60,714 bases of DNA from Candidatus Staskawiczbacteria bacterium RIFCSPHIGHO2_02_FULL_43_16 (GTDB taxonomy: Bacteria > Patescibacteriota > Minisyncoccia > Minisyncoccales > Staskawiczbacteraceae): NCBI GenBank assembly GCA_001821935.1, contig MHOU01000012.1:54070-114783 (forward strand), in the 5' to 3' direction. Shown here one piece after another: positions 1-60,714 of this stretch. The notes under the pieces are model-generated. The model saw only the letters and a list, made by a program, of their open reading frames with translations. It was not told the origin of the DNA and did no database searches. How positions within the stretch are numbered: position 1 is the stretch's first letter; each line of letters opens with the position of its first letter. Made by a program: the position numbers and the translations under genes.

Positions 1-170
1 CCCAGGCGCGCAAGACTGTAAAGCATAATCGTTGCCGCCATCTCGTCGGAACGAGCACTACTTTCCATCACCCTACTTAATGTGACATCAGACATGGAAA
101 CTCCTCCCAAAATAAGGAACTGAAACTAGTCAAACAATACCATATCTATCTAAAATAATCAAACTGAACG

Positions 171-1589
171 CTACCTGATTAAGAGCCAAAAACACTCTTT
201 CAAGAGTGTCCGCATACCACCATGGAATATCTTATCGGCAAGGTAGGAAGATAAAACGTAAATAGCCGCACCTGCAACAACGTACAAAAAGAATGAGAAC
301 GGGTTGGAAACAACTAGCAATTTGATTGTAAAGACACCTGCTATCATAACAAGAGCGTTCGCCAACGGTAAACCAATGGCGGCGACCACATCACGCCAAG
401 AAAAAGCCATCGCCCTAAACGACACGATAAGGTACCAGATAGCAGCTAATGATGAGCTAACAAGAACCGCCAGAGCCGCTCCGGTAATTCCAAAGTAGCG
501 TATGGCCGGATATACAAAGATAAGTAACAATACTAAGCGGGCAAAACCCATCATGGTGTTTGTTTTAGGTTTACCCAGAGCCTGAAACAGTCGCCCGGTG
601 ATGGTGCCAAATGACCAGATCACACCGGCAACCACCAACATCTGCAAGGAGGCTACCATGGGCAGCCATTGCCGGCCCAAAAAGATGCTGACAAAATCGG
701 ACGCCACTATAACCATGCCGCCGGCCGCGGGAATGAACAAAAAAGCCAACAGTTGCAGAGTTTTAAGATAGGCGGATTTCAACCGCAGACGGTCATTTTG
801 AATTTTTGAGAAAGCGGGGAAAATAGCCCCTGCGACAATATCAATACCCAAAATGCTGGAAATTTTATACGCCATCTGGTAAAACCCCAGTGAAACCGCG
901 CCCAACAACTTCCCCACAAAAACGCTTTCACCCTGATTGATGAAAAACCCCACAATGTTACCTGCGAAAATCCATCGACCAAAGTAGGTCAACTCTTTGG
1001 CCTTTGCCAGGGAAAAATTCCACTCTGGCTTGAAGGCGCAAACCAGATACGAAACAACGGTCCTGGCCACATTGGCCGCCAAATACCCCAGTACTAGCGC
1101 CCAGACGCTTTGAAATAAGAAAACTGCGCCAAGAGAAACGGCCACATCAGCCACTGATCCGGCGACTTGATACATAAAAAGTTTATGGAATTCCAAGTCT
1201 TTTGAAAAATAGACAATGGCGCTGTTTTCCAGAGCCCGGATCAGTACCGCGATGCTGACGATTTGCAAAACCAATGTGGCCGGCGGAGTATTGAAAAAAC
1301 TTGCCACATAGGGAGCGGCCAAAAACAACAAAACTGCCAGTGTTATGCCCCGTAACACCTGAACCACCCAGGCGGTGCCAAGATACGGCTTGATATCACC
1401 CGTTTTTTGTACCAGTGCCTGGAAAAAACCCGTCTGTGAAAATGATTCCAATAATGATATGGCAATAATGGCGATGCCGAAAATACCGAAGTCTCCGGGC
1501 GCCAGCAACCGCGCCAATACCATGGTTTTTACAAAACCAAACAATTGATCAAAAATCCGGAATAGCAATAACCAAAAGCTCCCCTTCAT
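171..1589 (-). CDS. Wzx-like polysaccharide/oligosaccharide flippase (MOP superfamily membrane protein)
   Basis: ORF 171..1757 is hydrophobic and polytopic throughout. The family-typical N-terminus MKGSFWLLLFRIFDQLFGFVKTMVLARLL begins at the internal ATG at 1589. That start also removes the overlap with the GT gene ending at 1636. Confidence 0.7.
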   Translation of the reverse strand: MKGSFWLLLFRIFDQLFGFVKTMVLARLLAPGDFGIFGIAIIAISLLESFSQTGFFQALVQKTGDIKPYLGTAWVVQVLRGITLAVLLFLAAPYVASFFNTPPATLVLQIVSIAVLIRALENSAIVYFSKDLEFHKLFMYQVAGSVADVAVSLGAVFLFQSVWALVLGYLAANVARTVVSYLVCAFKPEWNFSLAKAKELTYFGRWIFAGNIVGFFINQGESVFVGKLLGAVSLGFYQMAYKISSILGIDIVAGAIFPAFSKIQNDRLRLKSAYLKTLQLLAFLFIPAAGGMVIVASDFVSIFLGRQWLPMVASLQMLVVAGVIWSFGTITGRLFQALGKPKTNTMMGFARLVLLLIFVYPAIRYFGITGAALAVLVSSSLAAIWYLIVSFRAMAFSWRDVVAAIGLPLANALVMIAGVFTIKLLVVSNPFSFFLYVVAGAAIYVLSSYLADKIFHGGMRTLLKECFWLLIR

Positions 1590-1635
1590 GGCGCGCCGTG
1601 AAACGCTGCCGGACGGAAATAGCAAGGTCGCGATT

Positions 1636-2508
1636 TTATTTTTTACGATTAATAACATAATAATATGGGGGTTTTCCAAAAACCAACTTGCGTACAAAAA
1701 AAATAGTAGGCCACAGCGCCTCCCTGAATGGGAAAAAAGAATACGCGTAACTGGCAAACGAAAGCATCAACGCCCTTTTCGCCCCAGGATAAAACCCCCG
1801 ATAGGTGTTGTTGAGGATGATTTTTGCCCGTAATTTACGCCGTATCTGATAGTCGCGGACATGGCTCCGGCCACCATGTTCCTGGTCAAAGTAATTCACG
1901 AAAAATTCCGAAAAGTTGTATAGCTTGCCAATCTTACCCAACGCCATCCATAGTGCCCAGTCGGCAAAAAATCCGAAGCGCTCGTCATATCCGCCCACTT
2001 GCATGAAAGCCTGTTTAGAAAATAAAACCGCGCTATGGGCAAATACGTTATCAGCTAGAATGGCTTTTTTAATATCCTTATCTTCTTTTGGAAGTAAAAA
2101 CCGTATCATTTCGCGCCCCGCATTATCCACCCTGACCACTCCGCCACCGGTTAACACATATTCAGGGCGGATCTCCATAAATGCCACTTGCTTTTGCAGT
2201 TTTTGCGGGTCAGGCCATGTATCGTCATCATCTAACCTGGCAATGTATTTGCCCTGCGCCAAACCGACAGCCTTATTCAAATTTTTTACAAACCCCAAGT
2301 TTTTTTCATTCCTGAAGACAACTATCTGCGGGTGTTGTTCTTTTAGCCCAATAACCGCTTCGTATGTACCATCTGTTGAACCGTCATCGGCAATAATGAT
2401 TTCCATATTTCCATACGTTTGACCCAAGGCGCTTTCAATGGCCTTAGCTAGGATTTCTTTTCGATTAAAGGTGGTAATGATAACTGATACTAAGGGATTG
2501 GTGATCAT
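1636..2508 (-). CDS. Glycosyltransferase family 2 (GT-A fold)
   Basis: VSVIITTFNRKEILAKAIESALGQTY, IIIADDGSTDGT and the acidic RLDDDDTW motif. Confidence 0.85.
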   Translation of the reverse strand: MITNPLVSVIITTFNRKEILAKAIESALGQTYGNMEIIIADDGSTDGTYEAVIGLKEQHPQIVVFRNEKNLGFVKNLNKAVGLAQGKYIARLDDDDTWPDPQKLQKQVAFMEIRPEYVLTGGGVVRVDNAGREMIRFLLPKEDKDIKKAILADNVFAHSAVLFSKQAFMQVGGYDERFGFFADWALWMALGKIGKLYNFSEFFVNYFDQEHGGRSHVRDYQIRRKLRAKIILNNTYRGFYPGAKRALMLSFASYAYSFFPFREALWPTIFFVRKLVFGKPPYYYVINRKK

Positions 2509-3569
2509 GTCAATAAACCCATCGTTTTGAATATCTCCTTGAACCTTTGTTGGTAGGTATGGGTCCGTATTGTACGTTCGTAACCGGCCATAGCAATGGA
2601 CTGGCGCTCACTGTCGTTACTCAAGTAGTGCCTAATTTTTTTAACCAGACTGTCAGTATCTGTAAAGCAAACTATTTCTTTACCAATAACATAGTAATCT
2701 TCCAGATGACTAGCATAGCCTGTCAATAAAAATCCACCACAGCCGGTAATTTCAAAATTCCTAGCTTTAATTTGATGTTTAGTTATGGCAGATACAACCG
2801 ACTTAGCGTTTTTGAGCCAGCGCGCGGGTGATTCCAATAAAACCCGTCCGCGGGCATCCTTTTTGAAAAACACCTTTGCAACTGATGTTGCGTTTATTTG
2901 GCCGGAGGCATTAGAAAAATTAAGATTAATTTTGCTTTGATTGAATATATTAATCATTTCTTGCTGGGAAACCCTGCCGTTGGGCCACCCCCTGCCGAAA
3001 CATTCCACAGCTATTCCTGCTTTTTTGAGCTGACCCACCAGCCTTTTGCGTCCGCTATGCGGTTGCCCCACAAACGTTACATCGTACTTCTTGGAAAGAT
3101 CCGATTTTTTGTAGAAAAAATGGTTAACCCCCCACTGGCTTTTAATAATGTTTTTTTGGCTATTCTTTTGGTATTTTAGAAAAGCATCCGCGTCAGTGGT
3201 AATGGCAAAGGTGAAGACCGGAGCCCAGTATTTTGAAAAATTATCAAACCGCCAATGATCATCAGCAAACCAATTGCAGGTTACCAGGCCGCTAGCCGTG
3301 ATGTTTTGAACCGTTTCCTTGCTGACCACATCTGACACCAAAAAGAAAAAACACAGGTTCGGCTTCTCGCGAAAGGCCGTTTCCAGCAACCGTTCGTTCA
3401 TCTGTGCAACCCCTAATCGGCCGGCTACTTGGTCAAAGGGAAAATAGACAATCTCGTGTGTCCCATGATCCATATTTTTTAAAGAATCGTAAAAGTTGCA
3501 GTGCTCAAAACTGAGCCCGCGGGCGGGATCGCCATAGTCATATTGTTGGGCTACATATAAAATTTTCAT
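2505..3569 (-). CDS. CgeB-like glycosyltransferase (DUF3880 / Glyco_trans_1_2-like)
   Basis: 354 aa. MKILYVAQQYDYGDPARGLSFEH... N-terminus and C-terminal FEITGCGGFLLT...ERQSIAMAGYERT resemble CgeB-family proteins. Has a 4-nt overlap with the downstream GT2 gene. Confidence 0.55.
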   Translation of the reverse strand: MKILYVAQQYDYGDPARGLSFEHCNFYDSLKNMDHGTHEIVYFPFDQVAGRLGVAQMNERLLETAFREKPNLCFFFLVSDVVSKETVQNITASGLVTCNWFADDHWRFDNFSKYWAPVFTFAITTDADAFLKYQKNSQKNIIKSQWGVNHFFYKKSDLSKKYDVTFVGQPHSGRKRLVGQLKKAGIAVECFGRGWPNGRVSQQEMINIFNQSKINLNFSNASGQINATSVAKVFFKKDARGRVLLESPARWLKNAKSVVSAITKHQIKARNFEITGCGGFLLTGYASHLEDYYVIGKEIVCFTDTDSLVKKIRHYLSNDSERQSIAMAGYERTIRTHTYQQRFKEIFKTMGLLT

Positions 3570-4972
3570 GGTACCACCCTTATCATATCATCTTCTATTT
3601 CAATCTTATATTGGTTATTTTTTGACAGGATATATTGCCGAAGCTCCGGCAGTGTTGGATAACCATTATGACCCGTAAAACACCGCGCATCATCAATTAA
3701 AATAATGTGTCCGAAATTGTTAGAAAGAATTGTGGCCAGTTCTTCAAAAATTGGCGAATCTTTCTTGCCCCGGACAGTAATGCCGCCCGAATAATGGCCG
3801 TCTAACCAAAATATGGATCGCTCTTTTATCGTTGACACTAGTTTTTGCAGAACCAACCCGCTATCGCCATGAAGAATACTAACGGCAGGATTATTCTGAA
3901 ACCGTTTTTTTGCGCCAGCAAACAACTTTTCCCCCAGTTCTATGGAAACAATCCGATCAAAAAATTTCCTCTGGGCATATACCATGTCTCCCAAATAAGT
4001 ACCCGTTTCCACCAACAAGCGGACGTTATACTTTTTTTGATATTCCCTGATAACGAGTTGCTTAACACGGTGCGGAGGCGAACCGGGCTTTCCGGTCACT
4101 TCCCAAATTTTTTGATGAAGCCAATTTACCGGCCCATTACTCCGCGCGCCTTGCACCCAAGAATCAGGGATCAAGCGTTTTGCCAACCGCCTCATACGCA
4201 AGACTGACGCTTGCGCATTGAAGGTTGCATAAAAAACGCTTCCCTTTTCAAATAGTTGCAAGGAGGGACGAGTGAAGCCGTATTTCGGTTCTTGGGAAAA
4301 CATATACTTTCCGCTATAGTCGGTAATGGCATACACCAGATGGTTGCCCAAAAAAAGCGAAGTCAAATCGGTATCATAACCTGCAAATTTTCCCGCGTAT
4401 TCAGACCGCACAAAAAAACAGTTCACATCCGTAACGGCCACCAGAAAATACCCTTTTGATTTAGCCAGGTTCGCCAAAGCCAGCGCCGAAGCCCCAAAGT
4501 AACTTCCCTGCTTGGCAACCAATTCCATGTGCACAGGAACTGTAGGGTTATATTCGCAAATAATTACCCGCGGGGATATTTTCTTTAAACCTTGGAAAAT
4601 ATGGTAATCATCTCCATCGACGTCAATGGACAAAAGATCTATATCCCCGGTAATGCCTGCTTTTTCTAAAATACTTTCCAGGGAATGTTCACCTTCAGGC
4701 TCAACATGTTCATGAATGCAATGGCAATGATAGGGCTTCGTGTTTGCCATCAACTGCTGGAACCGCTTTCCGCGCGACTCAATCAAAATACCCCGCCACC
4801 CTTTTGTCCACAGGTTGGCAGTATTGGAGAGGTGAAATCCGTCCCAGGCGCCGATTTCAACGCAAATCCTGGACGCCACCCCGATAACACGAAAAATCTG
4901 TCCGGTAATCCCGTCCTCCCCGAATTGGGAATAGACATTTGAAGAATAGTCTGTTAACTTACTTTTGACCAT
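3566..4972 (-). CDS. Two-domain SAM-dependent methyltransferase (FkbM-like N-half, class I MTase C-half)
   Basis: N-half has SQFGEDGI and VEIGAWDGFHLSNT. C-half has LVETGTYLGDMV (a glycine-rich SAM loop) and FWLDGHYS. Confidence 0.6.
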   Translation of the reverse strand: MVKSKLTDYSSNVYSQFGEDGITGQIFRVIGVASRICVEIGAWDGFHLSNTANLWTKGWRGILIESRGKRFQQLMANTKPYHCHCIHEHVEPEGEHSLESILEKAGITGDIDLLSIDVDGDDYHIFQGLKKISPRVIICEYNPTVPVHMELVAKQGSYFGASALALANLAKSKGYFLVAVTDVNCFFVRSEYAGKFAGYDTDLTSLFLGNHLVYAITDYSGKYMFSQEPKYGFTRPSLQLFEKGSVFYATFNAQASVLRMRRLAKRLIPDSWVQGARSNGPVNWLHQKIWEVTGKPGSPPHRVKQLVIREYQKKYNVRLLVETGTYLGDMVYAQRKFFDRIVSIELGEKLFAGAKKRFQNNPAVSILHGDSGLVLQKLVSTIKERSIFWLDGHYSGGITVRGKKDSPIFEELATILSNNFGHIILIDDARCFTGHNGYPTLPELRQYILSKNNQYKIEIEDDMIRVVP

Positions 4973-6399
4973 GAAATATTTCTATATGCTGTCAATAAGA
5001 TTACTGCATATATTACAACTCCAGAGACTATACCCATAACAATATTGCCGCCAAACCCGATCAACTGATACACTAACAACACCATGGCAAAACTGGCGGC
5101 AGCCGATAGTAAAAAAATGTTAAAAATCCTGGCATTGAAAATGGCAACGGACGTAAATCGTCGGGAAAAACCCGCGCTTAGCACTAGCAACACCACATAA
5201 GTGGCGATGGCGGCCGCCGAGGCTCCGTATAGCGAGTATCGTGGAATCAAGACTGCGTTCAGCATAACACTTACAACAGCTCCAGCCATATTGACCCAGA
5301 CATACTTTGCCTGCTGTCTGGAAACAATCAGGATGGTAATGTAAGGATAACAGATAAAACTCATTCCCGCTACGAATATCAATACCCTAAATACCACAAT
5401 GGATGGCTCAAACCCATCGCCAAAAATAAATGGGATAATACGGGGTGCAAGGAAAAACCCGCCCGTTACCACGGGAACCGCTAGAATAATCATGGCCTCC
5501 ATGTAGTAATTCCACGCCCGCTGCAACAATTCTTTTGATTCGTGAAACAACCTGCTTAACAACGGATAAAAACTCATGGAAATAAGGGTTGCCACAATCA
5601 CTATGGCCGATATCAACTTTTGCGCGGCATTGTACCAGCCGTTTTCTGTTGTTTGCCCCAGGTAACCCATCATAATAGAATCGGCGGATATGACCGTAGC
5701 TCCGAACACCGCCGCAAGGCCCAGTGGCCAGGAAATGGCCAGCAGCTTTTTCCAGGTACCGGTATGAAAGCGCAGTACTACATGTTGAACGTTTACATGG
5801 AACAACAGCAACACGACCGCCAAGGCAACCGCATTGGCGATAACGTACCCTAAGCTGATGTTTCCAAGGGACGGAAACCGGGCAATAACCCACGAAACAA
5901 CGCCTGCCAATACCAATGAACGAATAATTTTGGCCGCCGCCTCAAATTCCATTTTCTGGCGGGCTCGGATAAAAGCGTACAATACGGAAAAAAAATCATT
6001 CACCAAAACAAATATCCCCATCATCCAAAAAGCCAGCCGGCTGCCGCTGTCGCCGGTCACCAAAAAAGAAACGCCCACTATGAAAACAAACGTCGTAACA
6101 TTTAAGACCAACTTAAGCGACAGAATAGCCGGATAATCTTTTTCCGCAGCGCTACCGTAAGAAAGCTCGCGGGTGATGGTATTAAAAAGCCCAAGATCAA
6201 ATATGACTGCCACCACAGACACAAAAGCTAAGGCAAAGGTGAATTTACCGAATTCGGCTACGCCCAAAACCCGGACAACCTGGATAATCAGTGCAAATTC
6301 CACCAGGCGCGAAACAACCTCGGCTACGCCCAGCCAAAACGCGTTCTTGATGACCATCTGGCGTATGCCAATATTTTTGAAAAAAAAATTTTTGATCAC
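4954..6399 (-). CDS. Second Wzx-like flippase / polysaccharide biosynthesis membrane protein
   Basis: 481-aa polytopic membrane protein. The N-terminus NAFWLGVAEVVSRLVEFALIIQVVRVLG is typical of MOP flippases. Confidence 0.7.
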   Translation of the reverse strand: MIKNFFFKNIGIRQMVIKNAFWLGVAEVVSRLVEFALIIQVVRVLGVAEFGKFTFALAFVSVVAVIFDLGLFNTITRELSYGSAAEKDYPAILSLKLVLNVTTFVFIVGVSFLVTGDSGSRLAFWMMGIFVLVNDFFSVLYAFIRARQKMEFEAAAKIIRSLVLAGVVSWVIARFPSLGNISLGYVIANAVALAVVLLLFHVNVQHVVLRFHTGTWKKLLAISWPLGLAAVFGATVISADSIMMGYLGQTTENGWYNAAQKLISAIVIVATLISMSFYPLLSRLFHESKELLQRAWNYYMEAMIILAVPVVTGGFFLAPRIIPFIFGDGFEPSIVVFRVLIFVAGMSFICYPYITILIVSRQQAKYVWVNMAGAVVSVMLNAVLIPRYSLYGASAAAIATYVVLLVLSAGFSRRFTSVAIFNARIFNIFLLSAAASFAMVLLVYQLIGFGGNIVMGIVSGVVIYAVILLTAYRNISWSKVS

Positions 6400-6427
6400 C
6401 TTGTTAATGTGTTGTTTAACAGCTCCT

Positions 6428-7204
6428 TCATGCCCCCTTAACTTTCTTCTGGTAGTCCAAGACCAAGTCGATGACCTTGCTATTCATGTGCTGGCTTAAA
6501 AGCTTCGCATTTGGCACTACACAGTGGCCGCCAATGTGCCCATCGGGGGCGGAAAGTACAGGTCTGACTACGTGGTGCTTACCGAGTTTTTTATAGCCTT
6601 CGTTGTAGGTGGTATTAAAATCGGTAACCGCGTCTTCAAAATTTACCCCCAATTTATCGCATAGTTTTTTCATCTCACCATGCCAGGCGATGGCTAGGCC
6701 GTAATACGTTGTATCAAGTAATTTGCCCACTTCCGTGGTCACCGAAGGCACAAAAAGCTTGGTGGTAATGCCCAATCCATCCAAGTGTTTTTTGGCAATC
6801 AGTCCGGTCTGTTCAACATCGGCTCCGATATATTTTACAAATGTTTTTATACCTTCATATAAATTGGGGTGCACGCCACGGGCCGGACTATGAACCACCA
6901 TACCCGAGAATGCATCAGCTAATTTTTTGGTCGTCCCGGGGACAATCGTAGAATGAATGATGGTGAGTTTTGGTTGCAAGCTAGCAATTTCCCTATGGAT
7001 TATTTTGATAAAATCCTTGCTATACGGAATACACACATGCAAAATATCAACTCCCTTCAAGCCGTCATCGCGGGTTAAATCTTTTACAAGGGGACGGGTA
7101 TAAAACTTGGCAATCGCCTGGCCTATTTCGCCATACCCCAAAATACCGACTCTCTGCCCTATTGATGTTTCTTTTTTCATAAATAGTATTATGGTTTTGT
7201 CCAA
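6428..7204 (-). CDS. NAD-binding UDP-glucose/GDP-mannose dehydrogenase-like protein (short form)
   Basis: Rossmann motif VGILGYGEIGQAI, STIVPGTT and IGGHCVVPN (similar to the GGxC catalytic Cys region). Confidence 0.5.
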   Translation of the reverse strand: MDKTIILFMKKETSIGQRVGILGYGEIGQAIAKFYTRPLVKDLTRDDGLKGVDILHVCIPYSKDFIKIIHREIASLQPKLTIIHSTIVPGTTKKLADAFSGMVVHSPARGVHPNLYEGIKTFVKYIGADVEQTGLIAKKHLDGLGITTKLFVPSVTTEVGKLLDTTYYGLAIAWHGEMKKLCDKLGVNFEDAVTDFNTTYNEGYKKLGKHHVVRPVLSAPDGHIGGHCVVPNAKLLSQHMNSKVIDLVLDYQKKVKGA

Positions 7205-8166
7205 TTATCAATAATATAATCAATTTCCATGGTCTTTTTAATGCCTTCATCTACGGAAACTTTTGGCTCGTAGCCAAGTACCTGGCGCGCTTTTTGCACA
7301 GAAGGAATCCTTTTGACAATTTCACGGGAAACTTCCCGGTCTGAATCTTGCATGGGTACCAAAACTGGCTTGATGTCTTTACCTGAAACGGCGATAACTT
7401 TTTGGGCTAATTCTTTCATAGTAATAGGTTCGGCATCATTGCCGATATTAAAAATTTCGTTCTTGGCAGCCGGCTGGTTTAACACTTTATAAACGCCTTC
7501 TACAGCATCTTCAACAAAACAGAATGCCCGCACCTGCAAGCCGTCGCCGTACAGCACCGGAGACTCTCCTTGACGCACATTCTTGATAAACCTGGGCATG
7601 ACAAACTGAGCCACCTGGCCGGGGCCATAAACATTGAAAAATCTCACAACAGAAAATTCCAAACCATATTTTTGATTATACGCCTTGATATATTCTTCCG
7701 AAGCCAATTTGCTCACCCCGTAAGGAGATACCGGACTCCTTGGGCTGGTTTCTACAATAGGCGGATTAAGGGCTTCGCCATAAACTTCAGAAGAAGAGGT
7801 GAAAACCAGCCGCTTGATGTTTCCCTTAACACAAGCGTCCAGCACATTAATGGTTCCCAAGAGGTTCGCGTTCAAACATTCTAATTTATGCTCTTCGGTA
7901 TTTTTCACCCCTAGCATGGCGGCCGCATGGATGACAAAATCACATCCCTGCACGGCTTTTCCCAACGCCTCTTTATCTAAAATGTCGCCGGTTATCTTTT
8001 CTACAGACCCGAATATGCCCAGTTTTTGCCAAAGAATTTCCTGATTCGCAAAATTCAGGTCAAAAAGACGTATGGAAAATCCCTTTTCCAATAATTTCTT
8101 TGCAATATGGCTTCCGATGAACCCGGCGCCACCGGTAATCAATACTTTTTTATAGTCAGTTGACAT
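7189..8166 (-). CDS. NAD-dependent sugar-nucleotide epimerase/dehydratase (SDR family)
   Basis: KVLITGGAGFIGSH, SSSEVYG and YGVSK (YxxxK). The ATG at 8166 (MSTDYKK) is preferred over the longer ORF start at 8235. Confidence 0.85.
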   Translation of the reverse strand: MSTDYKKVLITGGAGFIGSHIAKKLLEKGFSIRLFDLNFANQEILWQKLGIFGSVEKITGDILDKEALGKAVQGCDFVIHAAAMLGVKNTEEHKLECLNANLLGTINVLDACVKGNIKRLVFTSSSEVYGEALNPPIVETSPRSPVSPYGVSKLASEEYIKAYNQKYGLEFSVVRFFNVYGPGQVAQFVMPRFIKNVRQGESPVLYGDGLQVRAFCFVEDAVEGVYKVLNQPAAKNEIFNIGNDAEPITMKELAQKVIAVSGKDIKPVLVPMQDSDREVSREIVKRIPSVQKARQVLGYEPKVSVDEGIKKTMEIDYIIDNWTKP

Positions 8167-8602
8167 GTTTTTTCTGGACGCTTTGCAATAACCAGGATGA
8201 GCTTTGCACCTTGCCCCCGCCCACGTTGTTAACAACAGTTATATTAAAATCCCGACATACCTTTTTTTCGCTCTCGGGAAGATTATCAAAATTCCGATCC
8301 CCACCCTTGGCAAACACTAATTCATCCCCAGCATACCGTTGTGCCACTGCCTTCAAGCTTTCCGGGATAAATCCATCCTTATCAACAGATAAAAAAACTT
8401 CGTCCACCGAACGCAAAGTCCTAATGATTTCCATGCGCTCATTTTCGGGCATAAATTCAGCGCTTCCCTTTACTTTTACCTGCTCATCGTTATTGACAAT
8501 CACTACTAAATAGTCTCCTAAATTCCTAGCTTCCCGTATCAAACTAACATGGCCCACATGCAAGGGATTAAAAAACCCCGAAGTTATTACTATTTTCTTC
8601 AT
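8156..8602 (-). CDS. Cytidylyl/adenylyltransferase-family nucleotidyltransferase (RfaE-II / TagD-like)
   Basis: 148 aa. GFFNPLHVGHVSLIREA carries the HxGH nucleotidyltransferase signature. Confidence 0.75.
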   Translation of the reverse strand: MKKIVITSGFFNPLHVGHVSLIREARNLGDYLVVIVNNDEQVKVKGSAEFMPENERMEIIRTLRSVDEVFLSVDKDGFIPESLKAVAQRYAGDELVFAKGGDRNFDNLPESEKKVCRDFNITVVNNVGGGKVQSSSWLLQSVQKKHVN

Positions 8603-8656
8603 AAAACTACCTGGAAAATTTGCCTTTTTAATGTTTTATTTATATCATAAGCTTAC

Positions 8657-11230
8657 ATGAAAAACAACCCTATGCCATACGAAAAAAATGGATCAAGCCT
8701 AGTATGCTGGTTTTTTATTGTTACCCTATTCTTGCCCATCCTGGTTCTCCCCCCAAGCTTCCAACCTTCTGACTGGACGCGCGTTATGCTATTTCGGGTG
8801 ATCGTTATCACCTTGATTGGTGTATTACTCTTTAAATTTTTCTATAAAAAAGACCTCCGCCTGGAATTGCCCGCTTGGAACACATCCTTGTATGGACCGC
8901 TGATAATCTTGGTAGCTTATTTTGCAACCCTGCTGGCAGCCACGGTATTTTCCCAAGATATTCTTTTTAGCATCTTCGGCTCTCCTGCCCGTGCCGGTGG
9001 CGTATTAAGCATGGTGTGTTACTTTATATTTGCCGTCTTGCTGGCGCTTTTCATTAATAAGCGCCAATGGCAAAGGTTATTCCATATGCTCTTTGCCGCG
9101 GGCATTATGGCTTCACTGCTGGCGTTAGCGCAGTACTTTAACGTCTTTAAGAACATTTTTATTGCTTATGAAGGTGGCTCTGCCCCCTCATTTCTGGGCA
9201 ACTCCACCATTTTGGCAATCTATATGCTGTTTTTGACCTTCCTTTCGTTCACATTTTTTATCCAAGGCAAAAGCCCGAAAATAAAAATAGCTTACGGCAT
9301 GCTGTTCCTTTTGTTTGCGTCTACTATCTTCATTACTGGCTCTCGGGCGGCCTATCTTGGATTATTGGCAGGATTTCTATACTTCTTCTTATTCTTCCCC
9401 TATTCCCATAAAATGAAAGTGCTTAAAATAGCCGCGGTCGCCATTTTACTGTGTTCAGTGCTGGTGGTGGCTATGTTTAACCTGTTGCCCCAACTGGGCG
9501 AAAAAAATAATATCCTCAAAACTGTCTCAAGCCGGGTATCTTTGCAAAGAATCTCCCAAGATATTTTCGGAACGCGGCTTTCGGCATGGAAAATGACCTG
9601 GCAAGCGATAAAAGACAGGCCTCTTTTGGGGTGGGGCCCCGAAAATTTTTATATCGGATTTGAGAAATACTACGATCCCACCCCCTTCGCCACGCCAAAA
9701 CTGTTATGGGACAAGCCTCATAACATCTTTCTGGATGTTGCGGTAAACTCAGGCATCTTTTCCGCCTTGCTGTACATTGCTTTCTGGATCGTTCTTTTCG
9801 CAAGACTTACGATTGCCAAACGCAACCAACAGAAAGATGAGGCCTACGCAGACAATCCATTAAGAATCCACGCCCTCCAGGCGATGTTCATCGGATACCT
9901 TATTGTCCTCTTCTTTAACTTTGACAGCTTTGCCACATACATCATTTCCTTCTTTTTTATCGGATACGCTTTTTACCTCATTACCTTAAAGCAAGAAAAA
10001 ATCGCTCTGCCCATTGTGCAACATACGATATTTCAAAAAAAATTGCCGGCAATTGCGGCCTTGGCAGTTTTGGTTATTTTCTCCTGGTTTTGGAATATCA
10101 AACCCTTATATCTCAATGAAAAAATCGTACGAGCTAAAAACTTAGCTGCCGAAAAACACTGCCAACAAGCATTTGCCATCGCCAACAGCCAAGACTGGTC
10201 ACGATCGGGCATCATGCGACCTTACGCTATTGTAAAATACTCTGAAGTGGTAAGCAACTGCGCCTTTATTGAACCGGAAAAAGAAGTGGAATACTCTCAA
10301 AAAATGGTTTCCTTGCTAAAAACCGCAGGGACCATCCAGCCGTCATTTTCAAAAATATGGGTTTTTATGGGCAGCTTTACCAATGTGCTGGCCGCCCGGG
10401 AAGAAAACTCTGATGCCAAAAAAAACCTTCTAAGGGAAGCCATTGGGTATTTGCAAAAAGCCATTGACTTAAGCCCTGGGCGGCAGGAAGCGTTTGCCCA
10501 AATGGAAAAAAGTTATTTAATCGCCCAAGATTACCCTGCTATGGAAAAAACCGCCCATGATTGCATTGCTATAGACCCGCGGTTTGGCGAATGCTATTGG
10601 CATCTGGGGGTTGCGCAAGTATTTTTAGGAAACCAATTAGAAGGCAAAAAAAACGTTGAATTGGCAGTAAAAAACGGTTACGAAAAACCTCCTTATAAAC
10701 AATTAGCCATCGCCTATATGAGCCAGAAAAACTGGAAAGAGGCGGTATTAGCTTACGAACAAGTCCCGATATATTACGAGAATAAAGAGGAAGCTGCCAG
10801 CATACACGCAGTCTTGGCATTTTTATACGATAAAGCCGGAGACTATGTCAAAGCCGGCGAATCGGCGCTGGAAGTTTTCAAGCTTCAGCCTGAAAATCCC
10901 GAAACCATCCCCTTCATCAAATTATTACTGGGCAAACGTCCCAACGACTCCATTTTAAAATCGTCGCTGGCCTTTATTTACCTGCAACCGGGCCCCCAGC
11001 AAGAACTTTCCAAAGCCAAAGCTATTTACCTTCAACTGGCGGCCGACTATCCCGCCAACGCCAGCTACCGCTGGGAATTGGCCAAGATTTGTTACCAATT
11101 GAAACAATATGACCAGGCCTGGCGGCACGCTCTGGCTATTTTAGGTATAAACCCAAAGGCACGGGAAGGCGTAGAAGAATTCATAAAAACATTGCCGGCA
11201 GAATATTGGCAAAGTTATCTTCAGCGATAA
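8657..11230 (+). CDS. O-antigen ligase/polymerase-like membrane protein with C-terminal TPR repeats
   Basis: About 450 aa of multi-TM region with a Wzy_C-like core (ITGSRAAYLGLLAGF), followed by TPR-like helical repeats (AIDLSPGRQEAF..., CIAIDPRFGECYWHLG...). Confidence 0.7.
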   Translation: MKNNPMPYEKNGSSLVCWFFIVTLFLPILVLPPSFQPSDWTRVMLFRVIVITLIGVLLFKFFYKKDLRLELPAWNTSLYGPLIILVAYFATLLAATVFSQDILFSIFGSPARAGGVLSMVCYFIFAVLLALFINKRQWQRLFHMLFAAGIMASLLALAQYFNVFKNIFIAYEGGSAPSFLGNSTILAIYMLFLTFLSFTFFIQGKSPKIKIAYGMLFLLFASTIFITGSRAAYLGLLAGFLYFFLFFPYSHKMKVLKIAAVAILLCSVLVVAMFNLLPQLGEKNNILKTVSSRVSLQRISQDIFGTRLSAWKMTWQAIKDRPLLGWGPENFYIGFEKYYDPTPFATPKLLWDKPHNIFLDVAVNSGIFSALLYIAFWIVLFARLTIAKRNQQKDEAYADNPLRIHALQAMFIGYLIVLFFNFDSFATYIISFFFIGYAFYLITLKQEKIALPIVQHTIFQKKLPAIAALAVLVIFSWFWNIKPLYLNEKIVRAKNLAAEKHCQQAFAIANSQDWSRSGIMRPYAIVKYSEVVSNCAFIEPEKEVEYSQKMVSLLKTAGTIQPSFSKIWVFMGSFTNVLAAREENSDAKKNLLREAIGYLQKAIDLSPGRQEAFAQMEKSYLIAQDYPAMEKTAHDCIAIDPRFGECYWHLGVAQVFLGNQLEGKKNVELAVKNGYEKPPYKQLAIAYMSQKNWKEAVLAYEQVPIYYENKEEAASIHAVLAFLYDKAGDYVKAGESALEVFKLQPENPETIPFIKLLLGKRPNDSILKSSLAFIYLQPGPQQELSKAKAIYLQLAADYPANASYRWELAKICYQLKQYDQAWRHALAILGINPKAREGVEEFIKTLPAEYWQSYLQR

Positions 11231-11246
11231 ATCCGGCACGAAAAAC

Positions 11247-11272
11247 AAAAAACCCGCTTTCGCGGGTTTTTT
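11247..11272. terminator. Bidirectional intrinsic terminator between convergent genes
   Basis: The sequence aaaaaacccgc-tttc-gcgggtttttt forms a GC stem flanked by an A-run and a T-run. Confidence 0.8.
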
Positions 11273-11330
11273 GTTTTTCCCTTAAGCCCCGGCTAAACGC
11301 CGCAGAGCAAGGGTTTCATTCGGTGAGCAA

Positions 11331-14300
11331 CTAGTCAGTCCAAGCTTCGCTGTCAATGGTATTGAACAGGTAGCTATTGGACCAATCCTTGGTGCTAGCA
11401 TCATCATCCGGTGAGTGGGCAACTGCCGACTCATCAGACCAAATGAGGTTTGCGTCTTCAGCTGAAGCATCTGCCGTAGATGAAGAGAACAATCTTACAA
11501 AGTTGGTCGGTGACGCCGTACCCAAGTTCAAGAAATTGTACGTTAATGTCTGGGCCGCAGTATCAGGAATAAACTGCAAGGAAACGCTGTCAGATGCCGC
11601 ATAAGTTGCAGCGTCGGTTACGTTAAATCCTTGTGGAGTACCCCGTAGAGTGTAGGTAGTGGTTGAGCCGGCTGAAGTAGTTGATTCTTCAGTATCTCCG
11701 TCCCAAGTTACTACGATTTTGGTATCCAGTTCACTAACTCCGCTGGTGCTTTCTACGGTCGCTCCGGTCAAGTTTCCGGTAATAGCTACCGTTGAAGTGA
11801 TATCAACACCGTTTTCATAGAGCTTTAAGGACTCTAATTCAAGGGCATCAGTACCTCCTTCTCCATCAGACCAGCCCAAGTCAATCTTGAACTGCTTCAT
11901 GTGGATTGTGCCCTGCGTCGGAGCGGCGATTGTAAACTTATACAAATCTACCGGGCTTCCGTTAATCAGGGTGCTATTGGTCAGGTTAACACTGCCCAAT
12001 GTTGGAACAGCCTTGTAGACAATGGTCTTGTTGGCTGTGTTTGAAGCTGCCGTTGGCGGATCAACTTCGGTTTCAACGCCCTGGGAATCAGCATACTTGG
12101 TGTAAGTCATAATAGCCTTAGTATCAAGATTCCAGCTTGCGTTGGTGGCTGAAGGATCGGCGATCAAGTTGTAGTACAAATCTACTCTCTTTGAAGTAGA
12201 AGTAGGTACCGCAATGCTCAAACCGGTGAATCTGAAGTCACCTGAAGAGCTGACTGGCATGGTAGCCAATGTGGCGCCCGTGGCGGTATCTTTCAAAGTG
12301 GCAGAAGAAATCACGATCGCATTGCTGTTGGCCGTAAACCTCATTTCCCTAACCGTGTAGTTCTCGTAAGAAGAGGTCAACTTGAACCTTCCTGCCAAGA
12401 CCGACTGATTGCCGGATACAATTTGGTTTTGAGGCGTACCATCAAACGTACTGGCGAATGCGCCGGTGCTGAAGCTAATCGTTTGGCCGGCTACTGCTGC
12501 AGAATTGGCGGCTACCGCAGAACTGGTGGTAGTTCCATCAACGTCAACAGTAACAACTCCGTCTCCAGAACCCATGGTTGACCTGACATCCATATAGACA
12601 GTTACGTCAATGGTTTGTCCGGCTGGCAAGTTGTAGTTAATTGACCATGAATTGGTTGCGGCAACGGTTGACTTAACCGAAGTGGTCTGGTCTCCGTACT
12701 TTACATAGATGTTATTGGATTCTCCGCTAACATCGTCTACGGCAACGTTAATGGCCGTCAAGTTAACCGCTTCTGAAGTAGCTGCAGTTAAGGTGTAATG
12801 ACCCATTTTGTAGGCAGTAACCGGAGCAACTACGGTGTGATTGGTGTAAGCGGTGTACTTGGCTAATGTCAAGGTACCTTGCTTAACGGTTAAGGTATTG
12901 GCATCAGTGTCAGATGCAGGAACGTCCAACGTAGTCGCAGAGGTTAACCCTGTTGCGTTATTGTTGGTTGAAGCTCCTTCAATTCTTACCTTAAGGGTAG
13001 TATCCGTAACAATTGAGTTAGTGGTATCTGAAGTTCCGGTATCGTAAACGTCAGCCTTGACTTCCAAGGTTACCGGGCTTCCTGGTTCAACAATCAATGA
13101 AGAACCTAAACTGAAAGTAGTGTAGTCATTTCCTGAATCATCCGGATCATACAAAGTAGTGGTGCTTCCAATCTGTACGCCATTGGCATACAGTGCTCCA
13201 TTCCTTAATCCGGAAATTCCTGAAGTGCTGCCGATAACTGAAATGTATAATGTTTCAATTTTTACTTTTTCACCGGCGGCTTTCAATTCAAATTTCGCCA
13301 GAGAAGCATTTGAAGCTCCGTCAACAATATCTCCTGATGGAGAAGTTGTCATTTTGGTAACGGTAATGGTTCCGGAATTAATGGTCTGTTCACCGGTTGA
13401 GCGCTTAGTAAATGAGGCGTCTGAAACCAAATCAGACAAGATATTCGCATTGTACTGCGTGTCAACAACGGTCACATCAGCTGAATTCCACAAATGCATG
13501 GTGAAAGTCAAGCTTGAGCCACCAATAACGTCGGCTACCAATTTAATAACCCTGGTTCCGGCTTCCAATCTTTTTGGAGCGCCTGACAAATCAAAGGTTA
13601 CATAGCTTCCGGCATCCAATACGCTAGATGAAGACAATTGCATTGTCTGGCCAACTTGCACTCCGTCAACATAGAGTTTGAAGTTTTGCAAATCGGTATT
13701 GCTAGCGCTACCGGTCTTTTTGAAGCTGATTCTGGTCATATCGGCCGCACGAGTTGTAACAATCACGCTGTTTTGGAAAACAGTGTAACCATCCTGTGGG
13801 TCAATTGAAGCTTCGGCTGGGGTTGTAGTAGCGTTCCACTCTACTCCTGCCAAAGTTCCGGTGGCCAAAGTCATCAAGTTTCCGGTAATTGGGAATGTTC
13901 CCTTTACAGAGCTGGCATTGGTGGTTACATCAGATGATGTAACAACTTGCATGCCAACCGTTTCTCCGGAAGTTCCATTAACGTCAGACAATACCCAAAT
14001 CGTTACAGAACCCATTGAAGGAACGGTAAAGATTCCGGCAGTGTTGGTGAAGTTAACCATGGTGCTGGAAACTGAAGCGGAATCAGTTAACCGAGTGGCT
14101 CCGTTGAACAAATAGACATTTGTCAAAGAAGCATCGGCTGAAACTCCGATTCTCTTCAATTTCAAACCGGTCACTTTTACTTCGGCGTTATCGCCATTGG
14201 TAAAGGTTAACGCGGCTAACGGGGCCAAAGCCTGTCCGTCAACAATGGTTCCGGTCATCGGATTGTTTGAGGCCAACATTACTGAAAGGCCTGCTCCGGT

Positions 14301-14783
14301 TGGAACTGGCGTTGGTGTTGGTGATGGTGTTGGGCTTGGAGTTGAACCAGACAACCAAGCATTCAATTTTGCTCTCGTCAGTGGACCAACCTGGTTTGCA
14401 GGCGTCCATCCTTGCTGAGTCTGGTATTTTTTAACAGCTATTAAGGTTAATCCACCGAAATAGGATGTTTCCATGCCAGGTGATCCTGCTCCCGATACTG
14501 CAACTTGGGTTGAAGCCGAAGCGTTCATAAGCGCTTGTAAGCACTTAACGTCTGAACCCGTAGATCCAACGGCCAAATTCCTAGTAAAGGTGATGCCAAT
14601 GCAAGCCGAAGGAGTTCCTCCGGTATCGCTTGTTTGACCTTGTAATAAGGCCAATTGGGCCATCAATGCGTTAATCTGGGCTTGCAAATCGGCAACGGTC
14701 AAAGCGCCAGCTGTCGCAGGAGCAATCATGGCAACCATAGTCAAAGCGACTGTGGCTGAGATAATTGTTTTTCTTATATTCAT
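11331..14783 (-). CDS. Giant secreted surface protein: signal peptide, peptidoglycan-binding domain, Pro/Thr linker, repeated Thr/Ser-rich beta modules
   Basis: N-terminal signal-like MNIRKTIISATVALTMVAMIAPATAGA. PG_binding_1-like GSTGSDVKCLQALMN...YFGGLTLIAVKKYQTQQGW. Linker STPSPTPSPTPTPVPT. Recurring modules contain LKLKRIG, FKLYVDGVQVGQT, ALYANGVQIGS and LKLYENGVDITS. Confidence 0.75.
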   Translation of the reverse strand: MNIRKTIISATVALTMVAMIAPATAGALTVADLQAQINALMAQLALLQGQTSDTGGTPSACIGITFTRNLAVGSTGSDVKCLQALMNASASTQVAVSGAGSPGMETSYFGGLTLIAVKKYQTQQGWTPANQVGPLTRAKLNAWLSGSTPSPTPSPTPTPVPTGAGLSVMLASNNPMTGTIVDGQALAPLAALTFTNGDNAEVKVTGLKLKRIGVSADASLTNVYLFNGATRLTDSASVSSTMVNFTNTAGIFTVPSMGSVTIWVLSDVNGTSGETVGMQVVTSSDVTTNASSVKGTFPITGNLMTLATGTLAGVEWNATTTPAEASIDPQDGYTVFQNSVIVTTRAADMTRISFKKTGSASNTDLQNFKLYVDGVQVGQTMQLSSSSVLDAGSYVTFDLSGAPKRLEAGTRVIKLVADVIGGSSLTFTMHLWNSADVTVVDTQYNANILSDLVSDASFTKRSTGEQTINSGTITVTKMTTSPSGDIVDGASNASLAKFELKAAGEKVKIETLYISVIGSTSGISGLRNGALYANGVQIGSTTTLYDPDDSGNDYTTFSLGSSLIVEPGSPVTLEVKADVYDTGTSDTTNSIVTDTTLKVRIEGASTNNNATGLTSATTLDVPASDTDANTLTVKQGTLTLAKYTAYTNHTVVAPVTAYKMGHYTLTAATSEAVNLTAINVAVDDVSGESNNIYVKYGDQTTSVKSTVAATNSWSINYNLPAGQTIDVTVYMDVRSTMGSGDGVVTVDVDGTTTSSAVAANSAAVAGQTISFSTGAFASTFDGTPQNQIVSGNQSVLAGRFKLTSSYENYTVREMRFTANSNAIVISSATLKDTATGATLATMPVSSSGDFRFTGLSIAVPTSTSKRVDLYYNLIADPSATNASWNLDTKAIMTYTKYADSQGVETEVDPPTAASNTANKTIVYKAVPTLGSVNLTNSTLINGSPVDLYKFTIAAPTQGTIHMKQFKIDLGWSDGEGGTDALELESLKLYENGVDITSTVAITGNLTGATVESTSGVSELDTKIVVTWDGDTEESTTSAGSTTTYTLRGTPQGFNVTDAATYAASDSVSLQFIPDTAAQTLTYNFLNLGTASPTNFVRLFSSSTADASAEDANLIWSDESAVAHSPDDDASTKDWSNSYLFNTIDSEAWTD

Positions 14784-15020
14784 TTTATTATTATTTTGTA
14801 GTGTTTTAATTATTTGGACTATATTTCTCGTCGCATCGACCGATTAATAGTTAAATCCCAGAGTATTCGTTTGGGCTCGCAAAGCGAGCTTTGGCGGTGA
14901 ACCCTTGCGGGGTTCTAAATTTCGCGGTTTTACGTATTAACAACGAAGTTCATTGTCAAAACCCACTCGCGAATAATTTAACTATATTTAGCGACTCGTC
15001 AATTGTTAATGGTATTATTT

Positions 15021-15066
15021 CCGTAAATTGCGAAAACCTTTTTAAAAAGGTTTTCGCAATTTACGG
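15021..15066. terminator. 46-nt perfect palindrome immediately 3' of the anti-sigma-like gene
   Basis: ccgtaaattgcgaaaaccttttt|aaaaaggttttcgcaatttacgg is perfectly self-complementary. It starts 8 nt after the stop codon at 15074. Confidence 0.5.
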
Positions 15067-15073
15067 AAGGTTC

Positions 15074-15778
15074 TTAATTACTCTTTATCGCCATGCTCAA
15101 TAATAAGATACTTTCTAATGCGTCTGTGTATCGCTCTTTGTCATACAATTCTTTGGCAATATCCAGGGCTTCTTGTTGGCTTTCGGTCAAACTGGTTGCC
15201 TCTAAATCTTTAATCATCTGTTCTGCCACGGTTTTGTACAAATCATTTGAAGTGGCTTTCAATTCGGCTGAGCCTTGCACATCCAGGTAGGTTTTATTAT
15301 TATTGATTTCCAGCGCTATTTCTTTTGCCACGCCCGGGTCTTTCTTAATAATTTCGGTTAACTGTTTGGCGGCGGCCTTCACGTTATCAACTGCCAACGA
15401 AACGGCAACCGGATCACTTTTTGCTGTTATGGCTAATTCCTTTGATTTTTCTTTAAACACTTCCACGTTGCTTTTCGCTTCTATGATTGCGGCCTGGGAG
15501 GCAACTTGAACTCCCTGATTACCCAACAAATCAAACTGCATAATACCTACCGAGCCCACCAACAAAATAGCTAAAGCCGCGTAAGCGTAAGCAAATTTTC
15601 TTTGAAAAACCATCCCCAATAAACCCTGTAGCCCAGCTGCAATTCCGCGTTTTTGGGCGTAAATTTCCGCGTGATTCCGCGAATCTAAGATTTGGATTTT
15701 AGACAAAATCACCCACTCTTTCCTTGGGCTGATGTTTTTGAGTTCCTTTAACTTAGTAATGAGTTCTTGTTCTTGCAT
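15074..15778 (-). CDS. Anti-sigma-factor-like single-pass membrane protein (DUF5667-like)
   Basis: Lies directly downstream of the ECF sigma gene. Has one central TM segment (FAYAYAALAILLVGSVGIM) and a helical C-terminal region. Confidence 0.5.
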   Translation of the reverse strand: MQEQELITKLKELKNISPRKEWVILSKIQILDSRNHAEIYAQKRGIAAGLQGLLGMVFQRKFAYAYAALAILLVGSVGIMQFDLLGNQGVQVASQAAIIEAKSNVEVFKEKSKELAITAKSDPVAVSLAVDNVKAAAKQLTEIIKKDPGVAKEIALEINNNKTYLDVQGSAELKATSNDLYKTVAEQMIKDLEATSLTESQQEALDIAKELYDKERYTDALESILLLSMAIKSN

Positions 15779-15817
15779 TACAGTTACGACGCCAGACCCA
15801 TTTTTTTGTTACAGCTA

Positions 15818-16336
15818 CTAAGCTTCTTCAATAAGCTGATCTTTAAGCATTTCCAGACCTCGGTGGATCATTACCCTCACTGTTCCGGCCGGCCGGCCCG
15901 TCATTTGGGCAATCTCCTCTGTTGGCATATCTTCCAAATAGTGCCAAATAATCACATCCTGGTATTCTTGCTTCACACTAGCCAAGGCCGCCTTGATGGC
16001 GTCCATATCAGCATTCAGCACCGCTCTATCGTGAATATTTGTCCTATCATCAATCAATTGCGGCACGCTTTCAGTAGACACGGTTGCTTTACGATCTTTT
16101 TGGCGATAATGGTCTATGGCCATATTCCCGGCAATTTTATACAGAAACGCTCTCATATTTTCAATGGCTTGGCCTTTTTGATAGGCCTCCCACGCCTTAG
16201 TAAATACCCGCGAGGTGATATCTTCAGCCGTTTCCTGGGAACTAACCTTCAAATAAACAAACCGATATATTTTATCAATATATTGGTCGTAAATAAGGCT
16301 GAATTGTTCTTTATGAGTATCCATAGATAGTATCAC
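15818..16336 (-). CDS. ECF-type RNA polymerase sigma-70 family factor
   Basis: Region 2 is YDQYIDKIYRFVYLKVSSQETAEDITSRVFTKAW. Region 4 is YQDVIIWHYLEDMPTEEIAQMTGRPAGTVRVMIHRGL. The start may be the ATG at 16324 (MDTHKE). Confidence 0.85.
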   Translation of the reverse strand: MILSMDTHKEQFSLIYDQYIDKIYRFVYLKVSSQETAEDITSRVFTKAWEAYQKGQAIENMRAFLYKIAGNMAIDHYRQKDRKATVSTESVPQLIDDRTNIHDRAVLNADMDAIKAALASVKQEYQDVIIWHYLEDMPTEEIAQMTGRPAGTVRVMIHRGLEMLKDQLIEEA

Positions 16337-16369
16337 ATTGATAGGACATTATCAAGTCTTGTTAGGACA

Positions 16370-16951
16370 TTATGAAATAAGGTGTGTCCCATCAATTTTT
16401 TGGTAAACAACCTGGTTAAATTCTCCCATCCGCGTGATTTTTCCCTTTTTTAATAAATCATCCAAATCACGCCTGATGGTTCTCTTGGTCACATTGGGCA
16501 TTTCCTTAATAATATCTTGCACTTGTACCTTTTTCTTGCGATTCAGTATTTTTAAAATTTTTTCTTGGCGGTCGGAATAATTCTCTGAAGTAATACCCTT
16601 AGGACGTACTTTTGGGCTAAATATTTCATTTGTTTTTAATTTTTTGTCATCTAAGTTTTTATTGGGAATTGGAAATTGGGAATTGGGAATTTGTTTTTTA
16701 ATGAGTTCCCATTCTTTTTTAACAATCAAAAAGTTAATGTCATGTATCCAGCCCTGGGCTCTGGCCAGTTCCAAATAATATTGGAGCATGCCAATATCAT
16801 CATCCAACGTAGAATCAACCAGAACTGCGGCCAGTTTTTCCATAATCAAAAGTGTCTTTTCTTTGGCTTTATTTTTAAGCGGATCCCCTTCCGGAAAAAA
16901 ATCCAAAAGCTTGTAGGTAGCGTTGATTATTTTTATGAAATTATTGTCCAT
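16370..16951 (-). CDS. HTH (DeoR-like winged-helix) transcriptional regulator with helical N-domain
   Basis: C-terminal QEKILKILNRKKKVQVQDIIKEMPNVTKRTIRRDLDDLLKKGKI. A simple-repeat linker encodes IPNSQFPIPNK. Confidence 0.6.
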   Translation of the reverse strand: MDNNFIKIINATYKLLDFFPEGDPLKNKAKEKTLLIMEKLAAVLVDSTLDDDIGMLQYYLELARAQGWIHDINFLIVKKEWELIKKQIPNSQFPIPNKNLDDKKLKTNEIFSPKVRPKGITSENYSDRQEKILKILNRKKKVQVQDIIKEMPNVTKRTIRRDLDDLLKKGKITRMGEFNQVVYQKIDGTHLIS

Positions 16952-16962
16952 GTAATTTTAGA

Positions 16963-16991
16963 ATTTTATCAAAAAATCTCGGTAAAGTCAA
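16963..16991 (-). promoter_or_regulatory. Sigma-70-like promoter for the HTH regulator gene
   Basis: The minus strand reads TTGACT, a 17-nt spacer, then TAAAAT, which ends 11 nt upstream of the ATG at 16951. An ATGTCCTAT motif abuts the -35 element. Confidence 0.45.
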
Positions 16992-17069
16992 AGATAGGAC
17001 ATGGGGAAAAATGAGCCAAAAAAATACCGCGCCCTATCGCGCAGCACTCGCCGGTGACTTTTTTACTTG

Positions 17070-19022
17070 CTAAAGTTGGCCGGGCGATCCGCCCACGTCA
17101 ATACTGGCTTGCCAATTATCGGCGCTACTTCCCAATAAGAGTGTGTCTTTACGCTGCATAGTTTGCTTGGTCGTGTTGTTGCCCGCAAACCAACCGGTAC
17201 TACAGTCCACTTCATCAACCACATTTCCTTGAGCACCGTAAAGATACAAATATTCCCCGGCATTTGCCAGGGCGCCCGTATATAATTGGTCTGCGACAAC
17301 ATCGGGCACAGAATCATCATCCGTCCTTTCCAGCAAATAAAATCCCTGCGCTTCAATGGAACCCGAAAGCTCAATAAGCGGCGCGCCATCGGCCGCTTGC
17401 AATTTCCAGCCCGAAAGGCTGACTGCCTGGCTACCCGGATTAAAAAGTTCTATCCATTCTTTATTGACCGAAACCACGCTTCCCATCCAGGCAATTTCAT
17501 TAATAACAATGGCCAACTGCGATTCGGGCGAATCCTGGGAACCGGGCGGGTCAGCAGACGGGTCAGCCGGATAATCTGCGGGCAAATCTTCTGACGCGAG
17601 AGTTTTAGGGGCGATGACCTCATCAACCAACGCACCATTGGCATCGTATAATAAAATCACATTGGTGTCAGCAATAGAAAAACTACTGCCCGAATACCTC
17701 AAATCAGGCAGCGCAGAACCGGTGTAATTTTCTGTTCCGTCATCATTAGCTTGGGGCGCTATCAGAAAATATCCACCAGAACCAATACTTCCCGTAAAAG
17801 CGGCCGAAGAAACTAAATTACTTTCCGTACCACCGGCGGTTTTCTTTTTTAAAGCAAAACCTTGCAAATTCACCGCCACATCGTTGGGATTATACAAAGT
17901 AATAAATTCGTCTTTTACAGTTTGCCCCTCAGTTTGGACTTCATGAATCAACACTTTTTTAAACAAATATTCCTGCGCCGCCGGAGGCGGCGCAGGTGCC
18001 TCGGGCATAAGTGTTCGCTCGGGCTCCCTTATATACGCCACATTTTTTGCCCGAGGCGTTGGCTGGCCAATCTCAAAATCGGATTGGTTGTTATTAGTAT
18101 CCTGGAGCTCGCCCGAAACCATTCTTCGGCTGATGCTCTGACCTTCGGCGGGGTTAGTGGCGGCCAATAATTCATAATCGCCGGCATCTCCAAATCCCAC
18201 TTTATCAGAAATTTCCCCGGCCGGATTTTTAAGAGCCAGCGTGTTATCTTCGGTCAACGGATTATCTATAAAAATACCAGCCACAAAACCCGCCTCTTCT
18301 CGCGCAATCAAAAAATACCCATGGGCGGGTATCTTTTTACCGGAAAATAACGCAGCTGAGGCAAATGTAGAAAAGCTGGTAGCATTTTTGGTTTTGCGCT
18401 GTAAATACCATCCATCCAAACTAACTTCCACACCTTCCGTATTATATAATTCCACAAATTCCTGTTTTGAGTCGGCCAGTCCGCCAATCTGCACCTCTGA
18501 AATTAAAATTTTAGGATAGGTAACGCTGATTTGGCTGGTGGCAGTAACATGTACGGGATTATCCTGCGGAACCACCGTAATCGGGGCAACTGGTTTTGGG
18601 GGTGGTTGCGAAGCCAAAACATTTTCATTGGCCGGTTCAATGACCTTAGGCTCAAGATACTCCAGATCCCGAATTTGCCCCTGCAAAACATCAATTTTTT
18701 TCACAATATCATCTCTTTGGGCTTGGGCGGGGCTGTCTTGGGTACTTTTAGGCGCAAATGTCAAAGCAACTTCTTGGGCATCTGCATTTCTCACAGCCGC
18801 CGGTTCATTTTCTTGCGGTGGTGTTTCAAAAAAAGTAGGAATGTCCGTTTTGTTTGCCGGCTGCCCATTAAAAGAGCTCAGGCTCGCCATAAACGCCTTT
18901 GAACCCAAGGCCGCGCCAAAAATAATCTCTTTTTCAAAAAAGAAAATAGCAGACAGCGCCAAAAAAATTGCTACTGCCAAAAAAACTTTTCTCATATCTT
19001 GTTCTTTTATTGTACAATTCAT
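17070..19022 (-). CDS. Secreted protein with three lamin-tail-domain (LTD) repeats
   Basis: N-terminal TM/signal segment. Three repeats of the LTD pattern: ILISEVQIGG...EFVELYNTEGVEVSLDGWYLQRK, VLIHEVQTEG...EFITLYNPNDVAVNLQGFALKKK and IVINEIAWMG...EWIELFNPGSQAVSLSGWKLQ. Confidence 0.8.
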   Translation of the reverse strand: MNCTIKEQDMRKVFLAVAIFLALSAIFFFEKEIIFGAALGSKAFMASLSSFNGQPANKTDIPTFFETPPQENEPAAVRNADAQEVALTFAPKSTQDSPAQAQRDDIVKKIDVLQGQIRDLEYLEPKVIEPANENVLASQPPPKPVAPITVVPQDNPVHVTATSQISVTYPKILISEVQIGGLADSKQEFVELYNTEGVEVSLDGWYLQRKTKNATSFSTFASAALFSGKKIPAHGYFLIAREEAGFVAGIFIDNPLTEDNTLALKNPAGEISDKVGFGDAGDYELLAATNPAEGQSISRRMVSGELQDTNNNQSDFEIGQPTPRAKNVAYIREPERTLMPEAPAPPPAAQEYLFKKVLIHEVQTEGQTVKDEFITLYNPNDVAVNLQGFALKKKTAGGTESNLVSSAAFTGSIGSGGYFLIAPQANDDGTENYTGSALPDLRYSGSSFSIADTNVILLYDANGALVDEVIAPKTLASEDLPADYPADPSADPPGSQDSPESQLAIVINEIAWMGSVVSVNKEWIELFNPGSQAVSLSGWKLQAADGAPLIELSGSIEAQGFYLLERTDDDSVPDVVADQLYTGALANAGEYLYLYGAQGNVVDEVDCSTGWFAGNNTTKQTMQRKDTLLLGSSADNWQASIDVGGSPGQL

Positions 19023-19065
19023 CTACAACAAAAATCCACAGGCTGGGCTGTGGATAATTTATTTT

Positions 19066-22002
19066 TTAATAACTCCACCCAAATCCCCCTTTGTTGGTTG
19101 AAATTTTGATCATTTTTAAACCGCTGAATGTTTCGTAAATTCGACCCGAGGAATCTTTACCAACAACCATGGTGGTTTTACCGTTAAAGATTGTCTGGAT
19201 ATGAAAGTCATCTTTAAAGATTATTTGCTGAACCAGGGTTGATAGTTCCCCATTTTTATCCGCCATCCAGGCATGCACCATCATGTTACTGCCAATGTCA
19301 GCGAGCGCGCCATTGTAGGTAAGCAAATCAATGCGCGCCGTTCTGGTTATTTTCCGGTTTTTATTTTTTAAGGTTATTTGCGTTACATTGCCGGCTTGGT
19401 CAGCCAGGGTTATGACATTATCATTGTCAACCACAACGGCGCCGGGGTCATTTTGGGCCGAAAATTTCAAGTCTTTGCCCACCGGGTCAAATTCAATTAC
19501 CGCCTCCGGCGCGGTTTTATCAATGGTAAAATTTAGGGTTTGTTGTTGTTTATTATTGCCCGCATTATCGGTGGCAAAAAAAGTAATAATATGTTCACCT
19601 GCGGTGGTGAAGGTAAGCGCGGCCGCGGCGGCGGCCGCGCTTTGCCACGCCCCGCCATCAATCTTGTAATGCAATGCCAACACGCCTGAATTTTCGTCAG
19701 TGGCATTGATCTCAACACTTACATCGCTTCTATAAAATCCTTCTTGGCCCGCGATTCCGGAAAGGGTAGCAACAGAAACCGGTGGCAACACATCTAAGGC
19801 CGCGTCGCCAACCACAATCGCCGAAGGCAAAATAGTTTCGGGCGCGCTTTCTGAATTTTCTTGTACGGTCAGTGTTGTTTGCCCGCCACCCAAATTAACC
19901 GTGCCCGTCAAATCCGCCGTCACCGGCAAATTTGAAAATATGTCAGCGCCCACCACCTGCCCGTCAACAATATCCTGGCTGCCAATGGTATACGTCCCCT
20001 CACCCGTCCCCTGTATGCTAATATCATACACCTGCCCACCATCCGTGGGTAGATACAAAAACTTATGTTTACCCATGATTTCAAACGCGGCATTGGGAAT
20101 TTCATTAAAAATACTGCCATCTTGTGCCAAACCTAATTTATTGCCGTCTTGGTCTGTGGCAAAAATATCAATCGGGCTAAACACGGAAATGGCCTTGCCA
20201 TTTAACTTACACTCATCAATATTTTGAGTAATAATATTGCCATCAACACCCAGACTGCTGCCCGCCAATAAGTTAACAATCTGCTGGCGAGTGCCATCTT
20301 GACTCATCATTTTACTATGTTCCCCCTTTAGGGCATAAAACTTTTTAGCAGTATCAATGGGCAAATTGGTGGCGCTTTCCAAGGGAACCGTGCCATCACC
20401 CGGTATAAATTTGGGCGTTTTATAATCAACCAGATTCTGGCCAAAAATACTTTTCTGGCGGTTTTCTATAATCGTGCCAATGGTCCCCGCCTTGCAACCG
20501 TCTATGGCATACAGATCCACTCCGGCAGTTCGCATATCAAAATCATCAAAGGCCTGGGTATGCAAACTTCCGGCATTGGTTAAGCCCTGCGCGTTTAAGC
20601 CATGGTCATTGGTTATAAAGTTTCCAAACTGGCTGTAATTTAAATTGGTTTCGGTAGTATCAAGCAAATTTAATAAATCACCCTGGTCAATCACTTTCAC
20701 AAAACTGCCCTTGACATCATAATATTTTTGACTTGGGAGCAAGTCATACGCCGCGGGCAAATTAGCTGAAATTTTTTTCATTTCGGCATCATTAAGCCCA
20801 AGTACCCCAAAATTATCACCTTGCAATAATACTTTTACCGATTTAGGAGCCCCGGTACTTGGCACACCCACAAAGATAGACTTGCCAATGTGATGACTTG
20901 CTATATTATCAACCACATATTTTTTTACAATCAACCCACCCATACTATGGGCAATAACATCAACTTTGTCCGCGCCAGTTTGTACTAAAATATCCGCAAC
21001 TTTTTGCTCCAACAAATCAACATTTGTTTTTCCATCAAGATACTTCCCCGTCACCCCATATCGCCAGTCATAGGGAAAAGTAAATAAGTTTTGGTTTTCT
21101 ACATAGCCATGGGATTCGAATTCATTAATCAATTCTTGTGAGTAATCGAAAAGGTTTGAAGGATTCTTAATAATATCAGCCCCAAAAACATTGGCATTAG
21201 AAGGTATTAAATCTTTACTAAACGCAAGTGGATCCATAAAGCTATCTGCATCCAGGGGATTAACCATTCTAATAATATCCGCCCACAGTAATTCATTGCC
21301 ATTCTTCATTTCCGTTCCCATTAGTCCTGGCACAATCAAAGCCGGAGTTTTTGAGTTATTCGTAATGGGATCTTGTATGTCGTCATAGTAAACATGTGAA
21401 GTTGCGCCGCCAACATTTCGATACAACGTGATACGGTGCAGGCCCGAAGCCCAAGGACTTATAGGAGAAACCCAAGGCGTAAAATCGCCCTCATTAAAAC
21501 GATAACGAACCTTTTTATCAGAATCACGCCATTCGATAACCATTGAATACCATGTGTCTGCATTAAAACTTCCCATGATGATGTTTTGGCTAGAGTTATT
21601 CCTATAATGAACAGTATGGGCGCCAATATTAAAAATCACCTCAACCTTTACTGAAGAATTTTCCAACAACCTAAACCCACTATAAGGCGCACCTTCATCG
21701 GCTCTAAAATAGTACTTAATCCTACCCGTTGGGACTAAAACACCATTCTTATGAATACCAACAGCAATTTGGGGGAAATTACCACTACTTTTCAGTGCCC
21801 TTGATCCCTCTTTCACAATCGAAGATTGTATCGTAAAAAGCTCTTCTGACCCGAAACCCATCCAGCCCCCCTGTCCATGTGCGTTGCCATTAACATAAGA
21901 ATTGAAATCATCGGTGAATATGGTCGCCGCACTACTAACATTCGCAAGCCCTAAGGAGAGAAATATTGCTATACTATATAGAAATATAGTTTTGTTTTTC
22001 AT
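19066..22002 (-). CDS. Large secreted alpha/beta-hydrolase (LCAT/lipase-like) with N-terminal lectin-like and C-terminal Ig-like domains
   Basis: Signal peptide MKNKTIFLYSIAIFLSLGLANVSSA. Nucleophile elbow VIAHSMGGLIV (GxSxG). PALIVPGLMGTEM resembles LCAT-family proteins. Confidence 0.65.
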   Translation of the reverse strand: MKNKTIFLYSIAIFLSLGLANVSSAATIFTDDFNSYVNGNAHGQGGWMGFGSEELFTIQSSIVKEGSRALKSSGNFPQIAVGIHKNGVLVPTGRIKYYFRADEGAPYSGFRLLENSSVKVEVIFNIGAHTVHYRNNSSQNIIMGSFNADTWYSMVIEWRDSDKKVRYRFNEGDFTPWVSPISPWASGLHRITLYRNVGGATSHVYYDDIQDPITNNSKTPALIVPGLMGTEMKNGNELLWADIIRMVNPLDADSFMDPLAFSKDLIPSNANVFGADIIKNPSNLFDYSQELINEFESHGYVENQNLFTFPYDWRYGVTGKYLDGKTNVDLLEQKVADILVQTGADKVDVIAHSMGGLIVKKYVVDNIASHHIGKSIFVGVPSTGAPKSVKVLLQGDNFGVLGLNDAEMKKISANLPAAYDLLPSQKYYDVKGSFVKVIDQGDLLNLLDTTETNLNYSQFGNFITNDHGLNAQGLTNAGSLHTQAFDDFDMRTAGVDLYAIDGCKAGTIGTIIENRQKSIFGQNLVDYKTPKFIPGDGTVPLESATNLPIDTAKKFYALKGEHSKMMSQDGTRQQIVNLLAGSSLGVDGNIITQNIDECKLNGKAISVFSPIDIFATDQDGNKLGLAQDGSIFNEIPNAAFEIMGKHKFLYLPTDGGQVYDISIQGTGEGTYTIGSQDIVDGQVVGADIFSNLPVTADLTGTVNLGGGQTTLTVQENSESAPETILPSAIVVGDAALDVLPPVSVATLSGIAGQEGFYRSDVSVEINATDENSGVLALHYKIDGGAWQSAAAAAAALTFTTAGEHIITFFATDNAGNNKQQQTLNFTIDKTAPEAVIEFDPVGKDLKFSAQNDPGAVVVDNDNVITLADQAGNVTQITLKNKNRKITRTARIDLLTYNGALADIGSNMMVHAWMADKNGELSTLVQQIIFKDDFHIQTIFNGKTTMVVGKDSSGRIYETFSGLKMIKISTNKGGFGWSY

Positions 22003-22005
22003 ATT

Positions 22006-22344
22006 TTAAATATTCATCGTTGCTAACAAAACATAAAAGATAAAAAAAGAAATAATAAATAAAATAAAAAATAAGGCAGATATGGTTAATTTAGTTATAT
22101 TTGTTAAAAATTTTAATGAAAAAATAAAACCTAAAAAAACTCCTAGGCACTGAATAAAGATTACTACTATTGCAAGTTTTCTATAGTCGGAATGAATTAA
22201 AAAGTTATCTCTTAATATTGCTGGCGTATTACCGCCGATATAAAAAGAGTAAATAAAGTTACTGACCGGACTCCACAACACCTCCGGCACTAAAAACATC
22301 CCGCCGAAAATCCATAACCACGTTTTTTGCATTTTTGAGATCAT
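22006..22344 (-). CDS. Small multi-pass membrane protein, unknown function
   Basis: 112-aa ORF with 3-4 hydrophobic segments, located in the AT-rich islet. Confidence 0.4.
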   Translation of the reverse strand: MISKMQKTWLWIFGGMFLVPEVLWSPVSNFIYSFYIGGNTPAILRDNFLIHSDYRKLAIVVIFIQCLGVFLGFIFSLKFLTNITKLTISALFFILFIISFFIFYVLLATMNI

Positions 22345-22413
22345 ATAATAAAAATTTTAATAGTATTTATTAATATTATCACTTTGCAATAATTTGCACC
22401 ACAATTTTATGGT

Positions 22414-22638
22414 CTATTGATAATTAATAGCAATATCATAATTAGTTGTAAATATAGTTGTGCTAGCACCGCCTACAAAAATTTTTGTTGTAGCTAAATC
22501 TTGTTTTTGCTCAACAGGAACATCGGGTTGCGTACTAACTTTTTCCGAGCAATCGCTACAAATAGGATAATGAACCACAACGACAATACTTAATAAAATA
22601 ATACTTTTACAAATTTTACATTTTATTTCTTCTTTCAT
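22414..22638 (-). CDS. Small Cys-rich membrane-anchored protein, unknown function
   Basis: 74 aa with CKICKS...TM...CSDCSEK (two CxxC pairs). AT-rich. Confidence 0.35.
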   Translation of the reverse strand: MKEEIKCKICKSIILLSIVVVVHYPICSDCSEKVSTQPDVPVEQKQDLATTKIFVGGASTTIFTTNYDIAINYQ

Positions 22639-22701
22639 GTTTTTATTTATACATTAATTTTTATAATTTGATATTAAAGTTATCCACATTGACCGGCTTT
22701 T

Positions 22702-22726
22702 ATGTTCGGTAAATGTTCGGTATAAT
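22702..22726 (+). promoter_or_regulatory. Tandem direct repeat ATGTTCGGTA x2 overlapping a TATAAT box upstream of the LexA-Dcm gene (candidate operator)
   Basis: atgttcggta occurs at 22702-22711 and 22713-22722. tataat lies at 22721-22726, 30 nt upstream of the ATG at 22756. GTTC is a half-site of Gram-positive-type LexA boxes. Confidence 0.35.
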
Positions 22727-22755
22727 TACATAATAATAACATTTTATAAAATTCT

Positions 22756-24315
22756 ATGTCAACAAACTTAACTCCCAAACAAAAACAGATATTAGAATAT
22801 ATAAAAAAACGTATTACAAAGAATGGCTATGCTCCCTCTCTTGGGGAAATAGGGACGAGATTCAAGCTAGTAAAATCAACAATACATCAGCACGTTGATT
22901 CCTTGATAGAAAAAAAATACTTAAACAAATCAGATTATCGGGCGAGATCATTAGAAATCCCCGAAGATAAAAATGTAACTTTTGTAGAAATCCCGCTCTT
23001 AGGCACGATAACAGCGGGCAAACCGATTGAAGCAATCGAAGTTTTAGGAGAAACCATTTCTATTCCAAGCAATGGGGTAGGGAGAATAAAAGACTATTAT
23101 GCATTGAGAGTATCTGGCGACAGCATGATTGACGAAGGAATTTTTGATGGAGATATAGTGGTCCTGAAGAAGCAATCCGTTGCTGAAAATGGGCAAACTG
23201 TGGTTGCTATAATTGATGACAATTCAGCAACTCTTAAAAAAATCTACAAAGAAGAAAGCCGATTCAGGCTACAACCAGCTAATCAAACGATGCTTCCTAT
23301 TTATAGAAGAGAGGTTGAAGTGCGCGGTGTGGTGATAAAAATCATAAGAGATCTTGAAGGTCAAACTAAAAAACAATTTTCAACTTTAGACTTATTTGCT
23401 GGAATAGGCGGATTAAGGCTGGGTTTCGAAAAAGCTGGCTTTAAAACTGTTTTTTCAAATGATTTTGACAAGCAATGCAAGATAACCTATGATTTGAATT
23501 TCAAAGATTCTAAGTTGATAGTAGAAGATATAAACAAAATAGAAATTAATGATCTCCCGGAATTTAGCTTCCTATTAGGAGGCTTCCCCTGCCAGGCTTT
23601 TTCAATAGCTGGATACAGAAAAGGATTTAGAGATGAAAAGGGAAGGGGGAATTTATTCTTCAGACTGGCAAAAATAATAGATGAACGGGAACCAGAGGGA
23701 TTTTTGCTTGAAAATGTTAAAAATTTGAAAACTCACGATAACGGAAAAACTTTTGGAATTATTAAAAAAACCCTCAAAAATCTTGGCTATCACGTAAAGG
23801 CAGAAGTGCTCAATAGTATGGAGTATGGCAATATCCCCCAAAATAGAGAGCGCATCTATATCGTCGGTTTCAAAAATAAAGATCACTACGAAAAATTTAG
23901 GTTCCCCGAACCTGTTGAGCTGACAACTAAAATCACTGATTTGCTTGAAAGTGAAGTTCCAGAAAAATACTATTACAATAAGAAGCCTCTATTCAATAAG
24001 CTTAAGGACTTCATTAAAGAAAGAGGAAAAGTATATCAGTGGCGCAGGAGGTATGTAAGAGAAAATAAGAAAAATGTCTGCCCTACTTTAACGGCAAACA
24101 TGGGAACAGGAGGCCATAATGTGCCGATTATCAAAGATAAAAATGGCATCAGGAAACTAACTCCTTTCGAGTGTGCGCGCATACAAGGATTTCCAGTTGA
24201 TTATAAATTACCCAAAATAGCAGATTCTGCTCTATACAAGCAATTCGGTAATTCGGTAAGCGTGCCAGTTATTGAAGCTATAGCAAAAAATATTAAAACA
24301 GCAATTACATCCTAA
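22756..24315 (+). CDS. Fusion protein: full LexA-like repressor (wHTH + S24 autopeptidase) joined to a DNA (cytosine-5) methyltransferase
   Basis: Residues 1-205 form the LexA part: LTPKQKQILEYIKK...GYAPSLGEIG, cleavage-site-like ITAGKP (A87-G88), GDSM (S123) and ATLKK (K161). Residues from about 208 to 519 form the MTase part: DLFAGIGG (motif I), GGFPCQAFS (IV), ENVKNL (VI), QNRERIYIVG (VIII), RKLTPFECARIQGFP (IX) and QFGNSVSVPV (X). Confidence 0.85.
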   Translation: MSTNLTPKQKQILEYIKKRITKNGYAPSLGEIGTRFKLVKSTIHQHVDSLIEKKYLNKSDYRARSLEIPEDKNVTFVEIPLLGTITAGKPIEAIEVLGETISIPSNGVGRIKDYYALRVSGDSMIDEGIFDGDIVVLKKQSVAENGQTVVAIIDDNSATLKKIYKEESRFRLQPANQTMLPIYRREVEVRGVVIKIIRDLEGQTKKQFSTLDLFAGIGGLRLGFEKAGFKTVFSNDFDKQCKITYDLNFKDSKLIVEDINKIEINDLPEFSFLLGGFPCQAFSIAGYRKGFRDEKGRGNLFFRLAKIIDEREPEGFLLENVKNLKTHDNGKTFGIIKKTLKNLGYHVKAEVLNSMEYGNIPQNRERIYIVGFKNKDHYEKFRFPEPVELTTKITDLLESEVPEKYYYNKKPLFNKLKDFIKERGKVYQWRRRYVRENKKNVCPTLTANMGTGGHNVPIIKDKNGIRKLTPFECARIQGFPVDYKLPKIADSALYKQFGNSVSVPVIEAIAKNIKTAITS

Positions 24316-24779
24316 GCAACGCCTGCCATTGTTTTTAAAATGGCCCAATTTTCTTTATATCGAGCAATTTTTTTAAGCGATACTGATTTGCCCATTTCCG
24401 CCGTGTCTCCAATCGGTATGATATAACACTCACCGCTCCTTCCATCTACCACAAGTATAATATCGCAATCTTTAGTAGAATATTTATATGTCCTTTGAGC
24501 TACGGCTCTATTGATTTGCTGCCCGCTTCTTCCGCCACCCGTAAGACCTACGCTACCACCGGAAGTACCTTTGATTTGTATCCTTAGTAACCTGCTATTG
24601 CCCACATCAATAATCGCATCATATCTGCCATTAGTAACATCTACCCGCGAACACGGAAAACCAGCCTTTATACATCTGCCCACTCCGATCATTTCGTCAG
24701 AGTTGCCATTGATAGTCCTAAAGATCCCCTTATCAATATTTGTTAAATTTTTTGACCATTCATTTCCTTGTTGTGGCAT
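24312..24779 (-). CDS. Small PD-(D/E)xK-like nuclease, candidate cognate restriction endonuclease
   Basis: 155 aa. The pattern E(MIGVGRCIKAGF)...YDAIIDV...LLRIQIKG fits an E...D...(Q)xK nuclease core. Its 3' end overlaps the methyltransferase gene by 4 nt, tail to tail. Confidence 0.45.
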   Translation of the reverse strand: MPQQGNEWSKNLTNIDKGIFRTINGNSDEMIGVGRCIKAGFPCSRVDVTNGRYDAIIDVGNSRLLRIQIKGTSGGSVGLTGGGRSGQQINRAVAQRTYKYSTKDCDIILVVDGRSGECYIIPIGDTAEMGKSVSLKKIARYKENWAILKTMAGVA

Positions 24780-24850
24780 ATTTTATTAAATTTTAATTTT
24801 AAATGGTAATTATACCTACATTACTCCCATTTTGAGTGGTTTTCAATACA

Positions 24851-24887
24851 AAATAAACGCTCCAAGCATAGATTGAAGCGTTTATTT
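24851..24887. terminator. Hairpin with 11-bp stem, possible terminator downstream of clpB and element E1
   Basis: aaataaacgct-15 nt-agcgtttattt. The stem is AT-rich with T-rich flanks on both strands. Confidence 0.4.
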
Positions 24888-24945
24888 TTGGTTAAATTAT
24901 GGGCAGGCTACTTCCTTGAAGAAACTTTTTCGAGTGAAGCCATTA

Positions 24946-25214
24946 GGGCCACGGAACGTATTAAAACTAATTTTAGCGGTGTAAATTTGGGCAAGATTCA
25001 AGGCGTCAGAAACGAAGTGTACCCATAGCGGTACACGAGTTTTGTAACAACGAAGAATCTTGCCCAAATTTACCCGCCCGAAGGGAAACAAAAAAGTGAA
25101 AGATTTCTTCGTTACGCCTCCTCGACGTAGCGCGCAGGCTATGCCTCGTCGGCAAGCCTCGAAATCTTTCACTTTTTAGTTTCTAAACCTTAGTTTTAAT
25201 ACGTTCCATGGCCC
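24946..25214 (-). mobile_element. Nested-palindrome (MITE-like) element, copy E1
   Basis: The outer 25-nt inverted repeat is 24946-24970 / 25190-25214 with 1 mismatch. It encloses two long hairpins: gtaaatttgggcaagattc...gaatcttgcccaaatttac (19 bp) and gtgaaagatttc...gaaatctttcac (12 bp). Homologous in reverse orientation to 59905-60173. Confidence 0.55.
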
Positions 25215-27843
25215 TGGGCAGCAGCCGTGGCAATTCAAAGGTGATACTGCCATCCTTTTCATCAATCAATACCCTGCTACCTTCAGCAATCTCGTTGGTA
25301 ACAATTTTAATACTCAATGGGTCTAAAATCAACCGCTGGATAACCCGCTTTAACGGCCGAGCACCTAAGTTTGCATCGTACCCTTCTTTCAAAAGTAGTT
25401 CTTTCGCCTTTTCAGAAATTTTAATGCTGATTTCTTTGGCCGCCAGGCGTTTCTGAACTTTTGCCATTTCCAGGTCTACAATGTTTTTTATTTCCGGCGC
25501 CTTCAAATAATTAAAGATGACAATTTCATCAATTCTATTGATAAATTCTGGCCTAAACTGGTCGCGCAGTGAATTCATCACCTTATCTTTCATTGATTCG
25601 CGTTCGGCTACATCTTTTTGGCTGGAAAACCCGATGGCCGACATTTTATTGATAAAGTCAGACCCCACGTTGCTGGTCAGAACGATAATGGTGTTCTTAA
25701 AAGAAACTAGGCGGCCTTTGGAATCGGTCAGCCGGCCGTCTTCAAAAGTTTGCAGCAAAATGTTAAACACCTCCGGGTGGGCTTTTTCCACTTCATCAAG
25801 CAAAATCACCGAATATGGCCGGCGCCTGACTTTTTCCGTCAGCTGCCCCGCTTCTTCATAACCCACATAACCGGGCGGACTGCCGATAATTTTTGAAACG
25901 GTGTGACGTTCCATATATTCAGACATATCCAGGCGAATCATGGCCTTTTCATCGTCAAACAAAAATTCAGCCAAAGCCCGGGCGGTTTCGGTTTTACCCA
26001 CCCCCGTAGGCCCCAAAAACAAGAAGCTTCCCAGTGGCTTATTTTCCTCGGAAATGCCGGCTCTGGCCCGGCGAATGGCGCGAGAAATGGCGCTAATAGC
26101 CTCTTGTTGGCCAATAACCCGTCGGTTAAGCGTGGCTTCCATGGCTTCCAGTTTTTTAGCCTCTTCGGTAATTAAGCGCATCACCGGAATCCCGGTCCAG
26201 CGTGAAACCACCCGGGCCACATCTTCTTCCGTTACCTCTTCTTTCAAAAAGTGGTGGGTTTTTTGCAGTTTCACCAATTTTTGCTCAATGGCTTTTTGTT
26301 CTTTTAAAAGGGTTGGGATTTTTCCATATTTTATTTCCGCCACCTTTTCCAAATCAGCCTCGCGCTGGGCAATTTCGGTTTGGTTATACAAGGCGTCAAC
26401 TTTCTCCCGGATGCTTTTTATTTTATTAATCAGTTCTTTTTCGGCGTTCCACTTGGCGGAAAGCTCCTTCACCTTTTCTTTTATCTCTGAAAGTTCCTTG
26501 GCAATCACTTTCAGCCGCTTTTCCGAATCTTTTTCTTTTTTTAAGGCCTGTTTTTCAATTTCTAATTTGGTGATTTCCTCTTCATACTTTTCCAATTCCT
26601 GGGGTTCAGACTCAATTTCCAGGCGCAGGGCGCTACCCGCTTCATCCATCAAATCTACCGCCTTGTCCGGTAAAAAGCGGTCGGCAATGTAGCGGCTGGA
26701 AAGTTCCACCGCCGCCTTGATAGCCGAGTCCTTGATGCGCACGCCATGGTGCACTTCATACTTTTCTTTAATGCCGCGTAAAATGGCCGTAGCATCTTCA
26801 ATAGAGGGCTCTTGCACATAAATCGGCTGGAATCTGCGCTCTAATGCTGGGTCTTTTTCAATATATTTTTGGTATTCTTTTAAGGTGGTGGCGCCGATAG
26901 CCCGCAATTCCCCGCGCGCCAAAGCCGGCTTTAACAAATTAGAAGCATCAATCGCGCCCTCGGCCGCGCCTGCGCCAACCAGGGTATGCAGTTCATCAAT
27001 AAATAAAATATATTTGTCCGGAGCCCGGCTAATTTCTTTCAGTAGCGCTTTTATCCGGGTTTCAAACTCTCCCCGGTACTTGGTGCCGGCAATAATCTGG
27101 CCTAAATCCAGCGAAACCACTTCTTTGTTTTTTAAAAATTCCGGCACGTTGCCGCGGGCCACCCGCTGGGCGAAGCCTTCCACAATGGCGGTTTTTCCCA
27201 CCCCGGCTTCCCCAATCAACACCGGGTTATTTTTCGTCCGGCGGGAAATAATCTGCATCAACCGGCGGATTTCATTATCGCGCCCGATAATCGGGTCAAT
27301 TTTTCCGGCCGCCGCAAGATCCGTCAAATTCCGGGTGTATTTTTCTATCACCTGGTACTTTGATTCCGGTTCGGGATCGGTCACGCGCTGACCGCCGCGG
27401 ACCTGCGCCAAAATCTTCAGCACTGCATCATAATTTATCATGGATTTTTCCAGCACTTCCCGGGCCATACTCTTTACATCCAGCAGCCCCAAAAACAAAT
27501 GCTCAACGGAAATAAATTCGTCTTGCATTTTAATAGATTCCTGCCGAGCCTTATCCAGCACCTTAGCCATGTCCTGGGTTAGGTAAAACTGGCCAAACGA
27601 GGTTGGGTTGAGCATGGCGGAAATTTTTGAAATCTGGCTTTCGGTTTTCTTTTTTAAGACTTCATTGTCAACCCCCATTTTCTGCAAGATTGTCAAAACC
27701 AGCGACCCTTCTTGGGTCATCAATGCCATAAGCAAATGCAGGGCATCAATTTGCTGCTGCCCGCGTTCCTGCGCGATTTGCTGGGCTGCCATAATGGCAT
27801 CCTGCGCTTTGTTGGTAAAATTGGCCCCTCCTGGTTGCATCAT
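25183..27843 (-). CDS. clpB: ClpB AAA+ disaggregase chaperone
   Basis: 886 aa with two AAA modules: GEAGVGKTAIVEG / ILFIDELH and GPTGVGKTETARALA / VILLDEVEKAH. Also has a Clp_N domain and a middle coiled coil. Confidence 0.95.
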   Translation of the reverse strand: MMQPGGANFTNKAQDAIMAAQQIAQERGQQQIDALHLLMALMTQEGSLVLTILQKMGVDNEVLKKKTESQISKISAMLNPTSFGQFYLTQDMAKVLDKARQESIKMQDEFISVEHLFLGLLDVKSMAREVLEKSMINYDAVLKILAQVRGGQRVTDPEPESKYQVIEKYTRNLTDLAAAGKIDPIIGRDNEIRRLMQIISRRTKNNPVLIGEAGVGKTAIVEGFAQRVARGNVPEFLKNKEVVSLDLGQIIAGTKYRGEFETRIKALLKEISRAPDKYILFIDELHTLVGAGAAEGAIDASNLLKPALARGELRAIGATTLKEYQKYIEKDPALERRFQPIYVQEPSIEDATAILRGIKEKYEVHHGVRIKDSAIKAAVELSSRYIADRFLPDKAVDLMDEAGSALRLEIESEPQELEKYEEEITKLEIEKQALKKEKDSEKRLKVIAKELSEIKEKVKELSAKWNAEKELINKIKSIREKVDALYNQTEIAQREADLEKVAEIKYGKIPTLLKEQKAIEQKLVKLQKTHHFLKEEVTEEDVARVVSRWTGIPVMRLITEEAKKLEAMEATLNRRVIGQQEAISAISRAIRRARAGISEENKPLGSFLFLGPTGVGKTETARALAEFLFDDEKAMIRLDMSEYMERHTVSKIIGSPPGYVGYEEAGQLTEKVRRRPYSVILLDEVEKAHPEVFNILLQTFEDGRLTDSKGRLVSFKNTIIVLTSNVGSDFINKMSAIGFSSQKDVAERESMKDKVMNSLRDQFRPEFINRIDEIVIFNYLKAPEIKNIVDLEMAKVQKRLAAKEISIKISEKAKELLLKEGYDANLGARPLKRVIQRLILDPLSIKIVTNEIAEGSRVLIDEKDGSITFELPRLLPRAMERIKTKV

Positions 27844-27847
27844 TTTG

Positions 27848-27933
27848 CTAGGGTTTAGGGGTTAGGGTCTAGGGTTTAGCCGTAACGCCATGTTGCGTTT
27901 TTACTATACCCTATACCCTAGACGCTAGACCCT
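27848..27933. repeat. TAGGGT-type palindromic hairpin repeat, copy A (abuts clpB start)
   Basis: Arm ctagggtttaggggttagggtctagggtttag, core ccgtaacgccatgttgcgtttttact, inverted arm ataccctataccctagacgctagaccct. Near-identical to 46151-46235 and related to 42392-42476. Confidence 0.8.
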
Positions 27934-28101
27934 TTAAACATCTGACATATTACTTTTTATATTATAACAAACCTCCAATTAATTCAATTAGCAGTTTACC
28001 ACAGAGACTGCTAACTTTGCAAGCACCTTCATATTCCGCGCCAAAAATCCCGGCAAAAAGGCCAACGCAAAAAATTGCACCACCGTCAACTAGGCCTAAG
28101 C

Positions 28102-28129
28102 CCCCATCACCAGATGGGGTTCTTTTTTT
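28102..28129 (+). terminator. Plus-strand-oriented intrinsic-terminator-like hairpin overlapping the RT1 stop codon
   Basis: ccccatc-acca-gatgggg followed by ttcttttttt on the plus strand. No annotated plus-strand gene lies upstream. Confidence 0.4.
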
Positions 28130-29180
28130 AGAAAAAGTGCTCGCCCAACGCCTCAATGACTTTTTCTCCTAAGCTGCAAGAATCGCAGTGCTTTAACATT
28201 CCATAATATGATTGCAGAGTTTGGTGAAACGAAGATGCTGATATTTTTTCTTCTTTAAAATCGGCTATTTTGGCGTTTAATTTCCTAAACATCCGATGGC
28301 CGGTTTTCACGCGCAACATTTTATGGTGCGGAAAGCTTACATAACCCAAAAAATCAATCCCCTGGTGATATTTTCTGATTTCAATTTTATTGGGATGCAA
28401 AGATAGTTTTAAATTATCCCGTAAAAACGTATCAATCTTTGGAATTAATTCCTTCAGATATGCCACGTTCTCCGACAAAATAACTAAATCATCACAGTAT
28501 CTGATGTAGTACTTTATTTTTAGAGTACGTTTTATAAACTGGTCCAATTCGTTTAAGTAAATATTGGCAAAAATCTGGCTGGTAACATTGCCCAAGGGAA
28601 GCCCCTTGGCAAAACTACTGATAATCTCTTGCAGCAGCCAAAGGACATTTTTGTCACCTATCCGTTTTTTAATCAAATCCATCAAAATATCCTGGTCAAT
28701 GGAATCAAAAAACTTTTTGATATCGCATTTTAAGACAAAGCAATTGCGCGTGTTATTTTTACCAGCTTTATTGGCAAATGCACTAAGCCGGTTGACTGCC
28801 CGATGGGTTCCTTTTTCATCTCTGGATGAGTAAGAATCAAAAATAAAAGATTTGTCAAAAATAAGATATAGCTTTACAAATATCGCGTGGTGCAAAACCC
28901 GGTCTCTTACGGTTGCTTTGTTAATGGCGCGCAGTTTCGGGTCTTTGACGTAAAATGATTCATAGGGCGCGTGGTGATAGATTTTCTTTTTTAATTCTTC
29001 ATGAAGGGCGCGAATTGCTCTTGCATGCTCTTTTTCAAAGAGTATAACATCAAGCTTTTTGGCTTTCCCTTGTTTAAAATAATCCCACGCTGAAAGCAAA
29101 TTTTTAAGCGAAATTATTTCACTGAAAAGATCAAGGCTTTTAACCCCCCCCCCAATCAGTTTTTGGTTTTGAGTATCCAT
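28128..29180 (-). CDS. DGR reverse transcriptase (RT1)
   Basis: RT motifs CDIKKFFDSID, LPLGNVTSQIFANIYLNELD (the SQ signature of DGR RTs) and YIRYCDDLVIL (YxDD). A TR lies directly upstream with a matching VR. Confidence 0.9.
   Translation of the reverse strand: MDTQNQKLIGGGVKSLDLFSEIISLKNLLSAWDYFKQGKAKKLDVILFEKEHARAIRALHEELKKKIYHHAPYESFYVKDPKLRAINKATVRDRVLHHAIFVKLYLIFDKSFIFDSYSSRDEKGTHRAVNRLSAFANKAGKNNTRNCFVLKCDIKKFFDSIDQDILMDLIKKRIGDKNVLWLLQEIISSFAKGLPLGNVTSQIFANIYLNELDQFIKRTLKIKYYIRYCDDLVILSENVAYLKELIPKIDTFLRDNLKLSLHPNKIEIRKYHQGIDFLGYVSFPHHKMLRVKTGHRMFRKLNAKIADFKEEKISASSFHQTLQSYYGMLKHCDSCSLGEKVIEALGEHFF
29144..29153 (-). repeat. G10 homopolymer in codons 10-13 of RT1 (in frame, encodes GGG)
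   Basis: There are 10 consecutive C on the plus strand. The minus strand reads att ggg ggg ggg gtt. Confidence 0.9.
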
Positions 29181-29198
29181 GTTTTTAGTGCGCTATTG

Positions 29199-29228
29199 CC
29201 GCCAGGCGCAACCAAGCGCCTGGCGGCG
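29199..29228 (-). promoter_or_regulatory. GC-rich 12-bp hairpin in the TR1-RT1 spacer
   Basis: gccgccaggcgc-aaccaa-gcgcctggcggc lies between the TR 3' end (29246) and the RT start (29180). Confidence 0.6.
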
Positions 29229-29245
29229 CCCCCTTTACTTAGAGA

Positions 29246-29360
29246 CTTCGGAACGGGCGCGCCAGTTATCATTGCGATTGTCGGGATTGGCGTAGTTGAC
29301 GTTGAACTCGTTGCCGTTGAGATTGGTGTTAGGAACATTGCCGTCGGAGTACCGGGAGCC
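29246..29360 (-). repeat. DGR-1 template repeat (TR1)
   Basis: 115-nt gap-free alignment to 29652-29766. By my count all 24 mismatches are at T on the plus strand, which is A on the minus strand, in the TR. The minus-strand frame is rich in AAC/AAT codons (SRYSDGNVPNTNLNGNEFNVNYANPDNRNDNWRARSE). Confidence 0.9.
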
Positions 29361-29598
29361 CGTTATATTATCTAATTTTATCCGTATCACCGGCAGTTCA
29401 AAAATGTGAATGCCTGGGTTATCTGTGTCCGTCGCACAGGAGTCTTCCGAGCCCGAAGATGCTCGAGAAAATTAGACAAGCAGTTTCCTGTGGCCGGCGA
29501 GGGAAACCAGCCACGGATGCAGTATGGCAAAAAAACAGCGCGAATTCAAGATGGCTTGAAAGCCAATCTTAAACTCGCGCCTTAATTGCTCGTCCTCA

Positions 29599-29618
29599 CC
29601 CAGCCTTGCGAGGCTAGG
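29599..29618 (-). promoter_or_regulatory. Short hairpin with 4-nt loop just 3' of VR1 (candidate DGR target-recognition hairpin)
   Basis: cccagcct-tgcg-aggctagg has an 8-bp stem with one mismatch. It lies about 34 nt beyond the VR 3' end. Confidence 0.35.
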
Positions 29619-29634
29619 TTCGGCCGAGCAACCC

Positions 29635-30432
29635 TCACGACGAGGAAAGCTCTGCGGAACGGGCGCGCCAGCCACCACCGCGACCGACGGGACTGGCGCA
29701 GCCGACGCAGAACTCGCGGCCGTGGAGATAGGCGTCAGGAACACCGCCGCCGGAGTACCGGGAGGCGGGACATAGAGTGTAGTTTTTCACATCCAAGTGA
29801 TTGCCACTCTCATCCCAGCACTTCAACTCGTGAAGTATTCTCTCAATGATGCCCTCAGTCGAAAGCTTGTTGTCCCAGAAATGCCGGGCTGGGAGGTTTT
29901 TGTTCTCCTCGTCGGCTTCCACCCGGTCCCGAACCAAAAGGGCGTACGTACCGTTTTGCGGGTGGCGGTCGTGGTTGGGAATGGCCGCATCCAGATTATT
30001 GGCGTATCGCCAACACTTGAAGTTGGCTTCGCAAACGCTGTACAGCCAATTAAGCGGCTGGACCCTGGATTTGGCATTACCCGTTTTCCACGGCTCCGCC
30101 AATTCCCGCGGGACGATGATCAGGCGGTCAAACCCCTCCTTATGCTGAGGAATTTTGACGCCACCCAAGTCCAGCTTGAAACCGAAATACTTCTTGAAAA
30201 AGTCCTCCTGTTCCTGGAGTTGGCGGTCAAAGGGCGTAAATGCCATGGCCACCACCTGGACTTTAGCTGGCGGCGCTTGGACAATGGCCGACCGTTCAGT
30301 GGGCGCCAGCTCGCCACGAACAAATTGCTCCAGACTCTCAAGAGAGATTTTCTTTTCGCGCATCTTCTTGAGCAGATCCATTTGCAAACCAGCCAATTTG
30401 GCCGCGTCTGCGTCGATGAAGGTGTTCATCAT
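29635..30432 (-). CDS. DGR-1 target (variable) protein
   Basis: 265 aa from the ATG at 30432, which is preceded by AGGAGA. The VR occupies the last 40 or so codons. No signal peptide is recognisable. G+C is visibly higher than in neighbouring genes. Confidence 0.8.
   Translation of the reverse strand: MMNTFIDADAAKLAGLQMDLLKKMREKKISLESLEQFVRGELAPTERSAIVQAPPAKVQVVAMAFTPFDRQLQEQEDFFKKYFGFKLDLGGVKIPQHKEGFDRLIIVPRELAEPWKTGNAKSRVQPLNWLYSVCEANFKCWRYANNLDAAIPNHDRHPQNGTYALLVRDRVEADEENKNLPARHFWDNKLSTEGIIERILHELKCWDESGNHLDVKNYTLCPASRYSGGGVPDAYLHGREFCVGCASPVGRGGGWRARSAELSSS
29652..29766 (-). repeat. DGR-1 variable repeat (VR1) at the C-terminus of the target gene
   Basis: Counterpart of TR1. Encodes SRYSGGGVPDAYLHGREFCVGCASPVGRGGGWRARSA. 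The shared GC-rich 3' end tggcgcgcccgttccg is IMH-like. Confidence 0.9.
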
Positions 30433-30466
30433 TTTCTCCTGAATCAAAAACATAGACCGCCGAATT

Positions 30467-30520
30467 AGCAGTCATAGCCATAAAACACTGATTTTTCAGT
30501 AGCTTATGGCTATGACTGCT
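30467..30520 (-). promoter_or_regulatory. 17-bp perfect hairpin in the 5' leader of the DGR-1 target gene
   Basis: agcagtcatagccataa-20 nt-ttatggctatgactgct ends about 25 nt upstream of the SD. Confidence 0.5.
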
Positions 30521-30622
30521 TTCCCTCGTATATTCATCTGTAAAAGGGCTGGCTGTAGGCTCATTTGAGCCTTTCATAACTTAATCATATCACAAGCAAG
30601 AACCATTGTCAATAACAACCAC

Positions 30623-30647
30623 AAAAACACCGTTTTCTGGTGTTTTT
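30623..30647. terminator. Intrinsic terminator of the upstream coiled-coil gene, insulating DGR-1
   Basis: aaaaacacc-gttttct-ggtgttttt, with T-runs on both strands. Confidence 0.6.
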
Positions 30648-30690
30648 TCATCTATAACTTTAAGTCAAAACGCCTGTCAGATTCCTCGCC

Positions 30691-31050
30691 TTAACTCTTT
30701 TTTAACCGTAAATCAACTATTTCTTCCACATCAGCCACTCGAGATTCCAGATTATCAAATTCTTCTTTACGCACTACATCAACCGCATTCAAATTTATTT
30801 TTTGAACTTCTTTGTGAATTTCTTTGATATTTTTATCCAATCCGTCAATTTTTTCGTCAAATCTTTTGATAATTAAATCCTGAGTGCCTTGCAAAGCAGT
30901 TTTCACCATACCCGCCATAGATTCTTGATTGGCTTCAAGTTTTTTACCCACACTTTTCAATAGGGATCTTTGATTCTCCTTGAATTTAGTATCAAGAATG
31001 TCCACCAGTTCCTTCCTTGTAAAAGTGTTATTTTTTTGTTTTTTCATCAT
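30691..31050 (-). CDS. Small coiled-coil protein, unknown function
   Basis: 119 aa from MMKKQKNN with a heptad-like charged sequence. The longer ORF start at 31116 is considered unlikely. Confidence 0.45.
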   Translation of the reverse strand: MMKKQKNNTFTRKELVDILDTKFKENQRSLLKSVGKKLEANQESMAGMVKTALQGTQDLIIKRFDEKIDGLDKNIKEIHKEVQKINLNAVDVVRKEEFDNLESRVADVEEIVDLRLKKS

Positions 31051-31148
31051 CAGAGAAAAATTTAAAATTATGTTTTTGCAAAAATTCCAGAACTGGCTTG
31101 TTACAATTACATGCACTTATTATACGCCCCGAAAAACCCATGTCAAAT

Positions 31149-32423
31149 TTACTGCGGGCGTTCGGCCAGCACTGCCTCAACCATGATTTCTTTGCTATCA
31201 CGCAAGATTTTTAAGGTTACCCTATCCCCCGGGCTATAGGTTTGGGTTAGGCTGGCCAAGGAAACTTGCTTGCTGATTTTTTCACCATTGATTTCCAAAA
31301 TCACATCTTTTTCTTGAATGCCCGCTTTGGCCGCGGGAGAATCTTTAATGACAAACGGCTCGCCATCATCGCCCTTCAAAACCAAGGCGCCATAATCAAC
31401 CGCCAAATCGTGTTCTTCTTTTACTTTTTCATCAACCAGCACATAACGCACCCCCAAAAACGGATAGGTGATTTTATTGGTCTTGATGACCTGTTCAATA
31501 TCGCGCTTGGCAATGTTGATAGGAATAGCAAAACCGATGGTTTGAGCGCCCTGAGCGGTGGCGGTATTGACGCCAATCACCTCCCCTTTCAAATTGATCA
31601 ACGGCCCGCCGGAATTACCTTGATTGATGGCCGCGTCGGTTTGGATAATGTTTTCCAGCGTTTCAGAAAACCCCTGGCTACCCGAGGCAAAAATGGTCCG
31701 GCCCAAACCCGAAATAACTCCCACCGAAACCGTGTTGGAAAACTGCCCCAACGCATTGCCAATGGCAATGGCGCCCTGGCCAATCTGGATGCCATCGGAA
31801 TTGCCCAGTTTAATGGAGGGGAAGGTGCCGGCTTCTTGGATTTTTATAATCGCCAAATCCTGCACCGGATCTAAGGCCAAAACCTTGGCCGAATAGGTTT
31901 TGCCATTGTTGGTAATGACCGCGTACTGGGCGGCCTTGTCCAACACCACATGCTTGTTGGTCAGCACCAGCCCGTCTTGTGAAATAATAAACCCGGAGCC
32001 CGCGCCGATTTCTTTCAATTCCGTGCCTTTTTGCACATATTCGGGAACCTCAAACCCAAACGGGCTACCAAAGCCGAAGGGGTTGATCATCCGCTGTTCA
32101 TATATGGGCATATTTTTTGAAATGACAATGCTGACCACCGAAGGCGAAGCAGACGCCACGGAATCTATCACCGCTTGTTCATAAGAAATAGGGGAAACAT
32201 ATTTTTTATCAGAAGCTGTTTCTTGCAAAGCTTGCTCCAAACCGTTTTGGGATGTTTTAAACAGTATGCCGTAGCGGTTTTGGATTTTTTCTAAAGAAAG
32301 GCCGCCCGCCGCGAAAGCCGCGGCGATAATAATGATAGCCACTAAAACCACCCCTTGGGTTATTTTATTGCGGGCTATTTTTTGGGCCTCATCCTGAATA
32401 TTAAAATCGGGTAGTTGATACAT
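31149..32423 (-). CDS. htrA: HtrA/DegP-family serine protease with PDZ domain
   Basis: N-terminal TM segment, TNKHVV (His), DLAIIKI (Asp), GNSGGPLIN (Ser) and a C-terminal PDZ-like region. Confidence 0.9.
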   Translation of the reverse strand: MYQLPDFNIQDEAQKIARNKITQGVVLVAIIIIAAAFAAGGLSLEKIQNRYGILFKTSQNGLEQALQETASDKKYVSPISYEQAVIDSVASASPSVVSIVISKNMPIYEQRMINPFGFGSPFGFEVPEYVQKGTELKEIGAGSGFIISQDGLVLTNKHVVLDKAAQYAVITNNGKTYSAKVLALDPVQDLAIIKIQEAGTFPSIKLGNSDGIQIGQGAIAIGNALGQFSNTVSVGVISGLGRTIFASGSQGFSETLENIIQTDAAINQGNSGGPLINLKGEVIGVNTATAQGAQTIGFAIPINIAKRDIEQVIKTNKITYPFLGVRYVLVDEKVKEEHDLAVDYGALVLKGDDGEPFVIKDSPAAKAGIQEKDVILEINGEKISKQVSLASLTQTYSPGDRVTLKILRDSKEIMVEAVLAERPQ

Positions 32424-32425
32424 AG

Positions 32426-33112
32426 TTATTTAAAGTTATTTTTTTCAAGAGTGTAATCTAAAAGCATCTGAAATATCTTTACCCACATCTTAGGACTCTT
32501 TAAAAACTTGCTGCTTTGCGCGCCCCCACTACGTTCTAAGTTAGGAATAGACACTTCAGCAATTCTGAAATTATTTTTAACCGCATTGATATTCATCTCT
32601 GTTTCAATATCAAAATCGTTACTTTTAAGCTGTAGCCGATCCCAGTCCCGGCGTCGAATCGCACGGAACCCTGCCAAAGGGTCAGACACATTCAAATTCA
32701 ATACTTTGGAAATGGGCAAGGCAATGAAAGAATATATTCGGAAAATGTTACGCATTTTTTCTGACTCGCCTTCAATCTTCAATAAGTTATGGCAACCTAA
32801 TACCAAATCCGCATCTTCCAAAGCATCCAGCATCTTAGGAATATAACTACCCGGGTGAGTTCCATCACCATCCATAAATACTAAAATATCACCCTTGCTC
32901 TTCTTTACAGCTAAGCGCATCTGATAACCTTTTCCCTTCCGATCAGCCCTAATAACCTGGGCGCCAAGACTGGTGGCGATTGTTGGCGTTTTGTCAGTAG
33001 AAACATCAACTACAAGCACTTGGGCATCTTTTTTAATACTGGCTGGGATGGAGTTAATAGTACGCGCAACTCCCTCTTCTTCATTGAGAGTTGGAATAAT
33101 AATGCTAATCAT
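32426..33112 (-). CDS. Glycosyltransferase family 2 (dolichyl/polyprenyl-phosphate sugar synthase-like)
   Basis: MISIIIPTLNEEEG..., VVDVSTDKT and FMDGDGTH (DxD). The start is at the ATG at 33112. Confidence 0.8.
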   Translation of the reverse strand: MISIIIPTLNEEEGVARTINSIPASIKKDAQVLVVDVSTDKTPTIATSLGAQVIRADRKGKGYQMRLAVKKSKGDILVFMDGDGTHPGSYIPKMLDALEDADLVLGCHNLLKIEGESEKMRNIFRIYSFIALPISKVLNLNVSDPLAGFRAIRRRDWDRLQLKSNDFDIETEMNINAVKNNFRIAEVSIPNLERSGGAQSSKFLKSPKMWVKIFQMLLDYTLEKNNFK

Positions 33113-33809
33113 TTTTATAGTGATTAAACTTGTAATTAAATATGCCAGACCTGACCGGCCCAATGAATATCATGTGCAACTGACATAAAAAAAATTTCCC
33201 GCCTATTACCAACCAACCATCTTTTTTAAACCTTCTGGTTGAAACAGAAACTTCTGCCGAACGAATAACCCCAAACCTTGAAAATTTAGAGCAACGCCTG
33301 GCAAAATCATGGTCTTCTGCCAATGTGATAGATTCATCAAAACCATTAATTTTACTGAAAAGCTCTCTCTTCACAAGTATCCCCATAGCGGCATGCGGTA
33401 AAATATTTTCCAAAACTACCATCATTTTGTTGTAAAACATATTTATTAAAAAGTATTCAAAACGATTCTCCGGATAAGGCCTTAGACAAAAACTGGCAAT
33501 ATCTAACTTCCTCTTACTGAATTCTCTTAAAGATTTTTCAAAAAAGTTTTCTGGCAACACCGTGTCGGCATCCAAAAAAAACAGCAACTCACCCTTGGCC
33601 GCCTTGGCACCGTTATTGCGACCCTTGGCCGGCAAACCGCCTTCTACCACCCTACAACCATGTTGTTTGACAATATCTAATGTTTTATCCTTAGATTTGG
33701 CATCCGCCACAATGATTTCATAATCGTGGACGTGTTGCTTTTTAATAGAATCCAAAAGTAGCGGCAGGCATTCTTCTTCGTTTAACGTGGGAATGATTAT
33801 AGAAAGCAT
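33105..33809 (-). CDS. Glycosyltransferase family 2
   Basis: MLSIIIPTLNEEECLP, IVADAKSKDKT and FLDADT (DxD). The start is at the ATG at 33809. Confidence 0.8.
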   Translation of the reverse strand: MLSIIIPTLNEEECLPLLLDSIKKQHVHDYEIIVADAKSKDKTLDIVKQHGCRVVEGGLPAKGRNNGAKAAKGELLFFLDADTVLPENFFEKSLREFSKRKLDIASFCLRPYPENRFEYFLINMFYNKMMVVLENILPHAAMGILVKRELFSKINGFDESITLAEDHDFARRCSKFSRFGVIRSAEVSVSTRRFKKDGWLVIGGKFFLCQLHMIFIGPVRSGIFNYKFNHYKND

Positions 33810-33813
33810 TAAA

Positions 33814-34716
33814 CTATAAAACCAAAATGACCAGCCCAAAAATTATGAGCAATATGGCTATTGATTTTTGGATAACTATTTTCCTTGATATCCTCTCTTT
33901 CAGTATATTAGGGAAAAAAGAAGAAAAAAACAAGGTGACTAAAAAAATAAAAACATACTGAATACCACGTAGCGCATTAATAATTGCCAAACTGGAAACT
34001 GGCACCAAAGATATCGCAAATGTTTGGGAAAAGGCAGCTAATCCTCCGACCAGTTGAGTAAAAAGCACCAATAGTAAAGTTTTTTTACCGGGAGCTGATT
34101 GTTTGCCAAAAGCTTCTTTTTTAAAACCCGGGATAAACAAGAAGGTTAAAACCAGCAAAAGATTGCAAATTCCAATCCAAATGGTCCCCTGTAAAAATGT
34201 TTGCCGCAAAAAAACCATTTTAATAAACACTAAACTCAAAGCAACTAGCAAGGCAGTGACTAACGAAAATGTTAATAGTTGCTTATTGGGCGCTAGCTTC
34301 TTTTCAAAAGAGATTATGATGCTAGCCAACAATAAAATGGAAAAAGCCAATATATTATTAAATGTTATGGCTCTAACCCCCCAGAAAAACCAACCTAAGA
34401 ATAACACCAAAATCGGCTGAACAGCACCTACAATGGGTACTACGCGAGAAACATCAAACTTAGCTACAGCAGAATAAAGCATGTACAGGCCCGCAACAGA
34501 AACTAACGATGTCAGGAAAATCCAAAAAAAACTTACTACATCGGGAATATGAAACCCCGCAAAGGGAATCAGTATTATCGCCAGCGAACTTAAAACTCCC
34601 ACGTAAAAAGTATATAACTTAGGGTTCGGAGAACGGTTTAACACCAGCTTATCTCCAAAAGAAGATAAACCAAAAAGTAGGTAAGATGCGATAACGATAA
34701 CGAGCCAAAGTAACAT
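33814..34716 (-). CDS. EamA/DMT-family membrane transporter
   Basis: 300 aa with about 10 TM segments. The N-terminus ...FGLSSFGDKLVLN is EamA-like. Confidence 0.6.
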   Translation of the reverse strand: MLLWLVIVIASYLLFGLSSFGDKLVLNRSPNPKLYTFYVGVLSSLAIILIPFAGFHIPDVVSFFWIFLTSLVSVAGLYMLYSAVAKFDVSRVVPIVGAVQPILVLFLGWFFWGVRAITFNNILAFSILLLASIIISFEKKLAPNKQLLTFSLVTALLVALSLVFIKMVFLRQTFLQGTIWIGICNLLLVLTFLFIPGFKKEAFGKQSAPGKKTLLLVLFTQLVGGLAAFSQTFAISLVPVSSLAIINALRGIQYVFIFLVTLFFSSFFPNILKERISRKIVIQKSIAILLIIFGLVILVL

Positions 34717-34729
34717 GGTCGTAAAAAAA

Positions 34730-35821
34730 CTAATTTTTAACCAAATTATGCATAAAACGCTCGGCCGAAACTTCCCACGAAAATAACGATGCCTTTTTCC
34801 TACAATTTTCCCGGTTAATAGTCAGGCATTTCATAGCCGCTTTCCCTAGGTCGTCACTCAAAAATCCCTCCACGCCGTTTTCAATAATGTCTTTTGGCCC
34901 CATAACATTATAGGCCGCCACCGGCAAGCCACAGGCCAAAGCTTCTATTATGACTAAGCCGAAAGTGTCTGTCTTTGATGGAAAAACCAAGACATCTCCT
35001 ACAGAAAGCAAATTAACCAATTCTTTACCCTTTTTATATCCCACAAACATCGCTTCTTTCCGGTACTTCCCTTCCAAAGAATTCCTCAACGGGCCATCTC
35101 CAATGATAAGTTTGATCCCCGGCAGGCGTAATTTTAAAAATGCCTCTACATTTTTCTCCCTGGAAACTCTTCCTAAATAGATAAAAACTGGATGGGAAGA
35201 ATGGTATTTTTGCTTTACCGGCGATTCTAAATTCTTTTCAAACAATGCCGTATCAACTCCGATAGGCCAGACTAAGACGTGCAAAAATCCCCGTTGTTGC
35301 ACCTCTAACTTTAAACTTTCCGTTGCCACCATGGTTCCATTACTTGCATTATGAAACCAACACAAATAGGCATACCCGGCCATAGGACCATGATAACCGG
35401 GGTTACCAATCCGACGAAAGAAAAGATATATAGACTCAAGAAAAAAAAGAACTTGCAAGTGGAAATAATGCCTAACATAGTGACTAAAATTAGTATGGAA
35501 TGATGTAGTAAATTTGTATCCATTTTTTATACAAAGAGAGCGAGTACTAACACCAATGGGTCCTTCGGTAAAAATATGGGTATAATCAGGTTTTTCTTTT
35601 TTTATGATGTTCTTTATTTTAACGCGACAAAAAAGAGAGAATTTTATTTCAGGATAAAACACCATGGGCACAGAATAAAAAAGGCCTGGATGTATTATGG
35701 TTACATGAAAATTATTTTTTTCTAAAAATTCTTTCGTCTCCTCCACGCATCGCACCACTCCATTTACCTGCGGATACCAGGCATCGGTGCAAAGGATAAT
35801 TTTTTTCTTTTCAAGGTTCAT
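34730..35821 (-). CDS. Glycosyltransferase family 1 (GT-B, GT4-like)
   Basis: KIILCTDAWYPQVNGVV at the N-terminus. C-terminal LVFPSKTDTFGLVIIEALACGLPV carries the EX7E motif region. Confidence 0.85.
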   Translation of the reverse strand: MNLEKKKIILCTDAWYPQVNGVVRCVEETKEFLEKNNFHVTIIHPGLFYSVPMVFYPEIKFSLFCRVKIKNIIKKEKPDYTHIFTEGPIGVSTRSLCIKNGYKFTTSFHTNFSHYVRHYFHLQVLFFLESIYLFFRRIGNPGYHGPMAGYAYLCWFHNASNGTMVATESLKLEVQQRGFLHVLVWPIGVDTALFEKNLESPVKQKYHSSHPVFIYLGRVSREKNVEAFLKLRLPGIKLIIGDGPLRNSLEGKYRKEAMFVGYKKGKELVNLLSVGDVLVFPSKTDTFGLVIIEALACGLPVAAYNVMGPKDIIENGVEGFLSDDLGKAAMKCLTINRENCRKKASLFSWEVSAERFMHNLVKN

Positions 35822-36101
35822 GTCGATTGTACTTTAAAATTACCAAGTATAGTATGACCACACAAAAAACTGAAACTCCGTTTCCAAGCGCGCTATTGAA
35901 TACATTTGGATACAAAAGCTCTATATCTAAAATATTAAAATAGTTAAGCACATACACATCTTTTGAGATTACTGCGAAAACAAAAAGGATTAACATGTGA
36001 ACCATCGCCGAAAACAACATCAGCAAAAGTAGCGCATTAAGGTATTTATTGTCTACAATTTTTACATTCATCTTTATATTATACCATGAAAAAATTCCCA
36101 A
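35811..36101 (-). CDS. Small membrane protein, unknown function
   Basis: 96-aa ORF with two hydrophobic segments. Confidence 0.35.
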   Translation of the reverse strand: MGIFSWYNIKMNVKIVDNKYLNALLLLMLFSAMVHMLILFVFAVISKDVYVLNYFNILDIELLYPNVFNSALGNGVSVFCVVILYLVILKYNRHEP

Positions 36102-36146
36102 GCTAAAATGGAGCGTAGAGTGCCAATGGTGGTGACATTAATTGGT

Positions 36147-36833
36147 TTACTGGGGAGACTTGGCAATACCAAAAAGATACATTTTTATTGACCCCCAAAA
36201 GCCAGATATAAAAAAATGATACGGAATGAAAAGGGCGTTATAAAAACGGTCAATAAAATGGTTGTGTGGGGCTTTTTCAAACGAAATAATCGTATCAGCT
36301 GCTTTGGGATTTTTAACATTATTCGAGGTCATGAGTAAAAGATAGGTTAAAAACCGCACACCACCAAACCACCAGGCATCATGAAATGCCACCACTCCGC
36401 CATTTGAAAGCTTAGGAAACCAAGATTCAAAATCGTTTTTTACAGCTTCGTATTCATGGGCGCCATCTATAAAAATAAACCCGACTTGTTTATCAAAAAC
36501 TTTTGCCACATTCAGTGAGCTATCACGTATCGGTTCAACAACTTCAGCCACTCCATAGCTATGGATATTTTTTAAAAAATCCTCAAACGTATCCACTTTG
36601 CCAAACTGGCGCTGGTGTTCAGAAGATCCAACATGAGGGTCTATGGCATACACTTTTGCGTTCTTGCCATACTGGCTCCCAATACAAAGGCAGGTGGTTG
36701 ACCTTCCCTTCCAAGAACCAATTTCAACAATCGCATTTTTTGCCGCCACCTTTTTGGCGTTCTCAAAAAGAAACAGTGCCTCGTTTTTGGTAAGCCAGCC
36801 TTCAATGGATTTTATTTTTTCAAAATCTAACAT
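36147..36833 (-). CDS. Class I SAM-dependent methyltransferase (Methyltransf_24-like)
   Basis: AIVEIGSWKGRSTTCL and FIFIDGAHEYEAVKNDF. Confidence 0.7.
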   Translation of the reverse strand: MLDFEKIKSIEGWLTKNEALFLFENAKKVAAKNAIVEIGSWKGRSTTCLCIGSQYGKNAKVYAIDPHVGSSEHQRQFGKVDTFEDFLKNIHSYGVAEVVEPIRDSSLNVAKVFDKQVGFIFIDGAHEYEAVKNDFESWFPKLSNGGVVAFHDAWWFGGVRFLTYLLLMTSNNVKNPKAADTIISFEKAPHNHFIDRFYNALFIPYHFFISGFWGSIKMYLFGIAKSPQ

Positions 36834-36938
36834 GCATCAAATAATAAAATATTACTTGATTATATCATAAAAAATTCAATAAAAATGCCCCGGGAAAGCA
36901 ATAATCTTCCCGAGGCACTAAGTGAGTTTTTTATCCGG

Positions 36939-37499
36939 CTATTTCCCCTCCTCCTGCTCTAAGGGGTCGAAGTTGCCGGACGTAAAGTCAAGGACAACAC
37001 ATGGGACATAGAGCGGTATGGCAACAAGTGCCACCCATGTCACCACAGATAACCACGGGAGGTTGCCGGTGACGAACAAATGCCACAAGCATACCGCAAC
37101 GGCGCCAAATCCCGCCCCAAAATAGACCGAGTGCATCAGGCCAGCGACGCTTACTTTGCCGGCCTGGGGAAAACCGTAATCGGGCTTGTGTCTTTTGCCA
37201 AGGCACATCACGGTAAACCCGATACCACTTATGTCTCCAATAATCAGACCCAACCACAGATTGGTAATGTCAGCCACTACCAAGTGGCTAAAGGCGTTAA
37301 ATACCAGTGGTATGGCAAGCAAGTCGCCATAGGTCATAGTCCAAAACCCCCACGGCGCCAGAAACTTCTGCTCCGTCCCTGGAATTTTTGAGTTCCAAGG
37401 CGGCAAGCTTTTATCCAGTTGGGCAACCACATAAATGGCGCCCATGGCCAGTGTATTGGCCACCATTACCGTCACAAAAATCGGCCAAGAAAATTCCAA
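36939..37499 (-). CDS. Membrane protein, unknown function (GC-rich, SD-led islet gene)
   Basis: 186 aa with 5-6 TM segments. TTG start preceded by AAGGAGG at a 6-nt spacing. G+C is visibly higher than in the flanks. Confidence 0.5.
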   Translation of the reverse strand: MEFSWPIFVTVMVANTLAMGAIYVVAQLDKSLPPWNSKIPGTEQKFLAPWGFWTMTYGDLLAIPLVFNAFSHLVVADITNLWLGLIIGDISGIGFTVMCLGKRHKPDYGFPQAGKVSVAGLMHSVYFGAGFGAVAVCLWHLFVTGNLPWLSVVTWVALVAIPLYVPCVVLDFTSGNFDPLEQEEGK

Positions 37500-37580
37500 T
37501 CTGCACCTCCTTTGGGTTATCTGTGGCTATTGAATTTTCACGCGATACTATTTTAATTATAGCACCTGCATGGTTAAATG

Positions 37581-38597
37581 TCAATCACCAGCACCAAAAA
37601 GTCCTCTTGATTCATTCCATATTTCTGGCTTATTCTGTGTTTCTTTCAGCCAATACCACCACTCTCCCCCCCAAAGATAGTATTGCTCAATTCCCGTGCG
37701 TTTCGCGAACGCAATGTTTAACTTGAACTGCTCAAAATTCATTGATTTTTCTTGCTCCTCCAGGGGGACATTATAAAAAACTTCCGAATTCCAGGGCTCT
37801 GCCTGGTATTCTACCACTATTACCTTCTTACCGGACAAGGCCTCTGCAATACGAGCCTTGATTCCATAAAAATTTGGTGGGTAAGGATACGTCAAATAAA
37901 AACCAAAATCATCTGTCACATGGACCCATACTTTCCGGTACATGGTAATGCCAAGAATGTCACCAATCTTAGTGGCATCAACCCATAAAGATTGATCTCC
38001 GGTATCGGAAACAATGACCGGACGCGAAGGGTCAAGCTGTTTTATCAATGCCACCTCTTTTTTTAAAAATTCTTTGTCGTACCAGGGGCATTTACCAAAA
38101 TGAAATAAGGGTTCGTTTTCCGCCTGCCAGGCGATAATAGCAGGGCTATCTTTATATCTTTGAACCACCCGGGTGATATATTCCAATAACACATCCTGCT
38201 GGTCTTGCTTGGAAATGGTATCGGCCCACGAAGGAACATGACATTCGGGCCAGCGACCGGTTTTCATGCCCACCACGTAAATGATTTTGGCATTGTGGAT
38301 TTCCGCCTGGCGCACCTGCCAGTCAATATCGTTAAAATAATAATCTCCTCTCTGCCCCTCAACCCAATCCCACTGAGTAAGTAGCTTGATATTTTTAACG
38401 CCCAAATCTTCCAAAATGGCTAAATACACCTTTCTCCAGTCAAGCTTTAAGTTCTCCGCTTGCATTTGGGAAAAATTCACCCCCCAGGTAATATTTCTTT
38501 GCGGGAACCTGTAGACGAAAACCCCATACAGAGCAATAAAACAAACGGTAATAAAAATACATAACCATACCTTAATTTTTATTTTTGACTTTTTCAT
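37581..38597 (-). CDS. Membrane-anchored glycoside hydrolase, clan GH-A (GH5-like)
   Basis: N-terminal TM anchor. WQAENEP contains the NEP acid/base motif. A later EYQAEPW is a candidate nucleophile region. Confidence 0.5.
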   Translation of the reverse strand: MKKSKIKIKVWLCIFITVCFIALYGVFVYRFPQRNITWGVNFSQMQAENLKLDWRKVYLAILEDLGVKNIKLLTQWDWVEGQRGDYYFNDIDWQVRQAEIHNAKIIYVVGMKTGRWPECHVPSWADTISKQDQQDVLLEYITRVVQRYKDSPAIIAWQAENEPLFHFGKCPWYDKEFLKKEVALIKQLDPSRPVIVSDTGDQSLWVDATKIGDILGITMYRKVWVHVTDDFGFYLTYPYPPNFYGIKARIAEALSGKKVIVVEYQAEPWNSEVFYNVPLEEQEKSMNFEQFKLNIAFAKRTGIEQYYLWGGEWWYWLKETQNKPEIWNESRGLFGAGD

Positions 38598-39906
38598 TTT
38601 GAATTATCTTTTCAATGTTATACGTTCCCATTTTTTCAATTTCCACAAAGCCTTGCATGGCGACCTCCGCCAAATCTCCTGTCTCCAACATATCAAAAAG
38701 CCACTGATCAGTATACTTTGCATCTCCCTGATCAACACCGGCGCCAACATGCAAGAGCCATCTTCTATTAAAATCCTCTTGCGAACCCAATGGAGGAGCG
38801 ATAACAATAGGAATGCCCAGCCCCGCGTAAAACGACAATTCCGAAGGCTTGGTCATTAAAATATCCGTGGTACGCAAAGCTTGGTTGAACTTTTCAAAAT
38901 ACTCGCGGAAGGTTGGCGCCCACAACAAATGTAACCAGCCATCTAGTTGTAAATCGGCAATATGGCGCTGAAAATACTCCCCTAATTTTTGGCGCGTGCC
39001 CACCGAAATAATAAACCGTAATTCCTTGGCTTTGATTTTTTCTTTCAGGCTTTGGATAATTTGCAAAGCGATTTCTTTTTGGGCGCCGGCCCCGCCAATG
39101 GAGAACATGATGGTCAACGGGTGGTTTGGCATGGCTGGCAATGCTCCCAGGTTGGCCTTGATGAGCGGTGCGTACAGCCGCCGGTAACGGTCGGTAGGAT
39201 CAAGGTTTAGCAGGCGGTACGACACATCTTTTTTAACAATTTCCAAATTACGGCCAATGTTTTCTTTGGGCAAGGGATAACCGGTTAAGATGACATTTTC
39301 AGGCTTAACACCATAGAGCCCCAGCCGATCACGGGTCCAGTTGTTTGAGGCAAAATATTTTATCTCACTTTCTTTGGGGTTGAGCGATACCCATGCTCGA
39401 GCGATATCGGCATCACAAATCACACAGTAAATGGGAGCGGGGTACTTGAATTCCTCTGCCATAAAAGCCGGTGCAAAAAAGGTGGAAATAATCGGTACGG
39501 GATTTTTTGCCAAATTTATTACCAAATCGTGTCCCCAGCCTGTTCTGATAAACGAAAACATCATTTTCCCTGAAAAATTTGACTTTGACAAATCCCGTTT
39601 CGGGTAATACCCTACAATCCTTTGCAAGCTGTCATAAATCTTGTAAACCCTTTCCCCCATAAAGGGGATTCTCCTGAATCGTGAAATAAATTCATAAAAA
39701 GATCTGGTGTTATGCCAGAAACTCTTATCCTTTTTAGGAATTCCCAAATAGTTATTAGCATTAATAACCAACCGGCCCAGAGCAATATCCCGCAGTGGGT
39801 ACGCGGTTCGCTGGTGGCCGTAACCCATGTCCACCGCCACCACCCAGGCTTTTTTCCCCTGATTCAGGTCGAAGGGTTTTTCTGATTGTAAGTTATTATC
39901 AAGCAT
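38572..39906 (-). CDS. Putative GT-B glycosyltransferase (MGDG-synthase/UgtP-like)
   Basis: 444 aa with VVAVDMGYGHQRTAYPL near the N-terminus and a C-terminal Rossmann-like half. Confidence 0.4.
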   Translation of the reverse strand: MLDNNLQSEKPFDLNQGKKAWVVAVDMGYGHQRTAYPLRDIALGRLVINANNYLGIPKKDKSFWHNTRSFYEFISRFRRIPFMGERVYKIYDSLQRIVGYYPKRDLSKSNFSGKMMFSFIRTGWGHDLVINLAKNPVPIISTFFAPAFMAEEFKYPAPIYCVICDADIARAWVSLNPKESEIKYFASNNWTRDRLGLYGVKPENVILTGYPLPKENIGRNLEIVKKDVSYRLLNLDPTDRYRRLYAPLIKANLGALPAMPNHPLTIMFSIGGAGAQKEIALQIIQSLKEKIKAKELRFIISVGTRQKLGEYFQRHIADLQLDGWLHLLWAPTFREYFEKFNQALRTTDILMTKPSELSFYAGLGIPIVIAPPLGSQEDFNRRWLLHVGAGVDQGDAKYTDQWLFDMLETGDLAEVAMQGFVEIEKMGTYNIEKIIQNEKVKNKN

Positions 39907-39930
39907 AATGTTATTTTACCACAGTTATCT

Positions 39931-41469
39931 TTAACCTAAAAACGTGGGGCGTTGCTGGTTTTTTAAAAACTTGATCAAGACCGCCAAAATGCCGTAATAC
40001 CCCGCCACCCAGAGAAAAGAAATGTGTTCCAGGGTTTTTGTGGCCCAGGGCCCGGAAAAAAGATCCAGCATTTTTAAAACGTAAAATAAGATGGCCTGGC
40101 ACGGCAAAGAAAAAATAAATCCCAGCCATGCTGAAAAAACTCCTGCCACAGAAACGAAAAATCCGAAGACAGTCAGCAGTGGGATGATGGGCACCACCAA
40201 AAAGTTAGTGATGGGCGAAATGAGTGATACGGTGCCAAAATTATAGACAATAATGGGCAGGGTGATAACTTGGGCGGCCAGGGTTACCGAAACAATATCT
40301 AACCAGTATTTTCCGTGCTGAGCACGGCCAAGAAACCCCGCCCAGCGGGGGAAATGCTCTTTGGGTATGAATGTCAAATAATAATCAATTAACGGCTTAA
40401 TATGAATAATGCCCAAGGAAGCCAGAAAAGAAAGCTGGAAACTGATATCATGTGTAAGCAGCATCGGATTTTGCATGAGCATAACCGCGCCCGCCATGGT
40501 CAACACCCTGCCGCTGGTATTCTGCCTGCCCAAATTTCCGGCCGCCAGGCCCATGCACCCCATGATGGCCGCCCGTATCCCGGAAACAGGAAAACCGATC
40601 ATAATAATATACAGCCAGATTAAAACTATGGCAGCCCAAAATGCCCGGCCACGCCAAAACCCCAAGGCCAGCAGGGAAACCATGAGCATGGTAATTAAGA
40701 TGACAATATTGGTTCCGGACACCGCCGTAATGTGGCTGAGCCCGGTGGCGTTAAACTTATCTTTTAGTTCCCGAGGCATATTGGCATCATTGCCAAAAAC
40801 CACGCCTTCTAAAATGTTGCTTTGGGGTGGCAAGAAAATGGCGTTAAGGGATTTGACCAAGGTTTTTTTAACCCCTACGATTTTTTCGTAGGCAAATGAA
40901 ACCCCGTTAGAGGCGGTGCCTCTAACGGGGTGGGGCGAGGAAAGTATTTCTATGGCGGGAAAATCCATGACCGAATAAATTCCGTCTTTTGCCAGGTAAT
41001 TTTTATAATCAAAATCTAAAAACGCGGCTGGAGTTTTTAATTTTCCCGTCATTTGAATGGCATCTAAATACTTATATTCGGGATAGCGGTGGGTGGTCAC
41101 CAAAACCACACTTTTTACATCATCAATTTTTACTTTTAGCTTTTGGGAAGAGGTTTTTACCGCTGGCTCGGCCACAATAATCCCGGTCAAGGTGATTTTT
41201 TCCGGCGCGCCATTAAGTTGACTCAACCTATCACTAGCCATGGCAAACTCAGAAATTTGCAATCGCGCCACCCCCAAAACCAAAAAAATCAGGCAAAAAC
41301 CTGCAACCGCCGCCGGTTTTTTTACGAAAAAACCGGTGGCGATACACGCCACGCCCGCAAATAAAAATCCCCACAAAAAAATGCCGGGGATGGTTAAAAA
41401 TGATTCACAAAATATTCCAACGGCAAACGAAATGCAAAAGTAACATAATGCCTTGGAGGGCGTCATCAA
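39931..41469 (-). CDS. comEC: ComEC/Rec2-family DNA uptake channel (no metallo-beta-lactamase domain)
   Basis: Polytopic protein. The competence-domain signature ATGLSHITAVSGTNIVIL is present, along with a DUF4131-like OB region (LTGIIVAEPAVK...). Confidence 0.8.
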   Translation of the reverse strand: MMTPSKALCYFCISFAVGIFCESFLTIPGIFLWGFLFAGVACIATGFFVKKPAAVAGFCLIFLVLGVARLQISEFAMASDRLSQLNGAPEKITLTGIIVAEPAVKTSSQKLKVKIDDVKSVVLVTTHRYPEYKYLDAIQMTGKLKTPAAFLDFDYKNYLAKDGIYSVMDFPAIEILSSPHPVRGTASNGVSFAYEKIVGVKKTLVKSLNAIFLPPQSNILEGVVFGNDANMPRELKDKFNATGLSHITAVSGTNIVILITMLMVSLLALGFWRGRAFWAAIVLIWLYIIMIGFPVSGIRAAIMGCMGLAAGNLGRQNTSGRVLTMAGAVMLMQNPMLLTHDISFQLSFLASLGIIHIKPLIDYYLTFIPKEHFPRWAGFLGRAQHGKYWLDIVSVTLAAQVITLPIIVYNFGTVSLISPITNFLVVPIIPLLTVFGFFVSVAGVFSAWLGFIFSLPCQAILFYVLKMLDLFSGPWATKTLEHISFLWVAGYYGILAVLIKFLKNQQRPTFLG

Positions 41470-42386
41470 AATTTGGTAGCGATAACGGTAATTTTTATTT
41501 CTCCTTTTTTGAGCGAAGCGTCTTTCACCGCCCCGAAAATAATCTGGGCTTGCGCCTCCACGTTTTCCGTTATAATTTTAGCCGCTTCCTGAATTTCCTG
41601 CAAGGTAATGTCACTGCCCGAAGCATTGAACAAAACTCCCTTGGAGCCTTTGATGGAAAAATCCAACAGGGGTGAAGAAATAGCCTGGGTGGCGGCTTGA
41701 ATCGCCCGGTTTGAGCCATGAGCGCGGCCCACGCCAAACAAGGCCCGGCCGGAATTTTTCATAATGGAAATAAGCGAAGCAAAATCAACGTTAATGATGC
41801 CGGGTGCCAAAATCAAATCGGTGATTGACTGGACCGCTTGCTTGGCCACGTCATCGCAAATTTCAAAAGCATTGGAAACCGTGGTGGTTTCATCAATAAT
41901 TTTAAGCAAATTGTCGTTGGAAATAACCAGCAATGAATCTACTTTTCCTTGCAACTGCCTGATGGCATTGTCGGCAATTTTTTTGCGCTCGGCGCCCTCA
42001 AAAGAAAACGGGGTGGTAATGACCGCCACGGTTAAAATTCCCAGGTCATGGGCGATTTTAGCAATAACCGGCCCGGCTCCACTGCCGGTCCCCCCGCCAA
42101 AACCGCAGGTGATAAATACCATATCCAGCCCCTTGAGCATTTCGGTGATTTCCTGGATGCTTTCCTGGGCCGCCAGTTCCCCTTGCGTAACATCCATGCC
42201 GGCGCCCAACCCCTTGGTGGTATTTTTGCCGATCAACAACTTATGTTCAACATGGCAAAAATGCAAGGCCTGGGCGTCCGTGTTTACTGCCACCAACTGG
42301 ACTCCTTTTACATCAAATTTTGCAATCCGCGCAACGGTATTTGACCCGCTCCCCCCAACTCCCACCACCTTGATTCTGGGATTCAT
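41466..42386 (-). CDS. ftsZ: Cell division GTPase FtsZ (short, 306 aa)
   Basis: GVGGSGSNTV and the tubulin signature GGGTGSGAGPVIA. Confidence 0.95.
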   Translation of the reverse strand: MNPRIKVVGVGGSGSNTVARIAKFDVKGVQLVAVNTDAQALHFCHVEHKLLIGKNTTKGLGAGMDVTQGELAAQESIQEITEMLKGLDMVFITCGFGGGTGSGAGPVIAKIAHDLGILTVAVITTPFSFEGAERKKIADNAIRQLQGKVDSLLVISNDNLLKIIDETTTVSNAFEICDDVAKQAVQSITDLILAPGIINVDFASLISIMKNSGRALFGVGRAHGSNRAIQAATQAISSPLLDFSIKGSKGVLFNASGSDITLQEIQEAAKIITENVEAQAQIIFGAVKDASLKKGEIKITVIATKF

Positions 42387-42391
42387 TTTTA

Positions 42392-42476
42392 CTAGGGTCT
42401 AGGGTCTAGGGTCTAGGGTCTAGTTAACGTACGTAACGTTTTTTTACTATACCCTATCCCCTATACCCTATCCCCT
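42392..42476. repeat. TAGGGT-type palindromic hairpin repeat, copy B (abuts ftsZ start)
   Basis: (ctagggt)x4-ctag arm, core ttaacgtacgtaacgtttttttact, inverted arm ataccctatcccctataccctatcccct. Confidence 0.8.
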
Positions 42477-42481
42477 CACCT

Positions 42482-43720
42482 TTATGGAATAAAAACGCGA
42501 AACATCCTCCTAAACTTCGGCAGCCAGCCCTTCAGCGCCTCCATGGAAAGCCCCAATACACCCTCTTGGTGAATGTCATCAAAATAGGCGCTTCCCATCA
42601 CCAATCCCGCCACCGTGGCCAGCGCCGGGTCTTCCTCAAGCCCCAAAATACCTTTAGGAATGCCAATTTGGACGGGCAGTTTCAACTGCTGTTTAGCCAA
42701 GTCTTTTATTTTAGGTAATTTGGCACCGCCGCCGGTCAGCACAATGCCCCCCGGCAACAGTTCGCTCCGGCCAATGGATTTTAACTCTTTTTGCATTAAG
42801 TCCAAGATTTCAGAAACCCGGGGCTCAATAATGCCAACCAATTGTTTTTTGGTAAAGGAAAGGGAATGGGCGCCGTCCGATACTTCCAGCTTCTTTTTAG
42901 TGGCCCCGGATTCTTTGCCGCTTTTTTGCAATATGCAGGAACCATGCTGTTTTTTAATATCTTCGGCAATGGAAACATCGGTGCGCAAACCAATGGCAAT
43001 GTCATTGGTAATATTGGCCGATCCCAGCGGAAAAATGGCCAAATGGATCAAATCCCCCTCTTCAAACACGGCCAGGCTGGTGGTGGCCGAACCAATGTCA
43101 ATCACCGCCGCCCCGATTTCTTTTTGCTCGCGCGTCAGCACCGCTTCGGCCGCCGCCAGGGGCGAAGGCACAATGTCATCAATTTGCAGTTTGGCGCCCA
43201 GCACCGCCTGGGTCAAATTGATAAAATATGACTGGAAATAACACAGTAAAATCACCTTGGCTTCCAGACGCACGCCTGTCAGGCCGATGGGCTGCTTAAT
43301 GCCGCGCTCTTCATCAATAATAAATTCTTTGGGAAACACATCCAAAATCTCTTCGTTTAAGGGAATGTTAATGGCCCGGGTTGCTTGCAGTACCCGGTCG
43401 CGGTCTTCTTCGGAAATAATATGGTCGGCGCGAGAAACAGAAATCAAGCCGTCTGAAGGCGTCACATGCAAATGGCTGCCGCCAATATTAACCAGCACAG
43501 AATGTATTTTTTGGCCGCAATCTTTTTGGACCCCATCCAACAGCAATTGCAAATTTTTGGCGGTTTCTTCGGGGTTGACCACCGCACCGCGGCGCAGGCC
43601 AAAGGAAGGCATTTTAACATATGACAAAACTTCCCATTCGCTTGCCCGCTTTTCAGCCACCAAGACCTTGATGGTGCTGGTGCCAATGTCTAAACCGGTT
43701 ACAATGTGACCCCTTGACAT
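42482..43720 (-). CDS. ftsA: Cell division protein FtsA (actin-like ATPase)
   Basis: GLDIGTSTIKVLV, VIDIGSATTSLAVF and VLTGGGAKLP. Confidence 0.9.
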   Translation of the reverse strand: MSRGHIVTGLDIGTSTIKVLVAEKRASEWEVLSYVKMPSFGLRRGAVVNPEETAKNLQLLLDGVQKDCGQKIHSVLVNIGGSHLHVTPSDGLISVSRADHIISEEDRDRVLQATRAINIPLNEEILDVFPKEFIIDEERGIKQPIGLTGVRLEAKVILLCYFQSYFINLTQAVLGAKLQIDDIVPSPLAAAEAVLTREQKEIGAAVIDIGSATTSLAVFEEGDLIHLAIFPLGSANITNDIAIGLRTDVSIAEDIKKQHGSCILQKSGKESGATKKKLEVSDGAHSLSFTKKQLVGIIEPRVSEILDLMQKELKSIGRSELLPGGIVLTGGGAKLPKIKDLAKQQLKLPVQIGIPKGILGLEEDPALATVAGLVMGSAYFDDIHQEGVLGLSMEALKGWLPKFRRMFRVFIP

Positions 43721-43825
43721 GAATTTCTAATTTTTAATTCTTAATTTTATAAATAATTTCTTAATTTTTAAAAATTCAAGCATTAGCGCATTCTTTAAAA
43801 ATTAAAAATTGGAAATTAAAAATTT
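43721..43825. repeat. AT-rich simple-repeat imperfect palindrome between ybeY and ftsA
   Basis: gaatttctaatttttaattcttaatttt pairs with aaaattaaaaattggaaattaaaaatt. I count about 23 of 27 complementary positions. Confidence 0.6.
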
Positions 43826-44240
43826 ATTTCACCTTAGAAAAATAGTGCTCCTCCCTTTCCCGCATCCTATTTTCTTCAGATAGCGAAAGCTCATGGTCAT
43901 ACCCCAGCACATGCAGTATTCCGTGGATTAAGGTTTTGGCCAGTTCTTTTTTTAACGGCAACAGCGAATCTTTAGCCATGTCGCGCACCACAAACGGGCA
44001 AATCACCACTTCCGAATGTTCGTCTTTAAAATCGGATACTTTTTCAAAACTTAAAACGTCCGTTGGCTTGTCCTTATGGCGGTACTTTTTGTTAAGCTTT
44101 TGCATTTCCTGGGGACTGACAAAAGCCACGGAGACATGTTCCGTTCCCCTATTTTCACCTTTTAAAACCTTTTTTGCAACCCCTAAAAAAAACTTCTTAT
44201 CCACAGCAAAATTAGTAAGGTTGTTGATTTCAATTGCCAT
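43824..44240 (-). CDS. ybeY: rRNA maturation endoribonuclease YbeY
   Basis: HGILHVLGYDH zinc-binding motif. The start is at the ATG at 44240 (MAIEINN). Confidence 0.9.
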   Translation of the reverse strand: MAIEINNLTNFAVDKKFFLGVAKKVLKGENRGTEHVSVAFVSPQEMQKLNKKYRHKDKPTDVLSFEKVSDFKDEHSEVVICPFVVRDMAKDSLLPLKKELAKTLIHGILHVLGYDHELSLSEENRMREREEHYFSKVK

Positions 44241-44330
44241 ATCATTATATTCTACATTATTTATAAAATTACACAAAAAAGCCCCGAGATGCAATTAAAT
44301 CACGGGGCGGGCGCAAGTCCTGAACGGACC

Positions 44331-44876
44331 TTAAGTTTCTTCGTATTGGGCGAGGCGGTTGATCGGCTCTTCGAGGTCGTCGCCAGTGTCATCACTTAAG
44401 CGATACTCCATTAAGAAGGCATCTTCTCCGCTGTCTTCGTAGAAAGCACGCAGTACCCGGACGGCCCGAAACTCCTGCTTGCAAAAGAACAGCTGCGCCG
44501 CTAGGTTGGTCTCGCGAACCTCCAGGGTGATGCGGGTGCGGCGATGGCCGGACAGCTTGCTGATCATCTTCGCGACCATCTGCGCTCCCACGCCCATGCG
44601 CCGCCAAGCCGGATGGACCACGAAATTAAGGAAATGCAGTTTTCTTTTATGCAGTTCGTAGATCATGAAGCCGACAACCTTTTCGCCGTACTCCGCGACC
44701 ATACTAATGCAGTTGCGCTGGCGCATACAACACAGAAGATCCTCTTCACACCAAGGATGCTCAAAACTGAGCTGCTCGGCTTGCAAAACTTCCGGGTAAT
44801 CACGTCGAATCATCCAGCGAATGTGCACCCGAACCTGTTCCTTTAAGCCCCCCCCCTCATGACGCAGAGCTTCCAT
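44331..44876 (-). CDS. GNAT-family N-acetyltransferase (RimI-like), GC-rich and SD-led
   Basis: Acetyl-CoA motif VHPAWRRMGVGAQMV. GGGAGG lies 6 nt upstream of the ATG. A G9 run lies at codons 8-10. Confidence 0.8.
   Translation of the reverse strand: MEALRHEGGGLKEQVRVHIRWMIRRDYPEVLQAEQLSFEHPWCEEDLLCCMRQRNCISMVAEYGEKVVGFMIYELHKRKLHFLNFVVHPAWRRMGVGAQMVAKMISKLSGHRRTRITLEVRETNLAAQLFFCKQEFRAVRVLRAFYEDSGEDAFLMEYRLSDDTGDDLEEPINRLAQYEET
44848..44856 (-). repeat. G9 homopolymer near the 5' end of the GNAT gene
   Basis: There are 9 consecutive C on the plus strand. The minus strand reads gag ggg ggg ggc tta aag. Confidence 0.9.
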
Positions 44877-44969
44877 GAGAAACCTCCCATTGTAAGTGTG
44901 CGATCCTGTAAATTTGCCTTACTTGAATATACACCTATTAAAAATTTTGTAAATGGGGTTTGAAAAATT

Positions 44970-45644
44970 CTAAACAGGCTTTATTCTTTTTAAATCCTGG
45001 TAAATAACATACCCGAAAATGACGCAAAAGGGAATGACAAATAGAAAGTTAATGGCATCTCCCAAAATGGGAATCATGGAAATAATGGAAGAAAAAATCG
45101 TCAGTAAAAAATACCTGAAAAAGACCGGCCACCAATACCCCCGAACCAATTCACGGCTGGCCGAAAGCGCGGCCTTGCCCCGCTTGCCTTCAAAGACAAA
45201 CATATAATTTGAAAAAACAAACCAAATGGCAACTATAATTCCGGGAATGATGAATAAAATAAGGCCCAGGATAATACAGAGGCTTTCCAGCAAAATAATC
45301 CAGGCGAAAGAACCGGCTTTTTTTGAAGCCAGGTAAAATAAGTCCACCACTTTGGCGGGCGCGCCAACTGGCTGGCTGCGTTCTTGGATAACATAAAAAA
45401 GGACAATATATACCAAAAAATTCGCCACGAAAATAATCAAAGAAAGGATTAAAAAGAACAATATTTGGGAAGGTGTGAGTGCTTTAAAAGAAGAAAAATC
45501 TATGCCATAGCTAAAACCAATCAAATATGACAGTAAAACCGGCACATAGCCAATAGCGCACACAATCAAGATCACTTTGATATTTTTTTTATAAAACTCA
45601 AAGCTTTTTTTGAATAGATCCTTGATTGAAATGAGTTTTTCCAT
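44970..45644 (-). CDS. Multi-pass membrane protein, unknown function (DUF975-like)
   Basis: 224 aa with 5-6 TM segments. Confidence 0.4.
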   Translation of the reverse strand: MEKLISIKDLFKKSFEFYKKNIKVILIVCAIGYVPVLLSYLIGFSYGIDFSSFKALTPSQILFFLILSLIIFVANFLVYIVLFYVIQERSQPVGAPAKVVDLFYLASKKAGSFAWIILLESLCIILGLILFIIPGIIVAIWFVFSNYMFVFEGKRGKAALSASRELVRGYWWPVFFRYFLLTIFSSIISMIPILGDAINFLFVIPFCVIFGYVIYQDLKRIKPV

Positions 45645-45645
45645 A

Positions 45646-46143
45646 TTATTTGGCCAATAGTTCTTTAATGATTTTGGAAATTTCCGACCCCTCTGCCTTG
45701 CCTTTCACCTGAGGCATCAGGTCCGCCATAATGCGGCCCATATCTTTTATTTCTTTGGCACCGGTTTTTTCAATGGAAGCTTGAACCAGTTTTTTCAATT
45801 CATCCACTGAAAGCTGCTGGGGCAAATATTTTTGCAGCATGGCAATTTCTTTTTTTTCAGTTTCAGCCAATTCCGGCCGGCCGCCCTGCTCATACAAGGC
45901 AATGGCGTCGCGGCGTTTTTTGACTTCAGAAATAATAACGCCCAGAGCATCTTCATCATTCAGCTCTGATTCTTGCAAAAGGGCTTCTTCGCTTTTTGAA
46001 GGGTCGGCCTTAGCCAATGCGTATCGCTTTTCGGCTTGCTTGGCATTAATTGCCGCCACCGCCATGCGCAAAACACCCACCAATTCCTGGTCTTTTTGCT
46101 TCATGGCTTCTTTAATATCGGCTTGAAGTTGCTGTTTTAACAC
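45646..46143 (-). CDS. yqeY: GatB/YqeY-domain protein
   Basis: LKQQLQADIKEAMKQKDQELVGVLRMAVAAI... is typical of the YqeY family. GTG start. Confidence 0.8.
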   Translation of the reverse strand: MLKQQLQADIKEAMKQKDQELVGVLRMAVAAINAKQAEKRYALAKADPSKSEEALLQESELNDEDALGVIISEVKKRRDAIALYEQGGRPELAETEKKEIAMLQKYLPQQLSVDELKKLVQASIEKTGAKEIKDMGRIMADLMPQVKGKAEGSEISKIIKELLAK

Positions 46144-46150
46144 TTTTTAC

Positions 46151-46235
46151 GAGGGTTTAGGGGTTAGGGTCTAGGGTTTAGCCGTAACGCCGTGTTGCGT
46201 TTTTACTATACCCTATACCCTAGACGCTATACCCT
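46151..46235. repeat. TAGGGT-type palindromic hairpin repeat, copy C (between rpsU and yqeY)
   Basis: gagggtttaggggttagggtctagggtttag-ccgtaacgccgtgttgcgtttttact-ataccctataccctagacgctataccct. Near-identical to copy A. Confidence 0.8.
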
Positions 46236-46238
46236 AAA

Positions 46239-46475
46239 TTAGTAACGGCCTGTTTTCGGCTTTGGTTTTTCCAATTTTTCCCTGGTGATTTTTTCTTTGC
46301 GTAAAATCACCCTGCGCAGAGCCGACCTTTTTTTGGCCAGGCTTGATTTTGCCCGCTTTTTAAATTGCTTACTGCGCACTTGCAGCAAAACCCCTGACTG
46401 CCTTACCGTTTTAGTAAAGCGGTGCACCAGGTTTTGCGAAGTTTCCCTGTCTTTTTTTGTTACGTTTACCGGCAT
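46239..46475 (-). CDS. rpsU: 30S ribosomal protein S21
   Basis: 78-aa highly basic protein. ...LVHRFTKTVRQSGVLLQVRSKQFKKRAKS... is S21-like. Confidence 0.75.
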   Translation of the reverse strand: MPVNVTKKDRETSQNLVHRFTKTVRQSGVLLQVRSKQFKKRAKSSLAKKRSALRRVILRKEKITREKLEKPKPKTGRY

Positions 46476-46497
46476 AATACTTTTACTTCGTAAAAGA

Positions 46498-46582
46498 AAC
46501 TCTAAATTCTAAACACTAAACTCTAAACGTTTTTGGATTTAGAATTTGGGATTTATTTAGGATTTAGGGTTTCGGATTTAGG
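46498..46582. repeat. TTTAGRR-period simple-repeat imperfect palindrome between hisS and rpsU
   Basis: aaactctaaattctaaacactaaactctaaacg pairs with ggatttagaatttgggatttatttaggatttagggtttcggatttagg. The right arm runs into the hisS stop codon. Confidence 0.55.
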
Positions 46583-47870
46583 ATTTAACTTTATTTTTCA
46601 TTTCTTGGACGACCTTGTCTAATGTAATTTCGCTTTGCGCCCCGCTTTCCATGTCCCGCAAGGTGATAAAGCCTTCCAACGCCTCCCGCTGGCCGAAAAT
46701 CAACACCCATCGCACTCCCATTTTATTGGCGGCAGAAAGCTGACTGCGCAGCGAGTCTTTGGAAAATGATTCGGCCACTGGAATTTTTTCATCCCGGAAT
46801 TCTTCAAACAGCTTCATGCTTTTGCGCTTGGCCATTTCCCCTAATTGGGCTAAAAAGATTTTTGGGCCTTCAGCCGGTTTTTTTTCCGTTTTCATTTCCT
46901 TTTCCATCATCAGTTCCATAATTCGGGAAATGCCAATGCCAACACCGCACGCGGGCGTATCCCGTCCGCCCAACAGTTTTACCAACCCATCATACCGCCC
47001 GCCCGAAGCCAGCGCCCCGTATACCATGCCAATTTCACTTTTTTCCGAAATTTCAAATACCGTTTTGGTGTAATAATCCAGGCCGCGCACCAAATACGGG
47101 TTAATCACATAGGGTAATTCCAATTCATCCAGAAATTCCAGCACCTGCTTAAAGTGGGCGTGGCACAACTGGCACAAGTGGTCAACAGTTTGGGGAGCCC
47201 CGGCTTTTACCTGCTGGCATTTTTCTTCTTTGCAGTCTAAAATCCGCAAAGGGTTTTCTTTCAGCCGGCGCTGGCAATCATGGCACAAGGAGCCCCGCTT
47301 TGATTTAAAATACCCTACCAGGATTTTTTTAAAATATGGCCGGCATTCGTTATCGCCAATGCTGTTTACCTGGATGCTGATATTTTTAAAACCCAAATCT
47401 TTAAGCACATCATAGCTCATCTGGATAATCTGGCCGTCAATGGAGGGGCTTTTATCCCCTAACGCTTCCAAGCTGGCTTGGAAAAACTGCCGGTACCGGC
47501 CTTTTTGCGGCCGGTCATGCCTGAAACACGGCCCGGATGCCCACACCTTCACCGGCTGGGGCAAGTTGTGCATGCCGTGCTCAATGTAGCTGCGCACCAC
47601 GCCCGGGGTAAATTCCGGCCTCAAACAAATCAAATCACCGCCTTTGGTCCGAAAAGAATACATCTCTTTTTCAACAATATCAGAGGTGTCGCCGGCAGCT
47701 TTGGAAAATACTTCGGCGTATTCCAGCACCGGAACTTCTATTTTTTGGAAATTATAGTAACTGGTGGTGCCTTCAATGGATTTTTGGATCTTTTTAAGAA
47801 ACGGCTGGTCCTTAGGCAGCACATCATTCATTCCACTCAAACTTTGCAGTTTCACTTTTTTTTCTGTCAT
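46578..47870 (-). CDS. hisS: Histidyl-tRNA synthetase
   Basis: GMNDVLP, LRPEFTPGVVR and SGGRYDGL (class II HisRS motifs). The start is at the ATG at 47870 (MTEKKVK). Confidence 0.9.
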   Translation of the reverse strand: MTEKKVKLQSLSGMNDVLPKDQPFLKKIQKSIEGTTSYYNFQKIEVPVLEYAEVFSKAAGDTSDIVEKEMYSFRTKGGDLICLRPEFTPGVVRSYIEHGMHNLPQPVKVWASGPCFRHDRPQKGRYRQFFQASLEALGDKSPSIDGQIIQMSYDVLKDLGFKNISIQVNSIGDNECRPYFKKILVGYFKSKRGSLCHDCQRRLKENPLRILDCKEEKCQQVKAGAPQTVDHLCQLCHAHFKQVLEFLDELELPYVINPYLVRGLDYYTKTVFEISEKSEIGMVYGALASGGRYDGLVKLLGGRDTPACGVGIGISRIMELMMEKEMKTEKKPAEGPKIFLAQLGEMAKRKSMKLFEEFRDEKIPVAESFSKDSLRSQLSAANKMGVRWVLIFGQREALEGFITLRDMESGAQSEITLDKVVQEMKNKVKS

Positions 47871-47965
47871 GAATTTATGGAGCGAAGTGAATAAATTCAC
47901 CTCGCAAATGTGGCTAATATCTATGGCATTCCTTGCGGCCACATTTGCGCCGGATACCTTGCCTA

Positions 47966-48565
47966 TTAATACGTTAGACCTTTAATATACGAAATATCTG
48001 ACAGCGGAAAAATTCTCATGAACGCCTTGCCAATGATATCCTCTTTGGGCAACACGCCCCACCGGCGCGAATCATATGAAAATGGCCGATTGTCTCCCAT
48101 CACAAAATAATTATCCGGGCCAAGCACCATGTGGCTGCTGCCATCCGTGGCAAGCGAACCGGGTAAATAGGGCTCACTTAATACTTGGCTTTTGCCGTCT
48201 TTGGTAATGGTCACTTTGCCGTTTTTAATATCCAGCGTTTCGCCGGGCAAACCAACCACCCGCTTGATAAATCGCTGGCTGGCATCTAATGGATATTTCA
48301 ACACCACCACATCGCCGCGCTTCACATCAGAAAATCGATAAGAAATTTCATCAACAATCAAGTAATCTCCCGAATGGAAATTGGGTACCATACTGTCACC
48401 CTTCACAATAAACGGCTGGAACAAAAAATAACGGATGGGCAGCACAATAACCGCCGCGATAATCAGGATTTTGATGATTTCCCAGCCCAAATCAAGATAT
48501 TTTTTGAAAACACTTTGGGGCTCGGGAGTTGGGTTTTGTTCTTGGCTTGCTAAATATTCCTCCAT
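47966..48565 (-). CDS. lepB: Signal peptidase I
   Basis: GDSMVPN (Ser box), KRVVGLPGE (Lys box) and GDNRPFSYDSR. Confidence 0.9.
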   Translation of the reverse strand: MEEYLASQEQNPTPEPQSVFKKYLDLGWEIIKILIIAAVIVLPIRYFLFQPFIVKGDSMVPNFHSGDYLIVDEISYRFSDVKRGDVVVLKYPLDASQRFIKRVVGLPGETLDIKNGKVTITKDGKSQVLSEPYLPGSLATDGSSHMVLGPDNYFVMGDNRPFSYDSRRWGVLPKEDIIGKAFMRIFPLSDISYIKGLTY

Positions 48566-48725
48566 AATAACCCCAATTTACCATGTTTTTTTCAGGAATG
48601 CAATAGCCAAAAACGTAAAAAAAGAGAGCTATGCGTTGAGGCGCACAGCTCTTGCGTAGCGGGAAAATTGAGGTGAATTTTGAAAGACAGAAGTGCCTGC
48701 GAACGGAGTCGCACCAAGTGTGCAA

Positions 48726-48959
48726 CTACCACCTTCGGTTCTTTGCCATTGCCTTGCGGTATTGGCGCACCAAACGGGCGAACAGAACATGTGCCAAAAG
48801 GTACTTGATCCTCATCTCGGTCTCCTGCTCAAAGCAGACAAGATGGTCTTTGAGCCTCCCCTTTTTGAGGTTTTCAATACCCTTCTTCAAAGCCCATGCC
48901 TTGAAGATCTGGCAGACGGTGTTCTTTTGGTGCAAGGGCAACGCAGAGGCCTTCGTCAT
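48726..48959 (-). CDS. Small hypothetical protein (GC-rich, SD-led)
   Basis: 77-aa ORF with AGGAGA 5 nt upstream of the ATG. I recognise no family. Confidence 0.4.
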   Translation of the reverse strand: MTKASALPLHQKNTVCQIFKAWALKKGIENLKKGRLKDHLVCFEQETEMRIKYLLAHVLFARLVRQYRKAMAKNRRW

Positions 48960-49030
48960 AACGATCTCCTGTCCTGAGGAAAACGGATGCGGAAAAACAC
49001 GGTGCCTCTTCTGTATCCCTGTCTTGACTC

Positions 49031-49261
49031 TTAGCCCTTTGGCTTCAGGAAGTTCGTGAGCCCGGCAGCCAGTCTTCGTTTCTCTCCCCCAGCAGCCAAA
49101 TCCCCTCGCTCTTTGGTGGTATATCCACGCGAAGAACCTGAAGAAGGCCGGTGAAGAAGTGGAGTCCCGGCAAGCCTGGCTTCAACCGCCTCCCAACTGC
49201 CCACAAACGGCTTGAAAGCCCCAGAAGAGTCAACAGCTTCGGGTACCTGAGATAGGTCCAT
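49031..49261 (-). CDS. Small hypothetical protein (GC-rich, SD-led)
   Basis: 76 aa from the internal ATG at 49261, preceded by AAGGAG at a 6-nt spacing. The longer ORF to 49384 lacks an SD. Confidence 0.4.
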   Translation of the reverse strand: MDLSQVPEAVDSSGAFKPFVGSWEAVEARLAGTPLLHRPSSGSSRGYTTKERGDLAAGGEKRRLAAGLTNFLKPKG

Positions 49262-49445
49262 GAGAACTCCTTGTACGCAATCTAGCGTACTCCATGCACA
49301 AAAGTGGTAAATCACGAGCTTCTTCTCTGTTCCGGCCCCGAACTTTGCTTGCCGTATCCTCCCATTACGGCTAAAAAAGGACATTTATCCCATTAAAACC
49401 AGTATATTCCTTTCAAAAATCGTGTCAATGGGCTAAGATAGAAAC

Positions 49446-49985
49446 ATGGTGATAATCGTTGGCCTGGGAAATCCGGGTAAAAAATTTGAAAACACGCGCC
49501 ACAATGCCGGTTTTATGGTGCTTGATTTTTTTGCACAACAAAATAATTCCCCGGAATTTGAAGTTTCAAAAAAATATTCGCAGGCACTAATTTCAGAAAA
49601 AGATGATATTCTTTTAGTGAAGCCCCAAACCTTCATGAACGAATCTGGGCGAGCTATTTCAAATTTAAAATTTCAAATTTCAAATTTAGTCGTGGCGCAC
49701 GATGATATAGATTTGCAACTGGGAAAAATAAAATTCTCAAAAGATTCCACCTCTGGCGGCCACAAAGGCGTAGCATCAATTATTCAAGCCCTTGGCACCA
49801 AAGATTTTGTCCGCTTAAAAATTGGTATCGCCACAGGAGACCACAAAGCCGAAGAAGTGGTTTTGCAAAAATTTTCCCCGCAAGAACAAGAAATTTTACA
49901 TGAAGTCATAAAAAAATCCTCCAAAGCTCTAAAATGCCTCATTAAAAGCGGTCTGGAAAAAACGATGAATGAATATAACAAGTAA
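49446..49985 (+). CDS. pth: Peptidyl-tRNA hydrolase
   Basis: VGLGNPGKKFENTRHNAGF and VAHDDIDL. Confidence 0.9.
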   Translation: MVIIVGLGNPGKKFENTRHNAGFMVLDFFAQQNNSPEFEVSKKYSQALISEKDDILLVKPQTFMNESGRAISNLKFQISNLVVAHDDIDLQLGKIKFSKDSTSGGHKGVASIIQALGTKDFVRLKIGIATGDHKAEEVVLQKFSPQEQEILHEVIKKSSKALKCLIKSGLEKTMNEYNK

Positions 49986-49991
49986 AAAAAG

Positions 49992-50019
49992 AAAGCGTTC
50001 CCCGAAAGGACCGCTTTTT
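49992..50019 (+). terminator. Intrinsic terminator of pth
   Basis: aagcgttcc-ccgaaa-ggaccgctt (one mismatch) followed by tttt. Confidence 0.6.
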
Positions 50020-50176
50020 TGCTTGCGCAAAGTCAAGCTTTGGATTTTTCCCTTTTGCTCTTCTTTTTCGGCTTCACTCGAATTTCGAGGCCACGCCGAT
50101 CCAGATAAGCACACAACGCCACCAATAACTCCATGGGAATCTTTCTCATCGCTCGCCCCTTTTTGTTGACACAGAA

Positions 50177-50602
50177 TTAGTCAGGCTCAATTGAACCGTT
50201 AAACATAAATCCCGGACCATCTGCGAATGTCACCGGCTCCAAACTGAGGGCCTTTTCTAATCGTGTGACGGCTTCAATGGGAAGTGGTTTTTTCTGGGCA
50301 TAATCCACACGCCAGTAAATCACTTCTTCTTGATTCCGCGTGACTTCGATGAACTTACCCACTAGCATTTCCATGGTCATCCTGAAAGTTTCCAAACCCT
50401 CGTAGGTATGAACACAGAACCCGGAGCCGACTACCCCGTTTGCATCTTGAAAACGAGGACTCTGAATGAGGTTAGGATTACCATCAACTGCGCTCTTGAG
50501 GTAAACTGGGCAACCCTTCTCAAGGAAGTTACACCGGATTTCAACAATATCGGGTAAGGTCTCCCGGCTAAACAGATACTTGTCAACGAACGGATCTGGC
50601 AT
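50177..50602 (-). CDS. Hypothetical cytoplasmic protein (GC-rich, SD-led)
   Basis: 141 aa from the ATG at 50602, preceded by GGAGGA at a 6-nt spacing. I recognise no motifs. Confidence 0.5.
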   Translation of the reverse strand: MPDPFVDKYLFSRETLPDIVEIRCNFLEKGCPVYLKSAVDGNPNLIQSPRFQDANGVVGSGFCVHTYEGLETFRMTMEMLVGKFIEVTRNQEEVIYWRVDYAQKKPLPIEAVTRLEKALSLEPVTFADGPGFMFNGSIEPD

Positions 50603-50693
50603 GATTAATCCTCCATTAGGGTTGAGTGAGTTATTTAATATTTTATACCAAAAAATTTTACTTTTTACAAGATTTACTTTATGATATTGGTGA

Positions 50694-52700
50694 GTGGAAA
50701 ATTTAAATACATTACTTATCGTTTCAATCACCCCCTACTTTTTAGAGAAGCAGGTTTTTTGGTTTCAGGAAAATTTGGATGAAATTTTAAAATCCGCTAA
50801 AACTCAGCAGTTTTTTCAGGATAATGTGGTATTTTTAAAGAGCGGGAAGAATTTTGAGTTTATGCAACTTTTACGAAAGTTAGATGAAATGGGCTACGAA
50901 AAAGTATTTAAAGTGGAATCCCCTGGTGAATTTTCGCAAAAAGGCGGAGTTGTGGAAGTTTTTCCGATAAATATGCTGCAAGCTATTCGCTTAGATTTTT
51001 TAGGCAATAAGATTGACGCCATAGAATTGCTAAGTGTTAAAATTGAAGATGAGGAAAAATCTCGCGAATTATTAACCAAAAAGTTAAAATCGCAAAAATT
51101 ATTTTCTGATTTAAAAAATTTGAAACTTGGTGACTATTTAGTGCACCTAGATCACGGCGTAGCAAAATTCACCGGTATGGAAAAAATGGAGGAACAAGAA
51201 TATTATACTTTAGAATATGCGCTTCATGACAAACTTTTTATTCCAGTTGGGCTGGAACGCAAGCTCTCTCGCTATGTGGGTTTTGCGGATCCGGCGGTTT
51301 CGCGCCTTGGGTCGGCCATTTGGCAAACTACCAAACGTAAAATAAAAGAAGGTGTTGAAAAATTGGCCCGGGAATTATTGAACTTGTACAGCCAAAAAGA
51401 AATGGTGGTGCGCGCGCCGTATGAAAATGATGAAGAGTTAGAAAAACAAATGCTTGCCGGGTTTGAATACCAAGAAACCCCGGATCAACTACAGGCCATG
51501 GAAGATATCAAAAAAGATTTGGGCCTTCAAAAACCCATGGACCGCATTATTTGCGGAGATGTGGGTTTTGGCAAAACTGAAATTGCCATCCGTGCGGCAT
51601 TTTTGGCGGCAGTGAATGGCCGTCAGTGCGCCATCATCTGCCCCACCACTATTTTAGCCAGCCAACATTTTGCCAACTTTAAAAGGCGCTTTGACGCCCT
51701 ACCGTTTAAAATCGCTCTGTTAAGCCGGTTACAAACAAAAAAAGAGCAGCAAAAAATATTACAAGAAATAAAAGAAGGGAAAATTGATATTGTAATAGGA
51801 ACTCATAGAATTCTTTCAGATGATGTTATATTTAAAAACCAGAGCACCGAAATTCCAAAGGAATTTGATGCTCGGCCGAGCTCTCAACGCATTGAGGGCT
51901 CTGGTTTACAACTATTAATTATTGATGATGAACAAAGGTTTGGCGTAAAACAAAAAGAAAAACTGCGCGCCAAAAATCCGGCACTGGATTTATTGAGCTT
52001 GTCAGCTACGCCCATCCCCCGCACCATTTACTTGGCGCTGTCCAGTTTTAAAAATATTTCACTGATGCAAACTCCTCCGCAAGGCAGAAGCGCCATTCAT
52101 ACAAATATCCAACCGTATAATAAAAGTAAAATTAAAGAGGCTATAGAAACTGAATTAGCGCGAAAAGGCCAAGTGTATTTTTTACACAATCGCGTTGAAA
52201 CCATAGAAAAAACAAAGGTTGGTTTACAAAAATTAATCCCGGGCATTAACATTGGCGCCATTCATGGACGAATGAATGAAAAAGAAGTTATGAAAATCAT
52301 GGCAGATTTTACGACGGGCAAAATTAATATCCTTGTTGCCACTACCATTATTGAAAACGGCATTGATTTGCCCAACGTCAACACCATTATAATAGAAGAC
52401 GCCAGCCGGCTGGGACTGGCCCAAGCTTATCAAATCCGTGGGCGCGTAGGCAGAAGCCACATAAAAAGCTTTGCTTACTTGTTCTATCCAAAAAAATTAA
52501 CGCCAATTGCCCGTGAACGGCTAAATGCTTTAGGCCAAGCCAAAGAACTGGGCGCCGGCTATCAAATTGCCCTGCGGGACATGGAAATCCGCGGCGCGGG
52601 AAATATTTTAGGCAGAGAACAATCCGGAAGCATCAACAAAATCGGCTTGAATTTATACTGCCAAATGCTGGCGGAGTCGGTGGAAAAGATGAGGCAATAA
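50694..52700 (+). CDS. mfd: Transcription-repair coupling factor Mfd, short form lacking the N-terminal UvrB-homology domains
   Basis: CarD-like LKLGDYLVHLDHGVAKFTG, helicase motifs GDVGFGKTEIAIRAAF, IIDDEQRFG and ATPIPRT, and a C-terminal translocase region. GTG start. Confidence 0.85.
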   Translation: MENLNTLLIVSITPYFLEKQVFWFQENLDEILKSAKTQQFFQDNVVFLKSGKNFEFMQLLRKLDEMGYEKVFKVESPGEFSQKGGVVEVFPINMLQAIRLDFLGNKIDAIELLSVKIEDEEKSRELLTKKLKSQKLFSDLKNLKLGDYLVHLDHGVAKFTGMEKMEEQEYYTLEYALHDKLFIPVGLERKLSRYVGFADPAVSRLGSAIWQTTKRKIKEGVEKLARELLNLYSQKEMVVRAPYENDEELEKQMLAGFEYQETPDQLQAMEDIKKDLGLQKPMDRIICGDVGFGKTEIAIRAAFLAAVNGRQCAIICPTTILASQHFANFKRRFDALPFKIALLSRLQTKKEQQKILQEIKEGKIDIVIGTHRILSDDVIFKNQSTEIPKEFDARPSSQRIEGSGLQLLIIDDEQRFGVKQKEKLRAKNPALDLLSLSATPIPRTIYLALSSFKNISLMQTPPQGRSAIHTNIQPYNKSKIKEAIETELARKGQVYFLHNRVETIEKTKVGLQKLIPGINIGAIHGRMNEKEVMKIMADFTTGKINILVATTIIENGIDLPNVNTIIIEDASRLGLAQAYQIRGRVGRSHIKSFAYLFYPKKLTPIARERLNALGQAKELGAGYQIALRDMEIRGAGNILGREQSGSINKIGLNLYCQMLAESVEKMRQ

Positions 52701-52704
52701 AAAA

Positions 52705-52726
52705 GCCAGCGATCGAAACCGCTGGC
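52705..52726. terminator. Hairpin terminator between convergent mfd and the small wHTH-like gene
   Basis: gccagcg-atcgaaac-cgctggc, followed by tttttt on the minus strand. Confidence 0.6.
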
Positions 52727-52742
52727 CCATCCTTTCTTAGGT

Positions 52743-52946
52743 TCATTGTCGGATACGATACCACCGATACCCCAAGGGCGATGCGATCGACCCCATCAAT
52801 CCCCGCGCCTGTAGCGCGAGTAATGCGCAAGACACTGGAGTCAGCGTTGAACCCAATAGTCGCGCAACCAAGCCAGCGGTTGCGCCTGTGCCAGGTAGTG
52901 CCAATTCCTCCAACGCAAGAATCCTAGTTCGCAATGATGTCGGCAT
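52743..52946 (-). CDS. Small winged-helix-like protein (GC-rich, SD-led)
   Basis: 67 aa. AAGGAG lies 6 nt upstream of the ATG. ...ATAGLVARLLGSTLTPVSCALLALQARGLM looks like a helix-turn-helix. Confidence 0.4.
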   Translation of the reverse strand: MPTSLRTRILALEELALPGTGATAGLVARLLGSTLTPVSCALLALQARGLMGSIASPLGYRWYRIRQ

Positions 52947-53036
52947 GGAATTCTCCTTGATAAAGGAACGAAATCAACACACTTAAAATACTACAACAAA
53001 GTTATAAAAATTCAAGCTTTGTGGTATCATTTATAC

Positions 53037-53924
53037 ATGCAAGAGATTAAAACCGTAAAAATTTCTGACAAAAATTATCCTGAAAGCATAAAAACACTTT
53101 CCGATGCGCCGGAAGTTTTATATTATCGCGGAGTTTTGCCTACGCCAGAAGAAATATGCGTGGCGGTGGTGGGCACGCGCCGGCCAAGCGACTACGGCCA
53201 ACAGGCAACCATTGAAATTGCCGGCGGATTGGCTAGTGCGGGCGTGACGGTTGTTTCGGGTATGGCTCCAGGCATAGACACATTCGCTCACCGCACATGT
53301 GTTGAAAGAGGGAGACGAACCATTGCCGTAATTGGTACCGGGTTGGATGAAAAAACTTTGTACCCACAACAAAATTTAGAATTAGCGCGACAGATTATCA
53401 AACACGGAGGTTGTCTTATATCAGAATATCCACCTAATACTCCCGGTTACGCAGGAAACTTTCCACAGAGAAACCGCCTAGTTGTGGCTTTAAGCGAGGG
53501 CGTAGTGGTAACTGAAGCAAAGAAAAGATCAGGGTCACTTATTACTGCCAACCTCGCAAAATTACAAAAGAAAGTGCTATTTGCCGTGCCTGGACAAATT
53601 TACATGGCAAATGCTAGCGGACCCAATAAACTCATCAAGGAGGGCGCCCAACTAATTGAAAGTGCGCAAGACGTACTAGACGTTTTAGGAATAAATAATG
53701 CTAGACTGGTTTCAGGAACAGTTAATTCCCCGTTAATTCCCCTGGGGGAATTAACTGTCCCTGAAACCTTGATTTTCACCGCCCTCAAAGAGGGCTCGCT
53801 CTATATTGACGCTATCATTGAAAAAACAAAATTGTCAGCACCTGTCGCCGGATCCACCCTTGCGCTTATGGAAATTTCGGGTAAGATACGAAACCTGGGA
53901 GGCAACACATATTCGTTAAATTAG
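53037..53924 (+). CDS. dprA: DNA processing protein DprA (Smf)
   Basis: VAVVGTRRPSDYGQ and GMAPGIDTFAHR, with a C-terminal winged-helix-like tail. The start is at the ATG at 53037. Confidence 0.9.
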   Translation: MQEIKTVKISDKNYPESIKTLSDAPEVLYYRGVLPTPEEICVAVVGTRRPSDYGQQATIEIAGGLASAGVTVVSGMAPGIDTFAHRTCVERGRRTIAVIGTGLDEKTLYPQQNLELARQIIKHGGCLISEYPPNTPGYAGNFPQRNRLVVALSEGVVVTEAKKRSGSLITANLAKLQKKVLFAVPGQIYMANASGPNKLIKEGAQLIESAQDVLDVLGINNARLVSGTVNSPLIPLGELTVPETLIFTALKEGSLYIDAIIEKTKLSAPVAGSTLALMEISGKIRNLGGNTYSLN

Positions 53925-53930
53925 AAAATT

Positions 53931-56012
53931 ATGCAACTCGTTATTGTAGAAAGCCCGACAAAGGCTAAGACAATTCAAAAATTTCTGGGGGTTAAATATA
54001 AAATTAGGTCCTCGTATGGGCATGTGCGGGATTTGCCGAAAAATAAATTGGGCGTGGATGTAGATAAAAATTTTGAACCTTCTTATATTATTCCTGTAAA
54101 AGCGAAAAAGGTAATCGCTGAATTAAAAAAAGACGCCAAGGCGGCTGATGAAGTGATTCTAGCAACCGACGAAGACCGTGAAGGAGAATCCATTTCCTGG
54201 CACTTGGCCGAGGCGTTAAAATTGGAAAACCCAAAACGGATTGTCTTCCATGAAATTACCAAAACCGCTATTGAAGAAGCACTGGCTAATCCGCGTGAAA
54301 TTGACATGGCTCTGGTCAATGCCCAGCAAGCCCGGCGCGTTTTAGACAGAATTGTAGGATACAAACTTTCCCCGTTTTTGTGGAAAAAAATCAATAAGGG
54401 GCTTTCGGCCGGACGAGTACAATCAGTTGCCGTAAGGTTAGTAGTTGAAAAAGAAGAGGAAATTAAAAATTTTGTGGCGGTGGAATATTGGACGGTCGAA
54501 GCTACGCTTCGACCGCAAATCACAAATAACAAATCACAAATCACAAACGAATTTATTGCGCAACTTACAGAGAAAGACGGTGAGGCAATTGATAAGCTGG
54601 AAATAAAAAATAGGGCCCAAGCTGATGAAATTTTACGCGGCTTGGAAAATGCTGAATACAAAATAGAAAAAATCACCAAAAAAGAAACCCACAAAAATCC
54701 CCTGCCGCCGTTTACCACCAGCACGTTGCAGCAGGCCGGGTCAAACAAATTCGGCTATTCGGCCAAAATGACCATGAGCCTGGCCCAGAAATTATATGAA
54801 GAAGGGCACATCACCTACCACCGCACCGACTCGCTGAATTTATCACAAATGTCCCTGCAAATGGCGCGCGATTTTATCACTAAAAGTTTTGGCAAAGAAT
54901 ATTCCAGCGGATTTAAAGCCTATAAGGCCGGCAAGGGCGCCCAAGAAGCCCACGAAGCCATCCGGCCTACGCATGCAGAGCACTCGCCCGAATCTTTGAA
55001 GGGCCAGTTAGAAGGACCGAAATTAAAAATCTATACGCTGATCTGGCAGCGGTTTTTGGCCAGCCAGATGGTGCCAGCAGTTTTTGATTCAACTGCCATT
55101 GAAATCAGTGCCGGCAGTTACGGCTTTGGTGCCAACGGCCAGATGTTAAAATTTGACGGATTTTTGAAGGTTTACCCCATGAAGTTTTCTGAAAATGATT
55201 TGCCGGCGCTGGAAGAAAAAGAAGTGCTAGATTTGGCGCGTATAACCTCCGCCCAGCACTTTACCGAACCGCCCGCGCGCTACAACGAAGCTTCTCTCAT
55301 TAAAGCCCTGGAAAAACATGGCATTGGCCGGCCCTCAACCTACGCGCCGACGCTCTCCACCATTCAAGACCGCAATTATATTATCAAAAATGAGCAAAAG
55401 CGCTTTGCTCCCACGGAAATGGGCACTATTGTCACTGACATGCTGGTCAAAAACTTCCCGCAAATTGTGGATATTGAATTTACCGCCAAAATGGAAAAAG
55501 AACTGGATGAAGTGGCTGAAGGCAAAGACAGCTGGCAAAAAACCATTGGCGATTTTTACGGCCCCTTCGCCAAAAATTTAAAAGAAAAATATGATGAAAT
55601 TCCCAAAGAAGATTTAACCGTCAAAACCGATAAAAAATGCCCCAAGTGCGGTAAGGATATGGTAGACAAAATGGGGCGCTTCGGCCGGTTTTATGCTTGC
55701 ACCGGTTTTCCTGAATGCAAACACACCGAGTCTATTGTAAAAACCACTGTTTCCGGCCCCGCCATAACGTTGGATATTGATTGCCCAAAATGCGCGCAAG
55801 GCCTGCCTGCCGGCAGGCAGGGAAAAATGGCAGCCAAAAAAACCAGGCGCGGCAAAATCTTTTATGCCTGTGACCAATATCCCACCTGCGACATGGCCAC
55901 TTGGGACAAACCTATCAACGAATTTTGCCCGACTTGCAAATCTATTTTAGTGCAAACCATCAAGGGCTTGGTAAAATGCTCCAGCAAAGAGTGTGATTTT
56001 AAGAAAGAGTAG
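53931..56012 (+). CDS. topA: DNA topoisomerase I
   Basis: TOPRIM region LVIVESPTKAKTIQKFLG...ATDEDREGE, catalytic-Tyr region ITYHRTDS, and three C-terminal CxxC...CxxC zinc ribbons. Confidence 0.95.
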   Translation: MQLVIVESPTKAKTIQKFLGVKYKIRSSYGHVRDLPKNKLGVDVDKNFEPSYIIPVKAKKVIAELKKDAKAADEVILATDEDREGESISWHLAEALKLENPKRIVFHEITKTAIEEALANPREIDMALVNAQQARRVLDRIVGYKLSPFLWKKINKGLSAGRVQSVAVRLVVEKEEEIKNFVAVEYWTVEATLRPQITNNKSQITNEFIAQLTEKDGEAIDKLEIKNRAQADEILRGLENAEYKIEKITKKETHKNPLPPFTTSTLQQAGSNKFGYSAKMTMSLAQKLYEEGHITYHRTDSLNLSQMSLQMARDFITKSFGKEYSSGFKAYKAGKGAQEAHEAIRPTHAEHSPESLKGQLEGPKLKIYTLIWQRFLASQMVPAVFDSTAIEISAGSYGFGANGQMLKFDGFLKVYPMKFSENDLPALEEKEVLDLARITSAQHFTEPPARYNEASLIKALEKHGIGRPSTYAPTLSTIQDRNYIIKNEQKRFAPTEMGTIVTDMLVKNFPQIVDIEFTAKMEKELDEVAEGKDSWQKTIGDFYGPFAKNLKEKYDEIPKEDLTVKTDKKCPKCGKDMVDKMGRFGRFYACTGFPECKHTESIVKTTVSGPAITLDIDCPKCAQGLPAGRQGKMAAKKTRRGKIFYACDQYPTCDMATWDKPINEFCPTCKSILVQTIKGLVKCSSKECDFKKE

Positions 56013-56054
56013 TCTTGAAAAATAGGCTAAAATAAGCTAAAATTAAGGAAATTA

Positions 56055-56137
56055 GCCGAGGTGGCGAAACGGCAACCGCACAGCACTCAAAATGCTGCGA
56101 GCTCATGCTCTTGAGGGTTCAACTCCCTCCCTCGGCA
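56055..56137 (+). tRNA. tRNA-Leu (anticodon CAA), type II with long variable arm
   Basis: Acceptor stem gccgagg/cctcggc, anticodon stem-loop cagca-ctCAAaa-tgctg, variable-arm hairpin gagc-tcat-gctc, and T arm gaggg-ttcaact-ccctc. No CCA is encoded. Confidence 0.9.
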
Positions 56138-56142
56138 CTTTT

Positions 56143-56832
56143 ATGCCAAAAGCAAAATTATCAAGCATAAATTTTGATTGGACATCAGATTTGGCCTACG
56201 TAATCGGACTCCTAGCAACCGATGGCTGTCTTTCTAATGATGGCAGGCACATCACCATGCGCTCGTCAGACATCCAACAATTGGAAACCTTTAGAAAATG
56301 CCTAAACATTTCCAATAAAATAGGACAGACCTTCAATGACGGCTGGGCAAAGAAACCGGCATATAGAATACAGTTCGGCAACGTGCAATTTTATAAATGG
56401 CTTTTAGAAATTGGCCTATTTCCAGCAAAAACTTATACCATAGGAGAAATAAAAGTTCCCGATAAATACTTTTTTGATTTTTTACGGGGACATTTGGACG
56501 GAGACGGCTCAATTGTAACCTATACTGATAATTGGAATACTTTCAAGAATCCAAAATATATTTATAAAAGAATTTATATACGTTTTATATCTGCCAGCGA
56601 AAAACATATAGCTTGGTTGGCAGAAAATATTTTCAGATTAAGTAAAATAAAAGGGCATTTACATCAGAACAAGCCAACAAGGGATTTTCAAACTACGAGC
56701 ATATGGGAGATAAAATTTACAAAGAATGATTCTTTAAAATTATATCCCTACCTATATCCATCAAATGACATTGCCTGCTTATTAAGAAAAAGACGAAAAA
56801 TAGAAGATTTCATTAAAACATTAGCCCAATAA
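56143..56832 (+). CDS. Free-standing double-motif LAGLIDADG homing-endonuclease-like protein
   Basis: LAYVIGLLATDGCL and FLRGHLDGDGSI. The ATG at 56143 lies 5 nt after the tRNA. The longer ORF start at 56092 falls inside the tRNA. Confidence 0.8.
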   Translation: MPKAKLSSINFDWTSDLAYVIGLLATDGCLSNDGRHITMRSSDIQQLETFRKCLNISNKIGQTFNDGWAKKPAYRIQFGNVQFYKWLLEIGLFPAKTYTIGEIKVPDKYFFDFLRGHLDGDGSIVTYTDNWNTFKNPKYIYKRIYIRFISASEKHIAWLAENIFRLSKIKGHLHQNKPTRDFQTTSIWEIKFTKNDSLKLYPYLYPSNDIACLLRKRRKIEDFIKTLAQ

Positions 56833-56857
56833 ACGCTTCGGGCTATGTTTGAAGTGT

Positions 56858-57373
56858 TTATTTTATTAAAGAGAGAATAAGTAAAAAGGGGACAAACCCA
56901 ACTACTATGCCCGCTAAAATGTCGCTGGACCAATGAACGCCACAGAACACTCTGGCCAACCCGATGAAGCCGCTAACCGCCAAAAAAACAACTGCCGAGG
57001 GTGCGTTGAATAAAAGCAAGGCAAGGGAAATCCCAAAAAAGAATGATGCGTGGCCCGAAGGAAATGAAGGGTGGTTCGGCTTTTTTATTAAAGAATTTAT
57101 TAGTAAAACTTCCATCGGCCGCTTGCGTTTGTAAAAGAAATAGATTACTTCGTTGATAATAAACCTGGCTGCCAAACCCGCCAACAGGGAAATAAAAAAA
57201 ATCTGCCAATGAGCGGTTATTGCGGCATAGAGTAATAAAATAACAACTAACGCGTATCCAGCATATTCAGCAAAGCACACGGCAAAAAAATCCAGTATTC
57301 TGGATTTTTTTGCATACCCGTTTATCAGATTAAATAAGTATAAATCTACTTTGGCAGCGGGAATTTCTTGCAT
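56858..57373 (-). CDS. PAP2-family phosphatase (undecaprenyl-diphosphatase-like)
   Basis: KRKRP, PSGH and SRVFCGVHWSSD motifs in a multi-TM protein. Confidence 0.8.
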   Translation of the reverse strand: MQEIPAAKVDLYLFNLINGYAKKSRILDFFAVCFAEYAGYALVVILLLYAAITAHWQIFFISLLAGLAARFIINEVIYFFYKRKRPMEVLLINSLIKKPNHPSFPSGHASFFFGISLALLLFNAPSAVVFLAVSGFIGLARVFCGVHWSSDILAGIVVGFVPFLLILSLIK

Positions 57374-58590
57374 AGCTTTTTAACTTCTTGCGCCACTTTT
57401 TTGGCTGAAGCTGGATTACTAATAACTTCATTAATCCAACCGGCAATCAGTTTCATTTCTTTTTCTTTCATACCCCGCGTCGTAATGGCCGGCGTGCCCA
57501 AACGTAACCCCGAAGGCTTAAACGGCCCGGCCGGGTCGTAAGGAATACTATTTTTATTGGTACTCATACCCGCACTTTCTAATAAATTTTGCGCATCAGC
57601 GCCGGTTATGTTTTTATTACGCAAGTCAATCAACAGTAAATGGTTTTCTGTGCCACCGCTGACCAAACTAAAATCATGGCGCTTTAATTCTTCAGCCAAT
57701 GTTTTGGCATTTTTTACAATTTGCTTAGCATATGTTTTGAATGCCGGCGCCGCCGCTTCCTTCAAACAAACGGCAATGGCGGCAATGGCGTTTTCATGCG
57801 GCCCTCCCTGAAGTCCGGGGAATACTGCCTTATCAATTTTTTTAGCTAGATCAGCATCTTTTGCCAAACCTTTTTTGGTCACCATAATCATACCCCCTCG
57901 TGGACCGCGCAACGTTTTATGAGTTGTGGTGGTAACAATATGCACAAACGGAACAGGACTTGGATGCGCGCCTCCCGCGATCAACCCAGCAATATGAGCA
58001 ATGTCAGCTACCAAATAGGCTCCCACAGAATCTGCAATTTGACCAAGCCTTTTCCAGTCAAATATCCTCGGATATGCTGTTGCTCCCACCCAAATTAATT
58101 TAGGCTTATGCTCTGTTGCCATTTTCTGGACATCATCATAATTTATCAAGTGAGTTTTTTCATCCACGCCATATTGCACCGGCTTAAAAAATTTCCCGGT
58201 AGCGCTTACTTTCCATCCGTGCGTTAAATGCCCGCCCATAGGCAATGCCATTCCCATTGTTACATCGCCCGGTTCGCAAACAGCTACATACACCGCCATA
58301 TTGGCCGGACTACCAGAATACGGCTGTACATTTACATGTTCAACCTTAAATAATTTCTTGGCCCGTTCAATGCAAAGATTTTCCACCATATCAATAAACT
58401 GGTTGCCGCCATAATAGCGCTTTCCCGGATAACCTTCAGCATATTTATCCGTTAAAATACTGCCCAAAGCCTCGCGCACCGCTGGCGTGCAATGATTTTC
58501 AGAAGGAATCATCTGTAGCGTAGTTTTCTGCCGCGTAGTTTCCAAATCAATCAATTTAGCAATTTGCGAGTCTTTTTGCTTAAGTTTCAT
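57346..58590 (-). CDS. glyA: Serine hydroxymethyltransferase
   Basis: ...EGYPGKRYYGG... and VTTTTHKTLRGPRGG (PLP-lysine motif). Confidence 0.95.
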   Translation of the reverse strand: MKLKQKDSQIAKLIDLETTRQKTTLQMIPSENHCTPAVREALGSILTDKYAEGYPGKRYYGGNQFIDMVENLCIERAKKLFKVEHVNVQPYSGSPANMAVYVAVCEPGDVTMGMALPMGGHLTHGWKVSATGKFFKPVQYGVDEKTHLINYDDVQKMATEHKPKLIWVGATAYPRIFDWKRLGQIADSVGAYLVADIAHIAGLIAGGAHPSPVPFVHIVTTTTHKTLRGPRGGMIMVTKKGLAKDADLAKKIDKAVFPGLQGGPHENAIAAIAVCLKEAAAPAFKTYAKQIVKNAKTLAEELKRHDFSLVSGGTENHLLLIDLRNKNITGADAQNLLESAGMSTNKNSIPYDPAGPFKPSGLRLGTPAITTRGMKEKEMKLIAGWINEVISNPASAKKVAQEVKKLCKKFPLPK

Positions 58591-58638
58591 GGTATTTTAG
58601 ATTCTAAAACTTTTAACAATTTTTGCTTCATTTTATAA

Positions 58639-59674
58639 CTATTTCCATGGCTTATCAATCCCAAAGCCGGCAATAAGCTCAAGAAGTTCCTGCTTCACTA
58701 AAAATGCATTACAATGCTTGAGTATGCCAAAGTATGATAGTAACGTTGCATCAAGAGACTCTTTTTTAATTAATCCACTGCGAAAATCAATTAACCAGGA
58801 TTTTACCCTTTTAAACATCCTCTTTTTCGTTTTTACCCTTAAAACAGTAAAATAAGGAAAACTGACATAGCCTAAAAAATCTATCCCTTGGTGATACTTA
58901 GAAATCGTCACCTTATTGGGATGAAGTGACATTTTCAAACGGGTTCTCAAAAAAATATTTATCCTTTGGATCAAATCTTCCAAATACTTTTTGTCTTCGG
59001 ACAAAATAACAAAATCATCGCAATAACGGATATAATACTTTACGCGCAACGTATGCTTTATAAAACCATCAAGTTCCGCGAGGTAAATATTGGCAAATAA
59101 TTGGCTCGTAATATTTCCCAAGGGCAAACCTGCCGAAAAACTTTTAGTGATCACTTCTATGAGCCATAAAGATTGCTCATCTTTTACTCGTTTCTTGATA
59201 AGGTTTAATAAAATAGCCTGGTCAACATTGTCGAAAAACTTTTTAATATCACATTTTAAAACAAAACAATTCTTGGTATTGTTGTTACTTTCTTTCTGGA
59301 AAAATTCATGCAAACGGCGCACAGCCCGGTGCGTACCCTTGCCAATCCTACAAGAATATGAGTCATAAATAAACGTCTTATCAAAAATAGGGTACAATTT
59401 CCTAAATAACGCATGATGAACCACCCGGTCACGCACACAAGCTTTGTTTATTTTCCGCAGCTTGGGATCCTTAACATAAAACGTCTCGTAACCGCCATGA
59501 GAGTATGTTTTACTTTGAAGTTCTTTTTGGATAAAGTTTAAATTATTCTTTAAATTCTTTTTGAATGCAATAACATCCGGTTTTTTAGTTTTGTCCAGCT
59601 CAAATTCCGCCCAGGCATTTTTAATATTTTCCCAACTAGTAAGCCCCCCCCCCCATTTGTTTCAAAATTTTCAT
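58639..59674 (-). pseudogene. DGR reverse transcriptase RT2, frame broken by a G11 homopolymer (intact if the run were G10)
   Basis: RT body 58639-59436: CDIKKFFDNVD, LPLGNITSQLFANIYLAELD and YIRYCDDFVIL. The upstream 59437-59643 continues the same frame (LTSWENIKNAW...FYVKDPKLRKINKAC). The ATG at 59674 is in the +1 frame relative to it, across the 11-G run. Confidence 0.8.
59644..59654 (-). repeat. G11 homopolymer at codons 7-11 of RT2
   Basis: There are 11 consecutive C on the plus strand. Confidence 0.9.
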
Positions 59675-59691
59675 GGATTTTTTAATTAACA

Positions 59692-59717
59692 CAAAAGGAG
59701 TTTTTCAACTCCTTTTG
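59692..59717 (-). promoter_or_regulatory. 11-bp hairpin with GAAA loop in the TR2-RT2 spacer
   Basis: caaaaggagtt-tttc-aactccttttg. The loop reads GAAA on the minus strand. Confidence 0.55.
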
Positions 59718-59725
59718 ATGTGGAG

Positions 59726-59840
59726 ACTTCGGGACGGACACGGGCATTCGGATTGGCATAGTTGGGATTGTCGTTGTTGACATGGACCCTGCCCGGATTG
59801 GCGTCGAAGTAAGCGACGTTGCCATTGCGAAAGCGCGAGC
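59726..59840 (-). repeat. DGR-2 template repeat (TR2)
   Basis: 115-nt gap-free alignment to 60391-60505 with 15 mismatches by my count. Fourteen are at minus-strand adenines of the TR. The frame encodes SRFRNGNVAYFDANPGRVHVNNDNPNYANPNARVRPE. Confidence 0.9.
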
Positions 59841-59904
59841 CCATCATATTGCATAGTTACATCCATGTCACCGACCGCACAATAAGCGTACGCTGTCTGG
59901 GTTG

Positions 59905-60173
59905 GGAGTGCGAAACGGAATTGGCATTGTTTTAGAAACCAAAAAATGAGATGATTTTCAGGCGCGGCGAGGAGGCATAGCCTTGTGCTACGCCGACAAA
60001 GCCGCAACGCAGAAATCAGCCATTTTTTGGTTTCCCTCGGGGCGAGCGAATTAAGGCAAGCTTCTTCGTTGCTCATCGAAAACGATGCGCAGAGGCATCG
60101 ATTTCTTCTTCGCGCCTTGAATCTTGCCCTAATTCGCTACCGCTAAAACAATGCCAATTCCGTTTCGCACTCC
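59905..60173 (+). mobile_element. Nested-palindrome (MITE-like) element, copy E2, inserted in the DGR-2 VR-TR spacer
   Basis: A perfect 31-nt inverted repeat (59905-59935 / 60143-60173) encloses hairpins aaaccaaaaaatg...cattttttggttt and agcgaattaaggcaag...cttgccctaattcgct. The paralogous DGR-1 spacer is continuous across this point. Confidence 0.6.
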
Positions 60174-60308
60174 TCACTCTGTCCGTAGCAGAGAAGTTTT
60201 TTGAGTCTTTGATACTCATTATAATTATGCAAGCAGTTTCCTGTGGCAAACCATTTCTTGCTTATTGGGAAAACTATTTACCACGTCAGTATGTTACATA
60301 AAAAAAGA

Positions 60309-60337
60309 GCGCTTTGCAACAGATTGTTGCAAAGCGC
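60309..60337 (-). terminator. Intrinsic terminator of the DGR-2 target gene
   Basis: The minus strand reads gcgctttgcaaca-atc-tgttgcaaagcgc followed by tcttttttt, 17 nt after the stop at 60354. Confidence 0.75.
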
Positions 60338-60353
60338 ATGAACGTTAGCCAAC

Positions 60354-60714
60354 TTACGCCTTCGCTCCGCTCGGCTCCAGTTGGCGGGAAACTGCGGGAC
60401 GGACACGGGCAAACGGATAGGCATAGTCGGGACCGTCGCCGTTGACAAGGACCCCGCCCGGATTGGCGTCGAAGACAGCGACGTAGCCATAGCGAAAGCG
60501 CGAGCGGGTCCGGGTCAACTTCTCGAGGTTCAAGAGCTGTTTCTTGCCGGTGGCAAGATAGACTCCCAAATCAAGAAGCAAGCCGTCGCGCAGGATGGGG
60601 TCGTTGTAGCCTTCCACCCCATCCTGGAATTTCTTCCATCGCTGGTTGGCAGACTCGTTGCTCGGCTCACCGGTCAACGACCGGGTAAAGCCGAGCAGAT
60701 ACGGGCCTTCTTCT
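60354..60714 (-). CDS. DGR-2 target (variable) protein, 5'-truncated by the window edge
   Basis: The open frame runs to the window end. VR2 lies near the C-terminus. GC-rich like the DGR-1 target. Confidence 0.75.
   Translation of the reverse strand, partial: EEGPYLLGFTRSLTGEPSNESANQRWKKFQDGVEGYNDPILRDGLLLDLGVYLATGKKQLLNLEKLTRTRSRFRYGYVAVFDANPGGVLVNGDGPDYAYPFARVRPAVSRQLEPSGAKA
60391..60505 (-). repeat. DGR-2 variable repeat (VR2)
   Basis: Counterpart of TR2. Encodes SRFRYGYVAVFDANPGGVLVNGDGPDYAYPFARVRPA. Confidence 0.9.

Follow-up and report, generated by a model that had tools for sequence, protein, structure and literature searches.

Hairpin MITEs such as the Correia/NEMIS elements of Neisseria, the ERIC/IRU sequences of enterobacteria and bcr1 of Bacillus are short, non-coding and bounded by terminal inverted repeats, and they adopt very stable folds; they insert into transcribed regions in either orientation, are patchily distributed among relatives and may create RNase III sites. 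Correia elements and the ERIC sequences of Yersinia duplicate TA and bcr1 duplicates TTTAT, and their terminal repeats are kept in sequence. Rickettsia palindromic elements (RPEs), found in both protein-coding and RNA genes, are likewise palindromic and selfish; they insert in frame, the host frame entering the element, and are translated as part of the protein. The PATEs of the IS200/IS605 group and the REP/REPIN sequences, which belong to the HUH Y1 TnpA and RAYT systems, make no target-site duplication, have seamless ends and show site preference; what is recognized is folded hairpin DNA and not linear repeats. Their subterminal hairpins are short (~20-40 nt), and one end adjoins a fixed target of 4-5 nt. 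Small hairpin-forming repeats can also invade DGR loci, as in Thiohalocapsa PB-PSB1, where MITE-like sequences match the terminal repeats of resident ISs, form arrays and have replaced DGR parts (bioRxiv 10.1101/2023.09.22.558884). Finally, introns and uncharacterized short insertions are abundant in the rRNA genes of CPR bacteria (PMC11270868); these insertions and the intervening sequences (IVSs) of 23S rRNA are extended stem-loops at helix tips or bases, sporadic in occurrence and probably laterally spread.

Here we analyze a 269-nt nested palindrome in the VR-TR spacer of DGR-2, one of two DGRs in a 60,714-nt stretch of Candidatus Staskawiczbacteria DNA (the window), and show that it shares traits with each of these systems. 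Unlike Correia, ERIC and bcr1, it makes no duplication, keeps its outer stem in pairing only and folds into a three-way junction rather than a single hairpin. Unlike in RPEs, to which it has no sequence relationship, the host frame that enters it (that of clpB) ends 10 codons in, with displacement of the native tail. It also differs from PATEs and REPINs in that the whole 270 nt form one nested fold with a 26-31-bp closing stem and no common flanking tetranucleotide, although HUH-type recognition of folded hairpin DNA would account for pairing that is kept while the sequence is free to change. In contrast to the Thiohalocapsa repeats, it occurs singly, at a junction where the TR leader is permissive, and has no known IS relative, and in contrast to 23S rRNA IVSs, which occupy rRNA sites and are excised by RNase III, the family is found in an mRNA 3' end, a DGR leader and intergenic DNA. 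Our full-text literature search returned no paper describing such elements in CPR bacteria, the nearest being the short insertions in CPR rRNA genes. In light of the data presented below, we propose that the 269 nt are probably one copy of a family of non-coding, non-autonomous mobile DNA of Parcubacteria (CPR), about 265-274 bp in length.

Results

DGR layout and the nested palindrome of DGR-2

Both DGRs of the window lie on the minus strand. DGR-2 is arranged as target gene, VR, terminator-like hairpin (60309-60337), TR, small hairpin and RT, with a VR-TR spacer of 546 nt; DGR-1 has the same layout at 30453-28128 with a spacer of 293 nt, and no avd gene is recognizable in either. The DGR-2 TR (59722-59840, minus strand) forms a direct repeat, 87% identical, with the VR (60387-60505, minus strand). 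The VR lies at the 3' end of the 246-aa target gene, which is cut by the window end and complete in locus L001. TR adenines account for 14 of the 15 TR/VR mismatches in a hand alignment and for 14 of 16 in the BLAST alignment. The RT gene (58639-59675, minus strand) carries a +1 frameshift in a G11 run at 59646-59656 that is present in all six independent assemblies, while the element-free DGR-2 of a sister lineage has G10 and an intact RT of 347 aa. Decay of the TR was considered as a sign of a dead DGR-2 and set aside as uninformative: both lineages have exactly one non-adenine TR/VR mismatch, and a mismatch pattern that is alike in the two says nothing about which DGR is active.

The element (copy 1) spans 59905-60173, and its family-forward orientation is the minus strand, that is, the direction of DGR-2 transcription. 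An inverted-repeat computation confirmed that the 269 nt are bounded by a perfect 31-nt inverted repeat, as the first-pass annotation had claimed: the arms at 59905-59935 (tip GGAGTGCG) and 60143-60173 are 100% complementary over 31 nt, lie 207 nt apart and are the only two places in the window where this 31-mer occurs, against 0.00 expected from shuffles. The two inner hairpins reported earlier are both present, with stems close to the 13 bp and roughly 16 bp noted at the time. Hairpin A (59935-60034, helices 7-9 of the family structure) has a perfect 14-bp basal stem (59935-59948/60021-60034), and hairpin B (60045-60138) has a basal stem of 20 nt at 90% (18 of 20 paired; 60045-60064/60119-60138) and holds the most conserved motifs of the family, GGGCAAGATTCAAGGCG and CAACGAAGAAGCTTGCC in the minus-strand reading. 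The folding energy is about -147 kcal/mol on both strands, with z = -11.6 and -13.2 relative to dinucleotide shuffles, and the family covariance model R1 scores copy 1 at 269.8 bits on the minus and 137.7 bits on the plus strand.

Empty sites and the insertion junction

The VR-TR spacers of the two DGRs had been called homologous from inspection, and they are: CAAGCAGTTTCCTGTGGC occurs exactly twice (29477 and 60230), and both spacers have ctgggtt and the ctNtgtccgtNgcaNag hairpin. DGR-1 had on this basis been regarded as an empty site. Its spacer is indeed uninterrupted at the corresponding point (29414-29439, minus strand), reading ctgggtt-at-ctgtgtccgtcgcacag on the plus strand and, on the minus strand, leader hairpin P2 (29423-29439) followed by AT (29422-29421) and AACCCAG (29420-29414), but DGR-1 is a paralogue, and the true empty orthologue is found in the sister lineage. 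There, an RT search identified a DGR-2 orthologue (L175/L176/L177) with the synteny Sua5-target-RT-SHMT, an RT 86% identical to that of the window and overall 87% identity over 1,326 aligned positions; its empty site reads GGACAGAG-GT-AACACAG. When the sister locus (CTGCGACGGACAGAG-GT-AACACAG) is set against the window (CTGCTACGGACAGAG-TGA, the 269 nt, then C-AACCCAG), 273 nt (TGA + 269 + C on the DGR strand) are seen to have taken the place of the 2 nt GT, which lengthens the spacer by 271 nt net and agrees with the extra 270 nt or so previously estimated between the conserved upstream motif and the DGR-2 TR. As suggested at that time, the insertion could affect TR-RNA expression. The junction bases, TGA at 60174-60176 (minus strand) and C at 59904, stand where empty sites have GT or AT and form no direct repeat.

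The same point is empty in five further homologous leaders (DGR-1, L069, L085, L180 and L182). The first-pass annotation had allowed that the 269 nt might be common to all DGRs of this type, or might exist in just two copies without polymorphism. Neither is the case: the element is absent from every other DGR examined, about 100 loci in all (L175/L176, DGR-1, L069, L085, L180, L182 and ~95 further DGR loci), and the family to which it belongs has multiple copies and is polymorphic for presence or absence. Among these ~100 related loci only DGR-2 and L069 have a long inverted repeat in the VR-TR spacer, and that of L069 is an AT-rich 183-nt palindrome at another site, the P1 loop of the leader, unrelated in sequence to the DGR-2 element. 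This comparison of filled and empty loci shows window positions 59905-60173 to be an insertion; it is a recent one, lying inside the DGR-2 leader.

A conserved structured leader upstream of TR

Alignment of five leaders (DGR-1; DGR-2 and L069, each minus its insertion; L175; L085) with RNAalifold yields a common structure in which 16 of 37 pairs changed on both sides. Its long-range helix P0 (5' strand at 60221-60232, minus strand, pairing with 59849-59862) comprises 12 pairs with several two-sided changes and encloses hairpins P1 and P2, a conserved single strand AUAACYCAG, the variable hairpin P3 and GGUGAYAUGGA, with the TR just after. P1 (60203-60217, minus strand; GAGT...ACTC) covaries, appearing as GGGT...ACCC in L085. 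P2 (60177-60193, minus strand; CTCTGCTACGGACAGAG) lies directly 5' of the insertion and is kept with compensatory change in 5-7 homologous leaders, and the portion 3' of the insertion (59849-59903, minus strand) consists of AACCCAG (59897-59903), P3, GGTGACATGGA (59862-59872) and the P0 3' strand (59849-59862). As P0 closes the domain (60221-60232/59849-59862), the element sits inside it, at the P2/P3 junction. This same junction accommodates a small additional hairpin in loci L180 and L182. The P2/P3 junction and the P1 loop are the sort of positions where structured RNA tolerates an extra arm.

The covariation suggests that the leader is transcribed as RNA, and the leader of these avd-less CPR DGRs is apparently a conserved, structured and hitherto undescribed one. 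A sigma-70-like match, GTGACA-17-TATGAT, just upstream of TR was considered as a promoter; it overlaps the covarying P0 3' strand, and we consequently read it, tentatively, as RNA structure, not as a promoter that would put the element outside the transcript. Because the ends of the element pair over 31 bp, the outer stem may join them so that the element folds away as an additional arm with P0 still able to form, which may explain why the insertion persists. Equally possibly, DGR-2 may already be off in this lineage, given its frameshifted RT. At the RNA level, RNase III would find an obvious substrate in the perfect 31-bp duplex.

Copy 2 and the clpB site

A whole-window inverted-repeat scan revealed a second copy about 35 kb away (24945-25215, plus strand, 271 nt) with the same fold, comprising an outer stem at 24945-24970/25190-25215 and hairpins at 24981-24999/25055-25073 and 25085-25107/25161-25183; its plus strand is 65% identical to the minus strand of copy 1, with the same architecture. 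Copy 2 lies in the 3' end of clpB (25183-27843, minus strand) and replaces the last 11 native codons, such that the final 10 codons and stop (25183-25215) come from an arm of the element, the protein reading LPRLLPR up to the boundary and AMERIKTKV-stop beyond it. The displaced native tail remains untranslated behind the element at 24908-24944 (minus strand; A ATG GCT TCA CTC GAA AAA GTT TCT TCA AGG AAG TAG, or MASLEKVSSRK-stop) and matches the empty site of L174 and the native tails of 117 ClpB clusters: among the 120 closest clusters, 117 have the native ending LLP(K/R)MxSPEKVSS(R/K)K, and the element-derived tail is confined to the window protein and P0003/P0004. In L174, whose ClpB is 93% identical, the site is empty. 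The names carried by the closest ClpB relatives point to Ca. Staskawiczbacteria (Parcubacteria, CPR) of aquifer metagenomes.

At the identical nucleotide position, the clpB gene of a second Staskawiczbacteria lineage (L172/L173, P0003) contains a further copy, 2b, again followed by an intact native tail. Copies 2 and 2b are 94% identical, whereas the clpB genes of the window and L172 are 46% identical at fourfold sites and 58% at third positions. Since the family tolerates at least 35% divergence, constraint alone cannot explain this identity, and the common ancestor of the two clpB copies must be far younger than that of the genes that host them. The bases adjoining the element differ between the two filled lineages and thus give no sign of a co-converted flank or homologous conversion tract. 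The displaced tails of the two lineages are consensus-like ORFs whose differences are mostly synonymous or conservative, which indicates that they diverged while translated, before the insertions. On these comparisons the simplest reading is that the clpB copies represent recent, independent or lateral insertion at the same nucleotide, implying target preference. Both filled lineages are present in sample ERZ27254767. The PD-(D/E)XK nuclease gene that neighbors copy 2 (24312-24779) was considered as the mobilizing enzyme and rejected, as the gene beside the L172 copy is unrelated.

Further copies and the shared fold

Searching public assemblies with a profile built from the accidental ORFs across both window copies retrieved 20 short 'proteins' at first and 27 in a later round. 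The reading frame over conserved DNA switches between RALNLALIR and SRLESCPNSLR from copy to copy, so these 'proteins' are not coding, and the approximately 30 protein clusters are spurious translations of further copies, two of which led to the DNA copies c4 and c5; a coding micro-ORF within the element was rejected on the same grounds, the ORFs being short and the frame not kept across conserved DNA. Copies of the family have been found in both Ca. Staskawiczbacteria and Ca. Azambacteria. Five sequenced copies of 265-274 bp are available from four independent sites: copies 1, 2 and 2b, copy c4, which lies 37 nt after a 5S rRNA gene (L183-L185), and copy c5 of Ca. Azambacteria (GCA_001774085.1), which overlaps the 3' end of a DUF4015 gene. 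Identity between subfamilies is 60-74%, and outer-stem sequences differ by ~40%.

All five copies fold into a three-way junction in which an outer stem of 26-31 bp closes two hairpins of ~95 nt. In a model-guided five-copy alignment the common structure comprises 104 pairs, with 92.5% of cells standard pairs, and 46 of these 104 carry changes on both sides. This level was not attained in any of 500 shuffles, and controls with slid partners gave at most 7 such pairs. Copies 1 and 2 by themselves differ by 21 two-sided and 2 one-sided changes. The outer stem is the most variable part, 21 of its 30 pairs having changed on both sides with pairing kept, while the basal stems of the inner hairpins stay constant, as do UUUUAGCGG, CCGCCCGAAGGGAAA and UUUCUAAA at the junction; c1, c4 and c5 (three of the four subfamilies) also have the tips GGAGYGCG...CGCRCTCC in common. 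Paired cells are 88% Watson-Crick, with perfect stems of 14-31 bp. On the family-forward strand G-U pairs outnumber A-C mismatches 25 to 12, a count biased by the structure having been derived on that strand; the excess could be a weak hint of RNA-level selection. A search of the element for promoter-like sites gave none, c4 and c5 do not share the terminator-like apical hairpin, and orientation relative to local transcription varies among the copies.

Other searches gave no additional copies. No Rfam family was found on either window copy, at gathering thresholds or at E values up to 10, and group I and group II intron covariance models likewise had no match at E up to 10 on either copy, while the same library found a group I intron in L183. 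Exact-word scans with 20-21-mers of the copy-1 repeat had no match in IMG/VR and four in GTDB representative genomes, all within nuoH coding sequence (PECETELV) and attributable to chance; they had none in JGI metagenome contigs, a weak negative given that the window's own JGI contigs were likewise unreturned. In these three collections, with the same limit on the JGI result, exact words thus yielded no near-identical source copy for copy 1. Scans of IMG/VR with core motifs gave chance matches only, and nhmmer and the covariance model, run over ~1.2 Mb of fetched CPR and phage loci, added nothing to the five loci. Neither the 10 kb to the left nor the 8 kb to the right of the window holds an additional copy, so that ~78 kb of this genome contain 2 diverged copies. 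Presence/absence polymorphism between lineages is clear.

Flanks and mobilizing enzyme

No target-site duplication is present at any of the four independent sites, namely DGR-2, clpB (in two lineages), 5S and DUF4015, with matched empty sites available for DGR-2 and clpB. At DGR-2 the insertion is not perfectly seamless, 2 nt being replaced by 4. The 5' flanks (GTGA, CATT/CATC, CAAG and TGTA) and the opposite flanks are unlike each other, and the four sites have no common target motif or shared flanking word. Guide-like complementarity or identity between flanks and element was also considered, and does not exceed that of shuffles. As had been noted from the sequence alone, no transposase is encoded: gene calls for the window and 18 kb of flanking DNA include none, there is no HUH gene in the window, and no IS with matching ends occurs in the window or the flanks.

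Discussion

The element had initially been described as a non-autonomous, MITE-like one or a structured RNA module of the DGR. The second of these does not survive its absence from the orthologous DGR-2 and from related DGRs. The first holds for shape, the element being short, non-coding and bounded by inverted repeats, and fails in that no target-site duplication is made and the outer repeat is conserved in pairing only; on these two counts the family does not fit the MITE picture, and we file it as a small palindromic mobile element. Its duplication-free insertion and conserved pairing bring it nearer to the HUH-mobilized hairpin elements (IS200/IS605 PATEs and REPINs), whose fixed flanking word it lacks. 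Small, mobile, palindromic and previously undescribed, it is MITE-like but duplication-free.

In the mobile DNA family that we favor, the element would be moved in trans by an enzyme encoded elsewhere, which probably recognizes the folded ends as hairpin or junction DNA, as do the HUH transposases of IS200/IS605 and REP elements, and for which a DDE cut-and-paste transposase would be a less likely candidate. Some target-site preference would be expected, and in DGR-2 the landing site is the P2/P3 junction of the conserved structured leader upstream of TR. Standing against this reading are the absence of a mobilizing enzyme from the window and its flanks, the low observed copy number (2 in ~78 kb) and the ~40% difference in outer-stem sequence between subfamilies, which would not be expected of one transposase binding terminal repeats, as well as the G-U excess of 25 vs. 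12 and the lack of a common target motif, of flank-element complementarity and, in the collections scanned, of a near-identical source copy.

An ordinary MITE, that is, a deletion derivative of a DDE-transposase IS moved by cut and paste via its terminal inverted repeats, would account for the size, the lack of an ORF, the long terminal inverted repeats and the occurrence in both orientations, and for the tips shared by c1, c4 and c5; MITE-like sequences are moreover known at the DGR loci of Thiohalocapsa (bioRxiv 10.1101/2023.09.22.558884). We nonetheless regard it as unlikely: none of the four sites shows a duplication, which for two of them can be read against a matched empty site, the copy-1 junction has had bases replaced, and a matching IS is absent from the window. 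Conservation within the element is moreover lowest in the terminal repeats once the tip is passed, two-sided changes affecting 21 of the 30 outer pairs.

It is possible, though also unlikely, that the family is a novel, structure-defined sort of mobile element, its 270 nt being a three-way-junction DNA (or RNA) that inserts site-specifically without duplication and spreads laterally between co-occurring CPR lineages. The outer stem would then be free to vary, with only the fold and the junction motifs recognized, and movement could depend either on an unlinked hairpin-specific recombinase or on an RNA intermediate copied by one of the numerous resident reverse transcriptases.

It appears improbable to us that the copies represent a family of structured non-coding RNA genes that serve some cellular function of their own and lie here by chance. 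The very strong covariation over 104 pairs, the invariant junction motifs, the strand asymmetry of the model (about 270 versus about 135 bits) and the forward-strand preponderance of G-U over A-C are what such a family would show; yet ClpB is truncated by a copy inserted within its coding sequence, the 3' end of the DUF4015 gene is overlapped by another, and orientation relative to local transcription varies. In addition, no promoter-like site lies inside, the terminator-like apical hairpin is not kept in c4 and c5, distribution is patchy among close relatives and Rfam has no match. Selection on RNA, furthermore, does not require pairing as complete as 88% Watson-Crick or stems that are perfect over 14-31 bp.

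Quite doubtful is an intervening sequence removed from RNA, whether through RNase III cleavage in the 31-bp stem, as for 23S rRNA IVSs, or through splicing, with host RNAs remaining functional. It draws on the native clpB tail, which two lineages retain beyond the element as an intact in-frame ORF, where deletion of GG...CCCT would restore an ending of LLPRMASLEKVSSRK and a stop, on the perfect duplex as an RNase III-type substrate, and on the wealth of introns and uncharacterized short insertions in CPR rRNA genes (PMC11270868). The intact tail is, however, equally explained by recent insertion, RNase III excision does not rejoin RNA, no group I or II signature is present, and the known copies lie at gene ends or between genes and never mid-gene, as for an unspliced element.

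An integral or regulatory RNA component of this DGR type, such as a module that helps to process or prime the TR RNA, is highly improbable despite the location within the structured TR leader and the proximity of both window copies to a DGR RT (<3 kb), since it is refuted by the empty orthologous DGR-2 and by the absence from every other related DGR examined, and no RT is found near the copies in L172, L183 and L186. We give hardly any credence to a palindrome made on the spot, e.g., by replication template switching or snap-back synthesis, as perfect nested stems and the second, unrelated nested palindrome of the L069 leader might suggest, because homologous copies with the same inner motifs at four unrelated sites and in other genera refute it for the DGR-2 element. 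The L069 palindrome itself could have arisen in that way.

CPR/Patescibacteria have small genomes, and we found little literature on their non-autonomous mobile DNA, for which covariance model R1 now provides a concrete modelled example that can be counted across CPR genomes. Together, the lack of duplication, the pairing kept through 46 two-sided changes and the presence of near-identical copies at the same clpB nucleotide in synonymously saturated lineages point to a mobilizing activity. The element also marks permissive sites in the conserved structured leader RNA of avd-less CPR DGRs, and the sister lineage that lacks it offers a natural pair in which to ask whether the insertion, together with the RT G-tract frameshift, silences a DGR.

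Leader and Reading Frame of the avd-less DGRs

The avd-less diversity-generating retroelements (DGRs) of the clade to which the reverse transcriptases RT1 and RT2 belong share a common conserved structured leader 5′ of the template repeat (TR), comprising the motif CACAGGAAACUGCUUG, the long-range helix P0, the hairpins P1-P3 and the sequence GGUGAYAUGGA, with covariation at 16 of 37 pairs of the structure and no match in Rfam. It spans positions 59849-60247 (minus strand) in DGR-2 of the window and 29368-29494 in DGR-1, as well as 3010-3313 in the related locus L069 and 677-802 in L085, and is further present in L175, the DGR-2 orthologue of the sister lineage, and in loci L180 and L182. In L069, the loop of P1 holds a nested, AT-rich palindrome of 183 nt (3041-3223), with 25-nt arms at 96% and internal repeats of 30 and 19 nt; it is unrelated to the window's mobile palindromic element, and no second copy was found in the sequences gathered for analysis. 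L069 is also the closest relative of DGR-1, the two RTs being 70% identical.

Between TR and RT lies an additional hairpin, AAAGGAGUU...AACUCCUUUUGUGUU (window 59657-59722, minus strand), which is kept in L069, L085 and L175 and for which Rfam gives a weak hit below threshold (25 bits, E 0.07), with the RT-4 motif. Near the start of the DGR RT genes, a Gly-Gly-Gly stretch is encoded by a homopolymeric G run. In RT2 of the window (59646-59656; six assemblies) the run is G11 and shifts the reading frame; both in RT1 (29146-29155) and in the sister-lineage RT2 it is G10 and in frame, and in L069 it is located at about 3526-3535. Of 51 related metagenomic DGRs, 18 have a run of 7-12 G at the equivalent position. 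The feature resembles an on/off switch of the DGR reverse transcriptase that works by slipped-strand mispairing, or else recurrent decay.

Element Copies and Neighboring Features

At the element copy downstream of the 5S rRNA gene in L183 (c4), the final 24 nt of that gene (GGCGAGAGTAGGTAGCTCTCTTAC; 2892-2915) recur immediately after the element with 2 mismatches (3230-3253), which suggests that c4 either brought along a fragment from a different 5S locus or induced a long duplication. Several assemblies break inside RT2 or element copy 2, the one at the clpB 3′ end (short Logan/ENA contigs L007-L009, L153 and L173); palindromes and paralogous RTs appear to fragment short-read assemblies, and copies of the family are therefore probably under-represented in public contigs.

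Elsewhere in the window, a 246-aa ORF (56092-56832) overlaps at its start with a tRNA gene (56055-56137; 55 bits) and carries a LAGLIDADG_3 domain (24.4 bits in Pfam); the ORF may represent a homing-endonuclease gene that has settled at the tRNA gene. A perfect, loopless 50-nt palindrome with 25-nt arms is found in intergenic sequence at 15019-15068, and further long hairpins at 53708-53768 and 30467-30520.

Directly upstream of the DGR-1 target gene, a 141-aa ORF (30691-31116, minus strand) gives only weak, helical-bundle Pfam matches (4HB_MCP_1, E 0.0025) and could encode either an Avd-like accessory protein that has diverged very far or an unrelated protein. In Bordetella phage, the DGR RNA has a 5′ part that derives from avd; the structured leader of the avd-less DGRs may substitute for it.
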